Source: an uncultured bacterium
GTDB taxonomy: Bacteria; Bacteroidota; Ignavibacteria; Kapaibacteriales; UBA2268
Reading direction: 5' to 3'
DNA: 64,000 nt
NCBI GenBank assembly: GCA_942490685.1
Contig: CALNXW010000016.1
Location: 2,341,703-2,405,702, forward strand
In this document: positions 1 through 64,000 of the stretch, in pieces
Numbering within the stretch: position 1 is the first letter of the stretch
Layout: the number at the start of each line of letters is the position of its first letter
The notes under the pieces: model-generated
Seen by the model: the letters and a program-made list of their open reading frames with translations, nothing else
The model's database searches: none
What the model was told of the DNA's origin: nothing
Position numbers and translations under genes: made by a program

Positions 1-62
1 CGTAATATTCGAGATAAGATAACAGAAGAAATGACAAAGCTTTTTAAATCATAGGTGCTTAC

Positions 63-1115
63 ATGTCAATAATCAACAAAATGAGTTTTCTGGATAAATA
101 TCTTACCTTATGGATATTTCTGGCAATGGCAGCGGGAGTTTTTCTAGGTTATACTTTTCCGGGAATTTCTACTTTTTGGGATAGTTTCAGCATAGGCACA
201 ACAAATATCCCAATCGCAATTGGACTTATCTTAATGATGTATCCGCCTCTTGCGAAAGTAAAATATGAAGAGCTTGGAAAAGTATTCAGAAATGTAAAGA
301 TTCTAACACTTTCAATGGTGCAAAACTGGATAATAGGTCCGGTGCTGATGTTTCTGCTTGCTGTAATTTTTCTTCAAGACTATCCGCATTATATGGCAGG
401 TTTGATCCTAATAGGACTGTCACGCTGCATCGCCATGGTGATTGTCTGGAATGATCTGGCTAAAGGTGATACAGAATACGCTGCAGGCTTAGTAGCATTC
501 AACTCGATATTCCAGATTATATTCTTCTCTGTTTACGCTTACATATTTATAACTGTTCTTCCGGAATGGTTCGGCCTAGAATCATTTGAAGTAGATATTA
601 CAATCGGCCAAATTGCTGAAAGTGTAGCAATATATCTGGGAATTCCATTCCTTGGAGGCTTTCTGACCAGATTGATATTACGAAAAGCAAAAGACGACAG
701 ATGGTATAATCAAAAATTTATTCCTAAAATCAGTCCAATAACCTTAATAGCATTGCTATTCACAATCTTTGTAATGTTCTCACTAAAAGGAGAGTATATA
801 GTAAAATTGCCGTTTGATGTATTTCGAATTGCAGTTCCTTTGCTGATATACTTTGTTTTTATGTTCCTAGTATCATTCTTTATGGGCAAGGTACTAGGTG
901 CAGACTACAAGAAAACTGCGACACTTTCTTTCACGGCTGCAAGCAACAACTTTGAGCTTGCAATAGCAGTGGCAGTTGCGGTATTTGGAATTAATTCCGG
1001 TGAGGCTTTTGCAGCAGTTATAGGTCCATTGGTAGAAGTACCTGTACTAATCATGCTTGTTAATCTTTCAATATGGATAGGAAAGCGATATTTTGGGGTT
1101 AAAGATTTTGGGTAG
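63..1115 (+). CDS. acr3: Arsenite efflux transporter, ACR3 family (bile acid:Na+ symporter-like fold)
   Basis: The 350-aa polytopic membrane protein has sequence typical of ACR3/ArsB(Bacillus-type) arsenite carriers along its full length. Conserved stretches include [18 protein letters not shown] and [16 protein letters not shown]. No arsR or arsC is visible in the window. Confidence 0.85.
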
Positions 1116-1465
1116 CATATCTACATATTTTAAAATATAGCAATCATAAACTGCTTTAGTGAAGCAAATGGTTTAAAGACTCCTTTTTTAAAAGCGAGTC
1201 TTTTTTATTATAACTCTAAATATTTGCACTTCACTTTCAAAAAGCACCTCAAATAAAACAATTCTTATCAGATAATTCCTAATTATTTCATAAATATATT
1301 AAGTATGCACTGCATACTAAATCTTTTATTTTTTATCTTTTCAGATATATACCTATATTTGCATTCTATTAATAACAGCACATATCCTTTTTATTTATCT
1401 TCATCTATATTAAGATACAAAATTCGTTTTTATGATAAATTATCTACACTAATTGGAGTAATTCA

Positions 1466-2644
1466 GTGAAGCTTTTCCTTATACTTTTTGTTTTCATCAG
1501 TTATTATGCTTCTGCGGAGTATAAAAATGTCTACGATTTTGAGAATACAATAACCGAAATTCGACTGCACAATAATGACTTGTTAATTGCAGCCAAAGGT
1601 CCTATCATTGCTAAAATGGACAGCAATTTCAATGTAACAATACTGCGAGAAAATGATGGGACTGAAAGTCTTGCGTTTTTTAGTGAATATGATGATTCAT
1701 ATTATATATTAAAAACCAATATTGAAAAAAATACCGCACAGGTATTAAAAACTGATAATTTCTCTAACTATGAAACTCTGTATACTAATAACACACTAAA
1801 CATTTTTGACATGCATGTTGATCAAGCAGGAATTTTACTTTCTGTAGTGAATCCGGATCCTCAAAATTACTACAATGCTTTAGTGAAAGTTGAAAATAGT
1901 AATCTCAGTGTAATAAAAATTTCTAAAAATATTGCTTTTGATATCACAAGAATTTCTGATACAGAAATCATTGCTTTAGGAATTGGTGGTAGTAATTCTA
2001 TTATTTACTCAGATGATAATGGAGTTACTTTCTCAGAATTTCCAATGACTGAAAATACATTAGAAAGACTTCAAGTCTATAACAATGATATTTATGTATC
2101 ATCTCGTGATGGAAGATTGTTAAAGTCTACAAACAAAGGAATATCTTGGGAAACCATTTTTGATGATTCTAATTACAATGGCAGTGCATCAATGTATATT
2201 AAAAATTCTGATACGATTTACTTTTGTCCCTCAATTACTAATATAAAATCTGTTTTATATCGTACCAACAACGGAGGCGAATCATGGGAAGCGCTAAAGA
2301 CTTTTGATTCAGATATGATTTTCTCTGTCACTTTCGATGCAGATAAAGCTTATTTAGGAACTTTTACCGGAAAAATTATTTATAATGACAATATCACTTC
2401 TGTAAATGAATGGCAAGTTTTAGACTCAAAACCTTTACTTGTTTCTCCAAATCCGGCAAGTCACTTTTTAAATATTCCTAATAATCAGTCAATCGAATCT
2501 TATAAAATAGTAGATATACTTGGAAATGATGTAACAAGCCAAGTAAAATTAGAAGGTAAATCATTCAATATATCCACTCTCTCCTCAGGTAGATACACAC
2601 TCATACTAAATAACACAACTACAAATTTTGTTGTTAACAGATAA
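1466..2644 (+). CDS. Secreted BNR/Asp-box repeat protein with T9SS C-terminal sorting domain
   Basis: It has a GTG start followed by a signal-peptide-like N-terminus. Asp-box motifs (SxDxGxTW-like) occur at SDDNGVTFSE, TNKGISWETI and NNGGESWEAL. The C-terminal ~70 aa (SPNPASHFLNIP...GRYTLIL) matches the Por/T9SS CTD pattern. Confidence 0.6.
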   Translation: MKLFLILFVFISYYASAEYKNVYDFENTITEIRLHNNDLLIAAKGPIIAKMDSNFNVTILRENDGTESLAFFSEYDDSYYILKTNIEKNTAQVLKTDNFSNYETLYTNNTLNIFDMHVDQAGILLSVVNPDPQNYYNALVKVENSNLSVIKISKNIAFDITRISDTEIIALGIGGSNSIIYSDDNGVTFSEFPMTENTLERLQVYNNDIYVSSRDGRLLKSTNKGISWETIFDDSNYNGSASMYIKNSDTIYFCPSITNIKSVLYRTNNGGESWEALKTFDSDMIFSVTFDADKAYLGTFTGKIIYNDNITSVNEWQVLDSKPLLVSPNPASHFLNIPNNQSIESYKIVDILGNDVTSQVKLEGKSFNISTLSSGRYTLILNNTTTNFVVNR

Positions 2645-2678
2645 GATATTTGTTTAAATTATAGCCGCAAAAGAATCT

Positions 2679-3806
2679 GTGCTTCTTCTGCGGTTTGTTT
2701 TTTTATTTGTCTATTCTATTATGTATAAAACTCTAATCTATATTTTTATATTAGTTGCAACTTTCACAGCTACTCAAGCCAAAGACTCTTTATGCACCAT
2801 AGACAAACTATATTTCGGTCAAGTGCAATTTGATAATGACTCTTTGGAAAACAAGAGTTATGAGTTTTATATGCATCTGCCGGTAGGAATGGAAAGTACT
2901 TTCTATTTTAGGGAGTTAGCTGATAAAAAATACAGAAAGCTATTCCTCAATGTTGCTGACAACATAAGTACAAGTTCTTATTATAAGGATTCCATCACTA
3001 CTAGATTTCACTTCGGAGATGCAGAGATTACTCTGGATACAAATTATTCTCTTGAAATGCTATCGGCAGATATGAAAATAAGAAGAAAATTCTCCAAGGG
3101 AATAGGTTCTTATGATAGAGATGACAGCATCCGAATTATAATGATGTCTCAAGATCCTGAGGAGATTGCAGAAACTATCAAAGTGCTGGAAACAAATTAT
3201 ATAATCCCCAGACCACTTGACAGAATGAATGATTACTGGGCTACAGTAAGCGTACTTCCCGGAAGAAATGAGTTTAGTTTCCAAGGAAATTATTTTTCTT
3301 ATATGGGCAAGTTCGATTCAGAACCCTACCCCTTTTTAACATTTACTTTCCCTAATATATCAGTTGTGTATGACAAAAACGGCTTCAGAAGATATTCCTA
3401 TCAAGCAGCTGCGATTCCATTATTGGGTGGCATAGCTGCTCTAAGTCCTCTCATTGATCATGAATCTTCAGTGCTATTTTGGGCACCCGGTTTCATATTC
3501 GGCTTCTTGTCGGCAATATCAAATCCCGGTGTAGACTTCCATATTTCAGGAATAGACAATTATTTTTCGTTTTACTGCAAGTTAAACTGGGACATACTAA
3601 TAGTTGAAGTACCGGATATTAAAGATTATAAACAACCTGACAACTTCTTTGTCGAGCCAAAAATTGGCTTTAGATATTTGAATGTAAGAGGGTTTGGTTT
3701 TGAGGCATTTGCAGGTTATAGAATATGGAATTTCCCATTGACTTTAAGTCATGAACATGCATTTGCAGGAGTTGCAATAATAATTCCAATAGCAGACTTA
3801 GATTAG
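2679..3806 (+). CDS. Hypothetical secreted protein
   Basis: Long ORF with a hydrophobic N-terminus; the real start is probably at MYKTLIYIFILVATFTATQA. No recognisable motif. Confidence 0.35.
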   Translation: MLLLRFVFLFVYSIMYKTLIYIFILVATFTATQAKDSLCTIDKLYFGQVQFDNDSLENKSYEFYMHLPVGMESTFYFRELADKKYRKLFLNVADNISTSSYYKDSITTRFHFGDAEITLDTNYSLEMLSADMKIRRKFSKGIGSYDRDDSIRIIMMSQDPEEIAETIKVLETNYIIPRPLDRMNDYWATVSVLPGRNEFSFQGNYFSYMGKFDSEPYPFLTFTFPNISVVYDKNGFRRYSYQAAAIPLLGGIAALSPLIDHESSVLFWAPGFIFGFLSAISNPGVDFHISGIDNYFSFYCKLNWDILIVEVPDIKDYKQPDNFFVEPKIGFRYLNVRGFGFEAFAGYRIWNFPLTLSHEHAFAGVAIIIPIADLD

Positions 3807-3956
3807 AGAATCTTATACTTTATATCCGATATATATTTTATTCAAAGGATTGAATTTTTATCCTTCCTGTTTGATATATGACAGACAGTTGTCACACATC
3901 AATACTTAAGTTTGTATAGTTATTTGAAACACTATATATAAACTTAGAGTACAACA

Positions 3957-4532
3957 ATGAAAAATATCTATATCTATCTTTTTGATGGTTTCTCTGACTG
4001 GGAACTATCTTACTTAACTCCTGAAATAAACAAAGATGCTAATTTCAATCTCTGTTTTTTTAGTGATGATGGCCAATCAGTTAAGTCAATGGGCGGACTT
4101 CAAATTTCGCCTACACATGGTTTGGCAGAAGTTAAAACCAGTGAAGTCGAAATGCTTATCCTTCCGGGCGGAACAGCTTGGGAAAAAGGTGAAATTACTT
4201 CTATACATGATTTGGTGCATGATCTGAATCAAAATAAGAAATCAATTGCTGCCATATGCGCAGCTACCAACTATCTTGCTAATTTAGGATTTCTTGACAA
4301 AATTGAACATACTGGTAATGACTTAAATTATCTAAAAGCTGTAGCTCCGAATTACAAAGGAGAGCAATTTTATCAACAAAAGTTAGCAGTTAGCAGCAAT
4401 AATATAATTACTGCAAGCGGAATTGCTCCTATTGAGTTTGCAAAAGAAGTCTTTACAAAAATTGAATTATTCCCTGCCGAACAGATAGAAGCTTGGTATA
4501 ATCTATTTAAGCATGGAATCTGGAACGGATAA
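3957..4532 (+). CDS. DJ-1/PfpI family protein (class I glutamine amidotransferase-like fold)
   Basis: 191 aa. The N-terminus IYIYLFDGFSDWE and the nucleophile-elbow-like segment IAAICAATNYL are typical of DJ-1/PfpI. Confidence 0.55.
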   Translation: MKNIYIYLFDGFSDWELSYLTPEINKDANFNLCFFSDDGQSVKSMGGLQISPTHGLAEVKTSEVEMLILPGGTAWEKGEITSIHDLVHDLNQNKKSIAAICAATNYLANLGFLDKIEHTGNDLNYLKAVAPNYKGEQFYQQKLAVSSNNIITASGIAPIEFAKEVFTKIELFPAEQIEAWYNLFKHGIWNG

Positions 4533-4700
4533 AAAAGCAGTACTGAATTTCTCTATACAGCAGCGACATTTTATTTACTAAATGTCGCTTTTTTTGTAAC
4601 TCAATACAAATATTAACGTCTAATTTATCTTAAACAGTAAGTAATATTTTATTACTTATAAGCTTATTTATTTTGCAATATATATATATCTTTTATAACT

Positions 4701-5798
4701 TTGGCCTCCTTTAAACCAACAATCATTCTTTTTAAATTCGGCAAGGGATCTCTTATGAAACTCAAACATTTATTTACATCATTATTTGTGCTATCACTTC
4801 TATTCTCTCTGAATAGCTGTCAGGACACTCCAAACAGCCCAACTCCGAGCAGAGAAGATATTTATTGGAGCAAAGTTGAAAACAAATTTCCTAATCATTC
4901 TTGGGTTAAATCTCTATACAAGAACAATATCGATGGCAAACATCATTTAAGTTTGCTTAGAAAAGATACAAATATTGTTGATATTTATGTATCTGATGAC
5001 GGATTTGACTGGGAATTACGAGAAACTATAAAACCTGCGAAATTGAATTTTGAATTCGGATTTGCAGAAGAGTTTTCCGGCAAGTTTGACGATATCTTAA
5101 TAGGTAAGAATGATGTGATCTTTTACAAAATTAGTGGTCGACTTTTCAGATCTCTCTCAAACTTTGAAAATTTCGAAGAAATCAAATCCAATATAAATTA
5201 TAAAGACTCCCACTTAGATTATGAATTCTTTGATGATATAATATTTGATAAGGATGGAACAATTTATTCAGGAATGACTTTGAAATCAACAGATAACGGG
5301 AATACTTGGCAGGAATTAGCGAGCGGGCTTAAATATGTACACAAAGCTAACACCCTATTCAAAGACCAAAGTATTGTCGTTTTATACGATGACGGGTATT
5401 ATCTAAGCCCAGATAAGGGAATTAATTGGACTAAGATTAAGTACCCAAAAGTAAATGAAAATGCAGACTTTATAACTTATTATAAACCTGAAGATGTGTT
5501 AAATTCCAACCCTTCACCGATAGAGATTAAAAAACCTGAAAAAGGGAATATGGTATTATATTATATGACAGAAGACAGTACTCTTATTTCTAATATCTGT
5601 GGCAATAATACAGTCGGCAAAAAGGAATGGGAATACTCGACATCATTTAATTTGTATACATCATCTGATTTTGGTGAAAATTGGGATTTTCAGTTCTGTG
5701 TTCGTGATGCTTGGAAAATTAATTATATAGAAGAATCAGGATACTTCTATATAACCACTCCTGTTGGTATTCTACGAAATAAGAAACCTGTGAAATAG
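4701..5798 (+). CDS. BNR/Asp-box lipoprotein, paralog 1 of a 5-gene tandem family
   Basis: Probable start at M19 (MKLKHLFTSLFVLSLLFSLNSC, lipobox). Asp-box motifs at STDNGNTWQEL, SPDKGINWTKI and SSDFGENWDF. C-terminal GILRNKKPVK. Confidence 0.6.
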   Translation: MASFKPTIILFKFGKGSLMKLKHLFTSLFVLSLLFSLNSCQDTPNSPTPSREDIYWSKVENKFPNHSWVKSLYKNNIDGKHHLSLLRKDTNIVDIYVSDDGFDWELRETIKPAKLNFEFGFAEEFSGKFDDILIGKNDVIFYKISGRLFRSLSNFENFEEIKSNINYKDSHLDYEFFDDIIFDKDGTIYSGMTLKSTDNGNTWQELASGLKYVHKANTLFKDQSIVVLYDDGYYLSPDKGINWTKIKYPKVNENADFITYYKPEDVLNSNPSPIEIKKPEKGNMVLYYMTEDSTLISNICGNNTVGKKEWEYSTSFNLYTSSDFGENWDFQFCVRDAWKINYIEESGYFYITTPVGILRNKKPVK

Positions 5799-5809
5799 GG
5801 AATAAAAAC

Positions 5810-6868
5810 ATGAAAAAACTAAGTTTAATATTGATTTTAGCTGCTGTGATTTTGGGAGTTTATGGGTGTAGTGAAGAATCTGAATCAAGAGATATACCAG
5901 CTAATTCACATAAATTAGAAATGTTAGGTGATAAAGAGCTTACGCTCTATTCCATTTATTACAATGATTATGATAACAACTATTATTTACTTGGATATGA
6001 CAGTGCAAATTATAAATATAATGTATACAAATCCGAAAATGATGGTAAAGATTTTGACTTATGTTTAACATTAGATGCTGACATTTACGAAAATCGACTA
6101 GTTCGACCTGATATTGTGATTGGTAAAGATGGATATGTTTTCCTTTCTACCTCAGGTATTTTGTTCAGATACCCTCCTGATTTATCCGAAAAAGTAGATT
6201 TAATAGAAACCGGAAAAAGTGCCGAAGGTTTAGAATCGCCTTACTTTAATCTACGCGGAGGTCATGGCTTAATTGCGGTAGATTCTGATGGAATCTTGTA
6301 TAAAGATTTAAAATATAAATCCACTGATAATGGACTAACATGGATTTTGGCAGCTGATGACAAAGACGATAAAGAAGAAAATGAAGATGATGGTTGGGCA
6401 GCTTCTTCTCCTCAATTACTTATAAAAAACAACATTTTACTATATTATTCCAGATCAATCCAACCTTCTTTTAAAATCAGTACTGACCAGGGTTATTCAT
6501 GGAGTGAAGAATTCCAGGTTAGTTCATCAATCGATTCTTTACACTGTGCTTTTTATGATATTCACAATATTACAAATGCTAACCCTAAACCTTTCATAAT
6601 TAAAAAACATGCTAAGGGCGATACAAAAGTAATCGGGATTGATAAATATGGCAATATCTTATCTGAAAAATTAGGGAGTAATATAGATTTTGACTATAAG
6701 TTTTACGATTCTAAATATACTTATATTTACTCTTCTAGTAATATGGGTGAAACTTGGAATTATCAATTTTATCTATTTGAGTATCAAAGATTTTTCACTC
6801 CATCTGGATACATATATTTTGAGACATGGGAACAAGGTATCAAACGCAATAAAACTCCACTTAAATAA
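5810..6868 (+). CDS. BNR/Asp-box lipoprotein, paralog 2
   Basis: Signal peptide plus lipobox MKKLSLILILAAVILGVYGCS. Asp-boxes at STDNGLTW, STDQGYSW and SSNMGETW. C-terminal GIKRNKTPLK. Confidence 0.65.
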   Translation: MKKLSLILILAAVILGVYGCSEESESRDIPANSHKLEMLGDKELTLYSIYYNDYDNNYYLLGYDSANYKYNVYKSENDGKDFDLCLTLDADIYENRLVRPDIVIGKDGYVFLSTSGILFRYPPDLSEKVDLIETGKSAEGLESPYFNLRGGHGLIAVDSDGILYKDLKYKSTDNGLTWILAADDKDDKEENEDDGWAASSPQLLIKNNILLYYSRSIQPSFKISTDQGYSWSEEFQVSSSIDSLHCAFYDIHNITNANPKPFIIKKHAKGDTKVIGIDKYGNILSEKLGSNIDFDYKFYDSKYTYIYSSSNMGETWNYQFYLFEYQRFFTPSGYIYFETWEQGIKRNKTPLK

Positions 6869-6880
6869 AGGAAAATTTGA

Positions 6881-7927
6881 ATGAAAAAACTAAGTTTAAT
6901 ATTGATTTTAGCTGCTGTGATTTTGGGAGTTTATGGGTGTAGTGACGACATCGATGGAATATCTCCTGTTAAAAGCGCAAATTCTGAAAAAGTAGAACAT
7001 GTGCTTAAACACTGTGCTTCGATAAGTATTATTGATTATAATAAAATGGAAGATACTTATTATATGATTGCCTTTGAATATAATTCTATGAAACTAATTT
7101 TATATACTTCTAAAACTGGTGAAGATTGGACACTTTTAAAAGATATGAGCAAAGATTACAAATATTTTGATCTTTTTAGAGGTGGAGAGGACATACAAAG
7201 CTTGAAGATGTCACAAAAAGGAAATCTATTTATCCAATACAAAAATACATTCTTCAGTGTTATGAATGATTTTGAAATATTAAACAATTTAAATTACTTA
7301 GCAAAGTATGAATACAAAGGCAATATTATTGTAGATTTTTCTGATATCAATATAGATGATGATGGCGTTATTTATTCAGGTTGCTATCTAAAATCAACTG
7401 ATGAAGGTTTTAATTGGACATTCATTGAAACTCCTTTCGAGAATGGTGATTATTTCTATAAAACTTATATCTACGGTAATATGATCATTGCTGATTTTAA
7501 AGATTGTATATGGAAAAGTGAAGATAAAGGCGAAACTTGGATTAAAGTGCTAGATAAAAAAACATCAGAGTCACCAACTGAGTTATATTATTACAAGCTA
7601 GAAAACATCCCTACAAATAAACAAGTCGAGTATAAAATTACCAGACCTGAAGAAGGCATATTCAATATTATAAAAATGCTCGACAATGGGCTTATAATTG
7701 CAAATTGGGAAGGATACAAAGAAAATGACTACTTCCCTGGTTATGCTAGTAATTGCAATATACACACTTCTACAGATAATGGCGAAACATGGAATTACGA
7801 ATTGAGCTTTATGGATACTTACACAAGTAGTTATAGTGGATCACCCGCAATTTATTATACAAAATCAGGTTACATTTATGCCAAAACAGGTGATGGTATA
7901 GTGCGCAATATAAAACCTATAAAATAG
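6881..7927 (+). CDS. BNR/Asp-box lipoprotein, paralog 3
   Basis: Its 5' 60 nt (signal peptide) are identical to paralog 2. Asp-boxes at STDEGFNW, SEDKGETW and STDNGETW. Confidence 0.65.
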   Translation: MKKLSLILILAAVILGVYGCSDDIDGISPVKSANSEKVEHVLKHCASISIIDYNKMEDTYYMIAFEYNSMKLILYTSKTGEDWTLLKDMSKDYKYFDLFRGGEDIQSLKMSQKGNLFIQYKNTFFSVMNDFEILNNLNYLAKYEYKGNIIVDFSDINIDDDGVIYSGCYLKSTDEGFNWTFIETPFENGDYFYKTYIYGNMIIADFKDCIWKSEDKGETWIKVLDKKTSESPTELYYYKLENIPTNKQVEYKITRPEEGIFNIIKMLDNGLIIANWEGYKENDYFPGYASNCNIHTSTDNGETWNYELSFMDTYTSSYSGSPAIYYTKSGYIYAKTGDGIVRNIKPIK

Positions 7928-7938
7928 AGAGAATCAAA

Positions 7939-8973
7939 ATGAAAAAACTCATTTTATTATTTATTATTTCAGTAGTTATGTTAGGTATTTCTGCATGCGA
8001 AGATGACTCTGTCCAACCGGATACATTTTCCAGTGCAGATAAATTAGAAATTGCATTTGAAGGCTATGACTTCATTTTAGATATATTCCAGAATAATTAC
8101 GATGACAATTACTACGCAATTTTGGTAAACAGAGATACTGTGCAATACAACATCTTTAAATCTACTGATCTTGGTGCAACATGGCAATTAGAGGATGTAT
8201 TTACAAAGTCAATGATTTCTCCTACATTGGATAAATTTTATGATACACCAACCATTATATACGGAAAAGATGATTATACTTTCTTTTATTTGCACAACAA
8301 AATATTCAGGAAAGCAAAAAATCAATCAAAATTTGATCTTTTAAACATTAAGATAGATACAGAAGATAGGACTTATTATGATCAATTTGGTTATCAGTTT
8401 AACTTTGTTGATAAAGATGGGATTCTATTTGCTTCAGATTTTGTTAAGTCTTCAGATAATGGGGAAACTTGGACAGATATCAACAAACCATATAACACAT
8501 CAGTATATTCAACAGCAATTGACAATTATATAGTTGTAAAAGCCGATAATTCTGAACCTGAATATCAATATTATGTCAGTGCTGATAAGGGAGAATCATG
8601 GACAGAATCAACTTTTGATTACTCTAGAAATGATAATAACTCTGAATACCTTAGGTTTTACAATGATGAATACATCGCATATAATTTAGAACCAAAGCAG
8701 ATTAAAAAGCCTAGCAAGGAAGAATTATATATATACGATATAACTAAGAACAATACTGTAATAGCTTACGAAACAGGATATTTTGATCATGACAAAGACA
8801 ATTTCGGTGATTTCAGCATCTATACGTCAAAAGATGACGGAGAAAACTGGAAATTCCATTTCTCTTTTGACAGTCGTACCGGAAGTTTTTACACTAAATC
8901 AGGCTACATCTATTTTAACTCAACAAGTTACAATTATCATGGTATCAAACGCAACAAAACTCCACTTAAATAA
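7939..8973 (+). CDS. BNR/Asp-box lipoprotein, paralog 4
   Basis: Lipobox GISAC. Asp-boxes at STDLGATW, SSDNGETW, SADKGESW and SKDDGENW. Highly similar to paralog 5. Confidence 0.65.
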   Translation: MKKLILLFIISVVMLGISACEDDSVQPDTFSSADKLEIAFEGYDFILDIFQNNYDDNYYAILVNRDTVQYNIFKSTDLGATWQLEDVFTKSMISPTLDKFYDTPTIIYGKDDYTFFYLHNKIFRKAKNQSKFDLLNIKIDTEDRTYYDQFGYQFNFVDKDGILFASDFVKSSDNGETWTDINKPYNTSVYSTAIDNYIVVKADNSEPEYQYYVSADKGESWTESTFDYSRNDNNSEYLRFYNDEYIAYNLEPKQIKKPSKEELYIYDITKNNTVIAYETGYFDHDKDNFGDFSIYTSKDDGENWKFHFSFDSRTGSFYTKSGYIYFNSTSYNYHGIKRNKTPLK

Positions 8974-8985
8974 AGGAAAATTTGA

Positions 8986-10020
8986 ATGAAAAAACTAAGT
9001 TTAATATTGATTTTAGCTGCTGTTATTTTGGGAGTTTATGGGTGCGACGAAGAGCCAAGTAGACCAAGCATATATTCCAGTGCAGATAAGATAGAAACTG
9101 CATTTGCAGGGTATGACTACATTGCAGATATTTTTCAAAATAACTACGATGATAATTATTATGCTATTTTGCTAAATCATGGCACAAAGCAATACGACAT
9201 TTTTAAATCCACAGATCTTGGTGCTACCTGGAAATTAGAAGATATATTCACGATGGATATGTTTGATTCAACGATGAATGCGTTTTATGATGCTCCCACC
9301 ATTATTTACGGGAAGGATGACTATGTTAATTTTTTTTCAGCACCTAATATTTATAGAAAACACAAAAGCGACTCAAAATTTAAAACTTTAAAAACTAAAA
9401 TAGTATCGGAAGACAGCACTTATTATTCGCAAATTGGATCTCAGTATAAATATATTGATAAAGACGGTGTCCTTTACGCTTCAGCTTACGCTAAGTCCTC
9501 AGACAATGGAGAGACCTGGATTAAGATTAAAAGACCATTTGATCATACATCTTTTTCAACAGCAATTGATAATTATATTATTATAGATGCAGAAATATCA
9601 ATCTCTGAATATAAATATTTTACAAGTTCTGATAAAGGTAAGTCATGGACAGGATCTACTTTTGATTATTCTCCGAATGAGAAGAACTCCAAATATTATA
9701 AATTTTACAATAACGAATATATTGCTTATAATAAAGAACCACGTCTGATTAAAAAACTGGAAATGGGCGACTTATATATTTACGATATAAACAGTAACAA
9801 CACTGTTATAGCGTCCAGATCAGGTTATTTTGAACACGAAGAAGACAATCATGGTTTATTCAGCATCTATACGTCCAAAGATGACGGAGAAAACTGGAAA
9901 TTCCATTTCTCTTTTGACAGTCGTACCGGAAGTTTTTACACAAAATCAGGTTACATTTATTTCAACTCTACAATGCGAGACTATCGTGGTATCAAACGCA
10001 ACAAAACTCCAATTAAATAA
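8986..10020 (+). CDS. BNR/Asp-box lipoprotein, paralog 5
   Basis: Same conserved signal peptide as paralogs 2 and 3. Its C-terminal 40 aa are nearly identical to paralog 4. Confidence 0.65.
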   Translation: MKKLSLILILAAVILGVYGCDEEPSRPSIYSSADKIETAFAGYDYIADIFQNNYDDNYYAILLNHGTKQYDIFKSTDLGATWKLEDIFTMDMFDSTMNAFYDAPTIIYGKDDYVNFFSAPNIYRKHKSDSKFKTLKTKIVSEDSTYYSQIGSQYKYIDKDGVLYASAYAKSSDNGETWIKIKRPFDHTSFSTAIDNYIIIDAEISISEYKYFTSSDKGKSWTGSTFDYSPNEKNSKYYKFYNNEYIAYNKEPRLIKKLEMGDLYIYDINSNNTVIASRSGYFEHEEDNHGLFSIYTSKDDGENWKFHFSFDSRTGSFYTKSGYIYFNSTMRDYRGIKRNKTPIK

Positions 10021-10100
10021 AATGTTTAATATCAAACCAAACAGCAGCAGAATCACTTAAATCCTGCTGCTGTTTTATTATAAAATAAATTATCATATTC

Positions 10101-12092
10101 CTATAAAGGTAATGTAAAATAGAACTGAGAGCCTTTGCCTTCTTGGCTTTCTACCCAAATATTACCACCATGTTTATCTACAAATTCTTTGCATAAGATA
10201 AGCCCCAGGCCTGTCCCCTTTTCATCGTTTGTGCCCGGCATGGATACCGATGAAGCCAATTTGAAAAGCTTACTTCTTACTTCCTCATTCATCCCAACTC
10301 CTGTATCAGCAATGCAAATTTGCACATAGTTTTTGTTTGCCTCAGATATTTCTTTAGAACTTATTACAATTTCACCGCCTTCTTCCGTGAATTTGATAGA
10401 ATTGGATATCAAATTTCTAAAAATGGTAGTAAGCATATTTATATCAGCATTTAAAGATATCTTAGAATCAAGATTATTTCTTATTTCTATATTTTTAGCA
10501 TTAGCTGCCAAGGATAAAGTATTTTTTACATTATTACACAAAAAGTCCAGGTTTACTTCTGTAGGATTAAAAGATATTTCACCTTTTTGAGAGCGCGACC
10601 ATTGCAGAAGATTCTCGATTAGGTTGACTAAGTTTTTGGAACTATTCCTCATTAATTCCAGATATTCTTTTTTATCAGCATCACTAAACTTATCAAAATC
10701 TGTATATAGCGAATCTGTCAGCATATTAAAACTGCCAATAGGGCTTTTTAGGTCATGCGCAATAATAGAAAAGAATTTATCTTTAAGCGAGTTAGATTTT
10801 TTAAGCTCAGTTTCTGACTCTTTTAATCTCTTAATGGCTAAAGTCCTTTCAGTGTTATCATGTGAAACAAGCAAAGCTCGGTTATTACTAATTTTGGAGA
10901 CACGTGCTTGGAACCACAGAAGCTTTTCGTTGATTTCTAAAGGATAATCAAAAGTCTGCACTTCACCAGTAGTAACTGCATCTCTAATGTTTTTGACGAC
11001 TAGGTCAGCTAACTCAATATTCAAAATATCATGAGCATATTTACCAATTAGCTCTTTCCTTGGCAAAATCAATAGAGATTCATTAGTAGGAGCAACATTA
11101 AGGTATTTTCCTTCCTCATTATATTCAATAATGATGTCATGCATAGCACCAAAAATAGCCTGCAGCTGTCTTTCATTTTCTTTAGCTTTAAGATATGTTT
11201 TAATAAGCAAACCGATTAGAGAAGAAATAAAAAGAGCACTTATGTATAGAAAGATAATAAGCGATTTATCAATCAGAGCAACCATATTCCATCCATTTTT
11301 AGGTACTGCGGCTATCAGCCAGCTACCGGTTGGCAAAGCCATTTCAATGATAACAGGATTTTGGTTAAAAAGTGTGGAATCACCCCAGAATACTTCCCCA
11401 TTGGCTCCGAGTCCATCCTTTCCCTTTATTGCATATCTAATCTCGCCTTCAGTGTCATAAAGTTTTGCTTCTTTTAGAAGATTATCTCTTCTGACTACTA
11501 TATCGGTAATTCCCCAGAAAGATCCCTCGTTTTTTCCGCTTTTGTAAAAAATCGGAGTATAGCTGACAAATGCTATTCCTCCTTCTACAAGCTCTACAGG
11601 TCCTGCAACAAATGTATTATGAGTCTCAATGGTTTTCTCAACGATTTCTCTTCTACCCGGGTGTGCCAGCAAATTAAGTCCAACTGCTTTTTCATGCCCT
11701 TTAAATGGATAGATAGAATTAATGATGCCGTTTTTTGCGATAGACATTGTGTTTATTGTCGAGTCCTTTTGAATTAGCTCTTTGGCAAGATCCTGAAAGA
11801 CCTGATGATTGATTTCTGGATTTAAAGAAATATAAGCCGCAACACCCTTGGTATAGTATATTCTGGAATAGAGAGCTTTCTCCAATAGAGATTTCTTGAA
11901 GCTGAGCATTTCATATACTTTCTCTCTTTCACTTTTCTTTATTTTACTCTGAGCGTATTCAGAGTATTCCATGATAGCCCATACGGAAGACAGTAAAATA
12001 GCAAATGCTATTAAGACTGGCATATAATTAGATAATTTCTTCTTCAACTTAGCCACAATTTCTTTTTCTAATATCAAAAAAAACAATAACAC
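10101..12092 (-). CDS. Sensor histidine kinase with extracytoplasmic sensor domain (orphan; no adjacent response regulator)
   Basis: An N-terminal TM segment is followed by a ~230-aa periplasmic region and a second TM. The PAS-like segment is followed by an H-box (IIAHDLKSPIG). HATPase_c N/G boxes are present (IVISSKEIS...GVGMNEE...GTGLGL). Confidence 0.8.
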   Translation of the reverse strand: MLLFFLILEKEIVAKLKKKLSNYMPVLIAFAILLSSVWAIMEYSEYAQSKIKKSEREKVYEMLSFKKSLLEKALYSRIYYTKGVAAYISLNPEINHQVFQDLAKELIQKDSTINTMSIAKNGIINSIYPFKGHEKAVGLNLLAHPGRREIVEKTIETHNTFVAGPVELVEGGIAFVSYTPIFYKSGKNEGSFWGITDIVVRRDNLLKEAKLYDTEGEIRYAIKGKDGLGANGEVFWGDSTLFNQNPVIIEMALPTGSWLIAAVPKNGWNMVALIDKSLIIFLYISALFISSLIGLLIKTYLKAKENERQLQAIFGAMHDIIIEYNEEGKYLNVAPTNESLLILPRKELIGKYAHDILNIELADLVVKNIRDAVTTGEVQTFDYPLEINEKLLWFQARVSKISNNRALLVSHDNTERTLAIKRLKESETELKKSNSLKDKFFSIIAHDLKSPIGSFNMLTDSLYTDFDKFSDADKKEYLELMRNSSKNLVNLIENLLQWSRSQKGEISFNPTEVNLDFLCNNVKNTLSLAANAKNIEIRNNLDSKISLNADINMLTTIFRNLISNSIKFTEEGGEIVISSKEISEANKNYVQICIADTGVGMNEEVRSKLFKLASSVSMPGTNDEKGTGLGLILCKEFVDKHGGNIWVESQEGKGSQFYFTLPL

Positions 12093-12157
12093 AATTTACA
12101 TTCTTTGACTTAAATATGTATCTTATATTTTAATCTCGTTGAACAGAGAAGCATCTG

Positions 12158-13441
12158 TCAAAAGCTTATTTGCTTTGTTTTCATAGATTTAAGCATTACA
12201 TATATTGACAATATAAGTAAGAATATTCCTACTGCAAACACGCCCGTGTAATCAAGATATTCTAATAGCCAAATACCAAATAGTGGACCAAATATTGCTC
12301 TAAAGCCAACCATTGATAGATGTATTGACTGATACTCTGCTGCATCTTCATTTTTGCAAAAATATGCTGAACCAATATTCCATAAAAGAGGCATTGTGCC
12401 CGCAAAAAGACCATTGAAAGTAAAAGATACTATCAATAGCCAGTAGAAAGTATATGCACCCCATTGAACGTTATATGGCATATATTCAGTTAGAGCCATA
12501 AAAAGTAAGTGCAATGCAAGAGTTGCAAAAGTGAATGCTCCAAATTTTCTGGGATCAATTTTATCAATGAGTTTCCCAAAAAACGGAAGGGAGACAATCG
12601 CTATTAGATTATAAGAATTTTTATAAAAAGCCAGGCTTTTATAACTTAGATCAAGCTCTTTTGCTAAAAACAGAGATATAACAGCCACGGTCATCATAAA
12701 AGACAATCCATAGAGCATAAAACCAAGCTCAAAATCTCTGTAAGGTTTATTTTTTTTGATTATGTTCAGAAGATTAGGAAAAGAAGCTTTTACAGAATCT
12801 AAAACAGACCTTTGTTTATCATGCCCCGCCATATAGTCTTTTTTAACAGCAGAAGAGAGAAGGAATACAGAAACTATACCAACAACCGCAATAAAAGGAT
12901 AGACATAAGTAAAGGCAAAATTATCAATTTCCAGAAGCTCCCCAAAAGTGAAGGTCGCAATAAGCATTATCACTTTATTTGCACTTGTTGCATAGCTGTA
13001 TAAAGTACCAAAATGCTCAGTTTTATAGTTATTCTTCAGTATACTGTTTATTATTGGATTTATTACCGGAAGAGCCAGATAGTAGCAGAGGAACATGCTA
13101 AGAAGTGCAGCATGAAAGAATATCATTTGATCTGGAGGAAGAAGCTCATTTGGGAAAAAAGCAGCACCTAGTAAAGGCAATCTGGTCAAAAGAGCTACTA
13201 TCCTTAGTATGTTTTTCTTTTTATACTTCTTGATGATCTCATGAATAAAAACGGAAAACACAAATACTATCATGCTAAACTGAAACAGCACTGCCAGTAA
13301 GAACTCAGAACCGTTCAAACTTTTAATAAATACGAATTCGTTTAAAACAACTACACCCAGCACTATGCCTTCTATTACAGAATAGATGAAATGAAGGATA
13401 AATATCTTTCTCTCATCTTTGCCCAGCTCTCTTAGTTTCAA
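12158..13441 (-). CDS. MFS-type transporter
   Basis: Multi-TM protein with the MFS pattern. The ORF track extends it to 13561, but that extension overlaps the tRNA at 13535-13607. The real start must lie downstream, possibly the TTG at ~13441 (LKLRELG...). Start uncertain. Confidence 0.55.
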   Translation of the reverse strand: MKLRELGKDERKIFILHFIYSVIEGIVLGVVVLNEFVFIKSLNGSEFLLAVLFQFSMIVFVFSVFIHEIIKKYKKKNILRIVALLTRLPLLGAAFFPNELLPPDQMIFFHAALLSMFLCYYLALPVINPIINSILKNNYKTEHFGTLYSYATSANKVIMLIATFTFGELLEIDNFAFTYVYPFIAVVGIVSVFLLSSAVKKDYMAGHDKQRSVLDSVKASFPNLLNIIKKNKPYRDFELGFMLYGLSFMMTVAVISLFLAKELDLSYKSLAFYKNSYNLIAIVSLPFFGKLIDKIDPRKFGAFTFATLALHLLFMALTEYMPYNVQWGAYTFYWLLIVSFTFNGLFAGTMPLLWNIGSAYFCKNEDAAEYQSIHLSMVGFRAIFGPLFGIWLLEYLDYTGVFAVGIFLLILSIYVMLKSMKTKQISF

Positions 13442-13534
13442 AATATTCTTCCCGTTTAATAGTAAATAGTATTTAAAATTGAACACATACAACGAAAAAA
13501 AGCAACTTCTTATTTTGAAGTTGCCTTTATTTTG

Positions 13535-13607
<73 letters not shown>

Positions 13608-13727
13608 GTGATTATGTGATACAAATATAGGTAAAATTTAGACAAAATAAAAATCTTTCTCGATAATTTCTTTTTTTTACTTTTTACTATATTACCGGAT
13701 ATTGAATATTATAATCTGAGAAATACA

Positions 13728-16700
13728 ATGGAATTTACCAGAGAGCAAAAATTAGCATTTACAGCTGACAGACACTTAGTAATAAGTGCAAACGCAGGAT
13801 CGGGTAAAACCAGAATTCTGGTGGAGAGATTTTTGCAGATTTTAGAGCATGAATCCACTCTCAATGATAACCCTGAAAATATTATTGCAATCACTTTTAC
13901 TAAAAAGGCTGCATCGGAAATGTTTGCCAGAATTATTAGCTCTTTAGGTAAAATGATTAAAGAAGAAAAAGATTCTGAGAAGCGATATAAATTCAGGCGA
14001 ATAAGATCTCGCATTTTCCAGGCTAAAGTATCTACAATACACAGCTTTTGCTGCAGTTTGCTCAGAGACTATGCTGTTGAAGCTGACATTTCTCCAAATT
14101 TTCAGGAGCTTAGCGAAACAGACAAATTTCTACTCTATAGAGACGCAAAACTAAATGCTATCGAAGATATAATAACAGAACAAAATAATGATTTGAGTTT
14201 AGAGTTTAAGGAACTTCTAAGCAGAAATAAGATGTATCTCATCGAATCAATTATCGATACTATCTTAGCTAACAGATATGAATATATGCAGATGAAAGAA
14301 CTCTTCGATGAAGAGAGTCACAACCCTTTCGAAGCTAAAGAAAACAATCAAATTATTAAATCTGTTTTTGATAGATATAGAAAAGGGATTCTTCTCATTC
14401 TGAATGCGCTGAAAAATATTAGCATAGAAGATCTTACTGCAAAAGAGGGCAAGGACTTGCCTATAATCCAATCTTCTGTCTTGCCAAAGGCTGAAACAGA
14501 AATAAACAATTACGATGACAACCCTATAGAAGCTCTTAGAAACTGTCTTGAATCTATGGCATTGGACAAAAAAATTGGGAGATCTCTCTGGTACAAACTA
14601 GTCACTAAGAAAACGAGCTACTCTGCCAAAGAAGAAGAACAAATAGAAGCTACTATAAAATTGATAGAAAAAGACATTAAAGCTTTCAATAATACCTCAG
14701 CAAATGAAAACTTCCCTCATTTACAAAAGGCTGTATACCATTTTATTGACCATCTTTTATATATCGCTGATAAAGAAAAGGAAGAAAGAGGACTTTTAGA
14801 TTTTGATGATTTAATATTGCGCGCAAAGTCCTTACTTAGTGATCCAAATATCAGAGATATGGTTATGGCAAAGGTGGATCATATAATGGTAGATGAGTTC
14901 CAGGATACAAACCAATTGCAATATGACATCCTACAGGATTTAATTCCCGAACTAAAGCAATATGCTCCCGAAACAAATACTAAGGCGAACTTATTTATTG
15001 TCGGCGATGGGAAGCAGAGTATCTATGCATTCAGAAACGCTGATGTCAGAGTATTTAATGCAGCATCAGCAAGAATAGCAGAACTTAACAGTAAAAAGAT
15101 GGCAGCTGGCAAGCTTATTACTAATATGGTCAACTTCCAAGGGGAGCACCTTGACTATATCGATAATGAAAACAACGGAATGCTCTCTCTAAACGCATCA
15201 TTCAGACTCTCCCCTGTTGTAGCTGCATTTGTAAATAAAATTTGCGGCAGTATCATGGATACATCTGTCTCAGAGTTTGAAGTAGCTTATGAAGACCTGG
15301 TTTTTGCTAAAAACAGTTCTGCCATTAAAAAAGAGATATCAGACAGATTCCCACACTACCTCTTTGATTCACCAAATCAAATTTTTGAAGCCGATGATTC
15401 GAGACACGGATCTGTTGCATTTGTAATTCATAAGGAAGAGAAAGAAGACGAAATTGAAGAAGAAACTGAATCTGCTGATAAACTTGAGGCAACAAAGCTA
15501 ATCAGGTATATCAAATCTAAAATTAAAGGTAAAGAGCCATATCAAGTATTTGAAAATGACACCTTTAGAAATGCTGATTATAAAGATGTAGGTATACTAA
15601 TTCGCTCCAGAAGTAAATTAAGCGAGCTAATGAATGCATGTATAGAAGAAAAAGTACCATTTGTACTTCATGCAGGCTCAGGGCTATATCAATTGCAGGA
15701 AGTGCAGGACATGATTGCACTACTAAAATTTTTGTATAATCCTAATGATGACATTGCATGCATAGGTGTTTTGCGTTCCCCATTTTTTGCCCTGTCTGAC
15801 AAAGAATTATATAATATCTATCAAGCAGAAAAACATGACACTTTCTGGAATAAGGCCATACGTTATTCAACAAATAAAGAAGCTACCAAAACTTTTACAG
15901 AAGCATTCCAATACCTTCGGAAAATACTTTCTGTCAGCGGCAGACTCTCTCCTACTGAATTAATAAGCAAACTCATCTATGATAGAGCGTATTTCGAAAA
16001 AATATCCGAAGATAAAGCTATAGATCAGATTAAAGCTTCAATAGAAAAATTTGTTTCTCATATCCGAGGATTTGAAGAAAAAGGCTTTGCAGATATTTAT
16101 GATCTTATGCAAGAACTGAATCTTCTGCTTGAAATCAGCAGTGACGGAGAAGCTTCTGTATCTTCTGAAAATGCTATAAACATAATGACATTCCATGCTT
16201 CTAAAGGACTTGAATTCCCTATTGTTGCTCTTTATGGCACAAACAACAAAACCGGAAGACCAAGCAGCGTTTACTTTACTAAAAACTTTGGTGTAGCTTT
16301 CAAAGATAAAAGAGTCAATGAAGCTACAGGGCTGCTGGAACCAGTAGATAATATTTACACTCTGATCAGCAGAGAACTGAAAAATCAAGCTGAAGATGCT
16401 GAAGATAAAAGACTCTTATACGTGGCTTTGACCAGAGCTAAAGATCATCTGATCATATCTGCAAATATTTCTCATACCAGCAAAAAAGTAGTTACCCTTC
16501 AATCTTTTGCTAAAAATATTTTTGATGTTCTTCTTAGTGAAAATACACAGGATTATTCAGGTAATTCTCTCTATAAAACATTCTACGAAAGTGAGCTTTC
16601 TCAAGCGAATATAACAAAACAAGAGCTTTCATTTTTGGAAAATAATGAGCTCAATAATATGTTGATTGCATATCATATTCCATTTATTTACGAAGTTGAG

Positions 16701-17513
16701 GCAACAGAAAGTAGTTTTGATATAGAATCTGACATAAATGAGGGCGAACAAGAGGAGTCTGCATTTATTCCTGCCAGATACCATAATGAAGTTTTCTCTG
16801 CTTCTAAGATAATGACTTATAAAACTGACGCATCAGATTATGAGATGAAATATCTTGTTGGACTCAGTCCAAAAGAGAAATATTTCAATCCTAATAATGA
16901 TAAAGAAAATGACGAGCTAAGCGGCAATGTCTTAGGTATCTATATTCATGAAGCTATGGCAAAACTAAACAGCTGGTGGCAAGAAAAACAAGTAATAAGA
17001 GAAGAATTGGAAAAGATTATAAGTGTACTTCTCAAAAGACAAAAAAGCTTTAGCGAAGAAAATTTAAAACAAGTAGCAGATCTTTGCGTAAACATTGTGT
17101 CTACAGATTATATTCAGGAGCACAGCGCTCAACTTGAAGAAGCAAAGTTTGAATTAGAGTTAAATATTCCAATTGAAATTCATTACTTAACAGGAAGCAT
17201 AGACTGCCTTATAAAGGACGAAAACAATAATCTTATAATATGGGACTGGAAGACTAACAAAATTGCTGAATATAGCAATATAGAGAGTCTTGCTTCTCAT
17301 TATAAACATCAAATGTCAATTTATGCTTATTTAGTTTATTTGATCAATAAAAATCAGGAAACATATACAGCAAAACTACTCTTTACAGATTATGTTTCCA
17401 GAAGTGAAAACAACAACTGGATATACTCATTTGAATGGACTAAAGAAGAAATCATCGAAGTTGGCAAAGATATGTTTAACACCATTGTGGAGCTAAGCAA
17501 TAAATATTACTAA
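13728..17513 (+). CDS. UvrD/PcrA-family ATP-dependent helicase with C-terminal PD-(D/E)XK (RecB-like) nuclease domain (AddA-like)
   Basis: Walker A at ANAGSGKTRIL. Helicase motifs at VDEFQDTN and TFHASKGLEFPIV...VALTRAK. C-terminal IDCLIKDE...IWDWKTNK matches a RecB-family nuclease motif. No addB-like partner is adjacent. Confidence 0.8.
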   Translation: MEFTREQKLAFTADRHLVISANAGSGKTRILVERFLQILEHESTLNDNPENIIAITFTKKAASEMFARIISSLGKMIKEEKDSEKRYKFRRIRSRIFQAKVSTIHSFCCSLLRDYAVEADISPNFQELSETDKFLLYRDAKLNAIEDIITEQNNDLSLEFKELLSRNKMYLIESIIDTILANRYEYMQMKELFDEESHNPFEAKENNQIIKSVFDRYRKGILLILNALKNISIEDLTAKEGKDLPIIQSSVLPKAETEINNYDDNPIEALRNCLESMALDKKIGRSLWYKLVTKKTSYSAKEEEQIEATIKLIEKDIKAFNNTSANENFPHLQKAVYHFIDHLLYIADKEKEERGLLDFDDLILRAKSLLSDPNIRDMVMAKVDHIMVDEFQDTNQLQYDILQDLIPELKQYAPETNTKANLFIVGDGKQSIYAFRNADVRVFNAASARIAELNSKKMAAGKLITNMVNFQGEHLDYIDNENNGMLSLNASFRLSPVVAAFVNKICGSIMDTSVSEFEVAYEDLVFAKNSSAIKKEISDRFPHYLFDSPNQIFEADDSRHGSVAFVIHKEEKEDEIEEETESADKLEATKLIRYIKSKIKGKEPYQVFENDTFRNADYKDVGILIRSRSKLSELMNACIEEKVPFVLHAGSGLYQLQEVQDMIALLKFLYNPNDDIACIGVLRSPFFALSDKELYNIYQAEKHDTFWNKAIRYSTNKEATKTFTEAFQYLRKILSVSGRLSPTELISKLIYDRAYFEKISEDKAIDQIKASIEKFVSHIRGFEEKGFADIYDLMQELNLLLEISSDGEASVSSENAINIMTFHASKGLEFPIVALYGTNNKTGRPSSVYFTKNFGVAFKDKRVNEATGLLEPVDNIYTLISRELKNQAEDAEDKRLLYVALTRAKDHLIISANISHTSKKVVTLQSFAKNIFDVLLSENTQDYSGNSLYKTFYESELSQANITKQELSFLENNELNNMLIAYHIPFIYEVEATESSFDIESDINEGEQEESAFIPARYHNEVFSASKIMTYKTDASDYEMKYLVGLSPKEKYFNPNNDKENDELSGNVLGIYIHEAMAKLNSWWQEKQVIREELEKIISVLLKRQKSFSEENLKQVADLCVNIVSTDYIQEHSAQLEEAKFELELNIPIEIHYLTGSIDCLIKDENNNLIIWDWKTNKIAEYSNIESLASHYKHQMSIYAYLVYLINKNQETYTAKLLFTDYVSRSENNNWIYSFEWTKEEIIEVGKDMFNTIVELSNKYY

Positions 17514-17643
17514 GCTACAGCATTCAAAAATAATTCAAAGCAAACTGATGTTCTTGAATAGATAATCCTAAAATATGTTTTATTTTTTAATGCAAATGAG
17601 CAAAATTATTCTTATTTTTAATATTATTAAATAGATAAAATAT

Positions 17644-20600
17644 TTGAAAGAGGTACAAATGCGCAGATTACTTTTGTTTATTATTTTAGGTTTCTCATTT
17701 CCAATGCTAACAGCTAAATCAGATGAAGCCTTGGCTAGAAAATATTTTTTAGAAAATGACTTAAAGAATGCCTATAAAGAATATAAAAAACTAGAAAGCA
17801 AATCTATAGAAGCTTTCACTGCCATAAATGAAATCTCGGAATATCAGGCAATTTTAAACAACAATCTATCTGAGTTGGAAGAAATATATGAACAATTAGA
17901 TGATCCATCACCATTTTTATATTTTCTTGTCAATTCTCATATCTTCAGAGCTGATCACAGATATCCGCTAGAAGATAAAATAGAATTCTTTGAAGGATGC
18001 CTTGAAAACAAAAATTTGCATCCGCAGCTTGTAGCTCTAATCAAAGAATCACTTAGTGATTTTTACTTACGGGTTAACGACTTTGACAAAAGTTTAAAAA
18101 TTAAACAAGACTTGGGAACTGTTGATCACTGGAGCCTCATCGGGCCTTTTGAAAACATTTCAGGATCAGGTTTTGATAAGCAACATGGTCCATTAGCTAA
18201 CCCTCAAAATGATTCAAAGTTTGTTGCCAAAAACAATATAGAAATTACCTGGTTTGATTATCATGAAACTTTCCCAGGAAATTGGATTGATATCGCTGAA
18301 AATATTTACATAGGCGGAGCTCTTTGCTATGCACAGAGTTTTGTTTATAGCGATAAAGATCAGGAAGTTGTGCTTGGATTCGGCTTTTCCGGTTCTGCAA
18401 AATTATGGCTGAACGACCATCTTCTCTTTAAAGAAAAAAGAGAAATCAATAATGGTATGGATAACTATTTATTGACCGCTAAACTGCATAAAGGCTATAA
18501 TAGAGTATTGGTGCAGCTTGGAACTGCAGAAAATCATTTATCCAACTTTTTGCTTCGTTTCTTAGATAAAGATTTAAAGCCATTACCTAAATTTGAATCA
18601 AAATCACAATATCAAGATTATAAAAAGTCAGACAATTATAAGTCCGAAAGAATACCAAACTTTGCTATTGAATATTATGATAAGAACTTCAAAGGAAAAG
18701 ACTCTGAGCTGATAATGTTTTCTCTTTTGTCTAATTATATGTTCTTCAATGGCCAATTACTTGAACATAGAATTCGCTTAGAAGACTTACTTGAAAAGTA
18801 TCCTGATAACTATAGCCTCTTATCATGGGAAAGCCGAAATTTATCCAGCAATCCTGATTTGGAAAGCAGTTATCTAATGAAAAAAGAATACTTACAAGAC
18901 GATAAGTTTCAAACAGTACTATCTGAAATTGGCAGACTCGAAGATGTTCTCAAAAAAGAAGATTGGGACAGAGCTTTGGAAGTATTGGATTCTTTATCAG
19001 CTGAGGGAGCTTCTGATTATTACCTCTATAACTTAAGGGCTTCCATTCTAAACAGTAATAAAGAATATGCCAAATACAATGAGCTGATTTTAGATATGCA
19101 TGATAAATACCCAACTGACCTTACTTTGACTAAAAAAGCTCAGTCAATTTATCAATACGATAAGAAGATGTTAGAAGAAGCATATGAGCTGTATGAAGAT
19201 TATTTGGATGACTATTATGTAGAATCTATGACATATTCTTTGGCTCAGCATTATTGGAAAACAGACAGAAGAGATGATGCAGAAAAGCTTTTTAACAAAA
19301 TGCTGAAATATTCAGATCGTGCTATAAATGTACTTAACCAAATTGCAGGTTTCTACAACCAGCAAGCTCTCTATGATACTGCATTAGAATATTATTATGA
19401 AATATATCGTCGCAACCCGCTTGATGCAGGTGTTTGTTCTGACATTGCAGAGTGTTACAGAGAAAAAGATGTAAAAGACAGTGCTATCAAATTTTATGAA
19501 CTATCAGTAAAGTATTACCCTGGTAATTTTGACGATAGAACATCACTTAGAAAACTAAGGGGTGAAGAAGATATCTTTGATAAATTTACAGAACCCGATA
19601 TAGATTTAATTGTTAAAAATTCGAAAGGTGCAGAAGAGTACCCTGATGAAAACGCAATTTTCCTTTTAATAGAGAACCATAACGTTTTATACAAAAGCGG
19701 CGCTCAGGAACAAATTCGTTACTTAGTAGCAAAGCCTCTGACTCAGACCGGTGTTGATATGCTAAAAGAAAGTAACTTTGGCTATGGTACAGACATTTTG
19801 AAAGCAGAAGTTAGAAAACAAGACGGAAGCATTGTTCAGGCTGACAATATGGTAGGTAATGTTGTATTCACTAAGCTTGAGCCAGGCGATGTAGTTTACT
19901 TGAAAACTAAATCAACAAGCTATATAGATGGATCTTTAGCGGGATATTATGTAACAAATACAATATTTAACTCAGTACTTCCATTAGAAACTTCTACAAC
20001 AAAATTGCTAAAAGAAGATGGAATTGATATAACATATAAAATGACAGGTTCTGATCTGAAACCTGAGATAGAAAAAATTGACAATATGACTATGTACACT
20101 TGGTCTTTATCCAAGCTTCCTAAGATCGAACCTGAAACTATGATGCCACCACTTAATGAAGTTTGCACTATGCTTCATATATCAAGCATAAAAGACTGGG
20201 ATTATGTTTCTAAATGGTATTATGATGTTTCTAACCCTAAAACGGAAGTAAGCTATGATGTGAAACAAAAAGTTGAAGAACTTTTTGATGGTAAAGAGAA
20301 TCTTAGCGCAAGAGAAAAAGTCAAAATTATTTATAAATACATTACTGAGGAAATTAGATACAGCTCTGTTCCTTTTAGACAAACTGGTCTTATCCCTCAG
20401 AATCCGACAAAAACAATAGACGCAAAAATTGGTGACTGCAAAGATGTTTCCGTACTTTTCGTGACTCTATGCAAAGCTGTAGGTTTGGATGCCGAAATAG
20501 TTCTAATTAGTAACCGTGAAAACGGAGAAAATTCTTTAGCGCTACCTTCTATAGGATTCGAACATGTTATAGGTAAAATCAAGCTTGATGATAAGACCTA

Positions 20601-21375
20601 CTTTGTAGAGCTAACTAGTGATGTTGTGCCTTTCGGAACATTTTACGGCTCTTCAAAAAAATCCTTTGGATTGGAAATCAACAACTATAAAAAGAATGAT
20701 TTGATAAGAGTAGATCCTGACTCAAGGCCTAAAAATGCAATTAGCAGATCAATTACTGCCAAAATTGAAAAATCCAACTTAATAATAGAAAGTCATTCTA
20801 CTAAAATAGGTGGTCCAGCAGCTTCTATGCGCGGACGCTACAGAGATTTGACGTCTGATTTTCAGAGAAAAACACTGACAAAAAGCATCAGTGAAGATTA
20901 TAGTTCAATAGAACTTCTGGATTTTAAATTTGAAAAGAATCTAAAAGATTTATCTGATTCTGTAAACTATTCTTACTCATATAAAGTCAAAAAGCCTTTC
21001 ACAGAAATTAAGAACATGAAGATCATGAAGTTCCCTTGGATTGATGTTTTAGTAGCTGGCGATGTGACGGCAAATGACGAGAGAAAATATCCAATTGCAC
21101 TATGGAAATATCTGAATACAGATGAGGAATTCAGCAGAGTAGAACTTGAAATACCTAAAGGTATGAAAGTTTCAGAGATTCCAGAATCAATCTCTCTAAA
21201 ATCTGATTTTGCAGATTATGAAGTATCTTACAAATTAGAAGGTAATAATCTTGTAGGTATCAGAAAAGTGGTATTCAAAAATGATGTAGTGCCTGCTGAG
21301 AAGTATGGTGAATTTAAAAAATTCTACGATCAAATGGTAGAAAGCGATAACCAGCAAATCGCATTAGAAAATTAA
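17644..21375 (+). CDS. Secreted TPR-repeat / transglutaminase-like cysteine protease family protein (DUF3857-type architecture)
   Basis: Signal peptide. Long TPR-like alpha-helical N-terminal half. Transglutaminase core Cys-His-Asp context (KIGDCKDVSVLFVTLCKAVG ... FEHVIG ... ELTSD). Confidence 0.65.
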   Translation: MKEVQMRRLLLFIILGFSFPMLTAKSDEALARKYFLENDLKNAYKEYKKLESKSIEAFTAINEISEYQAILNNNLSELEEIYEQLDDPSPFLYFLVNSHIFRADHRYPLEDKIEFFEGCLENKNLHPQLVALIKESLSDFYLRVNDFDKSLKIKQDLGTVDHWSLIGPFENISGSGFDKQHGPLANPQNDSKFVAKNNIEITWFDYHETFPGNWIDIAENIYIGGALCYAQSFVYSDKDQEVVLGFGFSGSAKLWLNDHLLFKEKREINNGMDNYLLTAKLHKGYNRVLVQLGTAENHLSNFLLRFLDKDLKPLPKFESKSQYQDYKKSDNYKSERIPNFAIEYYDKNFKGKDSELIMFSLLSNYMFFNGQLLEHRIRLEDLLEKYPDNYSLLSWESRNLSSNPDLESSYLMKKEYLQDDKFQTVLSEIGRLEDVLKKEDWDRALEVLDSLSAEGASDYYLYNLRASILNSNKEYAKYNELILDMHDKYPTDLTLTKKAQSIYQYDKKMLEEAYELYEDYLDDYYVESMTYSLAQHYWKTDRRDDAEKLFNKMLKYSDRAINVLNQIAGFYNQQALYDTALEYYYEIYRRNPLDAGVCSDIAECYREKDVKDSAIKFYELSVKYYPGNFDDRTSLRKLRGEEDIFDKFTEPDIDLIVKNSKGAEEYPDENAIFLLIENHNVLYKSGAQEQIRYLVAKPLTQTGVDMLKESNFGYGTDILKAEVRKQDGSIVQADNMVGNVVFTKLEPGDVVYLKTKSTSYIDGSLAGYYVTNTIFNSVLPLETSTTKLLKEDGIDITYKMTGSDLKPEIEKIDNMTMYTWSLSKLPKIEPETMMPPLNEVCTMLHISSIKDWDYVSKWYYDVSNPKTEVSYDVKQKVEELFDGKENLSAREKVKIIYKYITEEIRYSSVPFRQTGLIPQNPTKTIDAKIGDCKDVSVLFVTLCKAVGLDAEIVLISNRENGENSLALPSIGFEHVIGKIKLDDKTYFVELTSDVVPFGTFYGSSKKSFGLEINNYKKNDLIRVDPDSRPKNAISRSITAKIEKSNLIIESHSTKIGGPAASMRGRYRDLTSDFQRKTLTKSISEDYSSIELLDFKFEKNLKDLSDSVNYSYSYKVKKPFTEIKNMKIMKFPWIDVLVAGDVTANDERKYPIALWKYLNTDEEFSRVELEIPKGMKVSEIPESISLKSDFADYEVSYKLEGNNLVGIRKVVFKNDVVPAEKYGEFKKFYDQMVESDNQQIALEN

Positions 21376-21397
21376 TAGTATAGAAAGATCTATTACT

Positions 21398-21438
21398 GAA
21401 TGAGGCTGACTCTTCGCAGAGTCAGCCTCATTTTTTAT
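21398..21438. terminator. Bidirectional rho-independent terminator between convergent genes
   Basis: Perfect 14-bp stem GAATGAGGCTGACTC/GAGTCAGCCTCATT with a 6-nt loop, followed by TTTTT. Confidence 0.75.
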
Positions 21439-21466
21439 ATATTAGAGCCTTTTAATAAGGGAAGTA

Positions 21467-22404
21467 TTATTTTGCTAATCTTTTCTTAAAGTCTTCAATT
21501 GTTTTTTTCAGACCTTCAAGTCGATTAACTTTTGGTTCCCATTTCAATATTTCTTTAGCTTTAGTAATATCAGGTTGTCTGACTTTCGGATCATCTGCCG
21601 GAAGATCTTCGAAAATTATCTTACTCTGCGAACCTGTAAGATCCACAATCTCTTCAGCCAGCTGAAGCATAGTAAGCTCATCAGGATTACCAATATTTGT
21701 CGGGTTCACTTCATCAGACATTAACAGACGGAAAATACCTTCTATTAGATCATCTACATAACAGACAGAACGTGTTTGTTTTCCATCTCCATAGACTGTT
21801 ACGTCCTGACCTGAGAAAGCCTGAGTGATGAAATTAGGAATAGCGCGTCCATCTTGCAGTCTCATTCGTGGGCATAAGTATTAAAGATCCTAACGATGCG
21901 AGTTTCCACTCCGTGATATCTGTTATAAGCCATAGTCATAGCTTCTGCAAATCGTTTAGCTTCATCATACACACCACGGAAACCAACCGGATTCACATTT
22001 CCCCAGTAAGTTTCAGGTTGAGGATGAATAAGTGGATCACCATAAGTTTCAGATGTAGACGCCAGTAAGAACCTAGCGTTTTTAGCTTTTGCCAGACCTA
22101 AAGTTTTGTGAGTGCCTAAAGATCCCACCTTAAGTGTTTGGATAGGCAGCTTCAAATAATCTATTGGTGATGCCGGTGAAGCAAAATGTAATATATAATC
22201 CAACTCCCCCGGTACATACACATAATTAGTAACATCATGCTGAATAAATTCAAATTTCGGATTGCCCATTAGATGAGCAATATTGTCAGGAGAACCCGTT
22301 ACAAAGTTATCCATGCAAATAACTTCATCGCCGTTTGCAATAAACTTATCACAAAGGTGTGATCCCAGGAATCCTGCTCCGCCTGTAATTAGAACTCTTG
22401 CCAT
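21467..22404 (-). pseudogene. uxs: UDP-glucuronate decarboxylase (UDP-xylose synthase, NAD-dependent SDR), interrupted by a 1-nt frameshift
   Basis: The N-terminal ORF ([19 protein letters not shown] ... RIFNTYAHE*) and the C-terminal ORF ([13 protein letters not shown]...) together cover a complete UXS-like protein. On the coding strand the junction reads TAT GCC CAC GAA TGA. Inserting one G gives TAT GGC CCA CGA ATG, i.e. the expected ...[13 protein letters not shown]. Confidence 0.75.
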
Positions 22405-22706
22405 TATTTTTATCTTTAGCTTTTTCAAAAGAAACAATCTAACATTTTTTTTGCAATTTTTTAGGCTATCTCTTCTAAATTCTATTGGAATAGAAACTTC
22501 TGAGATTTATTCACAATAATTCAAATATTTTACCCGTTTGTACGAATAATATTTAAGTCCTGTTTAATTGATAATTTATATCCATAACAGATTTGAATAC
22601 ATCCAGTCAGCTCTCCGTATTGCGTAGCTCACAAAATCCGGAAAACGATACAATATTTTTATATAAATAAACAATTGTTTGAATAAATAACGATAAGGGA
22701 TGAATT

Positions 22707-23984
22707 ATGTCACTTTTAAAGAAAAAATTGGAAGAAGTTCTACCTCCTCAAATTGAATCTATTAAGCAGTTTTTGAAAGAAAAAGGCGATCAGGTTGTTT
22801 CTCAAGTTACATTAGCTCAGGTATACGGAGGTATGAGAGGCGTTAAAGCATTGGTTTGTGACACTTCTGAAGTGCCACCTGAAAAAGGTCTAATTATAAG
22901 AGGCATTGAATTAAAAGATTTGGAAGATAAACTGCCGGAAGAGATTTATTGGTTATTACTTACAGGAAGTCTGCCAAATAAAGAAGAACTAAAAGACTTG
23001 CAGCAAGATTTAGCAAGCAGAATGGATGTGCCTGATTATGTATGGAAAGTATTAGATAATATGCCAAATGATTCTCATCCGATGGCTATGTTTAATACTG
23101 CAATTTTGGTCATGCAAAATGAATCTAAATTTGCAAAAGCATACAACGTTGGTATAGCAAAAACTGAATATTGGAAGCCAACATTAGAAGATGCTCTTGA
23201 TATTATTGCCAAATTACCGAATATTGCTGCCTATGTTTACCGTAAAAGATTTAATAAAGGCGAAAGAATCGAAGGTGATAAATCTTTAGATTGGTCAGGT
23301 AATTATGTTAAAATGCTCGGATTAGGAACAGGCAAAGGTGAATTTTCTCAGCTTATGAGACTGTATCTTACTCTCCATTCGGATCACGAAGGTGGTAACG
23401 TAAGTGCTAATACTTCTGCGACTATTAACTCTGCTCTCTCTGATTTATATTATTCTCTATCCGGTGGATTAAATGGTCTTTCAGGTCCACTGCACGGATT
23501 AGCAAATCAAGAATGCCTAAAATGGGTTCTTGAAACTATGAACAGATTCGGCGGTACTCCAACTGAAAAAGAACTTGAAGAATTTGCTTGGGATACACTT
23601 AATTCCGGCAAAGTAATTCCTGGTTATGGTCATGCTGTGCTTAGAATCACTGACCCAAGATTTGCAGCATTTTTGCGCTTCGGGCAGAAACACATGAGCG
23701 ATGATCCTGTATTTGCTACAGTTGAAAGAGTCTTCAATGTAGTACCTGAAGTCCTTAAACAAGTTAAGAAAATAAAAGACCCTTGGCCAAATGTGGATGC
23801 CGGTTCCGGTGCTTTGCTTTACCATTACGGTCTAAAAGAATTTTCTTATTATACTGTTCTATTCAGTGTATCAAGAGCGCTAGGTATCACAGCACAGGCT
23901 GTAATAAGCAGAGCTTATGGTTTACCTATTACAAGACCTAAGTCGCTTCCTACAGGAAAATACAAAACACTTCTTGACAAATAA
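22707..23984 (+). CDS. gltA: Citrate synthase
   Basis: 425 aa. Signature GYGHAVLRITDPRF, with full-length similarity to citrate synthases. Confidence 0.9.
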   Translation: MSLLKKKLEEVLPPQIESIKQFLKEKGDQVVSQVTLAQVYGGMRGVKALVCDTSEVPPEKGLIIRGIELKDLEDKLPEEIYWLLLTGSLPNKEELKDLQQDLASRMDVPDYVWKVLDNMPNDSHPMAMFNTAILVMQNESKFAKAYNVGIAKTEYWKPTLEDALDIIAKLPNIAAYVYRKRFNKGERIEGDKSLDWSGNYVKMLGLGTGKGEFSQLMRLYLTLHSDHEGGNVSANTSATINSALSDLYYSLSGGLNGLSGPLHGLANQECLKWVLETMNRFGGTPTEKELEEFAWDTLNSGKVIPGYGHAVLRITDPRFAAFLRFGQKHMSDDPVFATVERVFNVVPEVLKQVKKIKDPWPNVDAGSGALLYHYGLKEFSYYTVLFSVSRALGITAQAVISRAYGLPITRPKSLPTGKYKTLLDK

Positions 23985-24110
23985 TTAACAGTAATACATA
24001 CTATCGATTCTATTAATTTATGATAGCTAATATTATTCAATTATCTTAAAAGTCAAGAATATATGCTACTAATAACTCAATAAATTACTATTTTGATAGT
24101 CCTTAGATAT

Positions 24111-24134
24111 GCTTGGGGTGTCAGAACCCCAAGC
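24111..24134 (+). promoter_or_regulatory. Stable hairpin in the gltA-mdh intergenic region (possible attenuator or partial terminator)
   Basis: GCTTGGGGT-gtcaga-ACCCCAAGC is a perfect 9-bp stem 33 nt upstream of the mdh start. No U-tract follows. Confidence 0.3.
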
Positions 24135-24167
24135 TATACTGAACTATAATTATAAGGGGATCTTTTT

Positions 24168-25103
24168 ATGAAAATTACTGTAATAGGCGGAGGACACGTA
24201 GGTGCAACTTGTGCTCAATTGATTGCAAATGATGAATTAGCTAATGAAGTAATTCTTGTGGATATTATTGATGGTGTACCACAAGGAAAATCTTTAGATA
24301 TGTATGAATCAATGCCAATTCGCGAATCAGATACAAAAATCATCGGTACTAACGAATACGATCTTACTAAAGATTCGGATATCGTTATCATCACTGCAGG
24401 TTTAGCAAGAAAACCAGGCATGACTCGCGATGATTTGTTGAAAAAAAATGCGGCAATTGTTTCATCATGTGCTGAAAATGCTTTTAAATTTTCGCCTGAC
24501 GCTTACTACATCATAGTATCTAATCCATTAGATGTGATGACTTACGTAGCATTGAAAAAACTCGGAATTGCAAGAGAAAGAGTAATTGGCATGGCAGGCA
24601 TTCTTGACACTGCTCGCTACCGTAGCTTTATCTCTATGGAATTGGGTGTTTCTATGCAGGATATTCAAGCTTTAATTTTAGGCGGTCATGGAGACACAAT
24701 GGTTCCACTACCTCGTTTTACTACTATTGCAGGTATCCCTTTGACAGATATGATGGACAAAGAAACTATCGACTCTATAGTAGCCAGAGCTGCAGGCGGT
24801 GGCGGAGAAATTGTGAAGTACCTTAAAACTGGTTCTGCATACTATGCTCCTGCTTCAGCTGCTGTTCAAATGGTAGAAGCTATCGTTAAAGATCAAAAGC
24901 GCATCTTACCTTGCTCTGTTCTATTGAAAGGTGAATACGGATATAACGATGTAGTTATCGGTGTTCCTGTTCAGCTTGGAAAAGGCGGATGTGAAAAAAT
25001 CATCGAGCTTAATTTGAATGATGATGAAAAAGCATTGCTTGATAAATCAGCTACTCACGTAGAGCAAACTATCAAAGAAGCAACTGAAATGTTAGGTCTT
25101 TAA
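24168..25103 (+). CDS. mdh: Malate dehydrogenase (LDH-like MDH family)
   Basis: 311 aa. N-terminal Rossmann MKITVIGGGHVGATCA. IVSNPLDVMTYVA matches the LDH/MDH family. Confidence 0.9.
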   Translation: MKITVIGGGHVGATCAQLIANDELANEVILVDIIDGVPQGKSLDMYESMPIRESDTKIIGTNEYDLTKDSDIVIITAGLARKPGMTRDDLLKKNAAIVSSCAENAFKFSPDAYYIIVSNPLDVMTYVALKKLGIARERVIGMAGILDTARYRSFISMELGVSMQDIQALILGGHGDTMVPLPRFTTIAGIPLTDMMDKETIDSIVARAAGGGGEIVKYLKTGSAYYAPASAAVQMVEAIVKDQKRILPCSVLLKGEYGYNDVVIGVPVQLGKGGCEKIIELNLNDDEKALLDKSATHVEQTIKEATEMLGL

Positions 25104-25137
25104 TATTACCTAGATTAAGATAAATATATACGTAAAT

Positions 25138-25170
25138 AAACCCCGCTTGGATCTAATCTGAGCGGGGTTT
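25138..25170. terminator. Bidirectional rho-independent terminator
   Basis: AAACCCCGCT-tggatctaatctg-AGCGGGGTTT, a 10-bp perfect stem between convergent mdh and T9SS-paralog copy 1. Confidence 0.7.
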
Positions 25171-25203
25171 ACTATATATATTTCATTGTCACATTTTAGA
25201 TTC

Positions 25204-26562
25204 CTATTCTACAGCGAAACCAAACATCCTTTTCTCCAATTCATTATCTACAACTAAATAATAGATACCTGTTTTCAGGCTGATTGTATTTATTCTTTTA
25301 GTTGCAAATCCGGAGTTTGGATCATATTCAATATCGTCATCAAGATTCTTTATTAGCTGCCCCATGTAGTTATATATTTTAAAATCTACACTAGCTCTAG
25401 TGCTGGGCTTTAAATAAAACTTTACATTAGTGTAAGTTTTTGCAGGGTTAGGATATACTTTTATTGGTACTATTGAGGGGAAAGCCTCAACTGAATTTCC
25501 ATTTGGAATATATTCAACCACTTTGGAATAAGTTTGCCCATTTTCTTCAAAAATTCCGGAAAGCCAAGTGCTGTTTCTTCCGGAGTTTTGGACTCTGTAC
25601 ACGACTTTGAACCCTTCATGCTCCAGATGTTCGTAGTTATAACTATCTATCCGCTTGTATTTTACGATACCTTTTTTAAGAGTATAAATTGAAACATAAA
25701 TATTACCTTCACCATCAAAAGTTGCATCAGGTTCTAACAAATATTTGCCGTCAGAAATTACTACATCAGGGTGATATTCTAATAAGCTGGTTTTAGATAA
25801 ATCTATTACTTCAAAATCGTGTGTGATCAAATTAAATATCGCTATTCTTTGTTGAGGTCCAATAAACAGTAATGTATCTCCGCTAATGCGAAGTCTTCTT
25901 GTTGCTAACCATGTCAAATTATTAGCGCCGATTATAGAATCAACATCAATCGTCCATCTTTCCTGATCGGAGTAATAATAGATCTTCTGTTCTGCATGAC
26001 CCAAGTAGAGAAATCCTTGATCATAAGGAAGAAAATTAGCCGGTCCGAGATTCCATTTATGGATGTGTACAGAATCTAAAGGTAAAGAGTCTAATTTCAA
26101 AGTTCGATCATCAAAAGTATAAATATTTCCCCAGAATCCGCTGAACCAAAACTTATGATTATTATAACCGGTTGTATTTTTAAAATCAAATTTTGAAGAT
26201 ATTTGTAATGCATTATAAACAATAGTAGTATCATCATTAAAAAAGCAAAAGTAAGAACTGTCTTTTGTACCAAAAGAAGTCATCTTGATATTTTCGCCGA
26301 AATGAGTAAACTCTGGGATAATATACTCAATCTCATATTTTTTTTCAGATGTTTCGAAAGTATCAATAATTTCCCAAGTTCTGTTTTGCTCGTCTACTAC
26401 AGCAAAATCATTTCGTCCAAAGAAATACAACTGTCCTGAAGAATCTATTAAAGCTTTCCAAAACTCAAATCCATCTCTAAACTCATAAGGTTCATCGTAA
26501 TGTTGTGAGAATATGGAAGTGTATCCTAAGAACATAAAAAACAAAAGTAGTATAGATTTCAT
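25204..26562 (-). CDS. T9SS-CTD secreted protein, family copy 1
   Basis: The real start is likely MKSILLLFFMFLGYTSIFSQ (signal peptide); the ORF track over-extends to 26640. The C-terminal ~80 aa is a Por/T9SS sorting domain (VYPNPAKTYTNVKF...TGIYYLVVDNELEKRMFGFAVE). It is >98% aa-identical to copy 2. Confidence 0.7.
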   Translation of the reverse strand: MKSILLLFFMFLGYTSIFSQHYDEPYEFRDGFEFWKALIDSSGQLYFFGRNDFAVVDEQNRTWEIIDTFETSEKKYEIEYIIPEFTHFGENIKMTSFGTKDSSYFCFFNDDTTIVYNALQISSKFDFKNTTGYNNHKFWFSGFWGNIYTFDDRTLKLDSLPLDSVHIHKWNLGPANFLPYDQGFLYLGHAEQKIYYYSDQERWTIDVDSIIGANNLTWLATRRLRISGDTLLFIGPQQRIAIFNLITHDFEVIDLSKTSLLEYHPDVVISDGKYLLEPDATFDGEGNIYVSIYTLKKGIVKYKRIDSYNYEHLEHEGFKVVYRVQNSGRNSTWLSGIFEENGQTYSKVVEYIPNGNSVEAFPSIVPIKVYPNPAKTYTNVKFYLKPSTRASVDFKIYNYMGQLIKNLDDDIEYDPNSGFATKRINTISLKTGIYYLVVDNELEKRMFGFAVE

Positions 26563-26644
26563 AATATCTTTTTTTAGTATATGAGTATAAATAATTAAAT
26601 AATAACCGAATACATTCCAAATAGTTACATATAACCCCAAAAAA

Positions 26645-26673
26645 ACACCCAGGTTGAAAAAACTGTGGGTGTT
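26645..26673 (-). terminator. Terminator hairpin repeated behind each T9SS paralog unit
   Basis: ACACCCAGG-ttgaaaaaa-CTGTGGGTGT. On the minus strand it is followed by a T-run. It recurs at ~31668-31696 and ~33167-33195 as part of the repeated unit. Confidence 0.5.
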
Positions 26674-26703
26674 TAATTAGGGAATTGTTCTCATTTTAGA
26701 TTT

Positions 26704-28062
26704 CTACTCTACAGCGAAACCAAACATCCTTTTCTCCACTTCATTATCTACAACTAAATAATAGATACCTGTTTTCAGGCTGATTGTATTTATTCTTTTA
26801 GTTGCAAATCCGGAGTTTGGATCATATTCAATATCGTCATCAAGATTCTTTATAAGCTGCCCCATGTAGTTATATATTGTAAAATCTACACTAGCTCTAG
26901 TGCTGGGCTTTAAATAAAACTTGACATTAGTGTATGTTTTTGCTGGGTTAGGAAATACTTTTATTGGTACTATTGAGGGGAAAGCCTCAACTGAATTTCC
27001 ATTTGGAATATATTCAACCACTTTGGAATAAGTTTGCCCATTTTCTTCAAAAATTCCGGAAAGCCAAGTGCTGTTTCTTCCGGAGTTTTGGACTCTGTAC
27101 ACGACTTTGAACCCTTCATGCTCCAGATGTTCGTAGTTATAACTATCTATCCGCTTGTATTTTACGATACCTTTTTTAAGAGTATAAATTGAAACATAAA
27201 TATTACCTTCACCATCAAAAGTTGCATCAGGTTCTAACAAATATTTGCCGTCAGAAATTACAACATCAGGGTGATATTCTATTAAGCTGGTTTTAGATAA
27301 ATCTATTACTTCAAAATCGTGTGTGATCAAATTAAATATCGCTATTCTTTGTTGAGGTCCAATAAACAGTAATGTATCTCCGCTAATGCGAAGTCTTCTT
27401 GTTGCTAACCATGTCAAATTATTAGCGTCGATGATAGAATCAACATCAATCGTCCATCTTTCCTGATCGGAGTAATAGTATATCTTCTGTTCTGCATGAC
27501 CCAAGTAGAGAAATCCTTGATCATAAGGAAGAAAATTAGCCGGTCCGAGATTCCATTTATGGATGTGTACAGAATCTAAAGGTAAAGAGTCTAATTTCAA
27601 AGTTCGATCATCAAAAGTATAAATATTTCCCCAGAATCCGCTGAACCAAAACTTATGATTATTATAACCGGTTGTATTTTTAAAATCAAATTTTGAAGAT
27701 ATTTGTAATGCATTATAAACAATAGTAGTATCATCATTAAAAAAGCAAAAGTAAGAACTGTCTTTTGTACCAAAAGAAGTCATCTTGATATTTTCGCCGA
27801 AATGAGTAAACTCTGGGATAATATACTCAATCTCATATTTTTTTTCAGATGTTTCGAAAGTATCAATAATTTCCCAAGTTCTGTTTTGCTCGTCTACTAC
27901 AGCAAAATCATTTCGTCCAAAGAAATACAACTGTCCTGAAGAATCTATTAAAGCTTTCCAAAACTCAAATCCATCTCTAAACTCATAAGGTTCATCGTAA
28001 TGTTGTGAGAATATGGAAGTGTATCCTAAGAACATAAAAAACAAAAGTAGTATAGATTTCAT
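26704..28062 (-). CDS. T9SS-CTD secreted protein, family copy 2
   Basis: Differs from copy 1 at about five residues. The ORF-track extension to 28110 runs into the IS30 end. Confidence 0.7.
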   Translation of the reverse strand: MKSILLLFFMFLGYTSIFSQHYDEPYEFRDGFEFWKALIDSSGQLYFFGRNDFAVVDEQNRTWEIIDTFETSEKKYEIEYIIPEFTHFGENIKMTSFGTKDSSYFCFFNDDTTIVYNALQISSKFDFKNTTGYNNHKFWFSGFWGNIYTFDDRTLKLDSLPLDSVHIHKWNLGPANFLPYDQGFLYLGHAEQKIYYYSDQERWTIDVDSIIDANNLTWLATRRLRISGDTLLFIGPQQRIAIFNLITHDFEVIDLSKTSLIEYHPDVVISDGKYLLEPDATFDGEGNIYVSIYTLKKGIVKYKRIDSYNYEHLEHEGFKVVYRVQNSGRNSTWLSGIFEENGQTYSKVVEYIPNGNSVEAFPSIVPIKVFPNPAKTYTNVKFYLKPSTRASVDFTIYNYMGQLIKNLDDDIEYDPNSGFATKRINTISLKTGIYYLVVDNEVEKRMFGFAVE

Positions 28063-28083
28063 AATATCTTTTTTTAGTATATG

Positions 28084-29222
28084 GCCACATTCAACCAATA
28101 AATGCAACAAAGTTTAAAATAATAAATTTTTCTTTCTTGTAATAGGATTATCGAAATCAAGTCTCTTTCTTGGTCTGTTATTAAGTATGTTCTGCACGAA
28201 GCTCACAAATTTATCTTCCAGTAAAGTAAAGTCCGTTTTCTTAGGTATATATTGTCTTATAAGCCCGTTTAGATTCTCATTTGCACCTCTCTGCCACGGC
28301 TTATACGGATGAGCAAAGTAGAAATCAACTCCTAATATTTCTGCAATTAAAGAGTGATAAGCGAACTCTTTTCCATTATCTGCTGTAATAGTATGAATAT
28401 TGTCTCTTTCGTCGTAAAGTAGCTCTATAGTAGCATTTACGATATCTTCGGCACTTCTGCTTTTTGTTTTTTTCATCCACAGCATCCCGGAAGCCCGGTC
28501 GTTTATAGTTACTATTGCCCCCTTATGATTCTTGCCTATAATTGTGTCTATTTCTAAATCTCCAAATCGTTTTCTTTCCTCCACTATAGTCGGTCTTTCG
28601 TCAATATCACGTCGATTTACTATTGTCCCCCGACTTTTGTATTGGCTGCCACGTTTTTGATACCTCCTGCCTTTACGGCGAAGATGCAAGTGCAAATCCT
28701 GACCGTTTGCTTTGCATTTCCAAATATGCTGATATATACTTTCGTGAGAAACGCAAGGGATATCGTTCTTTCGGCAGAATCCAACTATTTGCTCAGGACT
28801 GTAATCCAGCTCCAGATAATACCTAATTGTCGCTTTTACAGAATCTGTCATATACGTACGCTTGTGTTTCCATTTCTGCCGAGTTTCGTAGTACTTTTGT
28901 GCATTTTTGCTGCTATAAATACCTGTACGCTCGTTAGTATTACGTTTTATTTCCCTGATGACAACTGATTTGTCTTTGCCAATCGTCTCAGCTATGTAAG
29001 TAATTGATTTTCCTTTTGCTAACAAGCATTCTATTGTATATCTTTGTTCTCTGGTGATATGTGCCATTGCAACCCTCTTGTTTGGACGCTGGAAGGAAAA
29101 AATGCGCATATTTTCCATCAAAACACGGAAGGCAGATTTTTTCTGCTTTCCTGTTTTGAAAAATTTATGCTTTTCTTCTATAACGTCTCATCTAAGTGTT
29201 GCATTTATTACTTGAATTTAGA
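28084..29222 (-). mobile_element. IS30-family insertion sequence (~1.14 kb)
   Basis: Single transposase ORF. Imperfect terminal inverted repeats: ATTCAACCAATAAATGCAAC on the left, ATTCAAGTAATAAATGCAAC on the right (reverse complement). A candidate 3-bp target-site duplication ATG sits at 28081-28083 and 29223-29225. The uninterrupted target sequence is visible in the copy-1 leader (tatATGagtataaat). Boundaries are accurate to about 5 bp. Confidence 0.7.
28114..29121 (-). CDS. IS30-family DDE transposase
   Basis: N-terminal HTH (MAHITREQRYTIECLLAKGKSITYIAETIG) followed by an rve/DDE catalytic domain (LEIDTIIGKNHKGAIVTINDRASG...). Confidence 0.85.
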   Translation of the reverse strand: MMENMRIFSFQRPNKRVAMAHITREQRYTIECLLAKGKSITYIAETIGKDKSVVIREIKRNTNERTGIYSSKNAQKYYETRQKWKHKRTYMTDSVKATIRYYLELDYSPEQIVGFCRKNDIPCVSHESIYQHIWKCKANGQDLHLHLRRKGRRYQKRGSQYKSRGTIVNRRDIDERPTIVEERKRFGDLEIDTIIGKNHKGAIVTINDRASGMLWMKKTKSRSAEDIVNATIELLYDERDNIHTITADNGKEFAYHSLIAEILGVDFYFAHPYKPWQRGANENLNGLIRQYIPKKTDFTLLEDKFVSFVQNILNNRPRKRLDFDNPITRKKNLLF

Positions 29223-29316
29223 ATGAGTATAAATAATTAAATAATAACCGAATACTGTTCTTTCCCTCTGAAAATTGACCCGTTTTTGTCAGCAAAATTG
29301 ACCCACCCCAATATAA

Positions 29317-30069
29317 TTATTTATTTATAATATCCTTCACTCTAAAACTTTTTCCATTGATAAAAAACGGATAGCAGTGATGCAAAAGTCTGTCTAAAAT
29401 GGCAGATGCGACCACGTCATCCTGGAATATATCACCCCATTTGTCAAAGGACTTGTTCGATGTAATAATCGTAGATTTTCGTTCGTATCTTGCAGCAATC
29501 AGCCTGAAGAAAAATGATGCAGTTTTCTTTGTAAGCTCAAGATAGCCGAGTTCGTCGATTATAAGCAGATCAAGCCGGTCTAATGTGTTTAGCAGTCTTT
29601 GCAGTTGACCAATCATTTCTGCTTCGGCAAAAGCTTTCATTAGCTGCTCTGTTGTGTAAAATGCAACTCTTTTTCTCTGCTGACAGGCTTTAATCCCAAT
29701 GGATATGGCAAGATGCGTTTTGCCAACACCCGGAGGTTCGAGAAAGATAATATTTTTTGCCTCATCCATAAATTGCAGTTGCGTGAGTTCTCTCAAAAGC
29801 TTTTCGTCAATCTTTGGTTGAAAAGAAAAATCAAAGCTCTCAAAATGCTTTATTTGAGGGAATCCGGCTGTTTGTACTCTTCTGTTGATAGAGCGGTCAA
29901 GCTTCGAGATTACTTCTTCCTGCATGATTTTAAAGAGAAATTCTGCATAACTAAGCTTGGCTTTAGCTGCATTTTCCACCTCTAACTTATAATTCTGTCT
30001 AATCCAAGGCAGAGTCAGCGTTTTAAGATATTCATCTAATTTGTCGTGGGTCTGCATTTTAACCTCCAA
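29317..30069 (-). CDS. istB: IS21-family helper ATPase IstB
   Basis: Walker A PPGVGKTHLAISIG, a DnaA/DnaC-like AAA+ fold. It overlaps the istA stop. Confidence 0.9.
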   Translation of the reverse strand: MEVKMQTHDKLDEYLKTLTLPWIRQNYKLEVENAAKAKLSYAEFLFKIMQEEVISKLDRSINRRVQTAGFPQIKHFESFDFSFQPKIDEKLLRELTQLQFMDEAKNIIFLEPPGVGKTHLAISIGIKACQQRKRVAFYTTEQLMKAFAEAEMIGQLQRLLNTLDRLDLLIIDELGYLELTKKTASFFFRLIAARYERKSTIITSNKSFDKWGDIFQDDVVASAILDRLLHHCYPFFINGKSFRVKDIINK

Positions 30070-31528
30070 AATGATTGTTGTAATAATCCAGATTTCGCAC
30101 GATATTGACTTCTTCTATTGTTTTGTTTATCATGGTTTCTATGCGTACAGGCTCTACTGGAGCATCTTTAGCATTATTCTCTACATAAGCTCTTACAAAC
30201 TTTGAGTTAAAGATGTTATAATCACGGCATTTAAGAAAAGCTGCTTCCATATCTTTATGCTCAAAATACATAGCTGTATCCATGATTCTTGTAAGGTGAT
30301 ATGCAGGATTTATTCTCTTTTGTGCATATAGTTTGTCCAAAAACCAGGCAAAATCAGGGAATTTCTTGCTAAAACTCATAGACAAACGTTTCCAACTTCC
30401 TTTTTCTATGCTGTGATTCTTATAGTGAGAGTCCAGCATGATAATTTTACCTTTCTCTAAACTGAGCTTGTGACGGGCTATGAGCTTGCTTTTTGTTGAA
30501 TATACTTCGATATAGCTGCCTTTAGAGACTTTGACCCAAACCTGCTTGCCAACAAATAAATATGGCACGCTGTATCGGCTTCCCATAAATGAAATCAGGC
30601 AGTCTGCACTTACTTTGCGAACTTCTTCTTTGACGCTTACATAGCGTGATTCCGGCAGAATTGATAAGTATTCTTTCTCTTTTGCAAAAAGCTCGATAGG
30701 TTTTGCTTTTGTTGTCGAATGCACTCTGGAATTGACTTTATCCTGAAAATCCTTTAGTTTTTGGCAGAAATCTTCGAAGGATTCATATTCATTGCCTTTG
30801 ATAAAATGATCTTCGAGGTATGCAAAAGGGCGTTCTACCTTGCCTTTTGACCAAGGATGTGCAGGTAGAGAGCGAGTTGGCTTAAAGCCGTAATGTCCGC
30901 AAAATGCCAAATATCGCTTATTCCATTGGAAGTTATCCTTTGAGGCATTTGTTACAAAGCTTGTTGCGTTGTCTGTTTGAATTTGCTCACAAACGCCACC
31001 GGATTCGATGATGGAATTTTCCAACGCTTCCAATATACTCGCCATAGTATCACTGAGAGCCGCTTCCAACACACGATGCCGACTGAAACCATGGATATAC
31101 TGATATACATATAATTTGACTAACTTACCGCCAATCATTACTGTATAAGGACTCCAGTCATATTGTGCCTGAAAGCCGGGAGACGTTTCGTAAGGCTTGA
31201 ATGATGGCTTTTCTTGCGCTGACATCTTCTCACAATACCTGTAAAAAGCACTTTGAGAGCCGGTATAGCCTTTTGCTCGAATATCAGCTAATACTCTGCT
31301 TTTACGAAGTCTTTTCTTATTTAAACTCTCAGAAATGTATTCCTCAAACGGCATCAGAAAAGGATTTGCACTGCACTCGCGCGTATATTGTGGAGCAGAA
31401 TCCTTCTTTAGAGCTGATTTAACCGTATTGCGACTAACATTAAGCAGCTTAGCAATCTTGCGTGTACCCAAATCAGGGTTATGATTTTTCAAATTTCGGA
31501 TAGTTACCCAATCTTCCACTGTTATCAC
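30059..31528 (-). CDS. istA: IS21-family transposase IstA
   Basis: 489 aa. N-terminal HTH plus a DDE integrase core, with the typical istA-istB overlap. Confidence 0.9.
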   Translation of the reverse strand: MITVEDWVTIRNLKNHNPDLGTRKIAKLLNVSRNTVKSALKKDSAPQYTRECSANPFLMPFEEYISESLNKKRLRKSRVLADIRAKGYTGSQSAFYRYCEKMSAQEKPSFKPYETSPGFQAQYDWSPYTVMIGGKLVKLYVYQYIHGFSRHRVLEAALSDTMASILEALENSIIESGGVCEQIQTDNATSFVTNASKDNFQWNKRYLAFCGHYGFKPTRSLPAHPWSKGKVERPFAYLEDHFIKGNEYESFEDFCQKLKDFQDKVNSRVHSTTKAKPIELFAKEKEYLSILPESRYVSVKEEVRKVSADCLISFMGSRYSVPYLFVGKQVWVKVSKGSYIEVYSTKSKLIARHKLSLEKGKIIMLDSHYKNHSIEKGSWKRLSMSFSKKFPDFAWFLDKLYAQKRINPAYHLTRIMDTAMYFEHKDMEAAFLKCRDYNIFNSKFVRAYVENNAKDAPVEPVRIETMINKTIEEVNIVRNLDYYNNHFGG

Positions 31529-31730
31529 CTATTTCCCTCCTGCATTTGAAGTCAATCTTATGCAGGATTAGTTAGCAAATGGTGGGTCAATTTTCAGCGG
31601 GAAAAGTGGGTCAATTTTCGGAGGGAATTGAGAAATACATTCCAAATAGTTACATATAACACCCAAAAAAAACACCCAGGTTGAAAAAACTGTGGGTGTT
31701 TAATTAGGGAATTGTTCTCAATTTAGATTC

Positions 31731-33089
31731 CTATTCTACAGCGAAACCAAACATCCTTTTCTCCAATTCATTATCTACAACTAAATAATAGATACCTGTT
31801 TTAAGGCTGATTGTATTTATTCTTTTAGTTGCAAATCCGGAGTTTGGATCATATTCAATATCGTCATCAAGATTCTTTATTAGCTGCCCCATGTAGTTAT
31901 ATATTTTAAAATCTACACTAGCTCTAGTGCTGGGCTTTAAATAAAACTTGACATTAGTGTATGTTTTTGCTGGGTTAGGATATACTTTTATTGGTACTAT
32001 TGAGGGGAAAGCCTCAACTGAGTTTCCATTTGGAATATATTCAACCACTTTGGAATAAGTTTTTCCGTTTTCTTCAAAAATGCCAGAAAGCCAAGTGCTG
32101 TTTCTTCCGGAGTTTTGGACTCTATACACAACTTTGAACCCTTCATGCTCCAGATGTTCGTAGTTATAACTATCTATCCGCTTGTATTTTACGATACCTT
32201 TTTTGAGAGTAAAAATTGAAACATAAATATTACCTTCACCATCAAAAGTTGCATCAGGTTCTAACAAATATTTGCCGTCAGAAATTACTACATCAGGGTG
32301 ATATTCTAATAAGCTGGTTTTAGATAAATCTATTACTTCAAAATCGTGTGTGATCAAATTAAATATCGCTATTCTTTGTTGAGGTCCAATAAACAGTAAT
32401 GTATCTCCGCTAATGCGAAGTCTTCTTGTTGCTAACCATGTCAAATTATTAGTGTCGATTATAGAATCAACATCAATCGTCCATCTTTCCTGATCGGAGT
32501 AATAATAGATCTTCTGTTCTGCATGACCCAAGTAGAGAAATCCTTGATCATAAGGAAGAAAATTAGCCGGTCCGAGATTCCATTTATGGATGTGTACAGA
32601 ATCTAAAGGTAAAGAGTCTAATTTGAAAGTTCGATCATCAAAAGTATAAATATTTCCCCAGAATCCGCTGAACCAAAACTTGTGATTATTATAACCGGTT
32701 GTATTTTTATATTTGAATTTCGATGACAATTGATATTTATTTATCACAATAGTAGTATCATCATTAAAAAAGCAAAAGTAAGAACTGTCTTTTGTACCAA
32801 AAGAAGTCATCTTGATATTTTCGCCGAAATGAGTAAACTCTGGGATAATATACTCAATCTCATGTTTTTTTTCAGATGTTTCAAAAGTATCAATAATTTC
32901 CCATGTTCTGTTTTGCTCGTCTACTACAGCAAAATCATTTCGTCCAAAGAAATACAACTGTCCTGAAGAATCTATTAAAGCTTTCCAAAACTCAAATCCA
33001 TCTCTAAACTCATAAGGTTCATCGTAATGTTGTGAGAATATGGAAGTGTATCCTAAGAACATAAAAAACAAAAGTAGTATAGATTTCAT
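31731..33089 (-). CDS. T9SS-CTD secreted protein, family copy 3
   Basis: Near-identical to copies 1 and 2, with a variable patch (TTIVINKYQLSSKFKYKNTTG versus TTIVYNALQISSKFDFKNTTG). The ORF-track start at 33176 is over-extended. Confidence 0.7.
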   Translation of the reverse strand: MKSILLLFFMFLGYTSIFSQHYDEPYEFRDGFEFWKALIDSSGQLYFFGRNDFAVVDEQNRTWEIIDTFETSEKKHEIEYIIPEFTHFGENIKMTSFGTKDSSYFCFFNDDTTIVINKYQLSSKFKYKNTTGYNNHKFWFSGFWGNIYTFDDRTFKLDSLPLDSVHIHKWNLGPANFLPYDQGFLYLGHAEQKIYYYSDQERWTIDVDSIIDTNNLTWLATRRLRISGDTLLFIGPQQRIAIFNLITHDFEVIDLSKTSLLEYHPDVVISDGKYLLEPDATFDGEGNIYVSIFTLKKGIVKYKRIDSYNYEHLEHEGFKVVYRVQNSGRNSTWLSGIFEENGKTYSKVVEYIPNGNSVEAFPSIVPIKVYPNPAKTYTNVKFYLKPSTRASVDFKIYNYMGQLIKNLDDDIEYDPNSGFATKRINTISLKTGIYYLVVDNELEKRMFGFAVE

Positions 33090-33231
33090 AATATCTTTTT
33101 TAATATATGAGTATAAATAATTAAATAATAACCGGACACATTCCAAATAGTTACATATAACACCCAAAAAAAACACCCAGGTTGAAAAAACTGTGGGTGT
33201 TTAATTAGGGAATTGTTCTCAATTTAGATTT

Positions 33232-34629
33232 CTACTCTACAGCGAAACCAAACATTTTTGACTCAACGCCATTATTGATATGTAGATAATAAATTCCTGT
33301 GCGATACTTTGATGACTGTATTGTTTTGGTTGCATAAAATCTGCTGTTGTCATATTCCACTTCTTTATCCAATTTGTCCACCTGATTGCCCATATAGTCA
33401 TAAATCGTAAATTCAAGATCATCTATCAAATCAGGGCGAATGTAAAACTGCACTTTAGTTTGAGTTTTTGTCGGATTTGGATATGTGCGCAAAGTTATCA
33501 TTGACGGAACCGATTCTACTGAATTACCTTCAGGGAAGTAAGGAATTGCAACCCAGTTTGTATCAGAGTTCGGATTTTTATAAGGGCCGTATAACCAAAC
33601 ATAGTCAAAAGGTGTAGAAATAACTGATCTAGACTCGAATAAAAGCTCTGATTTTAGTTCTTTGCATATCCTGTCTTTATCCACCCTGAAAACAGCCGGT
33701 GCACTTTTCCCAAAAGAATAGTATGATAAATATATATCATGATTACTACCTATATGAATATATCCTGGAATCTTTTTATCTTTTGCCAAATCTTCTTCAA
33801 GATGTTTTCCTACTATTCCTTTTGTAAGGTCTATAAACTCTGTTTCATATGTCTTCAAATCAAATATTACCACATGCACCCTTGTGTCTAAAATATAAAG
33901 CTTATCATCTCTCAATTCTACATTATACAAATCGCTGTATTTCGGAGACGCTACTTTAAAAATTGAATCTGCATTGATAGTATAGCTTGTATCTTTGGAA
34001 AAGAAATGTAATTCCTTCCTGTTCTGAGTAAAATACAGCAATCCATTTTGGTATGAATTAATTGCTGAACCAAAAGTATGATATGTCTTAACTATTGTTC
34101 CGTCTATTGGAATAGAATCAATTTCAAGAGTATTCTCATCAAAGCTTAGTAAAAATTTGATATTCCCAAAAAACCAATATTTGCCATCTGAATACTCAGC
34201 ATCAATTATATATTTGTAATGTGGATGCAATTCCCCCTCTCTATATAACCAGGACAAAGTAGTATCCTGATTTTTAAACAGCAAATATGGTTTAAGACTA
34301 TCCTGTCCGTAATATCCAATTATCTTTGGTGCAACAATTGCCATATGAGATTTATTACTATAACCAATTGGATTGTATAAATACGACTCGCAAGTTGTAT
34401 CTTTTAAAGCAAAATGAGTATGTCTTACTAAAGTGTCAGACAAATCCTTATAGCTATGTAGTGGAGTGTGACCGGCGATGTAGCATATATTAGAAGAATC
34501 CATGTAAAATCTTTCGAAAGGATTTCTCTTGAGTTTAGTAAAATATGGCTTACCATAATAATCACTTAGCAAAATAGAAGGAAAACTTATCGTAAATAAA
34601 ATAAAGAGTATTATTGTTCTCATCTGCAC
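33232..34629 (-). CDS. T9SS-CTD secreted protein, diverged family copy 4
   Basis: Same architecture and a homologous C-terminal sorting domain (TYPNPTKTQTKVQFYI...TGIYYLHINNGVESKMFGFAVE), but a diverged body. Confidence 0.65.
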   Translation of the reverse strand: MQMRTIILFILFTISFPSILLSDYYGKPYFTKLKRNPFERFYMDSSNICYIAGHTPLHSYKDLSDTLVRHTHFALKDTTCESYLYNPIGYSNKSHMAIVAPKIIGYYGQDSLKPYLLFKNQDTTLSWLYREGELHPHYKYIIDAEYSDGKYWFFGNIKFLLSFDENTLEIDSIPIDGTIVKTYHTFGSAINSYQNGLLYFTQNRKELHFFSKDTSYTINADSIFKVASPKYSDLYNVELRDDKLYILDTRVHVVIFDLKTYETEFIDLTKGIVGKHLEEDLAKDKKIPGYIHIGSNHDIYLSYYSFGKSAPAVFRVDKDRICKELKSELLFESRSVISTPFDYVWLYGPYKNPNSDTNWVAIPYFPEGNSVESVPSMITLRTYPNPTKTQTKVQFYIRPDLIDDLEFTIYDYMGNQVDKLDKEVEYDNSRFYATKTIQSSKYRTGIYYLHINNGVESKMFGFAVE

Positions 34630-34653
34630 ACCTTTAGTTTCTTTTATAAAGTT

Positions 34654-34680
34654 GAGCCGACTCTTAGTTAAAGTCGGCTC
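34654..34680 (-). terminator. Hairpin terminator downstream of the Cys-rich gene fragment
   Basis: GAGCCGACT-cttagttaa-AGTCGGCTC, a 9-bp perfect stem. It lies between the reconstructed stop at 34693 and the copy-4 start. Confidence 0.45.
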
Positions 34681-34692
34681 GGAAATATTTAT

Positions 34693-34900
34693 TTATTCGC
34701 AAATAACATTACATTCAACTTCTACAGGCACAGGAGGGATTAAATCCATAGAATTTACTATAACTGTTCTAGGACAACCTCCTTCAATTCCTTTAGTAAC
34801 CCCCTGATACTCGGTAGCTAGCTGCATATGTCCAAATTCGTTCGGTTTGTAACATAGTTTATATTCATATTCACAAATACCAGTTTTTTCAGTACATTGG
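34693..34900 (-). pseudogene. C-terminal fragment of a Cys-rich secreted protein gene split by IS21 copy B
   Basis: Reading the minus strand in frame across the IS gives ...KVSQ|CTEKTGICEYEYKLCYKPNEFGHMQLATEYQGVTKGIEGGCPRTVIVNSMDLIPPVPVEVECNVICE*. The frame continues exactly from ORF 37257..37724 once the IS and one copy of the ATTGG duplication are removed. Confidence 0.7.
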
Positions 34901-35005
34901 TCTCAATTCCCTCCGAAAATTGACCCACTTTTCCCGCTGAAAATTGACCCACCATTTGCTAACTAATCCTGCATAAGATTGACTTCAAATGCAGGAGGGA
35001 AATAG

Positions 35006-36476
35006 GTGATAACAGTGGAAGATTGGGTAACTATCCGAAATTTGAAAAATCATAACCCTGATTTGGGTACACGCAAGATTGCTAAGCTGCTTAATGTTAG
35101 TCGCAATACGGTTAAATCAGCTCTAAAGAAGGATTCTGCTCCACAATATACGCGCGAGTGCAGTGCAAATCCTTTTCTGATGCCGTTTGAGGAATACATT
35201 TCTGAGAGTTTAAATAAGAAAAGACTTCGTAAAAGCAGAGTATTAGCTGATATTCGAGCAAAAGGCTATACCGGCTCTCAAAGTGCTTTTTACAGGTATT
35301 GTGAGAAGATGTCAGCGCAAGAAAAGCCATCATTCAAGCCTTACGAAACGTCTCCCGGCTTTCAGGCACAATATGACTGGAGTCCTTATACAGTAATGAT
35401 TGGCGGTAAGTTAGTCAAATTATATGTATATCAGTATATCCATGGTTTCAGTCGGCATCGTGTGTTGGAAGCGGCTCTCAGTGATACTATGGCGAGTATA
35501 TTGGAAGCGTTGGAAAATTCCATCATCGAATCCGGTGGCGTTTGTGAGCAAATTCAAACAGACAACGCAACAAGCTTTGTAACAAATGCCTCAAAGGATA
35601 ACTTCCAATGGAATAAGCGTTATCTGGCATTTTGCGGACATTACGGCTTTAAGCCAACTCGCTCTCTATTCTGCACATCCTTGGTCAAAAGGCAAGGTAG
35701 AACGCCCTTTTGCATACCTCGAAGATCATTTTATCAAAGGCAATGAATATGAATCCTTCGAAGATTTCTGCCAAAAACTAAAGGATTTTCAGGATAAAGT
35801 CAATTCCAGAGTGCATTCGACAACAAAAGCAAAACCTATCGAGCTTTTTGCAAAAGAGAAAGAATACCTGTCAATTCTTCCGGAATCACGCTATGTAAGC
35901 GTCAAAGAGGAAGTTCGCAAAGTAAGTGCAGACTGCCTGATTTCATTCATGGGATGCCGCTACAGCGTGCCATATTTGTTTGTTGGCAAGCAGGTTTGGG
36001 TCAAGGTCTCTAAAGGCAGCTATATCGAAGTATATTCAACAAAAAGCAAGCTCATAGCCCGTCACAAGCTCAGTTTAGAGAAAGGTAAAATTATCATGCT
36101 GGACTCTCACTATAAGAATCACAGCATAGAAAAAGGAAGTTGGAAACGTCTGGCTATGAGTTTTAGCAAGAAATTCCCTGATTTTGCCTGGTTTTTGGAC
36201 AAACTATATGCACAAAAGAGAATAAATCCTGCATATCACCTTACAAGAATCATGGATACAGCTATGTATTTTGAGCATAAAGATATGGAAGCAGCTTTTC
36301 TTAAATGCCGTGATTATAACATCTTTAACTCAAAGTTTGTAAGAGCTTATGTAGAGAATAATGCTAAAGATGCTCCGGTAGAGCCTGTACGCATAGAAAC
36401 CATGATAAACAAACCAATAGAAGAAGTCAATATCGTGCGAAATCTGGATTATTACAACAATCATTTTGGAGGCTAA
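35006..36476 (+). pseudogene. istA: IstA transposase, copy B, disrupted by a +1 frameshift
   Basis: The two ORFs 35006..35746 and 35586..36476 together equal copy A IstA. Copy A reads ctctacctgcaca where copy B reads ctctattctgcaca (one extra base), breaking the frame at ...GFKPTRSL|PAHPWSKG. Confidence 0.8.
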
Positions 36477-37218
36477 AATGCAGGCATACGACAAATTAGA
36501 TGAATATCTCAAAACGCTGACTCTGCCTTGGATTAGACAGAATTATAAGTTAGAGGTGGAAAATGCAGCTAAAGCCAAGCTTAGTTATGCAGAATTTCTC
36601 TTTAAAATCATGCAGGAAGAAGTAATCTCGAAGCTTGACCGCTCTATCAACAGAAGAGTACAAACAGCCGGATTCCCTCAAATAAAGCATTTTGAGAGCT
36701 TTGATTTTTCTTTTCAACCAAAGATTGACGAAAAGCTTTTGAGAGAACTCACGCAACTGCAATTTATGGATGAGGCAAAAAATATTATCTTTCTCAATCC
36801 TCCGGGTGTTGGCAAAACGCATCTTGCCATATCCATTGGGATTAAAGCCTGTCAGCAGAGAAAAAGAGTTGCATTTTACACAACAGAGCAGCTAATGAAA
36901 GCTTTTGCCGAAGCAGAAATGATTGGTCAACTGCAAAGACTGCTAAACACATTAGACCGGCTTGATCTGCTTATAATCGACGAACTCGGCTATCTTGAGC
37001 TTACAAAGAAAACTGCATCATTTTTCTTCAGGCTGATTGCTGCAAGATACGAACGAAAATCTACGATTATTACATCGAACAAGTCCTTTGATAAATGGGG
37101 TGATATATTCCAGGATGACGTGGTCGCATCTGCCATTTTAGACAGACTTTTGCATCACTGCTATCCGTTTTTTATCAATGGAAAAAGTTTTAGAGTGAAG
37201 GATATTATAAATAAATAA
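36466..37218 (+). CDS. istB: IS21-family helper ATPase IstB (copy B)
   Basis: 250 aa, with about three substitutions relative to copy A. Confidence 0.9.
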   Translation: MEAKMQAYDKLDEYLKTLTLPWIRQNYKLEVENAAKAKLSYAEFLFKIMQEEVISKLDRSINRRVQTAGFPQIKHFESFDFSFQPKIDEKLLRELTQLQFMDEAKNIIFLNPPGVGKTHLAISIGIKACQQRKRVAFYTTEQLMKAFAEAEMIGQLQRLLNTLDRLDLLIIDELGYLELTKKTASFFFRLIAARYERKSTIITSNKSFDKWGDIFQDDVVASAILDRLLHHCYPFFINGKSFRVKDIINK

Positions 37219-37279
37219 TTATATTGGGGTGGGTCAATTTTGCTGACAAAAACGGGTCAATTTTCAGAGGGAAAGAACA

Positions 37280-37724
37280 ATTGGCTTACTTTATAAGTAA
37301 GTCTTGGACCTCCTGTATGATTATCAATATATCTATATGGATCTGTCCAACAGCTTGAGCTTGTAACAACAACTATATTATCATCTCCCATATACGGCTC
37401 ATCACACGGATATAGATCCATTCCAGGAAAAGACTCCAATATAGGAGCAACTAATCTTGCAACTTCTGACATTATTATATCATAATCATGCAAAAATACT
37501 TCTTTTGCGAAGTTTAAATCACACTCAAGAGAGTTTGTTGCAAAGTACCAGTTTTTAATGTAAATATATGGTAGAGATAGTGGAGTTCCTTCTCCTCTAT
37601 CAACCCAACAGTATTCTATCCAAAGTTCACAGCAATCTGTTAAATCTCTTATTTTCATAAAGCCACCATAATTTGGATAGCCTGCCGGACAATCCTGTGC
37701 ATCAGAATTACTTGAAAAAAACAC
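37280..37724 (-). pseudogene. N-terminal part of the Cys-rich secreted protein gene split by IS21 copy B
   Basis: The ORF-track protein (155 aa, many Cys: DCPAGY, CCELWIEYCW, CDEPYMGDD, SSCW) ends with 7 aa (LFFPSEN) encoded by the IS terminus. The upstream frame has a signal-peptide-like VVALLFLVFFSSNSDA, but the only ATG upstream (MKYYFKPSL) is in another frame. So the start is GTG, or there is an additional frameshift. Confidence 0.6.
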
Positions 37725-38122
37725 TAAAAATAATAGTGCTACAACGAAGGTTTGAAATAATATTTCATAATTTATACCTCTAAGTATAATGTAACAAATC
37801 TATTCAATACTTTATTGAATAGTAGCAATCGGGCTAAGCAAGCTGCCACTTGCTTAGCCTAGTTTTTTACAATTAACATATTTTGACTATGTTAATTATC
37901 AACGTCAGTTAACTGAACCGATTTAAATATACAGATTGATTTTATTATTTCCAAGATATTATTTCTTTTTTCTTGCTATTTTTTTTTTTGATTTCATTAT
38001 TTATCTATATCATACCTACCAATTTCACATGTTTTTTATACTCATTGAATATTATATATTTAAATTTGCATATCTCACAAAACTGTTTTATATCATATAT
38101 ATTAATATGACAATTCGAGAAT

Positions 38123-38845
38123 GTGATGCACACAAAACTTATCACTAATGCAGAAGTATCTGCCCACCAGGCAGACTATCTAAAACGACTAAAGCTCAGC
38201 AGCTTCTTTGATATAATGCAGGATGGCGCGTACAAAAATGCAGATGATTATGGCTATGGCTTCTATGATATGGAAAACAAAGGTCTTATTTGGGTGATCT
38301 CCAGAATAAAAGTAGTGTGGGAAAATGATGCTTATTTTGAAGACAAACTCAAATTCTCTACTTGGGCAAAAGGGCTTGAAAGATTATTTTTTAGGCGTGA
38401 CTATCTGCTGGAATCAGAATCTAATGTAGTTGCCAAAGCAACAGCACTTTGGCTAATCGTAGAAGAAAAAACAAGACGACCACAAAGGCCAAGCGTACTT
38501 ACTAATTACCATACAAAATTTATTGATGAAAGCATTCTGGATGAAATTCCAAGGAAAATTGACATTTTAGAAGACACCGATTTTGTTTTTAGCAAAACAG
38601 TAAGGCATTGTGACATAGATCTAAATGGTCACATGAATAATGAGAGATATGTGGAGCTTGCATTAGACACTCTCCCCAAAGAATACTTTGAAAGAAAACT
38701 AAAAACATTCGAAATCGAATTTAAACAAGAGTCTAAGTTTGGTGATGAATTAATCATGACCAGAAAAATTTTAGACAATTCAGTTTATGTTAGAGCGTGT
38801 AATGACATAGGGGAATGCGTATTTGCTTCAATATTTGAGTATTGA
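38123..38845 (+). CDS. Acyl-[acyl-carrier-protein] thioesterase (FatA/B-like, PF01643 type)
   Basis: 240 aa with a double hotdog fold. Matching segments include LIWVISRIKVVWENDAYFEDKLKFSTWA and the catalytic region CDIDLNGHMNNERYVE. Confidence 0.75.
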   Translation: MMHTKLITNAEVSAHQADYLKRLKLSSFFDIMQDGAYKNADDYGYGFYDMENKGLIWVISRIKVVWENDAYFEDKLKFSTWAKGLERLFFRRDYLLESESNVVAKATALWLIVEEKTRRPQRPSVLTNYHTKFIDESILDEIPRKIDILEDTDFVFSKTVRHCDIDLNGHMNNERYVELALDTLPKEYFERKLKTFEIEFKQESKFGDELIMTRKILDNSVYVRACNDIGECVFASIFEY

Positions 38846-39043
38846 TGTAGTTAATGATAGTCTAATGCTGCAGGGTATTCTCAGTAAGCTACAACATGCT
38901 GCTGCACTTTTTCCGTTTACGTCAGAAAGCAATAATTTTCAAGGTCTGAAAGTTGATAAATTCTGTGGACATCATCTTTTTTCTGATAGAGAGAATAGTA
39001 TAACAAGTAACAATATAGTTCACACACTAATAAATTAACGCAC

Positions 39044-40003
39044 ATGAAAAGAATAGGTATTTTAACTAGCGGGGGCGATGCTCCTGGCATGAATGCTCAC
39101 GTAAGAGCAGTAGTTCGCACAGGACTATCCAGAGGTGTAGAAGTCTATGGAATTATTGGCGGTTATTCCGGCATGATTGAAGGTAACTTCGAAAAGCTTG
39201 GAAGAAAAGAAACTGCTAATATTATAGCTCGCGGCGGTACTATATTAAAAACAAGCCGCTCAAAAGAGTTTATGAATGCCGGCGGACGTGCTGCTGCTGC
39301 AGACAGCATCAGAGAAGCTGGGATTGAAGGTATTGTAGCTTGCGGCGGTAACGGCACTCTTCAGGGAGCTCATGCCCTTTGGGAAGAGCACGGAATTCCT
39401 ATTGTAGGCACTCCCGGCACAATTGACAATGATCTTTACGGCACTTACTACACTATAGGCTACGACACTGCTCTTAATACTGCTGCCGGGGCAATTGACA
39501 GGATTCGCGACACAGCCGATTCGCACGGTAGAGTATTCTTGATTGAAGTTATGGGCCGACATGCAGGATTTATTGCCATGGATGTTGGTATCGCTACAGG
39601 TGCTGAATTTATAGCTGTGCCTGAATCACTTACAAACATGGATACACTATATCAAAGAATATTGAAACAAGGCAAAACGCGCAGAACAATAGTTATAGTT
39701 GGCGAAGGTGATGAAAACGGTGGTGCAAACAAAATGGCTGAAGTGCTTCAGGAAAAATATGATATCAACCCAAAAGTAACTATACTTGGCCATATTCAGC
39801 GTGGTGGCAGCCCTACTGTGAGAGATAGAGTTCTTGCCAGCCATCTGGGCGTGGAAGCAGTACACGCTCTTCTTGATGGAAAAACTGATGTGATGATAGG
39901 TAGAAAATATCACGAAATCCAGTACACCCCACTCAAAGATACCTGGACTAAAAAGAAAGAACTATGGAAATACTTAATTGATCTTTCTGAAATATTGATA
40001 TAA
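39044..40003 (+). CDS. pfkA: ATP-dependent 6-phosphofructokinase
   Basis: 319 aa. IGILTSGGDAPGMNA, IGGDGS-like GGNGTLQGA, and MGR/IVIVGEG motifs. Confidence 0.9.
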   Translation: MKRIGILTSGGDAPGMNAHVRAVVRTGLSRGVEVYGIIGGYSGMIEGNFEKLGRKETANIIARGGTILKTSRSKEFMNAGGRAAAADSIREAGIEGIVACGGNGTLQGAHALWEEHGIPIVGTPGTIDNDLYGTYYTIGYDTALNTAAGAIDRIRDTADSHGRVFLIEVMGRHAGFIAMDVGIATGAEFIAVPESLTNMDTLYQRILKQGKTRRTIVIVGEGDENGGANKMAEVLQEKYDINPKVTILGHIQRGGSPTVRDRVLASHLGVEAVHALLDGKTDVMIGRKYHEIQYTPLKDTWTKKKELWKYLIDLSEILI

Positions 40004-40024
40004 TAATAGATATCGTAATTGACT

Positions 40025-40065
40025 AAAATCTCTATTCTTCAAGTTGAAGAATAGAGATTTTTTTA
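40025..40065 (+). terminator. Rho-independent terminator of pfkA
   Basis: AATCTCTATTCTTCAA-gt-TGAAGAATAGAGATT, a 16-bp perfect stem followed by TTTTT. Confidence 0.8.
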
Positions 40066-40230
40066 GTAATTACGTCTATATATCTATTATATAGCCACAT
40101 TCATAAGTTCACTGAGCGACCGCAGGGAGTCGAAGTGTATCGCATACATCTGTAGTTAATTTGATATGGGTGGAATAATAGATGCTAATTTTGCGTTTAG
40201 ACTCGCATGGCTCGCTCAACGAACTTTAAA

Positions 40231-40268
40231 TTAAAAAAAAAGAGTAGGTCTATAGAGAACTACTCTTA
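40231..40268 (-). terminator. Rho-independent terminator of the 40283..41686 gene
   Basis: On the minus strand AAGAGTAG-ttctctatagac-CTACTCTT is followed by TTTTTTTTT. Confidence 0.65.
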
Positions 40269-40282
40269 CTGAAATTGTTTTT

Positions 40283-41686
40283 TTACTTACCCACAACAAA
40301 CTTCCCGGTATAGGTTTTATCTGAAAATTCAAGTTTAATAAAATATGTACCGGCAGATAAATTAAATTCTGCCAGATTGATATTTATATTAGCACTATTA
40401 GAAATCATAGATTTTGTAATACAAAGATTTCCAGTCAAATCCATAACTTTGAGTGTATAATCACCGATCACAGCATCATCTAACTCTATATTGATCTCAT
40501 CATTTGCAGGATTTGGGTAAATTCGAGTTGGATTTAATTTAGCTTCCTCCACTCCAATTTGGATGTAGTGATATAGTAACACAGTATCATTTGGAGTAAC
40601 ATCATCTGCTAAATACATACCAGCCTGAGCAAATTCACCTCTGCCGTAGCCACATAAAGCATGGGTTTTGTTAGGCATCTCAAACTTTTGAAGAAACGTA
40701 GTATCCCCTACCCTTCCTACGTAAACAGTTTTCGATTCTTCATATACAGCCTGAACAGGATGAGTAGCCTCGAAGTCAAGTACTATCAGTTCCGGAGGTA
40801 AATCTGTCTCTTCATTTTGATATGTAAATCTGTATTCTTCTAATTTATCAAGATTAAACCTTTCAATTTTGCCATTATCCGCATAAGATACTGCGGCTGT
40901 ATTATCATGTACTTCCAAATTTTTTGGAGTCCCGTCTAATTCTATTCTGCCGATCAAACCTAAATACTCATCGCTATATACTTCCAAAATAGCTTTGCCA
41001 TCTTCATTTTCTCCTAAAACGACTAATTTAGATTTATTGAAAGATGCATAAGTAAATTTGTGACTATATTTCACATCTACTATCTTATAAGGCAGCTTTT
41101 TGTTTGCAAGCATTTGATTATCTTTGAGCAGAACTATTTCATCTTGTGCTCCGCTTGTTATGCAAGCAGCAATGCAGTCTTTAGAGACTCTTACAAAATC
41201 AGCCTGAAAATTCATAATTGGACTTACTTCAAGCTCTTTAGTGTCATAGCCTCTACTTATATTACTGACTTTTATGATCTGTGAGTTATTAAGAAAATAC
41301 ATTTCTGCATCCTCGTATTGATCTTGATAGTCAAGTACAAAGAAATCTCCATTAAAAGGATAGCTAAAAGCTCCCATCTCAAAATCGTGGATTTTTTTTA
41401 CACTGCCAAAGAACTGATCAACATCTTCATACTCACCAGGATTAATAATTGGGGCTATGAACTGTTGACTAATCCATGCAGAAGGGTACTCGTCACCTTC
41501 ATCGAACTGTCCATTCCCGTTTTGGTCGATGCCCTCGCATAATATTAACAAGAATTCTCGACTTATTGTCTTAACACAGAAAGGTTTAGACCCAACTTTC
41601 AACTTTGCTCGAAATAAATCTTGCTTAGCCTGTGCATAGAATGAAGAAACAAATAAAAACACTAGTAGTAATACTATTTTTTTCAT
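40283..41686 (-). CDS. Secreted protein with T9SS C-terminal sorting domain
   Basis: Signal peptide, then a C-terminal ~80 aa CTD (RIYPNPANDEINIELD...GTYFIKLEFSDKTYTGKFVV). Confidence 0.65.
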   Translation of the reverse strand: MKKIVLLLVFLFVSSFYAQAKQDLFRAKLKVGSKPFCVKTISREFLLILCEGIDQNGNGQFDEGDEYPSAWISQQFIAPIINPGEYEDVDQFFGSVKKIHDFEMGAFSYPFNGDFFVLDYQDQYEDAEMYFLNNSQIIKVSNISRGYDTKELEVSPIMNFQADFVRVSKDCIAACITSGAQDEIVLLKDNQMLANKKLPYKIVDVKYSHKFTYASFNKSKLVVLGENEDGKAILEVYSDEYLGLIGRIELDGTPKNLEVHDNTAAVSYADNGKIERFNLDKLEEYRFTYQNEETDLPPELIVLDFEATHPVQAVYEESKTVYVGRVGDTTFLQKFEMPNKTHALCGYGRGEFAQAGMYLADDVTPNDTVLLYHYIQIGVEEAKLNPTRIYPNPANDEINIELDDAVIGDYTLKVMDLTGNLCITKSMISNSANININLAEFNLSAGTYFIKLEFSDKTYTGKFVVGK

Positions 41687-41849
41687 AACTCAAATCCAGT
41701 ATTATATGACACATTTATTTATAAACACATAAGTATAGGCTTGGTTACATTAAATATATTATTTATTACTCTTTGTTTTATTTTATAATCAAAAAAGGCA
41801 GCCCTTAAAAAAAGAACTGCCTTTAAATCATCTATTATTAAAGCTTGGA

Positions 41850-42926
41850 TTATCCGATTTCCCAGAAATCTTCCCCTTTCATTAATTCTTCCAAATTACC
41901 TTCGCCAAGTTTATCTTTAGCTGCCTGGATTTGCTCAGTTACCAAATCATTGTATGTTGGTTTTTCTAAATCTAAGAATACACCAAACGGACGAGGAACG
42001 TTTTCATGATAAGTCATGTTCGCCAAGATAAATGCAAGCATTGTATCTTTTTCGTTATGAACCATCAAGTCATTAACAGAATGTTTGCCATCTGTCAAAG
42101 AAACAACAGTTGGAGTAAATCCGTCTAATTTGATACCTTTATCTTTGTTAACACCAAAGATCATTGGTTTACCATGCTCAAGCTGAACAGTATTTTCTGC
42201 TCTAGCATCTTTAGCAGCAAAATTATCAAATGCGTGATCATTAAAGATAACACAGTTTGCATATACTTCGCAGAAAGAAACACCTCTGTGAGCATTAGCT
42301 CTTTCAAAAAGCATTTTCAAATCTTTAGGATCTTTATCGATACCGCGAGCAAAGAAAGTAGCTCCTGAGCCTAAAGCTAATGCAGGAGGATTGAACGGGT
42401 GATCAACAACACCAAAAGGAGAAGATTTAGTTTTTTGACCAGGCTGAGAAGTAGGTGAATACTGCCCTTTAGTCAAAGAGTAAATCTCATTGTTGAACAT
42501 AAGAATGTTCAAATCAATATTTCTACGGCACGCATGGATCATGTGGTTACCACCGATACTCATACAGTCACCATCACCAGTAGCAACCCAAACTGACATA
42601 TCAGGACGAGCTGTTTTCAAGCCTGAAGCAATCGCTAAGGCACGACCGTGAATTGAGTGAAAACCGTAAACATCCATATAATAAGGGAAACGGCTGGAAC
42701 AACCGATACCTGAGATAAACGCGATTTTTTCTTTAGGAATACCCAATTCAGGCATTATTTTTTGTACCTGACTTAAGATGGCATAACCACCGCAACCTGC
42801 ACACCAGCGTACATCGATACCTGCTTTGAAATCAGAAGCTTTATAATCTAAAGTTCCAATATGGGGCTTATTTACTATATCATCAACATGTGTAAACATC
42901 TTATTTGCCCTCCTGTAACAATTCAT
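41850..42926 (-). CDS. korB: 2-oxoacid (2-oxoglutarate):ferredoxin oxidoreductase, beta (TPP-binding) subunit
   Basis: WCAGCGGYAIL matches the Cys cluster and TPP-binding region of OFOR beta subunits. It is translationally coupled (overlapping) with the alpha subunit gene. Confidence 0.85.
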   Translation of the reverse strand: MNCYRRANKMFTHVDDIVNKPHIGTLDYKASDFKAGIDVRWCAGCGGYAILSQVQKIMPELGIPKEKIAFISGIGCSSRFPYYMDVYGFHSIHGRALAIASGLKTARPDMSVWVATGDGDCMSIGGNHMIHACRRNIDLNILMFNNEIYSLTKGQYSPTSQPGQKTKSSPFGVVDHPFNPPALALGSGATFFARGIDKDPKDLKMLFERANAHRGVSFCEVYANCVIFNDHAFDNFAAKDARAENTVQLEHGKPMIFGVNKDKGIKLDGFTPTVVSLTDGKHSVNDLMVHNEKDTMLAFILANMTYHENVPRPFGVFLDLEKPTYNDLVTEQIQAAKDKLGEGNLEELMKGEDFWEIG

Positions 42927-44739
42927 TTACTCTATCTTCTATTTCGTGTGCTTTAAGCGGCTTACCAATTACTTTAGTATATTTGATAACGTCTCTCATA
43001 TATTTAGAGCGAATCAAAGTAGCAAGGTGGCCTGTATTTAACTCAGGCAAAAGCACTCTGTCAAATTTAGAAAGTACATCACCCAAGTTTTTAGGGAATG
43101 GATTTAAATAGCGCAAGTGAGCATAAGAAACTTTTTTGCCTTCGGCTCTAAGTTTGTCAAATGCATCTTTGATTGCACCATAAGTACCGCCCCAGCCTAA
43201 GATTAGCAAATCGCCTTCCTGTTCGCCTTCTACATGAAGATCAGGAATAGAATTTGCAATTCTTTCCACTTTTTCAGCTCTGTAATTAATCATTTTTTCG
43301 TGGTTTTTAGGATCATGAGATACTAAACCTGTAATATCTTCTTTTTCCAAACCGCCGATTCTGTGTTCCAAACCTTCAGTTCCCGGAATAGCCCACATGC
43401 GAGCAAGTGTTTCAGGGTCACGTTTGTAAGGAGCAAAAGTTTCTTTATCAGTAGCAAATTCAACTTTGATATCAGGGATTTCATTCATTGAAGGAATTCT
43501 CCAAGGATTAGTACCCTGAGCAATGTAGCCGTCAGTCAAAAGAATTACAGGAGTCATATATTCTACAGCAATTCTAGAAGCTTCTACAGTTACATCAAAG
43601 CAATCAGCAGCACTGCTTGCACAAAGGATAGGCATTGGCGCTTCGCCGTGTCTGCCATACATAGCCATAAGCAAGTCAGACTGCTCAGGTTTAGTTGGAA
43701 GACCAGTAGAAGGGCCGGCTCTTTGCACGTCTACAATAACTAGTGGTAATTCAAGAATTACTGCTAAGCCCATTGCTTCAACTTTCAAAGAAAGACCAGG
43801 GCCACTAGTAGTAGTCACAGCTAAGTTACCACCATAAGCAGCACCAATAGCAGAGCAAATACCTGCGATTTCATCTTCTGCCTGGAATGTTTTCACACCC
43901 ATTTGTTTATATTCAGATAAAAAGTGCAAAATTTCAGTAGCCGGAGTGATAGGGTAAGATCCCAAGAAAAGCGGCAAATTAGCTTTTTTGGAAGCAGCAA
44001 CCATACCAAGAGCTACAGCATTATTACCGGTAATATTGCGATAGAAACCTTTTTGAAGGTTAGCGTTTTTGATTTTATATTGAGTATCAAATTTATCGCT
44101 TGCGTTAGCATAATCAAATCCGGCTTTTAAAACTTTAAGGTTAGAATCCAAAATTTCAGGTTTTTTACCAAATTTGGAGTGCAACCATTTTTCAGTTGGT
44201 TCTAGTGGTCTGTCAAACAACCAGTAAGTAATGCCAAGAGCAAAGATATTTTTTGTTCTTGATACATTTTTGCCAGACATACCGGAATCAGCCAATAGAT
44301 CTTTAACTTCGTTAGTCATGTCTATAGCATAGACTTTGTAGTCACCAAGTGAACCGTTTTCTAAAGGACTTATATCGTATTTAGCTAATTCTAAGTTTTT
44401 CTTACCGAAACCGGCAGTATTGCAGATAATAATTCCGCCTTTTTTCACCTGAGGTAGATTTACTTTGAGCGATGAGGCATTCATAGCTACAAGTACATCT
44501 ATTTCACTACCCGGAGTGTTTACTTTTTTAGAACCAAATTGAATTTGGTAAGCACTCACACCGTATAAAGTACCTTCCGGAGCGCGAATTTCTGATGGAT
44601 AATCAGGAAATGTGTTAACATCATTACCCACAATACCGGACGTATTTGAGAACTGCGTGCCGCTAAGCTGCATGCCATCCCCGGAGTCGCCGGCGAACCT
44701 TATCGTTACCTCATCGAGGTATTCTACTTTTTGTTCCAT
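42901..44739 (-). CDS. korA: 2-oxoacid (2-oxoglutarate):ferredoxin oxidoreductase, alpha subunit
   Basis: 612 aa. Two-subunit OFOR alpha architecture with a PFOR-like domain I and domain III. Confidence 0.85.
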   Translation of the reverse strand: MEQKVEYLDEVTIRFAGDSGDGMQLSGTQFSNTSGIVGNDVNTFPDYPSEIRAPEGTLYGVSAYQIQFGSKKVNTPGSEIDVLVAMNASSLKVNLPQVKKGGIIICNTAGFGKKNLELAKYDISPLENGSLGDYKVYAIDMTNEVKDLLADSGMSGKNVSRTKNIFALGITYWLFDRPLEPTEKWLHSKFGKKPEILDSNLKVLKAGFDYANASDKFDTQYKIKNANLQKGFYRNITGNNAVALGMVAASKKANLPLFLGSYPITPATEILHFLSEYKQMGVKTFQAEDEIAGICSAIGAAYGGNLAVTTTSGPGLSLKVEAMGLAVILELPLVIVDVQRAGPSTGLPTKPEQSDLLMAMYGRHGEAPMPILCASSAADCFDVTVEASRIAVEYMTPVILLTDGYIAQGTNPWRIPSMNEIPDIKVEFATDKETFAPYKRDPETLARMWAIPGTEGLEHRIGGLEKEDITGLVSHDPKNHEKMINYRAEKVERIANSIPDLHVEGEQEGDLLILGWGGTYGAIKDAFDKLRAEGKKVSYAHLRYLNPFPKNLGDVLSKFDRVLLPELNTGHLATLIRSKYMRDVIKYTKVIGKPLKAHEIEDRVNELLQEGK

Positions 44740-45218
44740 TTGGATTTTAAAACCTTCTTACTTGTTTGTTTAACTAAAGAACTGATGAAGACTTAACTCG
44801 TAAATTAGCAAAAAAGCCAGTAAAGTCAAGCAGTTTATTATCTATAAAGTTATTCTAATGATTTTGTTCATATATCATAACATTTAAGTAAGACCTAAAA
44901 ATCTGCCTATTGATTGCTATTCAATTACCTTTATATGTCAGACCTTGTCATCAGAAAGTCGTATTCCACCTCCACGCCCTTGCGGAGCGCCCCTCTATGG
45001 GCAGAGATTAAATACCAAAAGTCTAAACCTTGACTTATGATTTAAGCACTAAAGACATATTCGAATCATAAGTTTTCAAATGACAAATCTAAAAAAAAAA
45101 GGCATACTAAAATGTTTTCCCTATTTGTAGATTTGTGTGCTTTTAAATCTAAGAAAAAAACAAATATCTGTATGCCTTTTTTTCAAAAAAAATGCTATAT
45201 CAATGCATATTATGAGGT

Positions 45219-46214
45219 TTAGACAAGACTATAATTTGTAAGAGCTTTCATATACTGCGCTCTTTCAAACTGAGTAGCATTCTTTTCTTTCTGCTTACTC
45301 ATGCTGCCCTGCATTTGCTCGATTGAGTCATACTCTTTATTATGCATCCATGTTTGCATATCATTAAGCACTGTTCCGATATGGCTTATACCATATTTAA
45401 GCAATGCTGAACTCATCATTGTAACATTAGCGCCTACCATCATAAGTTTAAGCACATCTTCTGCTGTGTGCACACCACCCGTTGCTGCAAAATCTAAATT
45501 TAATCTGTATTTCAATATTGCTATCCAACGCAAAGCAAGTCTGATTTCAGAAGAATCACTAAGCACGATACTTGGTTCTACTTCAAGTTCATCAAGATTA
45601 ATATCAGGCTGATAAAATCTATTAAATAAAACTAAAGAATTTGCACCTGCTTCTTCGAATTTTTTAGCAGTGCTTGCCATATTTGTAAAATAAGGGCTTA
45701 GTTTTACAGCTACCGGAATATTCACATGTTTTTTAACTGCGTGTAATATATCTAAGTAAGATTTCTCAAGCTGATCTGCAGACAAATCAAACTCAGTAGG
45801 TACATTATAGATATTAAGCTCAATTGCATCAGCTCCTGCACCTTCCATATGTTTTGCATATTCTGCCCATGAGCCGGGGGAAGAAGCATTTAGAGAAGCA
45901 ATTACCGGAATGTCCACTGCTTCTTTTGCTCTAACAATGTGTTTAATATATTCATCGGGGCCAAGTCTATACTCATCCGGTTCCGGGAAAAACGATAATG
46001 CTTCAGGAAAGCTCTCAGTGCCTTGTGTCGTATGATAATGTAAGCTTTTTTGCTCTAGAGTTAGCTGCTCTTCAAATAAAGAATAAAGCACTACAGCACC
46101 GGCGCCGGCATCTTCCATTGCTTTGATATTATCAATCGATTCGGAAAGCGGATTAGCAGAAACAACCAATGGATTTTTAAGTTCCATGCCTAGATAGTTT
46201 GTCTTAAGATTCAT
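45219..46214 (-). CDS. Dihydroorotate dehydrogenase-like TIM-barrel flavoprotein (PyrD family fold; physiological substrate not assignable)
   Basis: VAVKLSPYFTN and TGGVHTAEDVLKLMMVGANVTMMSSALL resemble class 1 DHOD FMN-binding motifs. Confidence 0.6.
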   Translation of the reverse strand: MNLKTNYLGMELKNPLVVSANPLSESIDNIKAMEDAGAGAVVLYSLFEEQLTLEQKSLHYHTTQGTESFPEALSFFPEPDEYRLGPDEYIKHIVRAKEAVDIPVIASLNASSPGSWAEYAKHMEGAGADAIELNIYNVPTEFDLSADQLEKSYLDILHAVKKHVNIPVAVKLSPYFTNMASTAKKFEEAGANSLVLFNRFYQPDINLDELEVEPSIVLSDSSEIRLALRWIAILKYRLNLDFAATGGVHTAEDVLKLMMVGANVTMMSSALLKYGISHIGTVLNDMQTWMHNKEYDSIEQMQGSMSKQKEKNATQFERAQYMKALTNYSLV

Positions 46215-46503
46215 TACGTAAACCTCTAATTTATTTTATCAATAGTTTTAATTACTACAATAAAAAAACGGGCAATATGAAAAATATTGCCCGCTTATTT
46301 AACTTTTATCAAAATTTACCGGAACCTTTTTGCTATATGGCTATGAATAGCTTTATTAGTCTCTTATTTCTTAATCGGGTTGGTTTCTTTTTTAAATATA
46401 ATAAATATACTTTTTCGAATTTATCAGATGTAATTTAAGAAAAGACAGTTTCTTATTGTCTACACTCTCTCCTCTGATACCCGCATCGTTTAATACTAAT
46501 CCG

Positions 46504-47316
46504 TTATTTCTTATTAAAATATTCCTGTATTTTGATAAGATCAGGGTCTTTCATTGATTTGTAGGGTTCTTTGATTGTATAAGTAGCGGTAGACTCCAAA
46601 TATGGATCTACCTGAAGACCAAACGCCTTCGTTACCTCTAAATAAAACTGATTTAAATCAGTTTTATAGAATCTATTATAGATTTGCTTTAGTTTTAAAA
46701 ACTCTTTATCAATCCGACTTTCAGATGTTTCATCATTGTCAAATATAGAATTTAGAAAAATCAATCTTATATCTGCTGGTGCATATATTTGATTAATACA
46801 ATAATTAAGTATCAAAACTAAAGCAGTATATTTACTACTGCGCATTATTACTGATTGGAAAACACTAGGATCGATATAGCTAGTTGGAAAAGTAACAGAA
46901 CCAGACTGTTTTGATTCAAAGTGTCTTGAAGACAATCCATAAAGAGCTGATAATAAAGTATCAGCACTATTATTCTCATAGGATAATAAAAATGGAATAA
47001 TATCAGAATCAGATTCAAAAAATACATTTACTCCTTCTAAAAGCATGTTGTATCTTTCAAAAAACATATTCTTATCGATCATAAAATTTAAATTATTATT
47101 TAATATTATACAAGTATCTGAACTATTCAGATTAGGCATTTGACTAATTGGTAATGACGGCTTTTTCAATAAATGCAAAGCGTAAAAATCCTCAACCAAC
47201 GCCCATTTGCTTATAAACTCTTTACTTTCAAAATTTTGACTTGTCTGCTGTTCTCCCAGTGATATACAAGTGAGACTAACTAAGAAAATCATACTTGATA
47301 AAAAAAGGTACTTCAT
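46504..47316 (-). CDS. Hypothetical secreted protein
   Basis: 270 aa with a signal peptide (MKYLFLSSMIFLVSLTCISLG). No recognisable motif. Confidence 0.4.
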   Translation of the reverse strand: MKYLFLSSMIFLVSLTCISLGEQQTSQNFESKEFISKWALVEDFYALHLLKKPSLPISQMPNLNSSDTCIILNNNLNFMIDKNMFFERYNMLLEGVNVFFESDSDIIPFLLSYENNSADTLLSALYGLSSRHFESKQSGSVTFPTSYIDPSVFQSVIMRSSKYTALVLILNYCINQIYAPADIRLIFLNSIFDNDETSESRIDKEFLKLKQIYNRFYKTDLNQFYLEVTKAFGLQVDPYLESTATYTIKEPYKSMKDPDLIKIQEYFNKK

Positions 47317-47444
47317 TATGTTACTTCATTTTATATGATTAAAAGCTACACTAAAATTTCACTTTTCAATTTGATAAAAAAAACGGACAATACCAAAAAC
47401 TGATATTGTCCGCTGTATTTATCTGATAAATGTACTATCTAAAC

Positions 47445-50400
47445 TTAGTCTCTATCAGCTAAGTATTTGTACATTTCATATCTTTCTGTAACGTTATCCT
47501 GAGCCATTGCATAATATTTAGCAGCAATTTCAGGATTAGCTTTAGTAAGCATTCTGAAACGGTTTTCCATGTTCATAAAGTCTTTAACATCCATTTTTGG
47601 AGGTTTAGAATCTAATTTGAATGGATTTTTGCCTTCTAGAGTCAAAGTTGGATTGTATCTGTAAAGCAACCACTGACCTGAATCAACTACAGCTTTTTGA
47701 TGCTTCAATGGAGAAGACATATCGATACCGTGAGCGATACAGTGTGAGTATGCTAAGATAATAGAAGGTCCGTCATAAGCTTCTGCTTCTAAGAAAGTCT
47801 TAAGAGTATGGCTGTCATTTGCACCAAGTGCAACAGAACCAACGTAAACAGTACCATAGCTCATTGCCATCATACCAAGATCTTTCTTACGAGTCGGTTT
47901 ACCACCGGCAGAGAATTTAGCAATTGCACTAAGTGGAGTAGCTTTAGAAGTCTGACCACCTGTGTTAGAGTAAACTTCTGTATCCATAACTAGGATATTA
48001 ACGTTTTGGCCTGTAGCAATTACGTGATCAAGACCACCGTAACCAATATCATAAGCCCAACCGTCACCACCAACGATCCATACAGATTTTTTAACTAAGT
48101 AATCAACAAAAGTAAGAAGTCGTTTAGCTTCGTATTTGTTGTTACCAACAAGTTTATCTTTAACTGCAGCAACTCTTTCTCTTTGCTCAGCAATACCTTT
48201 TTCATCTTTTTGGTCTGCATTTAAGATAGCATCAACCAAATCCTGTCCTAAATCACCAGCTAATTCAGTAATCATTTGTTTAGCCATAGCTTCTTGTTTG
48301 TCAATTGCCAAACGGAAACCAAGACCAAATTCAGCATTATCTTCAAATAGTGAGTTAGACCAAGCCGGGCCACGTCCATTTTGATCAAATGTCCATGGAG
48401 TAGTAGGAAGGTTACCACCATAAATTGAAGAACAACCTGTAGCGTTAGCCACTACAGCTCTGTCGCCAAATAACTGAGAAACTAATTTAACATAAGGAGT
48501 TTCACCGCAACCTGCGCAAGCGCCGGAGAATTCGAACAATGGTCTTTGCATCTGCTGCTGACGAATAGCATCTACTTTAAGAGTAGTTCTGTCCGGATCA
48601 GGAATGCTTAAGAAGAAGTCCCAGTTCGCAGCTTCAGACTTACGGATTGGCGGCTGTGGAGCCAAATTAATCGCTTTAAGAGCAGTATTAGTTTTATTTT
48701 TAGCAGGACAAACTTCAACACAAACGCCGCAACCTGTACAATCTTCAGGAGCAACTTGTACTGTATATTTCATGCCTTTGAATGCTTTATCAGAAGAATC
48801 AGTAGATTTAAATGTTTCAGGTGCATTTTCCAATACTGCGCCGTCATAAGCTTTAACACGGATAGCAGCGTGAGGGCAAACCATAGAACATTTACCGCAC
48901 TGGATACAAACAGCTTCATCCCATACAGGAATTTCTAACGCGATAGAGCGTTTTTCCCACTGAGAAGTACCAGTCGGGAAAGTACCATCTTTAGGGAAAG
49001 CACTTACAGGAACATCATCGCCTTTACCTGCAATCAAGTGAGATAAAGTATTTTTAACGAACTCAGGAGCTTTGTCAGATACGTCATTGCAAATATCAAA
49101 TTCAGAAGTAACAGTATCTTTAACTTCGATTTCGTGTAAGTGTTCCAAAGTATTGTCAACAGCTTTAAGGTTCATGTTTACAATTTCATCACCTTTTTTG
49201 CCGTATGTTTTCTTGATAGAATCTTTAATAGCTGCAATAGCTTCATCGCGTTTCAATACACCGGAGATTGCAAAGAAGCAAACCTGCATTACAGTATTGA
49301 TTCTACGACCCATACCTGAATTTTCAGCTACAGTTTGAGCGTCAATTGCATATACTTTGATTTTTTTATCGATAATGATTTTCTGAGTAGTTTTAGGAAG
49401 TTTATTCCATACTTCAGCAGGATCACCAGGGATATTAATCAAGAAAGTACCACCTTCTTTGATATTCTCTAACATATTGTATTGCTCTAAGAATACTGTT
49501 TGGTGGCAAGCAATGAAGTTAGCAGAAGTAATAAGGTATTCAGAACGAATAATCTCAGGCCCGAATCTTAAGTGAGAAGTAGTCAAAGAGCCTGCTTTTT
49601 TAGAGTCATATACAAAATAACCTTGCGCATAGTTATCAGTGTTTTCACCAATAATTTTGATTGAGTTTTTGTTTGCACCAACTGTACCATCAGAACCCAA
49701 ACCAAAGAATATAGCACGGATTACATTTTCTTTTTCAATATCAAAAGATTTATCATAATCTAAAGAAGTGTTAGAAACGTCGTCTTTGATACCAACAGTG
49801 AAGTGGTTTTTAGGAGTTTCCAAAGATAAGTTATCGTAGATAGCTTTAACCATTGCAGGAGTAAACTCTTTAGAAGAAAGACCGTAACGACCTCCAACTA
49901 CTTTAGGGAAGTTTGTCAAATTACCATAGCCACTGTTGATGCCTTCAAAGATAGCATTAAGCACATCGTTATATAAAGGTTCTCCAACTGCGCCCGGCTC
50001 TTTAGTTCTATCCATCACTGCAATTTTCTTAACAGTAGCAGGAAGAACTTCCATAAAGCGTTTGATATCAAACGGACGGTAAACTCTAACGTTTACTAAA
50101 CCAATATTTTCGCCTTTAGCAGATAAATAGTCTATCGTTTCACGAACAGTTTGCTCAGCAGAACCCATAATCACGATTACTTTTTCAGCAGTATCTGAGC
50201 CATGGTATTCCATTAATTTGTACTGACGGCCTGTTAGAGAAGCAAATTTGTCCATTTGTTTTTGGATGATATCCGGGCAAGCTTCATAGAATCCGTTTAC
50301 AGTTTCTCTATTTTGGAAGAAAACGTCTGGATTTTGAGCAGTACCACGAATTACCGGATGATCAGGAGAAAGAGATCTTTCTCTGTGAGCAGTCACTAAA

Positions 50401-50996
50401 TCATCATTAATCATTTCTTTCATTACATTATCTTGTAAAAGCTCAATTTTCGCAACTTCATGAGAAGTACGGAAACCGTCAAAGAAATGTAGGAATGGAA
50501 TTCGAGATTCTAAAGTGGAAGCCTGAGCTATTAGAGCCATATCCATTACTTCTTGAACAGAATTGGAACCAATGAAAGCAAAACCTGTTGCTCTTGCAGC
50601 CATAATGTCACTGTGATCACCAAAAATGGAGAGTGCATGAGTAGCCAAGGAGCGAGCTGTGATATTGAACACTGTAGGTGTCAATTCGCCTGCTATTTTG
50701 TACATATTTGGTATTTTAAGTAGCAAACCTTGAGATGCTGTAAAAGTTGTAGTCAAAGCACCAGCTTGCAAAGAACCGTGAACAGCACCGGCTGCACCAC
50801 CTTCACTTTGCATTTCGCATACTACCGGCACATTGCCCCAAATATTTTTGATACCTTTTGCAGCCCATTCATCAGCCCATTCGCCCATATTAGATGACGG
50901 TGTGATTGGGTAAATCCCGCATACCTCGTTCACACGGTACATCGTATAAGCAGCTGCCTCGTTTCCATCAATAGTCGCATATACTTTCTGACTCAT
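47445..50996 (-). CDS. nifJ: Pyruvate:ferredoxin (flavodoxin) oxidoreductase, single-chain PFOR
   Basis: 1183 aa. The N-terminus MSQKVYATIDGNEAAAYTMYR...YPITPSS is classic PFOR. Ferredoxin-type CxxCxxCxxxCP motifs occur at CIQCGKCSMVCP and CTGCGVCVEVCP. A TPP domain follows. Confidence 0.95.
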   Translation of the reverse strand: MSQKVYATIDGNEAAAYTMYRVNEVCGIYPITPSSNMGEWADEWAAKGIKNIWGNVPVVCEMQSEGGAAGAVHGSLQAGALTTTFTASQGLLLKIPNMYKIAGELTPTVFNITARSLATHALSIFGDHSDIMAARATGFAFIGSNSVQEVMDMALIAQASTLESRIPFLHFFDGFRTSHEVAKIELLQDNVMKEMINDDLVTAHRERSLSPDHPVIRGTAQNPDVFFQNRETVNGFYEACPDIIQKQMDKFASLTGRQYKLMEYHGSDTAEKVIVIMGSAEQTVRETIDYLSAKGENIGLVNVRVYRPFDIKRFMEVLPATVKKIAVMDRTKEPGAVGEPLYNDVLNAIFEGINSGYGNLTNFPKVVGGRYGLSSKEFTPAMVKAIYDNLSLETPKNHFTVGIKDDVSNTSLDYDKSFDIEKENVIRAIFFGLGSDGTVGANKNSIKIIGENTDNYAQGYFVYDSKKAGSLTTSHLRFGPEIIRSEYLITSANFIACHQTVFLEQYNMLENIKEGGTFLINIPGDPAEVWNKLPKTTQKIIIDKKIKVYAIDAQTVAENSGMGRRINTVMQVCFFAISGVLKRDEAIAAIKDSIKKTYGKKGDEIVNMNLKAVDNTLEHLHEIEVKDTVTSEFDICNDVSDKAPEFVKNTLSHLIAGKGDDVPVSAFPKDGTFPTGTSQWEKRSIALEIPVWDEAVCIQCGKCSMVCPHAAIRVKAYDGAVLENAPETFKSTDSSDKAFKGMKYTVQVAPEDCTGCGVCVEVCPAKNKTNTALKAINLAPQPPIRKSEAANWDFFLSIPDPDRTTLKVDAIRQQQMQRPLFEFSGACAGCGETPYVKLVSQLFGDRAVVANATGCSSIYGGNLPTTPWTFDQNGRGPAWSNSLFEDNAEFGLGFRLAIDKQEAMAKQMITELAGDLGQDLVDAILNADQKDEKGIAEQRERVAAVKDKLVGNNKYEAKRLLTFVDYLVKKSVWIVGGDGWAYDIGYGGLDHVIATGQNVNILVMDTEVYSNTGGQTSKATPLSAIAKFSAGGKPTRKKDLGMMAMSYGTVYVGSVALGANDSHTLKTFLEAEAYDGPSIILAYSHCIAHGIDMSSPLKHQKAVVDSGQWLLYRYNPTLTLEGKNPFKLDSKPPKMDVKDFMNMENRFRMLTKANPEIAAKYYAMAQDNVTERYEMYKYLADRD

Positions 50997-51673
50997 ACAA
51001 GGAACTCCTAAACGTAATAAATGTATAAAAATGTCGTATATTGAGATCGTTTTAAATTCTGTCAGGGAAAGCGTATAATTCCCGTCCTCAAATTAACAAA
51101 ATTTTTTACAAATATCCACATCTTATATACAGAATCCGAATATTAAATAGGATTTCATTTACAAAGCTAAGTCTATTAAATTTGAGACATTTGAAAATAT
51201 TTCTATACTATCCTATAAACTCAATATAATTTGTTACTTCTTATATTTCGTATACTAATTTTAGTTTTATGTAATCTTATTTAAAATTCAAAATATTCGT
51301 AATGCTTATTTTAGAAGGATGTACATCTTCATCAGTGAAGAGATACTAGTTAAGGCAACCTATGTGGTGTGTTGAGAATAACCAGCATTTAGCTTGTAGT
51401 TATTTGTAGTGCTATCTGTAAAAATTACAAAACACACTCATAATAAAAATAGAGATAATTTATTCATTTTATTTTTCTATATTCGTTAACATAATAGATA
51501 TAATCATTCTTTTAAATTTTCTAGAATTTTCATTTGTATTCTTGAAAATTGAGTGTTTACACCCCACTGATAACGCGTTGAATATTAAGAGTACTTCTAT
51601 GTTTAGACAAATTCGAAATGAATAATGAGGTCAAAAAACAAACTAACTTCGTTCCTTTAGAATGTGTTTAAAA

Positions 51674-52303
51674 CTATTTTATTTCTAGGCTTCCACGATC
51701 CACTTTATCTTGTATCCTTGTTAAATGGAAGGACAGTTTAAATAGGAAAAGATACGCACCATAATCACTTAGAGTAAATAATTTTGAAGAATTTAATTTA
51801 TCTCTCGAATACTTCTTATTACTATGATTATTAATCCTATCCAGGAATACGATAGAATCATCTATTACATCTTCGAACTTTGGTAAATAAAATATTTGTG
51901 TAATTTCTTGTCTTTTTATTGATCCTACATGTTGTTTAATTGCTTCTTCTGGCTTCTCATTTTTTATTAGTATATCTTGATATTTCTTCAAGTTAAAGAT
52001 AGGTGCATAAATAATATGAGAAGGAAAGAATCGTTTGTTTGCTAAATCCATATCGCATGTGTTCGATATTACCATACAAGGAGCTTCTTTAATTGTAGTG
52101 TCAGGGAGATTAACAACTAGCAAATTGTTCAATCCATCACCTTGATATATGACATTATCCCCAACTAGATTCTTAGAATAAATTCTTTTGTCCATATTTT
52201 CAGGGAATCTTGACAATTCCTGATAAAGGATTCTCTCTGAATTCGAAGATAAATACTTCGGTAAATATAACTGTAAATCCTCTAAAGTCATATCAAATCC
52301 CAA
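51674..52303 (-). CDS. Hypothetical protein, third gene of an overlapping three-gene operon
   Basis: 209 aa, no recognisable motif. Its start overlaps the upstream gene by 16 nt. Confidence 0.5.
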   Translation of the reverse strand: MGFDMTLEDLQLYLPKYLSSNSERILYQELSRFPENMDKRIYSKNLVGDNVIYQGDGLNNLLVVNLPDTTIKEAPCMVISNTCDMDLANKRFFPSHIIYAPIFNLKKYQDILIKNEKPEEAIKQHVGSIKRQEITQIFYLPKFEDVIDDSIVFLDRINNHSNKKYSRDKLNSSKLFTLSDYGAYLFLFKLSFHLTRIQDKVDRGSLEIK

Positions 52304-52593
52304 AAATTGTCATCTACGATATCAATTATATCTGGATCAATATCTTTTGTATTGCTTATTAGTTTTTGAGCAAAAGTTACAATTGTCTCAGATTTATCAT
52401 GTTTAGAAAAAGCATCATAATCGTAAGTTTTAAAACCATTATCATTCCATTTGGAAATATCAGCCAATCTTTCTGCATTATAATCTGCATGTTGTGCCAC
52501 TTCTGTAATATTTGCTTCATACGGCAACGGAGTCACACATGTACTAGCAGTTACAGTAAGGAAAAACAAATTTTGTTTTGTTATTAACTCCAT
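52288..52593 (-). CDS. Hypothetical small acidic protein, middle gene of the three-gene operon
   Basis: 101 aa with an acidic C-terminus (DIDPDIIDIVDDNFWDLI). Its start is 2 nt from the upstream stop. Confidence 0.45.
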   Translation of the reverse strand: MELITKQNLFFLTVTASTCVTPLPYEANITEVAQHADYNAERLADISKWNDNGFKTYDYDAFSKHDKSETIVTFAQKLISNTKDIDPDIIDIVDDNFWDLI

Positions 52594-52594
52594 T

Positions 52595-53299
52595 TCAATA
52601 CTCCGGATTTAGTGTATTCAAAAAATCTTGATTCAATAGATTATAAAAGACAGATTTTTCAGTATCATGTATTAAAGAAATCAAGTTCTCTTTCTTAACA
52701 AAAAAATTCGATACATCATTAATTGAAATTGTATCGATGTCTATAAATGAACCCTGTTTTCCATCGTATTCCTGGTTGTTAGCAATTTGTAAAATGCTTT
52801 TAAATTGCTCTTCTACTATTTCAGTTTTAATCACAGTATTTTTATAATTAATTGGTTCCTGTTTTAGCGAAATATTCAAATCAATATTTTCAAAAATATT
52901 ATTTTCGAAAAAATTGATGTATCGAAGCCCTATTCTTTCAACATTATTAATTATGTTTAGAGTCTTTACTTCATCAATAATACTGATTATTTCGGAAAAT
53001 AGTGCATTCCAACCCAAATATTTAGGATAACAGCTTATACTTAAAACTTCTGGACCAATTTGAACAGCCAGTTGAGAGTTTGCAATTTTATAATGAGGTT
53101 TAAACCTAAAGTTAGGATCTTTTGCTCTTAGAGCCTCTGGAATCTGTAAAATTGGTAAATTTTCAGCATTCGGGAACTTGTCCTGTAAAACACCATATAT
53201 CATACCAAAAATTGCATTTGAAGGAATTCTTGATGTAAACCTTAGTTCAAAAAGAGCTTCTATAATTGGACATGGCTGTATTGATTTTGGATTGCCCAT
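52595..53299 (-). CDS. Hypothetical protein, first gene of the three-gene operon
   Basis: 234 aa. The N-terminal PIIEALFELRF is reminiscent, from memory only, of the uncharacterised TIGR04255 family. No catalytic motif recognised. Confidence 0.5.
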   Translation of the reverse strand: MGNPKSIQPCPIIEALFELRFTSRIPSNAIFGMIYGVLQDKFPNAENLPILQIPEALRAKDPNFRFKPHYKIANSQLAVQIGPEVLSISCYPKYLGWNALFSEIISIIDEVKTLNIINNVERIGLRYINFFENNIFENIDLNISLKQEPINYKNTVIKTEIVEEQFKSILQIANNQEYDGKQGSFIDIDTISINDVSNFFVKKENLISLIHDTEKSVFYNLLNQDFLNTLNPEY

Positions 53300-53452
53300 G
53301 ATAACCAGTTTTATTGTTTATAAATACTTTCTTGTAACAATATACGAATTAGTATAATAAATCGTACAAAATGGGGATAAATAGTACCAAATCTTTAAGG
53401 CATAGTACGATTTAGATTAAAAAAAGGTTCATAAACAAACCAAAAGTATAAA

Positions 53453-53746
53453 ATGTTTTTTTCCACAAAGCATCCTGAATTTTGTAGTTCTTTTCTTTCC
53501 TTTTCTGAGCGTTATCACACAATTCAAAAGATATTTCAAACTTATCTTGGTAAAATTCAAGTATATCAAAAATTTAAAATATTTGATATGGGTATGATTA
53601 TCTATGTAAATGGAAAAGAAAGGTTTGTTGTCACAGAAGTTGAAAGATCCATCGACATATCAAATTTGGAATCAGGTGTTTATTTCTTGATAATAGTTGA
53701 TAATCTAGGAAATCCTTATCGTTCCAAATTTATAGTAGAAAGATAA
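53453..53746 (+). pseudogene. Remnant of a T9SS-CTD protein gene (C-terminal sorting domain only)
   Basis: The last ~50 aa (IYVNGKERFVVTEVERSIDISNLESGVYFLIIVDNLGNPYRSKFIV) match the T9SS CTD. The upstream part is unrelated, non-secreted-looking sequence. Confidence 0.5.
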
Positions 53747-53790
53747 ATTTATCCACTGAACGGGATAGACTAACTAAAATACAGCAAAAA

Positions 53791-53850
53791 GAAGTGGGTC
53801 AACCTCCCACTTCTATTATATATATATTTGCGTGTGGGAATTCCTCCCAC
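53791..53850. terminator. Tandem hairpins between convergent lexA and the CTD remnant
   Basis: GAAGTGGG-tcaacct-CCCACTTC is a perfect 8-bp stem. GTGGGA-attcc-TCCCAC is a 6-bp stem. T-runs follow on the lexA (minus) strand. Confidence 0.6.
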
Positions 53851-53856
53851 TATCAT

Positions 53857-54492
53857 TTAGATTTTACTGAGTTTACCCACAATTACCCCCAATATTTGCA
53901 AATCGGGTTCTGTGTCACCATTTATTACTGAAAATCCTTTTCCTGCCGGGTGAAGCTCAAAGCCGAATAAGTTGCTCACATACTCTCTTACTATGTACCG
54001 CTCCCCTATTTTCGCGGCTATAAGTTTTCCGTTTTCAGGTTCAACCGATTTATCTACAATAACAACATCCCCCGGCGAAAGATCTTTTTTCAGCATTGAT
54101 TTGTCTATAATAAAGATAGCGAGAGCTTCGCCTGATAAACCGAAATAAGTTTTATCTACAGCCATGGCAGCACCTGTATACTCTTTCGGCGTATTGTACA
54201 ATTTTAGCCCTTCTGTTTGCTTGATAGCCACCTCTTCAGTGGTTTTTCTTCCGGCTTTTTTAACAATTTTTATACCACGGGAAGCCCCTTTGGCAATCCT
54301 TTTGATATATCCTTTTTTCTCTAATGCAGTAAGCACCTGATGCACTCCATTAGTGGATGCAAAGCCGAATTCATTGCATATATCCTTGATTGTAGGCGGC
54401 ATATTATCGCGCTTTATGATGCGTTTGATAAAATTGAGTATCTCTCTTTGCCTGTCTGTGAGCTGGTTTTTCTTTCTTCTACCGACTGCCAT
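53857..54492 (-). CDS. lexA: LexA-type repressor (winged-helix LexA DNA-binding domain plus S24 self-cleaving peptidase domain)
   Basis: The N-terminus LTDRQREILNFIKR...GVHQVLTALEKKGYIKR...SRGI matches the LexA DNA-binding domain. The C-terminal S24 domain has a Ser-Lys dyad context (IIDKSM ... GKLIAAKI). Confidence 0.85.
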   Translation of the reverse strand: MAVGRRKKNQLTDRQREILNFIKRIIKRDNMPPTIKDICNEFGFASTNGVHQVLTALEKKGYIKRIAKGASRGIKIVKKAGRKTTEEVAIKQTEGLKLYNTPKEYTGAAMAVDKTYFGLSGEALAIFIIDKSMLKKDLSPGDVVIVDKSVEPENGKLIAAKIGERYIVREYVSNLFGFELHPAGKGFSVINGDTEPDLQILGVIVGKLSKI

Positions 54493-54769
54493 GTCTTGAA
54501 ATCCGATTTATTCAACAAAAGAGTATATAATTGTATTGACGAATATCGTCCTGAAAGAGTATTCAGTAAAAATTATGCCAATTTAAAAAAGTATTATTGC
54601 AATATTTTCATAGTGCTATTCTGCAAACATATAATAATGTCAATACAAATCGTTAATTTGGCTTTTTTTGCATATTTTCGAGCATTTTCGAGTGGATAAG
54701 TATTTTTCAAAAATTCTAAAAACTTTTTTTCTGATAAAGTGGTGATTTGTGTTATTTGCATACATCGAT

Positions 54770-54795
54770 GTGGGAGAAAGTGGGGTAAACACCCA
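54770..54795 (+). promoter_or_regulatory. Candidate MraZ operator: GTGGG repeats with 10-bp phasing upstream of mraZ
   Basis: The sequence GTGGGagaaaGTGGGGtaaaCACCC lies 45-70 nt upstream of the mraZ ATG. In E. coli MraZ binds phased GTGGG repeats in its own promoter. Confidence 0.4.
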
Positions 54796-54840
54796 TAGTA
54801 TTCCACAAAATTGTGCCGGCAAATAATTTGACAATCTGAT

Positions 54841-55290
54841 ATGGCTTTTTTTAAAGGACAAGAACTTTACTCTCTTGACAGTAAGGGTAGGGTCAATATC
54901 CCAGCTAAAATGCGAAAAGGGATATCGCCCGAGGCTAATGGCACCTTTACCGTTACACGTGGTAAGGATAAGTGTATAGAAGCTTATCCTCTCGACGAAT
55001 GGAAGAAGTATGAAGAGAGGTTCGAATCCCTTAACCAATACGACCCAAAAAACAGACGATTCCTAAGGATGATTCTGATGTGGTCTGAAGAGGTTAATCT
55101 GGATAGCCAACAAAGGATTTCTGTTCCTAAAAAACTTTTAGAATATGCAGGAATAGATAAAAAAGTCCTTATTTGCGGGATGGGTGACCATATAGAATTG
55201 TGGGATCCTGAAGAATTTGAGAAATATTTAGATAGCGAAGAAATAAGCTATGAAGAAGTTTCCGGTACTGTGATGGGAGAAACATTTTAA
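54841..55290 (+). CDS. mraZ: Transcriptional regulator MraZ
   Basis: 149 aa. Duplicated MraZ/SpoVT-AbrB fold with the characteristic LDSKGRVNIPAKMR. Confidence 0.9.
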   Translation: MAFFKGQELYSLDSKGRVNIPAKMRKGISPEANGTFTVTRGKDKCIEAYPLDEWKKYEERFESLNQYDPKNRRFLRMILMWSEEVNLDSQQRISVPKKLLEYAGIDKKVLICGMGDHIELWDPEEFEKYLDSEEISYEEVSGTVMGETF

Positions 55291-56300
55291 TGGGGAAAAA
55301 GAAAACATCACAGCACAAGTCAAGCAAAACTAGAATTGACAAAAGCATGGCGGTAGAGTACAATTATCACTTACCGGTTATGCTTAAGGAAACAATAGAT
55401 TTTCTGGTTACAGACACAAATGGTATTTATATAGACGGAACGCTCGGAGGTGGTGGGCATGCAGCCGAGATATTGTCAAAGTTAGATTCTGGGGGGAATT
55501 TAAGAGCCTTTGACAAACACATCACAGCTATCGAGCATTGCAATGCAAGATTTAGTGATGAACTCAAAAGAGGAACCTCGAGTCGTCTCCGTTTATATAA
55601 TTACTGCTATTCTAAGGTCTGCACCTTCGATGAAATTAGGGGGCAAATATCAGGTCTCTTGTTGGATCTTGGCGTTTCCTCAAAGCAGTTAGACACAGAC
55701 TCTCTCGGACTTAGTTACAGAGTAGATTCCAAACTCGATATGAGATTTGGAGATACTGGTTTGACGGCAGGGGACCTGTTATCTACCATTACAGAACCCG
55801 AACTTATCGACATTCTCCGAAATTACGGCGAAGAGCCTATGGCGAAACGAATCGCCCACAGCATCATCCAAAGAAGAAATTCCAACACAATGAACACTAC
55901 TTTTGATTTGCGCGAAGCTGTCGAAGAACGAGTGCCTCAATCGCTGCATTTTAAGGCCTTGTCACGTGTTTTTCAAGCTATTCGAATTGCGGTAAATCAA
56001 GAGCTGAAAGTGCTCGAAGATACGCTCAAAGGCATTATTCCTATGCTCGCTCCGGGTGGAAGGATTGTAATACTCTCCTACCATTCACTGGAAGACAGGA
56101 TTGTAAAAAATATTTTTAAAGAGCATTCCAAAAAGCCTAAAGTGAACAGGCAACATCCAGATTTTGACAAAGTTAAGCACACTCCGCCTCTAACTTTGCT
56201 CACACCTAAACCCATGCTCCCAAGTGAGCATGAAATCCAAATAAATCCTCGTGCACGCAGCGCTAAGCTCAGAGTAGCTGAAAAGACTGTAGTGGAGTAG
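55290..56300 (+). CDS. rsmH: 16S rRNA (cytosine1402-N4)-methyltransferase RsmH
   Basis: HLPVMLKETIDFL...GIYIDGTLGGGGHA is the SAM-dependent MTase N-terminal signature. The real start may be M20 (MAVEYNYHLPVML). No ftsL or ftsI follow. Confidence 0.9.
   Translation: MGKKKTSQHKSSKTRIDKSMAVEYNYHLPVMLKETIDFLVTDTNGIYIDGTLGGGGHAAEILSKLDSGGNLRAFDKHITAIEHCNARFSDELKRGTSSRLRLYNYCYSKVCTFDEIRGQISGLLLDLGVSSKQLDTDSLGLSYRVDSKLDMRFGDTGLTAGDLLSTITEPELIDILRNYGEEPMAKRIAHSIIQRRNSNTMNTTFDLREAVEERVPQSLHFKALSRVFQAIRIAVNQELKVLEDTLKGIIPMLAPGGRIVILSYHSLEDRIVKNIFKEHSKKPKVNRQHPDFDKVKHTPPLTLLTPKPMLPSEHEIQINPRARSAKLRVAEKTVVE
56272..56294 (+). repeat. Left copy of the 21-23 bp direct repeat flanking the three-Cys/TcmP cassette (the last codons of rsmH)
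   Basis: AGTAGCTGAAAAGACTGTAGTG recurs at 58421-58443 as AGTAGCTGAAAAGACTGTGGTG, one mismatch. Confidence 0.8.
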
Positions 56301-56308
56301 GATCCTAA

Positions 56309-57058
56309 TTATAAATAAAAACTATTATATATGCTTGAAGGAAATTCCTGCCATACCTGGCCATCAATTTCTTTTCCATTGGACTTTTTATTTCGCTTAA
56401 TTTTATCAGCTCCCCAAGTACCCCATTGTTTGAAGAAGAATGCTACATTTTTCTTCTCGCATTGTTGTTTAATATTTAGTACCCATTCTTTATCCATTGG
56501 TCTGGCTTGTACCCCACTTTCACCACCAACAATGACCCAATCTATTCCTTCAAGATTTAACTCTCCTAAATCCTCCAATAGAGGTTCCACTGAAAGAAAT
56601 TTTACTGATGCTTTCATATCTCTAAGATAATCGATTCTTGGTATGCCTTCTTTTCTATTTTCGACAGTTACTCCTAGCCAAATATTTTTGGGAATACTTC
56701 TTTGAGTTAAGTATTCTGCCATAGCTTTAGCACGCTTAGTTAGAATCTGATAAGTATGTTGAGGAGTGTTTTCTATTACATCAAAAATTTGATCCAGATA
56801 TTCTTTTGGCATTTTTTCGTGGAAAATATCACTCATTGAGTTCACGAAATATACTGTAGGCTTCTTTCTTTTATAAGGATCTAATAATCTACTTGGTACA
56901 AGTTGAAACTCAAAACCATTTTCATATCCTTCGACATTCATTGCTTTAAGCCTTCTAGCCATAGTTTCTGCATAGCAGTTTTTGCATCCTGAACTCACTT
57001 TTGTGCATCCGGCTGACGGATTCCAAGTTTGTTCAGTCCATTCTATTTTATGAGCCAT
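56309..57058 (-). CDS. Phage Gp37/Gp68-family (DUF5131-like) three-Cys-motif protein
   Basis: The probable start M29 (MAHKIEWTEQTWNPSAGCTKVSSGCKNCYAE) gives ~250 aa. W-N-P followed by C-x6-C-x2-C matches the family signature as I recall it. The ORF track extends the start to 57142. Confidence 0.6.
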   Translation of the reverse strand: MAHKIEWTEQTWNPSAGCTKVSSGCKNCYAETMARRLKAMNVEGYENGFEFQLVPSRLLDPYKRKKPTVYFVNSMSDIFHEKMPKEYLDQIFDVIENTPQHTYQILTKRAKAMAEYLTQRSIPKNIWLGVTVENRKEGIPRIDYLRDMKASVKFLSVEPLLEDLGELNLEGIDWVIVGGESGVQARPMDKEWVLNIKQQCEKKNVAFFFKQWGTWGADKIKRNKKSNGKEIDGQVWQEFPSSIYNSFYL

Positions 57059-57177
57059 GATTCTTTCCCCCCCAGGTGTGAATTTTGAATCTATTTTGGC
57101 AAAATTATCAATATTATTTTTAAAGGCGATTGAAAAACACAATATTGCAAGTCTTTTTAAAACAATAAAGTTGTATT

Positions 57178-58305
57178 TTATTTTTTTTCTTGTAATATAA
57201 ATCGTACCTTTCTTTTATCATTACCAATATAATTCCCCTTATTAGAGCCTTTATCTAATGATATGACTTCCAATCTTTTTTCATTATTGAAAGTTTTTAA
57301 AATCTCATTAGTATGTTTTGGCAACATATCATTTTTTAATCCAAATTCAAAAAGATCATGATTAGTTACTATCTCTGTATTTGTCAAATATTCTTCAAGT
57401 TTGTCTTTATATGTAATTTTTTTTAAACTGAATAATTGCGTTGTTTTATTTTGATTATATCCTTTGCCTTCTTCATTGTCCATTTTCCATTTTGCTTCAA
57501 GCATAGCTTTATGCCCCTGTTTATTTGGAGAAAAGAACATCAAACAATAGAATTTATTTGTTTCCTTTTCAATGTGAAAGTAAGAAATCCAACGATTGGG
57601 AAATTTTGATTTGAAGCGATTACTTAAGCTTTCTATGAACACTAATGCTGACGTATGTTGTTTTAATTTCTCTGGAAAAAGATAATCAATCAATTTCTTT
57701 AATGGCAAAAAACCTTTGTTTTCTTTTTCTTGAACGGTGTATGCAAACCTATACATTTGATCTATTGGTAGAAAAAGCAAAAGCTCGGCTTTATCATTAT
57801 TTAAAACTTTTTCTAGAAAATCTATAGTTATATCTTTGTATCCAAATGGATCTATAAATAAAAGTGCACGTTCATTTTTTTTCAATCCATATAGACTAGA
57901 CAATACTTTAGGAATTAATTCTGTAAACTCTCGCCTTGTAAACTTATATTCTACTTTAGGATTTTCAAATCTTGAAACACAAAAATTTTGGACACGTTCA
58001 ATTTTCCATTTGTCTTCTTCTATTGTAGACTTTTGACTATCATTAAAATGGAAATAAATATTAGGTATAGATTTAAATTTTTCTAAATGTTCCTTTACAA
58101 CATTAACAGCTATCAATGGACTACCTTCTTGGCTATCTTCATAAATACCTTCACCTGCGAATAAATCATATAAATACACATTCTTAATATTTTTCGCATA
58201 ATCTACGATATTTAGATATACAGATAAATAATATTTATAAAGCTCGACTTTAGCAACTGAATGTGACGGTAGTATTGCAGAATCTCCTTTCTTTTTCACT
58301 TTCAT
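57178..58305 (-). CDS. Putative three-Cys-motif partner protein (TcmP-like), co-oriented immediately upstream of the Gp37/Gp68-like gene
   Basis: 375 aa, 36-bp gap to the downstream gene. Size and genomic pairing fit the TcmP (TIGR04474) / DUF5131 pair. Sequence-level membership could not be verified without an HMM. Confidence 0.4.
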   Translation of the reverse strand: MKVKKKGDSAILPSHSVAKVELYKYYLSVYLNIVDYAKNIKNVYLYDLFAGEGIYEDSQEGSPLIAVNVVKEHLEKFKSIPNIYFHFNDSQKSTIEEDKWKIERVQNFCVSRFENPKVEYKFTRREFTELIPKVLSSLYGLKKNERALLFIDPFGYKDITIDFLEKVLNNDKAELLLFLPIDQMYRFAYTVQEKENKGFLPLKKLIDYLFPEKLKQHTSALVFIESLSNRFKSKFPNRWISYFHIEKETNKFYCLMFFSPNKQGHKAMLEAKWKMDNEEGKGYNQNKTTQLFSLKKITYKDKLEEYLTNTEIVTNHDLFEFGLKNDMLPKHTNEILKTFNNEKRLEVISLDKGSNKGNYIGNDKRKVRFILQEKK

Positions 58306-58420
58306 CTAACACCCCTCATTATCTCAATATTAATTATTACACGATACAATACAATATAATATTATTATTTATTAAATTCTAAGCAATAATCCTTATTATT
58401 ATAATTTTTTTATTTATCAC

Positions 58421-58443
58421 TAGTAGCTGAAAAGACTGTGGTG
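58421..58443 (+). repeat. Right copy of the rsmH-3'-end direct repeat
   Basis: See the 56272..56294 entry. Confidence 0.8.
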
Positions 58444-58455
58444 CTGTGGTATGCT

Positions 58456-58487
58456 TACCGCAAGCTAAAGCATGCGGTTGCACTGTA
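58456..58487 (+). repeat. REP-like palindromic element, left copy 1
   Basis: TACCGCAAGCTAAAGCATGCGGTTGCACTGTA. Its reverse complement recurs at 59257-59285. Confidence 0.65.
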
Positions 58488-58643
58488 GATCATTATCCAC
58501 TTTGTTTTTGGTTTTATTAGTATATATCTATTTAAATATCAGTAGCAATAAGCATTGAGACACGTGCCGCAAACTACACTTTCCTACGACGATACTTTGG
58601 ATAAACTTTTCGCTTTGTTTGCGGCTATCGAGCTTGTCGAGAT

Positions 58644-58670
58644 GCAGTGAAATTGTGCGGTTGCACTGTA
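58644..58670 (+). repeat. REP-like element, left copy 2 (shares the core TGCGGTTGCACTGTA)
   Basis: GCAGTGAAATTGTGCGGTTGCACTGTA, internally palindromic (CAGTG...CACTG). Confidence 0.55.
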
Positions 58671-58710
58671 AATACAATTTATGTTTATTTGAATCATCTT
58701 ATATTCTAGT

Positions 58711-59241
58711 TTGAAGAAACTATATTACTTCTATTCTCCAATTGTTTTTGATATTATTAATATGGAACTAAATAATAAGATTTGGCATGTAACTTGGGTT
58801 ACTCGTAATAGTCGTATCAGTGAAAGAATGATACTGGCGCGAGTAAAGCTTGAGAATCCAGTCACACTGACTGATGAAATGCGTAATATTGTTGCAGAAA
58901 GTATCAAATTAAAGATTAAAGAAGAATCAATAAAGATTTATGCTCTTAATGTTCTAATGGATCATGTTCATATTATAATTCAATCGTCTGAAACTGAACT
59001 TGAAGAAATTGTGCGTAAGTTAAAAGGCTATTCCTCTTATCAAATATCCAAAACTTTGGGTTACACATCAAAAGGTCAAGGCAAACAAACTAAAATCTGG
59101 GCTACCAGCTTCAGCAAAACTTTAATCAGAGATAAAAAGCATCTTTTAGAATCAATCAACTACATTAAAAATAACCACCTAAAACATAATGTTACTCCAT
59201 GTAAAGCACTCTTGTTTTTCTCACAGAGTCCAATAAAGTAA
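58711..59241 (+). CDS. HUH-family Y1 transposase (IS200/IS605 TnpA-like; REP-associated tyrosine transposase candidate)
   Basis: HuH motif HVHIIIQ. Conserved KGYSSYQIS and a C-terminal catalytic Tyr context (SINYIKNNH). The real start is probably M18 (MELNNKIWHVTW), giving ~159 aa. Confidence 0.75.
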   Translation: MKKLYYFYSPIVFDIINMELNNKIWHVTWVTRNSRISERMILARVKLENPVTLTDEMRNIVAESIKLKIKEESIKIYALNVLMDHVHIIIQSSETELEEIVRKLKGYSSYQISKTLGYTSKGQGKQTKIWATSFSKTLIRDKKHLLESINYIKNNHLKHNVTPCKALLFFSQSPIK

Positions 59242-59256
59242 TATTAAAATATATAA

Positions 59257-59285
59257 GAGTGCAACCGCATGCTTTAGCTTGCGGA
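59257..59285 (-). repeat. REP-like element, right copy (inverted)
   Basis: GAGTGCAACCGCATGCTTTAGCTTGCGGA is the reverse complement of left copy 1, 27 of 28 positions. Confidence 0.65.
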
Positions 59286-59694
59286 GCTTTATCAAGAGCT
59301 TCATGTCTCAGATCTGTACTTAGGTGAAACTTGACGCTATTTACTGTTCCCTATAGCTCAAAGTTTCGAACTGGTCAATATTCCCAAGCATAGCGAAAAG
59401 TTAATCTTAGGCTCAGTCTAAGAAAAGTGCAGCTTACAAAGCTTTGAATAACCTAAAAAATCAGATGACATAAATATTAATTATTCACCACAGTGCAATC
59501 CCTGAGTATATATATTTGATATATAATAACTAGATTCTAACAGTCTCATACAATCATCATTATGAAAGCTATTGACTTGAGTGGACTTACACCGTATCTT
59601 TGTATATATAAACTCATGACAAGAAGAATTTTGGCCAAGGTTCGAAGTATAGTTTGGAAGAAGAAAAATATATCAAAAATATAGGAAAAAAAAG

Positions 59695-60567
59695 ATGATT
59701 GATCTAAACACAGTTAAGGTTCTATACAAATATAGAACTTTTGAGAGCAAATTTGACAGACGTCTACTTTGGCTTAACGAATTATTTTTTGCCAAGAAGC
59801 ATATGCTGAATGATCCTTTCGACTTAGGACTTGAGCCTGATTATTCTCAGACAACAAAAGATCAATGGTGTAAAGTGGCATTAAGAAGTATCAATTCAAA
59901 TCAAGTGTTATCAGATAACCAGAGAGTAAAACTTCTAAAAGAAGAAATAATAAAAATTGATAATGGGACGAGTGATTTGCAAAAGAATCACAAAGAAGCA
60001 ATTTTTGGAAATGCACGAAATGAAAATAAGGAATTCAAAGAAGGAAAGATAAACAAAATGTGCATTCTTTCTCTTGTTGCTGACAACCCAACTAATTCTC
60101 TAATGTGGGCACATTATTCATCCTCACACCAAGGTTTTTGTATAGGATATAACGCCACTGAGCTTTTTAATTATCTTACAACATTGAAAGACCAACATGA
60201 ATTTACTCAATTAGCTGTAAAGTATAAAGACTATTATCCTAAAGTAAATCCATTAACTAGCACAGAATTTTATCTAGACCTACTCTACACAAAATCTATT
60301 GAATGGGATTATGAAGATGAAGTGAGGATAATCAACGAAACCACACATCCGAACCATAATAATGGATTTGCAATTTACTATCCAAATAAACTTGTTCGTG
60401 ATATAACCTTAGGCTTATATTGTTCGGAAGAGAACAGAAACATGGTCGTTAATCGTATTAATGAAATGAATTCACTCCACAATCTTTCTATAAAATTGTA
60501 TCAAATAACAAAAGAAGATTATTCCTACGAGTTTAAAAGAAAAGACATTTCGGAACTCTTAAGTTAA
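59695..60567 (+). CDS. Hypothetical protein, DUF2971-like
   Basis: 290 aa. The N-terminal LYKYRTFES...LNELFFAKKHMLNDPFD resembles the conserved N-terminal block of DUF2971 proteins, from memory only. Confidence 0.4.
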   Translation: MIDLNTVKVLYKYRTFESKFDRRLLWLNELFFAKKHMLNDPFDLGLEPDYSQTTKDQWCKVALRSINSNQVLSDNQRVKLLKEEIIKIDNGTSDLQKNHKEAIFGNARNENKEFKEGKINKMCILSLVADNPTNSLMWAHYSSSHQGFCIGYNATELFNYLTTLKDQHEFTQLAVKYKDYYPKVNPLTSTEFYLDLLYTKSIEWDYEDEVRIINETTHPNHNNGFAIYYPNKLVRDITLGLYCSEENRNMVVNRINEMNSLHNLSIKLYQITKEDYSYEFKRKDISELLS

Positions 60568-60656
60568 GCAGTTAGACTAAGAAGAGACTTTGAAAAAAAG
60601 TCTCTTCTTAACTTCTATATAATCTATTATTACTTACTCCCCACACAACCAATACA

Positions 60657-62345
60657 TTAAAAATCTGTTCCATATTGAAACTTAATGGTTATAGGAAGTC
60701 TTTTTTCTCCGTTGAAAGTTTGGTTTGGACTGAAGCCTCCCAGTGTGGCTATAGCAGTTACAGCTGACTGATCAAATAACTCACCGGCGCTTTTTTCCAC
60801 TTGAATATTTTGAGCATTGCCCTTATTATCTACTTCAAATGAAAGTTCTACATCTGCATCTAACTTCTCTGCTTTAGCTTCTTCAGGATACTGAATCAGT
60901 TTCGGTATTTTATTGCATTGTTTATGGCTGAGCACAGGCAAGCCCATTTTCCCAAAAGGAGCTTTTTCTGCCGGATTATCATAACCAATTCGGTGATCTG
61001 CATAAGGTAATTTTGTCATTACCGTACCTGATGCGTTATATGCGTACCACTTTTGCTTATCCCCTACTATAATATGGAAATTATGTAGAGATTTAATTGG
61101 CTTACCATTCTTAATTGCAGGAGTATATTTAGGACTTATATCTCTTATGACTTTCATAATCTGAGCTTCCATTTCAGCATCTATGCTCTGATTTTTCCAA
61201 CTTTCATCATCAGCATACTTTGCATTAGTAAAATAAGGCTCCCCTATTTCTCCGTTTTCATCAATTTCATAATGGACACTAAATTTTGCTACTTTGTCCC
61301 CGCTTGCCCATTCGTCTGTAAGATTCAATCTGGAAAGAATCTCTTCAGACATAATGTCAAATTCAGAAACCGCATATTTATCAGGTGTTTCGTAGGCTGA
61401 ATTATCCCATGTTTTAAAAGATGTACCTGAATCACAAGCAAACACAAAGAAGAGGCTTGCAATTACAGGTAATAAAAGCATATACTTCAATGCTGAAGTT
61501 CCGGATGATTTCTTTTTATCCATCATTTTGATCCTTTTTATTAGTTTAATACCATTGAAACTATTTGCCAGAGTGGCTACATTTGCGCCCATAGTAATAT
61601 CAAGTAGTGAATTTAAATATTCAGATTTGCTTTCTGTAGCTTTACTTGCTCCTGAATCAGCAATATATTCATGTATAGCTTTCAAGTCTCTTTCAAAAAG
61701 ATAGAAAAACGGGTTCAATATCTGGAATGCTTTCAAAATTTGCATCAAATGGATATCTATATTGTGCCACTGTTTTGCATGTGTTAGCTCGTGGGCTATT
61801 ACAGCATCCCTAGCTGCACTTTCAAAGACAGAACGCGACAGCAATATCTTATTGCAATATGTAAAGGGACTTATATCTCTATCAAGTATATATATCTTTT
61901 TTCCATCTACAGTTGTCATGTTGGCTCTATAAAACAGCATCCATATTTTTATATTTGAATATAAATATCTGCTTAGACCCAAAAGCACAGAAGCAAAGTA
62001 GACATAGAAGAAAATGTGATAAGGGTGCATTTGTATGTCAGTAGCTTCTTTGCTAATTAAAACAGGAGTACCGACCACTTCAGCAACATTTTCTACTTTA
62101 GAATTTATATTTACATATCTTATTTCATTTACGAGCGGGGCACTTGCCTCAAACTCCATAAGAGGAACTGCAAAAGAAGAAATTACAGAAACGATTATAA
62201 CAAACCTGTTTATCTGATGGAAAGTAGTACCTCTCAAAAACAGAAAATAGAGAGCATAAAGTACAGCTAGGCAAGTGGCAACTTCTATAGCATAATTTAT
62301 AAGTTCCATATTACTCTCCCTGCTTATTGTCAATCTCTTTGTCAA
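60657..62345 (-). CDS. BlaR1/MecR1-family M56 metallopeptidase signal transducer with C-terminal TonB-like domain
   Basis: Four N-terminal TM helices. HEXXH zinc motif at VIAHELTHAKQWH. The long C-terminal extracellular region ends in a TonB-C-like segment. Confidence 0.8.
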   Translation of the reverse strand: MTKRLTISRESNMELINYAIEVATCLAVLYALYFLFLRGTTFHQINRFVIIVSVISSFAVPLMEFEASAPLVNEIRYVNINSKVENVAEVVGTPVLISKEATDIQMHPYHIFFYVYFASVLLGLSRYLYSNIKIWMLFYRANMTTVDGKKIYILDRDISPFTYCNKILLSRSVFESAARDAVIAHELTHAKQWHNIDIHLMQILKAFQILNPFFYLFERDLKAIHEYIADSGASKATESKSEYLNSLLDITMGANVATLANSFNGIKLIKRIKMMDKKKSSGTSALKYMLLLPVIASLFFVFACDSGTSFKTWDNSAYETPDKYAVSEFDIMSEEILSRLNLTDEWASGDKVAKFSVHYEIDENGEIGEPYFTNAKYADDESWKNQSIDAEMEAQIMKVIRDISPKYTPAIKNGKPIKSLHNFHIIVGDKQKWYAYNASGTVMTKLPYADHRIGYDNPAEKAPFGKMGLPVLSHKQCNKIPKLIQYPEEAKAEKLDADVELSFEVDNKGNAQNIQVEKSAGELFDQSAVTAIATLGGFSPNQTFNGEKRLPITIKFQYGTDF

Positions 62346-62688
62346 TCATTTTCTTTATCTCCTCTAGCTCCTGGACACTTAAGTCCTTACTCTTCGTAAA
62401 AAATGACATTAGGTTTTTATAAGAACCTGAGAAATAGTTAGAGATAAAACCTTTCATAAAACTACCTGTGTATTCTTCTTTTGAAACCAGTGGATAGTAT
62501 TTATGCGTTTTGCCGAACTCTTCATGAGCTACATACCCTTTACTTTCCAATATCCTTACGATAGTGGAAATAGTTGTATATGCAGGTTTTGGGTCGTCCA
62601 TTTCATTTATAATTTCACGGACAAAAGCTTTTTCTTTACTCCATAGTATCAGCATAACCTGCTCTTCAGCTTTAGTGAGCTCTTTCAT
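62311..62688 (-). CDS. BlaI/MecI/CopY-family transcriptional repressor
   Basis: 125 aa winged helix (LTKAEEQVMLILW...TISTIVRILESKGYV). It overlaps its BlaR1 partner in the typical operon arrangement. Confidence 0.85.
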   Translation of the reverse strand: MKELTKAEEQVMLILWSKEKAFVREIINEMDDPKPAYTTISTIVRILESKGYVAHEEFGKTHKYYPLVSKEEYTGSFMKGFISNYFSGSYKNLMSFFTKSKDLSVQELEEIKKMIDKEIDNKQGE

Positions 62689-63076
62689 ATGACTATTCTC
62701 TCTGACTACTAAAACATTAGTTGATAACTAAAATCAATATACTACTAAGTTTTTAGTTATACAACTATTTTTTTAGTAGTTATAAAATTTTTCTCATTTA
62801 TTGAGTCAATATTCGCAATGTTTGTTTAAATGTAAAAATAGTTATGTCTCTAAATTTTGGGGATTCTAACTTACTTTCCCATTTTTTATGATTCTTCTAT
62901 AAACTATCCACATTTTAAAAATCTTATGTAATATTGAAAAATAATCATTATATTACTAGGTAAAATTGGAGGCGAAGTTTCACCTCTAAATGCTTTGTGC
63001 CATTGCTTTTCTTTACGGCATTTGGCATTAACAGCCTTCTTGAAGGCAATAATATCCTGTGGGGGGAATAAATATT

Positions 63077-64000
63077 ATGATGGAAAGAACGGTAATGGTG
63101 GTTGCATACTATTTTCCGCCATTAGGGCTTAGTGGTGTGCAAAGAACATTAAAGTTCGTAAAATATCTGAGAGAATACGGCTGGAAAGTTATTGTCCTTA
63201 CTACTTCTCCGGGTGATTATTATGCTTATGATGATAGCTTGCTCGAAGAGTGCAATGACGAAAACATTATCATTTACAGAACAGAATCCGGTAATCCTAA
63301 ACCTGCTAAGCAAAAGAAATTCCCTTCTTATACATTGCAGAAAATAGGGAGAGCAGTTCTACAAACTATTTATCAACCTGATTCATGCATCAGATGGAAA
63401 AAACATGCTGTTGAGCTTGGTTCTAAAATTATTGAAGAGCATAATGTCAACGCAATTTTTTCTACCGCGCCGCCTTTTACTGACTTTTTAGTGGCAGATG
63501 AGTTAGCGGTGAAGCATCATAAACCTTTTATTTTAGATTACAGAGACAGCTGGGTAGACAATCCTTTTCATTTTTATGCGACTCCTTTCCATAAAAACTA
63601 TAGCATAAAACTGGAAAAGACAGTACTGACAAGAGCTGAAAAAGTAATCACTACAACCAGACATTCTAAAGAAATTCTGCTGAGAAGGTATAAATTCCTT
63701 TCTCATAATGATATTAAAATTATTAGTCATGGATTTGATCCTGAAGATTTTGCTCCTGCAAATGAACTTAGCCCTGATAAATCAAAATTTGTAATTACAC
63801 ATTCAGGTTTGTTCCAAGATGATCGAACTCCAAAGTATTTCTTTAAAGCGATGACTTCATTCTTGAAAAACCATCCTGACGCAGCTGATAAGTTCGAGGC
63901 TCGTTTCATAGGTCTAATGCGCAAACCACATGAAAAGCTGATAAAGAAATTTAAGCTTGAAAACAATGTCAATCTAGTTGGCTATCTGTCGCATAAAGAT
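63077..64000 (+). CDS. Glycosyltransferase family 4 (GT-B), 5' partial; runs off the window end
   Basis: Open frame from ATG 63077 to the window end (308 codons, no stop). It starts MMERTVMVVAYYFPPLGLSGVQRTLKFVKYL, with the typical GT4 N-domain pattern. It is absent from the ORF track only because no stop falls inside the window. Confidence 0.7.
   Translation, partial: MMERTVMVVAYYFPPLGLSGVQRTLKFVKYLREYGWKVIVLTTSPGDYYAYDDSLLEECNDENIIIYRTESGNPKPAKQKKFPSYTLQKIGRAVLQTIYQPDSCIRWKKHAVELGSKIIEEHNVNAIFSTAPPFTDFLVADELAVKHHKPFILDYRDSWVDNPFHFYATPFHKNYSIKLEKTVLTRAEKVITTTRHSKEILLRRYKFLSHNDIKIISHGFDPEDFAPANELSPDKSKFVITHSGLFQDDRTPKYFFKAMTSFLKNHPDAADKFEARFIGLMRKPHEKLIKKFKLENNVNLVGYLSHKD

Follow-up and report, generated by a model that had tools for sequence, protein, structure and literature searches.

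A horizontally mobile three-gene cassette of bacteria and temperate phages, a candidate undescribed conflict system

Organization of the three-gene cassette

The stretch of DNA analyzed here (the window; 64,000 nucleotides from an uncultured member of the Kapaibacteriales) contains three closely packed genes on the minus strand. Gene A (52595–53299), the constant first gene of the module, codes for a TIGR04255-family protein of 234 aa; gene B (52288–52593) codes for a small acidic, fast-evolving protein of 101 aa, a putative adaptor or inhibitor; and gene C (51674–52291) codes for a protein of 205 aa, counted from its ATG, that belongs to an orphan family and is a putative effector. The lexA gene (53857–54492, minus strand; Pfam LexA_DNA_bind and Peptidase_S24) provides context and lies outside the module.

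The ORFs and coordinates of the original prediction stand, but several details of their junctions do not. Gene A ends with a TGA codon at 52597–52595 and the ATG of gene B is at 52593, leaving a spacing of 1 nt and not the 2 nt first given; this is also the commonest A–B spacing, found in 23 of 77 related loci. The maximal ORF of gene C starts at a TTG codon (52303) and has 209 aa, and the 16-nt overlap with gene B described earlier holds for that start only. The homologues of C, which number more than 1,200, have a length of ∼205 aa, and we therefore set the start at the ATG at 52291, where the overlap with the stop codon of gene B is 4 nt (ATGA). The ATGA overlap is kept in 61 of the 77 loci. 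The original view of an isolated, translationally coupled operon of proteins of unknown function is supported. The three tightly packed ORFs are real genes and not chance reading frames.

Recent insertion next to lexA

Comparison with two relatives (L100 and L101, ∼90% nucleotide identity) by blastn and alignment shows that neither carries the cassette. Homology with both stops at 53586 and resumes at 51197, defining an inserted segment of 2,388 bp (51198–53585, no strand assigned) that consists of the cassette with 286 bp of non-coding DNA upstream and 476 bp downstream. At this site both relatives have a different stretch of genes, 3,677 bp long, and the insertion replaced three ancestral genes between lexA and nifJ. 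One gene was cut, leaving a scar on the plus strand (53586–53746) that corresponds to the conserved 3' end (last ∼53 codons) of a gene for a 727-aa T9SS-sorted protein; the scar retains a weak Por_Secre_tail match, and the gene is intact in both relatives. An ORF at 53453–53746 is a chimera that spans the insertion junction. The "decayed T9SS remnant" noted previously is a real Por_Secre_tail remnant, but it is an insertion scar and not general mobile debris. The cassette was gained recently in the present genome, replacing ∼3.7 kb between lexA and nifJ, and the locus shows clearly how such a small accessory element can displace core-adjacent genes.

The ends of the insert show no credible direct, inverted or terminal repeats, and no tRNA, integrase or Rfam match was found there; its non-coding flanks match no other cassette locus. 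On one side the AT-rich spacer, 677 bp long, contains no Rfam match, no tRNA and no ORF longer than 32 aa, in agreement with the ORF-free flank of 670 bp reported at the outset. GC content is 0.296 in the cassette and 0.281 in the inserted segment, compared with 0.39–0.42 in the flanking core genes and 0.343 in the whole window. Low GC gives modest support only for a foreign origin, because the segment that was replaced is also AT-rich (0.308) in the relatives.

A gap of 557 bp separates the cassette from the co-oriented lexA gene upstream, and the original prediction linked the cassette on these grounds to the SOS response. Two tandem hairpins do follow the lexA stop codon, as had been claimed (53790–53850, minus strand; terminator scan); they share the stem GTGGGAGG/CCTCCCAC, the pattern occurs twice against 0.07 expected, and both fall within the region conserved with the relatives. 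The promoter-distal hairpin (53814–53790) is followed by a T-run, and we predict from this arrangement that a terminator separates lexA transcription from the cassette. Upstream of gene A, the search for an SOS box (higher coordinates than 53299) recovered none of ten published LexA operator types, although the operator of this lineage may differ from these, and no palindrome is common to this region and the lexA promoter. At the other cassette loci examined, lexA is absent from the called genes and from the recurrent flank families, and in the relatives it is conserved without the cassette. The adjacency to lexA is incidental, the cassette most probably lies outside the SOS regulon, and the locus illustrates how insertion by itself can bring a gene cluster close to lexA.

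The three protein families

Protein A matches the NCBIfam TIGR04255 HMM over its full length (residues 8–231 against profile positions 3–252 of 252) with 123.7 bits and an E-value of 1.1e-35, far above the cutoff of 30 bits, so that the resemblance first described as vague is in fact a confident assignment. The same model matches all 37 A-type proteins compared, from genomes, phages and a plasmid-like record. There are at least 447 homologues of A, and its PHROG family is phrog_5464. TIGR04255 is an uncharacterised family that NCBIfam names 'sporadTIGR04255', and in the open-access literature searched, no paper turned up for TIGR04255, CHP04255, IPR026349 or the PHROG identifiers. Sequence and profile searches of the PDB with A and C gave nothing below an E-value of ∼0.1. 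With Foldseek, A resembles guanidino-kinase/glutamine-synthetase-like and TBP/AdoMetDC-like beta-sheet proteins, but in fold only, at 4–14% identity and TM-scores of 0.26–0.34.

Protein B is acidic (median pI 4.3, net charge −8.5) and the fastest evolving of the three, with a median pairwise identity of 25%. The protein starts with ∼16 uncharged residues, varies in its central part and closes with a conserved helix that ends in NFWDL(I/L). Nearly all loci have a B gene at the same position, most of them detectable by tblastn or HMM; the family has no match in Pfam, NCBIfam, PADLOC or the PDB, and a word-based search returned only B itself. The N-terminal segment could alternatively be a signal or membrane anchor; the C-terminus would then lie outside the cell, and the adaptor model developed below would fail.

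Homologues of C form 1,206 clusters, all of ∼205 aa, and 868 clusters at 50% identity in a representative library; among the matches listed, 150 of 150 are single-domain proteins of ∼200 aa or shorter. The PHROG family is phrog_4575. Invariant residues are Q50-G-D52, N77, C79-D80, Q128, K185, H189 and R192. The window protein has no relation in Pfam, NCBIfam, PADLOC or the PDB, and the same family libraries gave no recurrent family across 55 diverse members. The AF2 model of C has a pLDDT of 43.5 and offers no usable fold, so the label of effector is an assumption. Two specific candidates were rejected: a Toprim domain like that of AriB (hhalign probability 0.3%) and a MazF/Kid-like barrel (hhalign probability <1%, in what is a weak test).

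Distribution, conservation and modularity

More than 10 phyla are represented among the ∼80 species-level genomes in which the order A–B–C recurs (40–61% identity), and the groups that carry the cassette include Bacteroidota, Desulfobacterota, Verrucomicrobiota, Spirochaetota and Pseudomonas phages. A pattern scan places the cassette in ∼88 of 185,579 species representatives, a figure that is a lower bound; on plasmids it was found in 1 of 72,556 records. Both order and coupling are the same in 72 of 79 genome loci, with most exceptions at contig ends, and in metagenomes, where 56 loci with an A homologue extend far enough downstream, 44 have C at the expected position. Across loci, the pairwise identities of the three proteins rise and fall together (rho 0.64–0.75).

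A fourth conserved gene was sought in the flanks, but none recurs, and the neighbours vary from genome to genome. The cassette is an autonomous, horizontally mobile three-gene accessory module, present in many phyla and in temperate phages. Its non-core status, implied by the original proposal, is supported by close relatives that lack it and by neighbours that differ in every genome. Neither of the two outcomes that would have told against the proposal, conserved synteny with housekeeping neighbours and homology to an ordinary metabolic pathway, was observed, because close relatives are without the cassette, its neighbours are variable and no metabolic assignment emerged.

Gene A is not tied to one set of partners, and its close homologues pair with at least four other downstream modules. 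One of these includes a protein distantly similar to C in which the QGD and SxxCD motifs are preserved (hhalign probability 82%, E 1e-5), and in phage SNW-1 gene A is followed by two unrelated small genes. The middle proteins of the alternative modules have an uncharged hydrophobic start in five of the six module types read. Searches of the PDB with the alternative effectors from two loci (L141 and L166) found nothing. For the TIGR04255 family, the obligate B–C partners, the alternative downstream modules and the location in phage hotspots are new.

Phage carriage and genomic context

In Pseudomonas phage Dobby, the complete cassette directly adjoins the portal gene. The cos-proximal gpA–gpQ region of P2-like phages is a hotspot for defence genes (PMC9122126), and at the equivalent defence locus of P4 satellites six of eight unknown loci protected against phage (PMC13586616). 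In Pseudomonas phage VW-6S, genes A and C lie between the cI repressor and the integrase, and a 46-aa ORF takes the place of B. Among IMG/VR contigs the cassette is beside an integrase or repressor in four of five: it adjoins an integrase in L095 and L099 and a CI-like repressor in L097, and is near an anti-repressor in L098. Dobby, VW-6S and the IMG/VR contigs all place it at accessory or defence hotspots of prophages.

The association with known defence genes is weak. As raw counts, the 131 immediate neighbours (nearest gene on each side, ∼68 loci) include three type III methyltransferases and three ResIII proteins, the rest being housekeeping genes. For proximity to known defence genes, which the original prediction proposed as a check, type III restriction-modification thus accounts for ∼3 of the 131. 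PADLOC-DB v2.0.0 gives no significant match to the three window proteins or to the phage versions; across 111 diverse A, B and C members, PADLOC gave four single-member matches (the best to PD-T4-9_B at 5.7e-05), and Pfam and NCBIfam gave no recurrent new family.

Interpretation

We suggest that the cassette is most likely an undescribed conflict system that serves in anti-phage defence, superinfection exclusion or abortive infection, with A as the constant component, B as an acidic adaptor and C as the effector; we regard this reading as about evenly balanced between right and wrong. The narrower proposal, that A–B–C is a widespread undescribed anti-phage system in which A, giving TIGR04255 its first function, is the constant sensor or regulator of a family of modular systems with exchangeable effectors and C has a new effector fold with a QGD/SxxCD/K-H-R active site, is put forward more tentatively, at somewhat below even chances. 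The suggestion made at the outset, a candidate undescribed stress, anti-phage or toxin-type system, gains from the carriage in temperate-phage hotspots and from the swapping of modules behind the TIGR04255 gene, but its appeal to the lexA/SOS context is not supported and the association with known defence genes is weak. On the opposite side of the balance are the weak defence-island signal and the lack of any PADLOC match, and the position in prophages also fits lysogenic conversion or counter-defence.

Such a system might work as follows. The cassette would be expressed from chromosomes and prophages. A, located in the cytoplasm, would provide a beta-sheet platform on which one charged face is conserved, and would serve as the constant sensing or regulatory subunit and possibly as an enzyme. 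B would act as adaptor or inhibitor, its uncharged N-terminal segment docking on A and its conserved acidic C-terminal helix holding C, which the ATGA overlap would cause to be made stoichiometrically with B. C would be the effector, with an active site formed from the invariant QGD, SNxCD and K-x3-H-x2-R residues, and a trigger, perhaps a phage product or the loss of B, would release or activate it.

Several of the same features would fit a selfish toxin-antitoxin or addiction module that plays no part in phage defence, either tripartite or a pair with an accessory gene, with B as the labile acidic antitoxin, C as toxin and A as chaperone or regulator. B is small, acidic (pI 4.3) and the fastest evolving, it lies directly upstream of C, and at 101 aa with an ATGA overlap it shows the small-gene coupling expected of type II systems; the distribution is sporadic and horizontally transferred, and the copies are solitary islets among housekeeping genes. 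However, Pfam, NCBIfam and PADLOC reveal neither an antitoxin DNA-binding domain (HTH, RHH or AbrB) nor a known toxin family in B or C. Addiction modules are typically abundant on plasmids, whereas the cassette is on a single plasmid record, and the 234-aa protein A is as conserved as the B–C pair and stays constant when the downstream genes are swapped. We consider this explanation unlikely; it overlaps with the conflict-system reading, because many toxin-antitoxin systems act in phage defence.

That temperate phages carry the cassette in their lysogeny modules and accessory slots, and that A and C belong to PHROG families of unknown function, would also suit a module that benefits the phage through counter-defence, lysogeny control or lysogenic conversion, with the chromosomal copies as prophage remnants. 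Yet most genomic copies stand alone, away from phage genes, and no flank family recurs; the insert in the window consists of exactly the cassette and ∼760 bp of non-coding DNA and brings no further phage gene; and the cassette is intact in many non-prophage contexts across phyla. We judge such a role to be quite improbable.

It is very doubtful that the genes are an ordinary, poorly annotated housekeeping or metabolic operon in which A is a guanidino-kinase or GS-like enzyme: this would have to account for the rarity of the cassette among species representatives, its absence from sister genomes, its random neighbourhoods and its carriage by phages, and the Foldseek TM-scores do not support a guanidino-kinase. 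Least credible is a stress operon under LexA/SOS control, a reading already largely refuted in spite of the co-orientation with lexA by the two intervening hairpins, one with a T-run, by the lack of a known operator or shared palindrome upstream of A, by the recent origin of the adjacency and by the absence of lexA near any other locus examined.

If the cassette is indeed a defence system, it would extend the immune repertoire of prokaryotes by a new module of wide phylogenetic range and would give a role to two orphan families, TIGR04255 (phrog_5464) and that of C (phrog_4575). The P. aeruginosa phage Dobby and Pseudomonas phage VW-6S, which have the cassette at classical hotspot positions, are tractable models that allow a direct comparison of lysogens that carry it with lysogens that lack it.

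Comparison with known systems

The cassettes at the cos/portal hotspot of P2-like phages include old, tin, DUF4238, 'hp+hp+hp' (Rst_3HP) and DprA-PRTase (Rousset et al. 2022, PMC9122126). In Dobby the cassette sits in this slot, adjoining the portal gene, although the hotspot was characterised in P2-like phages of E. coli and Dobby infects Pseudomonas. Like Rst_3HP, it encodes three proteins without a recognisable domain. Homology to Rst_3HP was rejected, its proteins being far longer than 234, 101 and 205 aa and dissimilar in sequence by inspection, and the P4 systems Crouga, Bandua, Aernus, Toga, Reve and Hailong were rejected on domain content.

With type II and tripartite toxin-antitoxin modules, for example toxin-antitoxin-chaperone systems or defence modules of the MqsRAC type, the cassette shares a small acidic protein coupled to a larger, conserved downstream one, a third gene and a sporadic, mobile distribution; unlike these, it has no detectable toxin or antitoxin family and is nearly absent from plasmids. 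Nor does it have homology to components of CBASS, Lamassu, Avs or PARIS, or a nucleotide cyclase, ATPase or known effector domain. It nevertheless follows the same logic as those systems, in that gene A is constant while at least five different gene sets occur behind it, and a constant core with swappable gene sets is a typical pattern of conflict systems.

Gene organization and genomic surroundings

The cassette comprises three minus-strand genes that we call A (a TIGR04255 protein), B (a small acidic protein) and C (an orphan protein). From the ORF list and the sequence, A occupies 52595-53299 (234 aa) and B 52288-52593 (101 aa), and the maximal ORF of C, with a TTG start, spans 51674-52303 (209 aa). 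The three tightly packed minus-strand genes of the original prediction are thus present with minor corrections, and although the tight packing stands, the spacing itself is revised. A single base separates the A stop codon (TGA) from the B ATG, and since more than 1,200 C homologues are ∼205 aa long, C really begins not at the TTG of the 209-aa ORF but at the ATG at 52291, with an ATGA overlap between this start and the B stop codon. The GC content of the cassette, 0.296, lies below both that of the window as a whole (0.343) and that of nifJ, lexA and mraZ-rsmH (0.39–0.42). On the nifJ side is a 677-bp spacer with ORFs of no more than 32 aa and neither an Rfam match nor a tRNA.

Two tandem hairpins with an identical stem (GTGGGAGG/CCTCCCAC) lie downstream of lexA at 53794-53810 and 53834-53850, one of them followed by a T-run; the pattern occurs twice where 0.07 occurrences would be expected. 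The relatives' counterpart of the locus has a 52-nt copy at another position (contig L101, 13058-13109), and the element may be a REP-like or terminator repeat.

Recent insertion of the cassette

Two close-relative contigs that lack the cassette, L100 and L101, share ∼90% nucleotide identity with the window in rsmH-mraZ-lexA and in nifJ; their lexA-nifJ interval contains a 727-aa T9SS-sorted protein, a DUF5685 protein and a 78-aa ORF. Homology to the window ends at 53586 and restarts at 51197, and thus a 2,388-bp segment (51198-53585) has replaced 3,677 bp. The inserted segment, a recent acquisition in this genome, consists of the cassette plus 286 bp upstream and 476 bp downstream. The T9SS gene remnant noted in the original prediction is present at 53586-53746; it is the remaining 3′ end of a gene truncated by the cassette insertion. 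No target duplication, terminal repeats, integrase or tRNA was found at the insert ends, and the non-coding flanks of the insert have no matches elsewhere.

The lexA gene is canonical (LexA_DNA_bind and Peptidase_S24) and is followed by hairpin terminators. Upstream of A we found none of the published LexA operator types, using motifs from PMC8565304, and no palindrome in common with the lexA promoter. Adjacency to lexA results from the insertion alone and was seen at none of the other cassette loci examined; the proposed SOS connection is not supported.

A DUF5131 protein (PF07505, 361.6 bits) and an adjoining 375-aa protein with no Pfam match (56309-58305, minus strand; joint GC 0.30) are also absent from L100 and L101, in which a Y1 transposase gene, an aminotransferase and a peptidase M49 come after rsmH. 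Located ∼3 kb from the cassette, the pair represents a second accessory insertion, independent of the first. The variable region to the right of rsmH also includes an IS200-like Y1 transposase (58711-59241, plus strand) and a DUF2971 protein (59695-60567, plus strand).

The cassette is a conserved mobile unit

A pattern scan of one genome per species gave 88 matches, a lower bound, of which 80 loci were kept. These derive from Bacteroidota, Ignavibacteriae, Spirochaetota/Leptospirales, Desulfobacterota, Gammaproteobacteria, Campylobacterota, Verrucomicrobiota, Planctomycetia, Fibrobacterota, Gemmatimonadales, Cloacimonadota and a Methanococcoides bin. With few exceptions, in every locus with sufficient upstream DNA A precedes C by ∼1 kb and a B-sized ORF fills the interval; the exceptions are divergent or degraded copies, and one of these loci, L077, still has a 246-aa ORF and a B-like protein at the A and B positions. 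The ATGA overlap of B and C is present in 61 of 77 loci, and the pairwise-identity matrices of the three proteins are correlated (rho 0.64–0.75). No further family is recurrent among the flanking genes, where the next-largest cluster is present in just five loci, and Thermophagus, Flavobacterium, Xiashengella and several metagenome genomes have mutually unrelated neighborhoods. The cassette is thus a mobile unit. In Xiashengella succiniciproducens (CP098400.1, 686-15680) it sits amid many small unannotated genes; an rve-family transposase and a group II intron reverse transcriptase bound this stretch, which has the look of a variable, mobile region.

The cassette also occurs in temperate phages, where it takes up accessory slots. 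In the P2-like Pseudomonas phage Dobby (Peduoviridae), A, B and C directly adjoin the portal gene; in P2-like phages, the cos-proximal region from gpA to the portal gene gpQ is an experimentally supported defense hotspot that holds old and tin (PMC9122126), and at the equivalent locus of P4 satellites six of eight randomly chosen unknown loci were phage-protective (PMC13586616). In Pseudomonas phage VW-6S, the interval between the cI repressor and integrase holds A and C, and the B position is taken by a 46-aa ORF. Four of five IMG/VR contigs contain the complete cassette, the fifth being cut by the contig end; it lies beside an integrase in L095 and L099, beside a CI-like repressor in L097, and near an anti-repressor in L098. 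In the Dobby record (MK034952.1, 1030-1854), annotation of the TIGR04255 gene begins at 1483 (124 aa), although the homologous ORF begins near 1117 (∼245 aa), and the 46-aa ORF of VW-6S (MF975720.1, 4858-4998) is labeled 'integrase'; both are likely public annotation errors. Plasmids are nearly devoid of the cassette (1 of 72,556 records). The sole record (OY726032.1, Phocaeicola massiliensis, 3591-5321) is circular, 14,960 bp, unannotated and typed as non-mobilizable, and could be either a fragment from assembly or a small circular element.

Features of the three proteins

Protein A matches TIGR04255 over its full length (123.7 bits against a cutoff of 30) and is a genuine member of that family; it also matches phrog_5464. 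Its AF2 model is confident (pLDDT 92.7) and predicts two beta-alpha-beta(3-4)-alpha repeats forming a single curved sheet. The top Foldseek choices are AdoMetDC prozyme and TBP, but at TM values of just 0.26–0.34, and we therefore regard the fold as a TBP/GS-like sheet platform rather than as that of a kinase. Strands contribute E18, R20, R122, R126, D187 and D189 to a charged cluster, and the C-terminal helix contributes H211 and K215; the cluster is at least 90% conserved among 73 diverse members.

Protein B matches no family, and a word-based search returned B alone; it was nevertheless found in most loci by synteny, tblastn and HMM. All B proteins have, from near residue 11, a segment of ∼16 aa that is uncharged, hydrophobic and rich in Ser/Thr, then a variable middle and a conserved acidic C-terminal helix ending NFWDL(I/L). 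It is acidic (net charge −8.5, median pI 4.3) and the fastest evolving of the three, with a median pairwise identity of 25%, compared to 40% for A and 49% for C.

Protein C belongs to an orphan family: nothing related was found in Pfam, NCBIfam, PADLOC or the PDB, including by profile and member-wise scans, although it matches phrog_4575. The family contains 1,206 clusters at 90% identity and 868 at 50%, and among the 150 matches listed all representatives are single-domain proteins of ∼200 aa or shorter. Residues Q50-G-D52, N77, C79-D80, Q128, K185, H189 and R192 are invariant in 55 diverse members. The AF2 model has no confident fold (pLDDT 43.5), and hhalign detected no similarity to the AriB Toprim or, in a weak test, to MazF and Kid.

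Alternative partners of A

Among 56 metagenome loci recovered from A with enough downstream DNA, 44 encode C. The remaining 12 have a closely related A (∼40–46% identity) followed by other gene sets: a small protein with a 177-186-aa distant C homologue (hhalign probability 82%, E 1e-5, with QGD and SxxCD motifs aligned), two unrelated two-gene modules, and a single 184-aa gene. Phage SNW-1 has one further set behind A. An uncharged hydrophobic N-terminal start is seen in most of the alternative middle proteins that were read, in five of six types of module, and two third-gene proteins had no match in the PDB. Alternative modules behind close TIGR04255 homologues are seen in contigs L141, L182, L166, L148, L152, L155 and L183, with sizes such as 185-199 aa plus 160-171 aa, 163 aa plus 122 aa, or a single 184-aa protein. 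Taken together, these modules constitute a family of operons headed by TIGR04255 genes that is as yet unexplored. Such an arrangement, one constant gene with exchangeable partners, is characteristic of conflict systems.

Possible function and relationship to known systems

Alongside the observed gene order, coupling, co-inheritance, conservation patterns and modularity we propose a mechanism in which all of the binding, triggering and chemistry is conjectural, and we have low confidence in its details. A would be a constant cytoplasmic platform with a sensing or regulatory role and, possibly, enzymatic activity. B would be an adaptor or inhibitor whose conserved-in-kind N-terminal segment contacts A, the constant partner, and whose family-specific acidic C-terminal helix contacts C, the variable one; alternatively, the B N-terminus may be a signal peptide or membrane anchor rather than an A-docking segment. 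In the docking model C, co-translated with B through the ATGA overlap, would be the effector, its invariant polar residues forming an active site, and would be released or activated upon infection or when B is lost.

Two observations count against a role in defense. The immediate neighbors are mostly housekeeping genes, with three type III methyltransferases and three ResIII proteins among 131, and none of A, B and C matches a component of the PADLOC v2 models. The original prediction of a candidate undescribed system nonetheless gains new, independent backing from the phage accessory slots and the modularity. The TIGR04255 and PHROG identifiers are not mentioned in the open-access literature searched.

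The cassette was not assignable to any described defense system. Its layout resembles that of a toxin-antitoxin module, although it has no recognized toxin or antitoxin family or DNA-binding domain. Rst_3HP, three hypothetical proteins of the P2 hotspot, is an obvious candidate for a likeness, but its proteins far exceed A, B and C in length and by inspection are unrelated to them. The newer P4 systems were rejected, as their domains differ. The family is broad, clean and experimentally tractable, and the cassette is best placed among mobile defense or conflict cassettes, with all three components functionally uncharacterized.

Follow-up and report, generated by a model that had tools for sequence, protein, structure and literature searches.

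The window analysed here, a 64,000-nucleotide stretch from a Candidatus Kapaibacterium genome, carries a two-gene insertion at the 3' end of rsmH. We consider it probable that this insertion is a non-autonomous islet lodged at the rsmH tail, bounded by att-like repeats and carrying a nucleic-acid module, most likely for phage defence or DNA modification. The features of the locus are as follows.

55290-56300, plus strand: rsmH (16S rRNA m4C1402 methyltransferase), the target gene (TIGR00006, E 5.8e-85; PF01795, E 1.2e-88).
56273-56294, plus strand: proximal copy of the 22-nt repeat, the native rsmH tail (its last 7-8 codons), from the repeat search and junction alignment.
56295-58421, no strand: inserted islet, 2,127 bp, GC 0.295, missing from L005, L002 and L003; L004/L049 and L065 carry it at this same position.
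56309-57058, minus strand: DUF5131 (Gp37/Gp68) three-Cys protein, 249 aa (PF07505, E 1.8e-108; PDC-M30B, E 4.5e-117; phrog_2045).
57059-57177, minus strand: tcmP-DUF5131 spacer, 119 nt, part of the recently exchanged inner segment.
57178-58305, minus strand: TcmP (three-Cys-motif partner), 375 aa (TIGR04474, 140.5 bits against a cutoff of 53).
58306-58421, minus strand: tcmP upstream region, the AT-rich right end of the islet (80% identity, with indels, to L049).
58422-58443, plus strand: distal 22-nt copy, duplicating the rsmH tail outside coding sequence, from the repeat search and junction alignment.

As the preliminary description had it, the ORF list holds exactly two co-oriented minus-strand genes between the repeat copies, tcmP and the DUF5131 gene, the latter ending with a stop codon 8 nt from that of rsmH. 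Profile searches found no recombinase domain in either product, which agrees with the earlier reading that the segment holds no integrase or transposase, and the islet is therefore a non-autonomous, CIME-like element at most. The GC comparison it had proposed gave 0.295 for the cassette, 0.428 for rsmH and 0.343 for the whole window. A recombinase that could act on the islet was not identified in the 64 kb in view of this 3.28-Mb genome. A second low-GC island, at 51337-53787, had no flanking repeats that we could find.

The islet is bracketed by a 22-nt direct repeat with one mismatch, AGTAGCTGAAAAGACTGTAGTG at 56273-56294 and AGTAGCTGAAAAGACTGTGGTG at 58422-58443. The single mismatch and the placement at the last rsmH codons had been described correctly, whereas the repeat starts one base later than first given and is 22 nt long. 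A search of the 64 kb at up to 3 mismatches returned these two matches and no others, and 100 shuffles returned none, so the 22-mer is not part of a dispersed repeat family, and an origin of the pair as a dispersed repeat or a chance match is ruled out. The last codon and stop of rsmH (GAG TAG, 56295-56300) come from the cassette side of the junction. Inspection of the 22-mer by eye revealed none of the dyad symmetry typical of a tyrosine-recombinase core, and no tRNA or Rfam element that might serve as a target was found in or beside the islet. A 17-nt, 88% inverted match (56305-56321 and 58407-58423) was considered as a pair of cassette terminal repeats and discarded; since it is asymmetrically placed and not conserved in L049, we treat it as an AT-rich chance match.

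Comparison with relatives bears out the proposed site-specific insertion with target duplication. Empty sites, with one copy of the rsmH tail and no cassette, were found in L005 (whose RsmH is 96% identical in amino acids to that of the window), L002 and L003, and the cassette occupies the same nucleotide position as in the window in L004/L049 and in L065. The clearest case is L049. Both of its junctions are present, the duplicated tail is of its own type, and its sister L002 is a clean empty site: positions 1-4326 of L049 align to 11310-6983 of L002, and 6449-7355 to 7006-6100. The two alignments overlap by 24 nt, so that this stretch of L002 is present twice in L049 and represents the duplicated target. 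What follows the islet differs among carriers, with a REP-RAYT module in the window and a lipoprotein gene in L049. The cassette had been thought to sit where ftsL and ftsI would normally follow rsmH, but no cassette-free relative has these genes there. In all relatives, cassette-bearing or not, lexA adjoins mraZ-rsmH. Neither an excised circle nor an empty site in the same strain was seen, two other samples of the strain both carrying the islet; in a second sample (L050) tcmP looked like a pseudogene, a reading we rejected because its four single-base homopolymer deletions are probably assembly errors. Metagenome scans with TcmP and RsmH yielded no further close relatives.

An alignment of the rsmH tail across eight junctions showed that the two copies resemble each other within a genome. 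Proximal and distal copies have three lineage-specific substitutions in common in each genome, and the distal copy of L049 bears all three that are derived in the L049 lineage. The distal copy of the window is identical at 22/22 positions to the rsmH tail of L005, the closest empty-site genome, and likewise at 22/22 positions to the proximal copy of L065, a 94%-identical relative. In each carrier lineage the distal repeat has kept pace with the local rsmH tail. This implies that the repeats still recombine, although long residence with gene conversion of the distal copy could produce the same picture. In the mechanism that we propose, the two copies would act as att-like recombination sites, and gain, precise loss and re-insertion of the islet would all proceed through them, driven either by a recombinase that acts in trans from another locus or by the host's own short-homology recombination. 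The predicted junction of an excised circle would read ...TTTATCACT + 22-mer + GAGTAGGATCC...

The window and L049/L004 were used to compare the divergence of the islet with that of its host genes. For host genes, pS is 0.55-0.71 and identity between the lineages ~83%; the 3' half of rsmH (pS 0.71) and lexA (pS 0.69) fall in with them, while the 5' half of rsmH is unusually similar (pS 0.24). Within the islet, the C-terminal half of the DUF5131 gene has a pS of 0.75 and its N-terminal part 0.33, tcmP is 95% identical (pS 0.17), and the tcmP upstream region is 80% identical, compared with 82% for the lexA-mraZ spacer. The inner ~1.55 kb, 94-97% identical between the lineages, has been swapped between them recently, and both islet ends have diverged like host genes, so that nothing points to the islet having been transferred recently as a whole. 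Two further candidates did not survive this comparison. The spacer appeared unusually conserved (93.6%), but it lies in the exchanged segment, where tcmP is 95% identical; and a divergence of the DUF5131 C-terminal half beyond that of the host, taken as a sign of independent donors, was dropped because local host genes reach pS 0.69-0.71 against its 0.75.

Host-level divergence at the islet ends (pS 0.75 vs 0.71; 80% vs 82%) is what one would expect of a single ancient illegitimate insertion, immobile and vertically inherited ever since, for which no dedicated recombination system would be needed. The islet's want of a recombinase and the repeat's want of dyad symmetry fit this history as well, and for the five or six genomes compared, two gains are as parsimonious as two losses. 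In this history chance recombination between the repeats would have deleted the islet twice, in the L005 and L002 lineages, and occasional gene conversion would have kept the distal copy similar to the proximal one. A neutral 22-nt relic should drift at a pS of ~0.7, yet the distal copy of the window equals the L005 and L065 tails at every position and that of L049 has acquired all three derived substitutions of its own lineage; and gene conversion of a 22-nt tract over 2.1 kb, occurring in two lineages, would already amount to recurrent recombination at the repeats. We therefore regard an ancient, inert insertion as unlikely.

The exchange inside the cassette raises another alternative, that the islet spreads by homologous recombination after DNA uptake, with the distal copy as a portable short homology arm and no site-specific enzyme. 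An established islet has rsmH on its left and the 22-nt rsmH tail on its right, which would let it be copied into the rsmH tail of any relative. The inner 1.55 kb is 94-95% identical although host genes are at ~83%, an unusually high similarity is likewise seen in the 5' half of rsmH (pS 0.24), and the differing downstream contexts of the carriers would be expected if the tail alone were needed. Under such a process the proximal copy should be of the donor type, yet it is of the local type in each genome; the recent exchange tract stops inside the cassette and not at the repeat; and 22 nt lies at the lower limit for RecA-type exchange. This route seems to us unlikely, if a little less so than the inert insertion.

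A vehicle was also sought next door, in the REP-associated tyrosine (HUH/Y1) transposase at 58711-59241, which begins 270 nt past the distal copy and is the sole transposase-type gene nearby. That it moved the cassette is very improbable: the L049 cassette has the same boundaries and no such gene near it, L003 lacks the cassette although a RAYT module lies downstream of its rsmH, and the RAYT gene with its 27-nt inverted repeats (58458-59284) lies wholly outside the repeat-bounded segment, so that the bounding Y1 transposase and REP hairpins of an IS200/IS605 or REP-RAYT unit are missing from the islet. To our knowledge, IS200/IS605-type Y1 transposases make no target duplication.

A set of phage contigs bears on a more unusual route. 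DUF5131 was found in 178 phage records, and in the IMG/VR contigs L086, L136, L140 and L144 it is tightly bracketed by duplicated ends of neighbouring genes; such bracketing is ~10 times commoner for DUF5131 than for other ORFs of the same contigs (3/59 vs 1-3/445). DUF5131 units, alone or with a partner, may spread by a recombinase-free or as yet unrecognised route that duplicates 19 to >200 nt of the local target, a process in which DUF5131 or TcmP might itself participate. We give this idea little credence, though if true it would establish a minimal mobile gene cassette of a new type. No flanking repeats were found at the distant TcmP-DUF5131 pairs of L051, L052, L054, L057 and L059, and a viral scan with TcmP returned nothing.

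Returning to the favoured reading of a non-autonomous islet mobilised through its att-like repeats, the nearest parallels are the CIMEs and similar att-flanked islets without an integrase, for instance CIME19258 and the ICESt1 family at the fda 3' end in Streptococcus thermophilus. Like them, the islet lies between direct repeats, some tens of bp in length, in which a housekeeping gene has its 3' end duplicated, leaves that gene intact through element-supplied codons, lacks an integrase and is polymorphic among relatives. It differs in that no related element with an integrase and with rsmH as its target was found, in its size of only 2.1 kb and in a repeat with no obvious recombinase core symmetry. 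With site-specific integrative elements in general (genomic islands, ICEs and IMEs) it shares the target-duplicating repeats and the single-copy empty site, but not an integrase or recombinase of its own. IMEX are XerCD-dependent elements without a recombinase of their own, and the islet resembles them in being recombinase-less with a duplicated recombination-type site at both flanks; its target, however, is a gene tail and not dif, and, as far as we know dif sequences, the 22-mer is unlike them when compared by eye.

The identity of both cargo genes was readily established. The first gene had been assigned to DUF5131, and the profile search agreed (PF07505, E 1.8e-108; 362 bits against a gathering threshold of 28.9, covering profile positions 3-243 of 243). 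The 249 aa are counted from an ATG; the 277-aa ORF of the list begins at an upstream TTG. The W-N-P and C-x6-C-x2-C motifs noticed at the outset are both present and family-invariant, the latter in 24 aligned homologues of 42-87% identity. This spacing is not the canonical CX3CX2C of radical SAM enzymes, but DUF5131 is a listed SFLD/RadicalSAM.org subgroup of that superfamily (PMC9477430). Its predicted structure was a poor model, from an input alignment shallow in diversity. The 375-aa gene was correctly recognised as the partner, TcmP, its TIGR04474 score (140.5 bits) lying well above the cutoff of 53; it stands next to the PF07505 gene on the same strand, across the 119-nt spacer. The window pair has the HMMs, the partner-then-DUF5131 order and the invariant three-Cys motif of other TIGR04474/PF07505 pairs, whereas five of the six distant pairs examined nearly abut in place of the 119-nt spacer of this lineage. 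Across thousands of database proteins DUF5131 is 75-80% identical, which places it among the most conserved members of its class, while the partners are 22-44% identical.

The TcmP model has a class I SAM methyltransferase fold, nearest to RlmJ, with a C-terminal GMT-like winged helix. The glycine-rich motif I (DLFAGEG) and the acidic-aromatic motif IV (DPxGY) of methyltransferases are present, and D47-L-F-A-G-E-G53 and D152-P-x-G-Y156 are invariant; motif IV is lost (DQYGF) in the distant, R-M-embedded partner of L069. Identity to RlmJ (23S rRNA m6A2030 methyltransferase; PDB 6qe5) and its family (2oo3) is 13-14%, and TcmP differs from them by the extra winged helix and the obligate DUF5131 neighbour. 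A PDB sequence search with DUF5131 and TcmP as queries gave no matches. In the module as we picture it, TcmP would recognise the target and might also transfer methyl groups, and the chemistry would fall to DUF5131, a putative Fe-S enzyme in the radical-SAM superfamily.

The suggestion of a mobile accessory module, possibly for nucleic-acid modification or defence, fits what was found. The closest PADLOC systems are PDC-M30 and PDC-M41, and the two proteins are full-length matches to the component HMMs of PDC-M30 (PDC-M30A, E 1.7e-88; PDC-M30B, E 4.5e-117), in adjacent co-oriented genes; PADLOC PDC systems are predictions from defence-island context and have candidate status. The methyltransferase fold of TcmP fits, as does embedding in type I R-M: of eight Bacteroidales type I R-M loci sampled, seven have the pair placed between hsdS and hsdR. 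Type I R-M operons can harbour accessory genes such as prrC and the rlo genes, and close DUF5131 relatives with TcmP-like partners resemble these in their placement, although the embedding belongs to the Bacteroidales relatives and the window pair is unlinked to R-M. As the pair is already catalogued as a defence candidate and DUF5131 already filed as a radical-SAM subgroup, the cargo is less novel than the earlier description assumed. No experimental report on the function of the pair, or on phage protection by it, was found in the literature.

Phage defence or DNA modification is the most likely role, and the main alternative is an SOS-linked module for DNA damage or repair with no anti-phage role, which we hold possible but the less probable. 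Three of six distant contexts are SOS- or repair-like and not defence-like. A PA0069-family radical SAM gene (NF033668, E 7e-141) immediately precedes the pair in L051 and L052, both of which also have LigT nearby; L052 has a UmuD-like S24 protein as well, and in L054 the pair comes after an HTH-S24 repressor, beside imuB and dnaE2. DUF5131 has, moreover, a relative in TIGR04471, and the partner family of the latter, TIGR04470, resembles PA0069/SplB; a passage in a preprint (bioRxiv 10.1101/2022.03.14.484287, citing Cirz 2006) names PA0069 as an SOS gene in P. aeruginosa. Against this, the nearest DUF5131 subfamily (76% identity) lies in type I R-M operons in 8/8 sampled places, the neighbours in L061 and L063 are HEPN, AAA_15, HicB and Gp49, PADLOC has the pair as a defence candidate, and lexA stands beside mraZ-rsmH whether or not a relative has the cassette. 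Inspected by eye, the sequence upstream of tcmP showed no LexA box of the CTG-N10-CAG form that the lexA promoter has.

The islet is thus a real but fairly ordinary small genomic islet. It provides a clean natural case of a very small, defence-type cargo held as a removable unit at a housekeeping gene, in which occupied and empty sites can be paired, the junctions are exact, and there is evidence that recombination has acted at the repeats as well as within the cassette. The likeness of TcmP to an RlmJ-type amino-methyltransferase with a predicted DNA-binding winged helix would allow sharper tests of this widespread, uncharacterised pair, which turns up repeatedly within type I R-M operons, beside SOS genes and on phages. 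Current views are not overturned by these results; their value is that of a well-defined test case.

The end codons of rsmH, whose 336-aa product matches TIGR00006 (E 5.8e-85), form a repeat that recurs beyond two minus-strand ORFs of the same orientation. The features of the region are as follows.

56273-56294: repeat, proximal copy AGTAGCTGAAAAGACTGTAGTG, end codons of rsmH
56309-57058, minus strand: DUF5131 gene adjoining rsmH, 249 aa counted from ATG (PF07505, full profile, E 1.8e-108)
57178-58305, minus strand: tcmP, 375 aa
58422-58443: repeat, distal copy AGTAGCTGAAAAGACTGTGGTG, recurrence of AGTAGCTGAAAAGACTGTAGTG
58711-59241, plus strand: RAYT (REP-associated Y1 transposase) gene (PF01797 E 1.6e-12; NF047646 72.6 bits, just under cutoff)
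59695-60567, plus strand: DUF2971 protein (PADLOC single-gene candidate PDC-S31, E 1.6e-43; phrog_1762)

With up to three mismatches allowed, the tail repeat has only these two matches in the 64-kb window, and none arose by chance in 100 shuffles. The GC content of the inter-repeat segment is 0.295, below the 0.428 of rsmH and the 0.343 of the entire window. The preliminary description of the repeat and cassette was exact in content, with coordinates one base early.

An RsmH protein scan, with one genome per species, placed the window in Candidatus Kapaibacterium.

The site after rsmH in Kapaibacterium relatives (RsmH amino acid identity to the window; cassette; what follows)
L005: 96%; absent; truncated IS200-like gene, aminotransferase, peptidase
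L002: 89%; absent; small ORF (lipoprotein-like N-terminus), then BamD
L003: 86%; absent; REP-RAYT module
L004: 90%; DUF5131 at the same place; contig stops within the cassette

It had been proposed that a site-specific insertion regenerated its target here. Unoccupied rsmH genes with a single tail copy at their end do exist, in L005, L002 and L003, and among the genomes compared two copies were found in carriers only. The suggestion that the cassette occupies the normal position of ftsL and ftsI was not borne out: these genes follow rsmH in none of the cassette-free genomes, and therefore the cassette did not displace them. The Logan contig L049, identical to L004 across their overlap, contains the entire cassette and both junctions. 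Its positions 1-4326 align to L002 11310-6983 at 93.5%, and 6449-7355 to L002 7006-6100 at 96.1%, so that 24 nt of L002, those of the rsmH tail, are duplicated in L049, where they flank the cassette on either side. Another Logan contig, L065, is a third carrier, with 94% identity to the window. A further one, L050 (ERR9669565, corresponding to window 55779-59643), represents the same strain (99.9% identity); in it tcmP is broken into ORFs of 150 and 211 aa. We rejected a pseudogene and consider an assembly artefact most likely, because each of the four differences is the loss of one base from a homopolymer run (window positions 57067, 57181, 57772 and 57875).

We aligned eight junction sequences, both ends being known in two carriers, the window and L049. 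In both, the cassette supplies the last codon(s) and stop of rsmH directly after the proximal copy (GAG TAG in the window, (G)GA TAG in L049), and the DUF5131 stop codon comes 8 and 4 nt further on, respectively. The same cassette end precedes the distal copy (…TATTTATCACT in the window, …TATTTATCTGG in L049). Beyond it L049 continues with the native stop and native downstream DNA, matching L002, while in the window the REP-RAYT module takes the place of the native continuation. The boundaries in the two lineages coincide to 1-2 nt. The islet is discrete, with exact and conserved boundaries, a duplicated target and an intact target gene. Its presence is polymorphic among relatives and it has no recombinase within, as previously described: a domain profile search found no recombinase or transposase domain in either gene.

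CIMEs are att-flanked, integrase-less elements served in trans. The islet resembles them in its att-like flanks and missing integrase, but no cognate element was found for it. It is a candidate element of this type, on which a recombinase would act in trans. A classical tyrosine-recombinase site is argued against by the 22-mer, which is without dyad symmetry, and again by the missing cognate element; the main alternative is movement by short-homology recombination of the host. The neighbouring Y1 transposase is an unlikely vehicle because its gene lies outside the repeats, L049 carries the cassette without it, and L003 has a RAYT yet no cassette. The RAYT module (58444-59284) has perfect 27-nt inverted repeats (58458-58484 and 59258-59284), each containing a hairpin, and an additional half-site copy TGCGGTTGCACTGTARAT at 58473 and 58656. 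RAYT/Y1 elements appear to land repeatedly in the region after rsmH: L003 has a module of 82% identity downstream of this gene, and in L005 the gene is followed by a truncated Y1_Tnp ORF.

Divergence between the window and the L049/L004 lineage (synonymous divergence, pS, or non-coding identity)
lexA: pS 0.69
mraZ: pS 0.55
rsmH, 3' half: pS 0.71
DUF5131, C-terminal half (cassette left end): pS 0.75
DUF5131, N-terminal third: pS 0.33
tcmP-DUF5131 spacer: 94-97% identity
tcmP: pS 0.17
tcmP upstream region (cassette right end): 80% identity plus 24 gap columns
lexA-mraZ spacer (comparison): about 82% identity

As both cassette ends diverge at the level of host genes, their age is roughly that of the separation of the two host lineages. 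Identity steps sharply near 56740 in a sliding-window profile, and the inner ~1.55 kb was swapped between the lineages much more recently. An excess divergence of the DUF5131 C-terminal half over the host was withdrawn given the local controls (0.75 vs 0.71 for the rsmH 3' half and 0.69 for lexA). The rsmH 5' half (55290-55790) has a pS of only 0.24 against the L004 lineage, which may reflect either lineage exchange there too or nucleotide-level constraint.

A neutral 22-nt relic of such age should have drifted, but the distal copies have not. That of the window is identical at 22/22 positions to the L005 and L065 tails, and that of L049 has all three substitutions of its own lineage's rsmH tail (AAG ACT GTG to AAA AAT GTA). 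The copies have therefore been re-made or corrected within each lineage. Repeated excision and re-insertion, re-acquisition into an empty site or gene conversion could have done so, and any of them means continuing recombination at the repeats.

Elsewhere in the window, the DUF2971 gene is a second defence candidate, 1.2 kb from the cassette. Between lexA and the gene for pyruvate:ferredoxin oxidoreductase is a second low-GC island (51337-53787, GC 0.287). It contains a gene for a TIGR04255-family protein (52595-53299), an ORF of 101 aa and a gene for a phrog_4575 protein of 209 aa; no direct repeats flank it, and its place is about 260 bp in L002 and L004 and holds different genes in L005. 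In the lexA-mraZ spacer (about 54550-54567), CTGAAAGAGTATTCAGTA, of the form CTG-N10-CAG, is invariant in five Kapaibacterium genomes and is a possible LexA box for this lineage; another long invariant block is present immediately upstream of mraZ.

The predicted DUF5131 membership of the rsmH-adjacent gene was confirmed over the full PF07505 profile, and its W-N-P and C-x6-C-x2-C motifs are invariant among homologues. Both proteins of the pair match the PADLOC candidate system PDC-M30, one its component A (E 1.7e-88) and the other its component B (E 4.5e-117). Neither family turned up in a functional study in full-text literature searches, which gave annotation lines only; RadicalSAM.org lists DUF5131 as a radical-SAM subgroup (PMC9477430). 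The structure model is poor (pLDDT 60), and its fold matches are TIM-barrel or radical-SAM-like in a generic way only. The window DUF5131 has thousands of database relatives at 75-80% identity, but the partners of these share only 22-44% identity with the window TcmP, a contrast that a fixed enzyme with a fast-evolving specificity partner would explain. One DUF5131 protein, P0239 (76% identical), occurs in hundreds of contigs and, in the Bacteroidales sampled, lies inside a type I R-M operon at all eight places. The order in seven is hsdS, TcmP-like gene, DUF5131, the gene of the four-helix protein 23S_rRNA_IVP, and hsdR, the fuller operon having hsdM, (GIY-YIG) and ORF6N upstream of hsdS; the eighth (L068) has a 676-aa HATPase protein instead of the TcmP-like partner and hsdS. 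Two distant pairs neighbour HEPN, AAA_15, HicB or Gp49. DUF5131 also occurs in 178 phage records, close to a TcmP-like "methyltransferase" in several Gordonia phages.

A serious alternative is an SOS/repair module. Three pairs adjoin SOS genes (a PA0069-family radical SAM gene, UmuD, an HTH-S24 repressor, imuB-dnaE2), and a preprint gives PA0069 as an SOS gene (bioRxiv 10.1101/2022.03.14.484287). The proximity of lexA in the window does not count towards this role, because genomes lacking the cassette share the lexA-mraZ-rsmH synteny with those that have it. The best reading is a two-enzyme nucleic-acid-acting module for defence or DNA modification, as first suggested, which the PDC-M30 match and the relatives inside type I R-M operons support.

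A repeat scan of all fetched loci found DUF5131 tightly bracketed by duplicated local sequence in four IMG/VR phage contigs, as direct duplications of the neighbour gene's end or start (19 to >200 nt).

Duplications bracketing DUF5131 in phage contigs
L086: 5863-5991 / 6713-6841, about 106-140 nt, 3' end of upstream gene
L136: 5914-5985 / 6785-6856, about 75 nt
L140: 5039-5057 / 5854-5872, 19 nt
L144: about 2186-2463 / 3463-3740, >130 nt

The L086 duplication reaches the start codon, which gives DUF5131 and the gene after it identical upstream sequences. By one common criterion for all ORFs of the contigs, 3/59 DUF5131 genes were bracketed vs 1-3/445 other ORFs (Fisher p 0.006-0.04, depending on the tolerance); since other phage genes also show bracketing, the enrichment is suggestive only. 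No flanking repeats were found at the distant chromosomal pairs. In many predicted viral contigs (for example, L093, L101, L102 and L121) DUF5131 lies about 0.7-1.6 kb from the contig end, which would fit an accessory gene at a prophage border.

The ftsL/ftsI remark aside, the interpretation in the preliminary description is supported: the cassette resides in the genome as a known kind of small non-autonomous islet does, and the families of its two genes, though uncharacterised, are known and have been flagged before as a defence candidate.

Follow-up and report, generated by a model that had tools for sequence, protein, structure and literature searches.

The window, which is the whole stretch of 64,000 nucleotides analysed here, contains a gene for a small Y1/HUH protein that is bracketed by two hairpins in inverted orientation. 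A module of 165 nucleotides, a 5' leader and partial hairpins complete the arrangement, which is listed below with reference to the loci of two orthologues (L001 and L002).

58458-58484, minus strand: REP-L1, with the hairpin at 58458-58477 and the foot at 58478-58484
58491-58655, plus strand: REP-associated 165-nt module between REP-L1 and the half-REP, from a three-way alignment
58656-58673, plus strand: half-REP TGCGGTTGCACTGTAAAT, made up of the stem's 3' half and the foot, a 94% direct repeat of 58473-58490
58674-58761, plus strand: 5' leader between the half-REP and the ATG, 93% identical to L002 and 73% to L001
58762-59241, plus strand: Y1/HUH gene, ATG start, 159 aa
59258-59284, plus strand: REP-R1, with the AGTGCAA foot at 59258-59264 and the CCGCATGC-TTTA-GCTTGCGG hairpin at 59265-59284
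59366-59435, minus strand: degenerate copy of the module core in inverted orientation, aligning with about 58571-58640 as reverse complement
59490-59501, plus strand: REP remnant ACAGTGCAA plus TCC (ACAGTGCAATCC), at the place where a full REP closes the inverted module of L002

The ATG at 58762 is also the start in both orthologues; an alternative TTG start gives an ORF of 176 aa (58711-59241). The HuH and C-terminal Tyr motifs that the preliminary description had noticed in this ORF of 159-176 aa are confirmed. The protein matches the Pfam family Y1_Tnp (PF01797) with E=1.1e-12 and 48.5 bits, above the gathering score of 23. The HUH motif reads D-H-V-H-I-I-I (D67, H68, V, H70) and the Tyr motif Y134-IKNNHLKH, and the further motifs are HVTWVTRNSRISERM, NVLMDHVH (which includes the HUH), LKGYSS and IWA. 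The protein has the ferredoxin-like HUH fold, with one catalytic Tyr located on its C-terminal helix, as do members of the TnpA-Y1 superfamily. In the alignment of 24 clade members the HUH, the Tyr and the Asn at +4 are invariant or nearly so.

A TnpB/IscB partner, proposed earlier as the sign of an IS605-type element, is not found beside the gene, and no tnpB (OrfB) is present in any locus examined. The neighbours are a TcmP/DUF5131 island, a later insertion with a 22-nt direct repeat at its bounds that is absent from L001, and a DUF2971 gene. The 64-kb window holds no second copy of the Y1 gene. Two short Logan contigs from the same strain, found with the 176-aa query, are 100% and 99.9% identical to the locus, the latter with four small gaps; neither contains structural variation, and these contigs give no population evidence for mobility.

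The two hairpins form a perfect 27-nt inverted repeat (CCGCAAGCTAAAGCATGCGGTTGCACT), with both feet directed toward the gene. REP-L1, read on the minus strand, consists of the foot 5'-AGTGCAA followed by the CCGCATGC-TTTA-GCTTGCGG hairpin, which includes a T.T mismatch; on the plus strand it is adjoined by GTAGAT (58485-58490). Folded as single-stranded DNA, each arm has 5-6 bp, then a mismatch, two more base pairs and a loop of 4 nt; the energies are -7.4 to -10 kcal/mol (z = -2.2 to -3.0; REP-L1, -9.6/-10 kcal/mol and z about -2.9). The 14-mer core singled out in the preliminary description occurs exactly twice in 64 kb (0.13 expected; 0 of 100 shuffles reach two), and a generic hairpin scan also finds two (0.015 expected). 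No further hairpin copies occur elsewhere in the 64-kb window, relaxed hairpin patterns included, and the window holds no REPIN-like doublet without a gene, only the gene-flanking pair. The bracketing palindromes had been counted as two direct copies upstream and one inverted copy downstream. One upstream and the inverted downstream copy stand; the second upstream copy, at 58656-58673, is not a palindrome and is a half-REP, because the left arm is absent and only TGCGGTTGCACTGTA is shared. A metagenome search with the 15-mer AAGCATGCGGTTGCA returned at least 120 loci, with the full REP in none of the matches listed, so these matches are attributed to chance.

The half-REP aligns with the full REP of L001. 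The adjoining module is absent at L001, has another position and orientation in L002 (blastn 82% over 214 nt, minus strand) and lies partly within a repeat element in L008 (84% over 58 nt). The module contains a long hairpin (GCCGCAAAC at 58566-58574 and GTTTGCGGC at 58617-58625, with a 42-nt loop) and reaches a GC content of 0.46, compared with about 0.22 for the spacers around it. At gathering thresholds Rfam finds one tRNA only in the window, and 58300-59700 gives sub-threshold noise only; the module is not a known RNA. A 16-nt identity to a Leptospiria gene and an ORF reading SEKFIQSIVVG had raised the idea that the module is the tail of a Y1 pseudogene, which was rejected: neither flank matches any of the clade proteins by blastx. 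The degenerate inverted copy downstream aligns over 70 nt ungapped with a score of 48 (shuffle mean 21.8, sd 3.2, maximum 35, 0 of 300; forward-orientation control 24), and is also visible in alignment with the minus-strand module of L002. The REP remnant, whose L002 counterpart is atctACAGTGCAACCGCATGC at 2630-2660, is weak on its own because it is short. The DNA beyond the REPs cannot be aligned with L001 or L002, in contrast to the conserved 5' leader, a likely promoter/UTR region; a single sigma-70-like match (58748-58776) is not above chance.

The gene has kept its place. The order lexA-mraZ-rsmH-Y1 is common to the window and to the relative at L001, whose protein is 80% identical. Between these two genes dS is 0.73 and dN/dS 0.166, and both REPs are nonetheless identical at 27 of 27 positions; in L002 REP-L1 is likewise identical and REP-R1 agrees at 26 of 27. 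The coding sequence is 81-83% identical to L001 and L002, against 34-50% for the DNA just downstream. Bracketing of the Y1 gene by inverted hairpins recurs in L001, L002 and L197, the last with a 44%-identical homologue and with stems that differ by compensating changes (CAAGAAGC.. upstream and CAGCAAGC.. downstream). A second lineage (P0163/P0165) maintains the synteny leuS-Y1-GT2-recR-hisS, and other standalone homologues are found among housekeeping genes. In a 3.8-Mb relative only one hairpin-flanked gene is present among the matches.

The relatives also have hairpins away from the gene. The hairpin is present at 14 loci in the Kapabacteria genome OY761611.1 (3.8 Mb) and at about eight in Kapaibacterium OZ2231xx, none of them within an ORF of 150 aa or more. 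In the 80%-identity relative, gene-less copies are placed at about 12 further intergenic loci, mostly as inverted doublets; at least ten doublets were counted in OY761611.1. In these related genomes a doublet consists of two inverted REPs, feet inward, 12-14 nt apart, and the second REP of most doublets has compensatory stem changes that keep the T.T mismatch. The copy number, low beside that of classical REPs, is of the same order of magnitude as that of the 16-mers flanking RAYT Group 4 genes, with about 14 replicon-wide copies (Bertels et al., PMC5581495). As in REPINs (PMC3116915), the dispersed copies are two inverted REPs; unlike in classical REPINs, the doublets sit inside an element of about 197 nt. 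This element has its own terminal inverted repeats (TIR) of 12-18 nt, with the doublet at its centre, and 16 of the 19 dispersed copies are located 57-78 nt inward from a GAGGCTGTCTCA-type repeat; a transposase other than the Y1 protein could have spread them. To the left of these elements the flanking sequence resembles TTGAAG. A search of the window for the terminal repeat of this MITE (GAGGCTGTCTCAKAAGTC) gave 0 matches with up to three mismatches.

The hairpin accompanies more distant homologues as well. Five more homologue loci have hairpins with the same GC-TAAA-GC apex and covarying stems. Upstream of a 49%-identical homologue (L189) is a BIME-like array of 22 hairpins. Among 19 distinct Y1-associated hairpins the apex is invariant and 31 double-sided changes are observed against 7.6 expected (0 of 500 shuffles); because at least 7 of 8 paired positions were required for inclusion, part of the pairing percentage is built into the set. 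Every Kapabacteria copy has the foot (A/T)(G/T)TGCAA, and contigs of Calditrichaeota, Bacteroidota, Ignavibacteria and Acidobacteriaceae have the same hairpin with a GTAG foot. Hairpins inside the gene and in frame with it are present in the homologues P0163/P0165, and in L190 (position 4288) and L192 (position 4315) they encode RQLKLSV; the window's own gene has no internal hairpin.

The placement of the protein between RAYT and IS200 enzymes was addressed with profile models and motifs. The NCBI model REP_Tyr_transpos (NF047646) is the best match for 24 of 24 clade members, above the IS200 model. The window protein scores 72.8 bits on it, below the cutoff of 80. The class-2 RAYT signature Y---NP (Quentin et al. 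2018, PMC6006769 Table 1) is absent: the window protein reads Y-I-K-N-N-H and, with all close homologues, conforms to Y-[IV]-x-N-N-H-x-K-H, where the +4 Asn is present and the Pro is replaced by His or Arg. Since it lacks Y---NP and scores below the NF047646 cutoff, the protein is called RAYT-like and is not filed as a RAYT. The GT[AG]G foot of class 2 is also missing; a GTAG (in CTGTAG) lies 7 nt off, on the other side of the window REP. On the other hand, the hairpins flank the gene in inverted orientation, as in a REPtron, and the gene is single or low in copy and vertically inherited, judged on the window, the synteny with L001 and the 3.8-Mb relative.

The IS200/IS605 TnpA subclass 1.1 does not accommodate the protein, which has Y---N, 42.1 bits on NF033573 (cutoff 55) and inverted hairpins. 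Subclass 1.2 (Y---Q--HH, WQ, no REP, its own C-terminal domain) disagrees as well: YIKNNHLKH matches the last His only, the locus does have REPs, and the Trp motif is WA. On the clade profile, a true 1.2-like protein (L040, YIENQKEHH) reaches only 35 bits. From the subclass 2.4 motifs NH[IFV]H, WQ and YIxNNP the window protein differs at three positions. Against the PDB, the clade profile matches the IS200-type TnpA 2xm3 (2.4e-10) better than the E. coli TnpA-REP 4er8 (3.3e-4); a single-sequence search gives marginal matches only (E of at least 0.025), with 4er8 absent. Judged by motif, the window protein is outside the twelve published TnpA-Y1 subclasses. As defined by its sequence motifs (DHVH, WA and Y-x-x-N-N-H-x-K-H), and with subclass 2.4 compared by its described motifs, the clade is probably an undescribed branch of the family.

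Several known systems share part of this design. The E. coli REPtron (TnpA-REP/RayT, YafM, PDB 4ER8; Quentin subclass 2.2, Bertels Group 2) is only 22% identical. It has DHLH, WE and YIHYNP where the window protein has DHVH, WA and Y---NH, a GTAG foot instead of TGCAA, long bulged stems instead of an 8-bp stem with a 4-nt loop, and hundreds of copies against tens in the window's relatives. RAYT Group 4/subclass 2.4, from Cyanobacteria, Chlorobia and Bacteroidetes (PMC5581495, PMC6006769), resembles the present system in taxonomic neighbourhood, low REP copy number and the Y-I-x-N-N start of the Tyr motif, and its in-frame hairpins within the gene are mirrored in L190 and L192. It differs, as compared by description, in NH[IFV]H, WQ and NNP against DHVH, WA and NNH-KH, and in length (median 194 aa against 150-170 aa). 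In subclass 2.7/2.8, Ignavibacterium album AFH48914.1, from a host lineage related to that of the window, has the REP GTAG-GACAGGC-TTTA-GCCTGTC (PMC6006769 Table S1). The REPs of this subclass have the same design as that of the window: a GC-rich stem of 7-8 bp, a GC-closed TTTA/TTCA tetraloop and a short 5' foot. Y---NP and the GTAG foot set them apart from the TGCAA foot and conserved T.T mismatch of the window, whose exact hairpin is not in that table. The IS200/IS605 TnpA (IS608, ISDra2; 1.1) and subclass 1.2 share the core fold, DH[VI]H, the ssDNA hairpin logic and the small size, and Y-I-K-N-x-x-x-x-H resembles the 1.2 motif YIKNQKEHH. Unlike IS200/IS605 TnpA, the window gene lacks Y---Q and tnpB, has inverted hairpins, and is single-copy and syntenic. 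Subclass 1.2 is described as lacking REPs, yet the 1.2-like L040 has the same hairpin upstream. The earlier remark that REP/RAYT arrangements are described mainly in Proteobacteria is outdated, as the published systems already include those of Bacteroidetes, Chlorobia, Cyanobacteria and Ignavibacterium album (PMC6006769 Table S1; PMC5581495).

The locus is best read, with a probability of about 0.7, as a REPtron-like unit: a single-copy, vertically inherited Y1/HUH nuclease-transposase together with the DNA hairpins that it recognises. The RAYT-like unit of the preliminary description thus holds, on the basis of the Y1/HUH fold and motifs, the inverted hairpins, the absence of a TnpB/IscB neighbour and of a second gene copy in the window, the conserved gene order, the dispersed gene-less hairpins of related genomes and the best match to the NCBI RAYT model. 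If it works like E. coli TnpA-REP and IS608 TnpA, the protein would bind the REP as an ssDNA hairpin, presumably reading the 8-bp stem, the conserved T.T/A.A mismatch, the GC-T(T/A)(T/A)A-GC apex and the TGCAA foot. The metal site of H68/H70 with N138, and Y134 as the nucleophile, would cut and rejoin ssDNA beside the hairpin, and the active strand would presumably be one exposed by replication. Such activity would maintain, rearrange and occasionally copy REPs, REP doublets and the REP-linked 165-nt module, which would make this protein the mover of the dispersed copies, while the Y1 gene itself would stay in place.

An ordinary autonomous IS200-type insertion sequence, perhaps a lone or decaying copy with the hairpins as its subterminal left and right ends, is very improbable. 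The end layout of a canonical IS200, which had been named as a refuting observation, is not found: the hairpins are inverted and not on the same strand as in IS200/IS605 ends. The Tyr motif and the low NF033573 score also speak against it, as do the absence of tnpB, the single hairpin-flanked gene in the 3.8-Mb relative and the existence of gene-less doublets, and the chromosomal position of the gene is shared between genomes that have diverged nearly to saturation at synonymous sites. Even less probable is that the hairpins are transcriptional or RNA elements (terminators, mRNA stabilisers) or ends of the TIR element, associated with the Y1 gene incidentally. REPs do often act at the RNA level downstream of ORFs (PMC3733652), REP-R1 begins 16 nt past the stop codon, and the dispersed copies of the relatives lie within a TIR-bounded element. 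However, the promoter/terminator scan gave nothing above chance, with no terminator-like site scored and no T-run, and the window has no TIR motif. Moreover, the same hairpin type with covarying stems accompanies clade homologues in six independent loci and phyla and is kept even within coding sequence.

About one in three clade representatives is inserted in frame into a Type IIG restriction-modification (R-M) enzyme. Among the 150 best cluster representatives 52 have at least 400 aa, and all seven long proteins scanned with Pfam have the architecture HSDR_N/MmeI_N, N6_Mtase, Y1, Eco57I and TaqI_C. In at least 36 long proteins NPPY follows 33-78 aa past the Y motif, with HUH and Tyr intact, and in L045 a REP hairpin lies in frame inside such a fusion gene. 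Neither a paper on a Y1/HUH-Type IIG fusion nor any mention of a tie between REP-type ssDNA nucleases and defence was found in the searched literature, of which coverage is incomplete. These enzymes raise the alternative that the main role is ssDNA processing tied to R-M or defence, the standalone gene being a detached Type IIG Y1 module and the hairpins recognition or regulatory sites. The intermixing of standalone and fused forms in a neighbour-joining tree and the position of the window gene next to the TcmP/DUF5131 island and the DUF2971 gene fit this alternative, which is nevertheless unlikely: the tree is crude and based on a short domain, the island was inserted later, the other standalone homologues lie amid housekeeping genes, and no R-M gene is found beside any standalone copy examined. 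A more tentative reading is that the window gene is the free-standing form of an undescribed TnpA-Y1 clade travelling as a cassette of gene and GC-TAAA-GC hairpin. This cassette might have been built in frame, possibly repeatedly, into the Type IIG R-M loop between EFPEVF and NPPY, giving chimeras with an intact HUH/Tyr nuclease and a translated hairpin (NRKLKHAV, RQLKLSV).

To our knowledge, no other domesticated bacterial transposase that lives alongside mini-elements of its own, present as a population, is as well known as that of the REP/RAYT systems, and almost all the mechanistic work that we know of comes from E. coli and Pseudomonas. The present locus is a compact REP/RAYT-like example from an uncultured lineage related to Bacteroidota. 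Its hairpin is short, sharply defined by apex, mismatch and foot, and found across phyla, and would lend itself, as a clean substrate, to tests of hairpin recognition by Y1 enzymes. If the cassette reading is true, REP-type hairpins and Y1 enzymes have a second life in defence enzymes, and the biology of the R-M fusions may extend to the standalone gene of the Kapabacteria. Should the R-M inserts hold up, they would connect REP-type ssDNA nucleases with defence systems in a way that can be tested.

The Y1/HUH gene of the window is bracketed by nested inverted repeats that include REP hairpins.

Features of the Y1 unit in the window (position, strand or orientation, description)
58458-58484 and 59258-59284, inverted: perfect 27-nt repeat CCGCAAGCTAAAGCATGCGGTTGCACT (REP-L1 and REP-R1), from the repeat search of the window
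58491-58655: 165-nt module, richer in GC, between the two upstream copies
58566-58574 and 58617-58625: long hairpin within the module, from folding
58656-58673: second upstream copy, partial
58711/58762-59241, plus: Y1/HUH ORF, 159 aa from ATG
59366-59435, inverted: degenerate copy of the module core, downstream of the gene (score 48 vs a shuffle maximum of 35)
59490-59501: REP remnant, after the degenerate module copy

The 159-aa protein matches Pfam Y1_Tnp (E=1.1e-12, 48.5 bits against a cutoff of 23) and carries the HUH motif DHVH (H68, H70) and the C-terminal tyrosine motif Y134-IKNNHLKH, as the preliminary description had read. Its ATG is the start used by both orthologues. As ssDNA, each arm folds into CCGCA-A-GC / TAAA / GC-A-TGCGG, a stem of eight positions including one A.A mismatch (T.T on the opposite strand), with energies of -7.4 to -10 kcal/mol (z -2.2 to -3.0). 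The 14-mer core first noted occurs twice in 64 kb (0.13 expected; 0 of 100 shuffles). Two direct copies upstream and one inverted copy downstream had been described: the inverted pair is perfect, but the second upstream copy consists of a 3′ half-stem and foot only. The inverted REPs, the inverted module core and the REP remnant thus form nested inverted repeats around the gene (~58458-59501).

A word-indexed protein search returned only three close relatives. The gene of P0003 (80% aa identity), in the 3.8-Mb 'Candidatus Kapabacteria' MAG OY761611.1, sits after lexA(-)-mraZ-rsmH, as in the window. This locus (L001) is a plain REP-gene-REP unit with both 27-mers identical to those of the window. 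The CDS are 81% identical (dS 0.73, dN/dS 0.166) and REP-R1 is identical at 27/27 positions, and the DNA outside the REPs is unalignable (34%). The second orthologue locus, L002 (84% aa identity), has additional REPs, and its module is placed and oriented differently; the REP cluster around the gene is therefore structurally fluid, with gene and hairpin constrained.

The genes flanking the unit are TcmP (TIGR04474, 'three-Cys-motif partner') and DUF5131 upstream and DUF2971 downstream. The DUF5131-TcmP pair, between rsmH and the REPtron, is absent at L001. Its edges (island ~56295-58443) are a 22-nt direct repeat, with one mismatch, of the rsmH 3′ end (56273-56294 / 58422-58443), and the pair has the appearance of a site-specific insertion, a 2.1-kb islet whose end is 14 nt from REP-L1. 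From the 58422-58443 copy, the reading frame would continue across the REP as far as the TAG in CTGTAG. Two independent Logan short-read contigs of the same strain both stop at 59643-59674, ~400-430 nt past the Y1 stop codon and just ahead of the DUF2971 gene (59695-60567), which points to a repeat or to a junction that varies among strains.

A simple IS200 was the alternative to a REP-associated Y1 transposase (RAYT). The hairpins are inverted, no TnpB or IscB occurs among the genes flanking the unit and no second Y1 gene copy among the 64 kb, so the unit is not a simple IS200. In the complete relative OY761611.1, only one hairpin-flanked Y1 gene was found. The NCBIfam RAYT model outscores the IS200 model for 24/24 clade members, but under its cutoff (72.8 vs 80), and against PDB the clade profile prefers IS200-type chains over 4er8. 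According to Table 1 of Quentin et al. 2018 (PMC6006769), class 2 RAYTs require Y---NP, subclass 1.1 Y---Q and subclass 1.2 Y---Q--HH; the window motifs DHVH, WA and Y-I-x-N-N-H-x-K-H fit none of the subclasses. Nearest in behaviour is subclass 2.4/Group 4 (YIxNNP, REPs within the gene, low copy number; PMC6006769, PMC5581495), hosted by Chlorobia, Bacteroidetes and Cyanobacteria. The REPs of subclasses 2.7/2.8, e.g. in Ignavibacterium album, resemble the window hairpin in design, although its exact sequence is not listed. Given the below-cutoff preference and the motifs outside every subclass, the unit is best called a RAYT-like REPtron whose protein belongs to a distinct Y1 clade, rather than a filed class-2 RAYT. 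The RAYT-like arrangement first observed is confirmed, and its interpretation is supported with qualifications.

The association of protein and hairpin recurs among homologues, for which an exhaustive search (E <=1e-3) gave 418 cluster representatives and the DNA of six further loci was compared. Directly upstream of homologue P0159 (locus L189, 49% identity) lies a BIME-like array of 22 alternating hairpins (2746-3915, period ~69 nt) of the types CAGATAGC-TTTA-GCTATATG and CACACAGC-TAAA-GCTGTGGG. L190-L193 (39-40% identity) share leuS-Y1-GT2 synteny in two species, with an inverted doublet upstream. A further hairpin is internal to the gene, with the HUH motif on one side of it and the Tyr motif on the other (L190 4288-4307; L192 4315-4334); it reads CCGACAGC-TAAA-GC(T/A)GTCGG + TTGCAG and encodes RQLKLSVA. 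Many clade members carry the corresponding peptide, [RK]xL[KQ]LSV.G.GRQ, of which the window protein has a decayed form (SKTLGYTSKGQGKQ). At L197 (44% identity), one hairpin precedes the gene and another, inverted, follows it; the stems are different but the mismatch is kept. At L045 the hairpin follows the Y1 domain in frame. At L040 it lies upstream of the gene of a subclass-1.2-like protein; subclass 1.2 is described without REP-like structures (PMC6006769). The L040 gene (Anaerolineaceae MAG, 800-1500, minus strand; motifs DHMH, WQ, YIENQKEHH) stands between ~100-nt direct repeats, the upstream one opening with the same hairpin (CCGCAAGCTGAAGCATGCGG + CTAG). The apex GC-T(A/G)AA-GC is conserved over 19 distinct hairpins (second loop base G in 2/19) and stem pairs 2-5 covary (31 double-sided changes vs 7.6 expected, 0/500 shuffles; slid controls collapse); the set was chosen for pairing, and its informative part is that different loci with different stems share one apex.

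A palindrome dispersed across the genome, mostly intergenic and paired, had been named as the sign of a REP system. Such dispersal is seen in the genomes of relatives; searching the 64 kb, also with relaxed patterns, gave nothing beyond the copies of this unit. When 185,579 species genomes, the host genome not among them, were scanned with the 20-nt hairpin in 8 variants, 66 loci resulted (~9 chance matches expected), 14 of them in OY761611.1 and ~8 in a Kapaibacterium MAG. These relatives hold gene-less copies. No Kapabacteria copy lies inside an ORF of at least 150 aa, and most are inverted doublets (REP-A + TTGCA - 12-14 nt - TGCAA + REP-B) in which the stem bases of REP-B are exchanged in a compensating way (CCGAC/GTCGG, CAGAT/ATCTG), usually with the T.T mismatch kept. 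Further families of the hairpin, each specific to its lineage, occur in Poribacteria, Calditrichaeota, Bryobacterales and others.

Repeat copies at fetched loci
~197-nt element, OY761611.1: L006, L014, L016, L021, L027, L043, L065, L067
~197-nt element, Kapaibacterium OZ2231xx: L008 1172-1395, L025, L057
Identical hairpin, Poribacteria: L009, L028, L029, L032, L051, L055, L061 (e.g. gtctacatc-[hairpin]-atttgac)
Identical hairpin, Calditrichaeota: L033, L037, L052
Identical hairpin, Bryobacterales: L019, L026, L049, L054
Identical hairpin, further loci: L010, L046, L047
Second palindromic repeat, Kapabacteria: L006 2198-2217, L012 3798-3817, L044 1742-1907

For 16/19 dispersed copies in Kapabacteria, a GAGGCTGTCTCA-type terminal repeat is found 57-78 nt further out, and 11 of those 16 have a matching right end, delimiting a ~197-nt (up to 222-nt) element. 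Since these copies lie within an element bounded by terminal inverted repeats, an agent other than the Y1 protein may have spread them. The element reads GAGGCTGTCTCA(G/T)AAGTC ... GACTTATGAGACAGCCTC with the REP doublet central; its left flanks often end in TTGAAG, weaker similarity extends ~30 nt past both ends, and no target-site duplication is obvious. The 222-nt copy, in L008, includes part of the 165-nt module. In several unrelated phyla the identical 20-nt hairpin is intergenic with lineage-specific flanks, and a canonical GTAG foot accompanies its T-loop strand in Calditrichaeota, Bacteroidota, Ignavibacteria and Acidobacteriaceae. The 8-kb loci of these other-phylum hairpins contain no Y1 gene of the window clade. 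A second, unrelated palindromic repeat of Kapabacteria loci reads (TATACAG)CCGTGGGG-TTAA-CCCCACGG(CTGTATA), with variants.

The analysis establishes the fold and catalytic residues of the Y1 protein, the hairpins and their constraint, the synteny, the gene-less copies of relatives and the recurring association of protein with hairpin. By analogy with IS608 and TnpA-REP, as described in PMC3333891, PMC3479197 and PMC8266576, the Y1 protein would bind the hairpin in ssDNA, cleave near it via a 5′-phosphotyrosine at Y134 with an H68/H70/N138 metal site, and rejoin the cut ends. Such cutting and rejoining could maintain and reshuffle the REPs, doublets and module.

The Y1 clade of the window protein also occurs within Type IIG restriction-modification (R-M) enzymes. 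Among the 150 best representatives (of 418), 52 have at least 400 aa, and 7/7 of these long proteins scanned with Pfam have a Type IIG R-M architecture in which the Y1 domain splits the Eco57I/N6_Mtase domain. At least 36 long proteins have NPPY 33-78 residues after the Tyr motif, with HUH and Tyr intact; the insert lies between an EFPEVF-type motif and GGFDVVIGNPPY. Standalone and fused forms are intermixed in a rough NJ tree. The insert is ~150 aa, in frame, in enzymes of roughly 600-1300 aa (HSDR_N/MmeI_N + N6_Mtase + Eco57I + TaqI_C), among them P0005-P0011, P0017 and ~45 more proteins. In the fused gene of L045 (Leptospiria MAG, 2186-5602, minus strand), the hairpin CCGCAAGCTAAAGCATGCGG is translated as NRKLKHAV directly after the insert. 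The degenerate downstream module of the window (59386-59401) shares a 16-nt identity, AAGCATAGCGAAAAGT, with L045 (~3440-3460, minus strand), there coding sequence (KHSEKS) at the end of the insert; a pseudogene origin of this identity found no support from blastx. No paper on Y1 insertion in Type IIG enzymes was found in the literature searched, and of all the findings the R-M connection is the one that most merits following.
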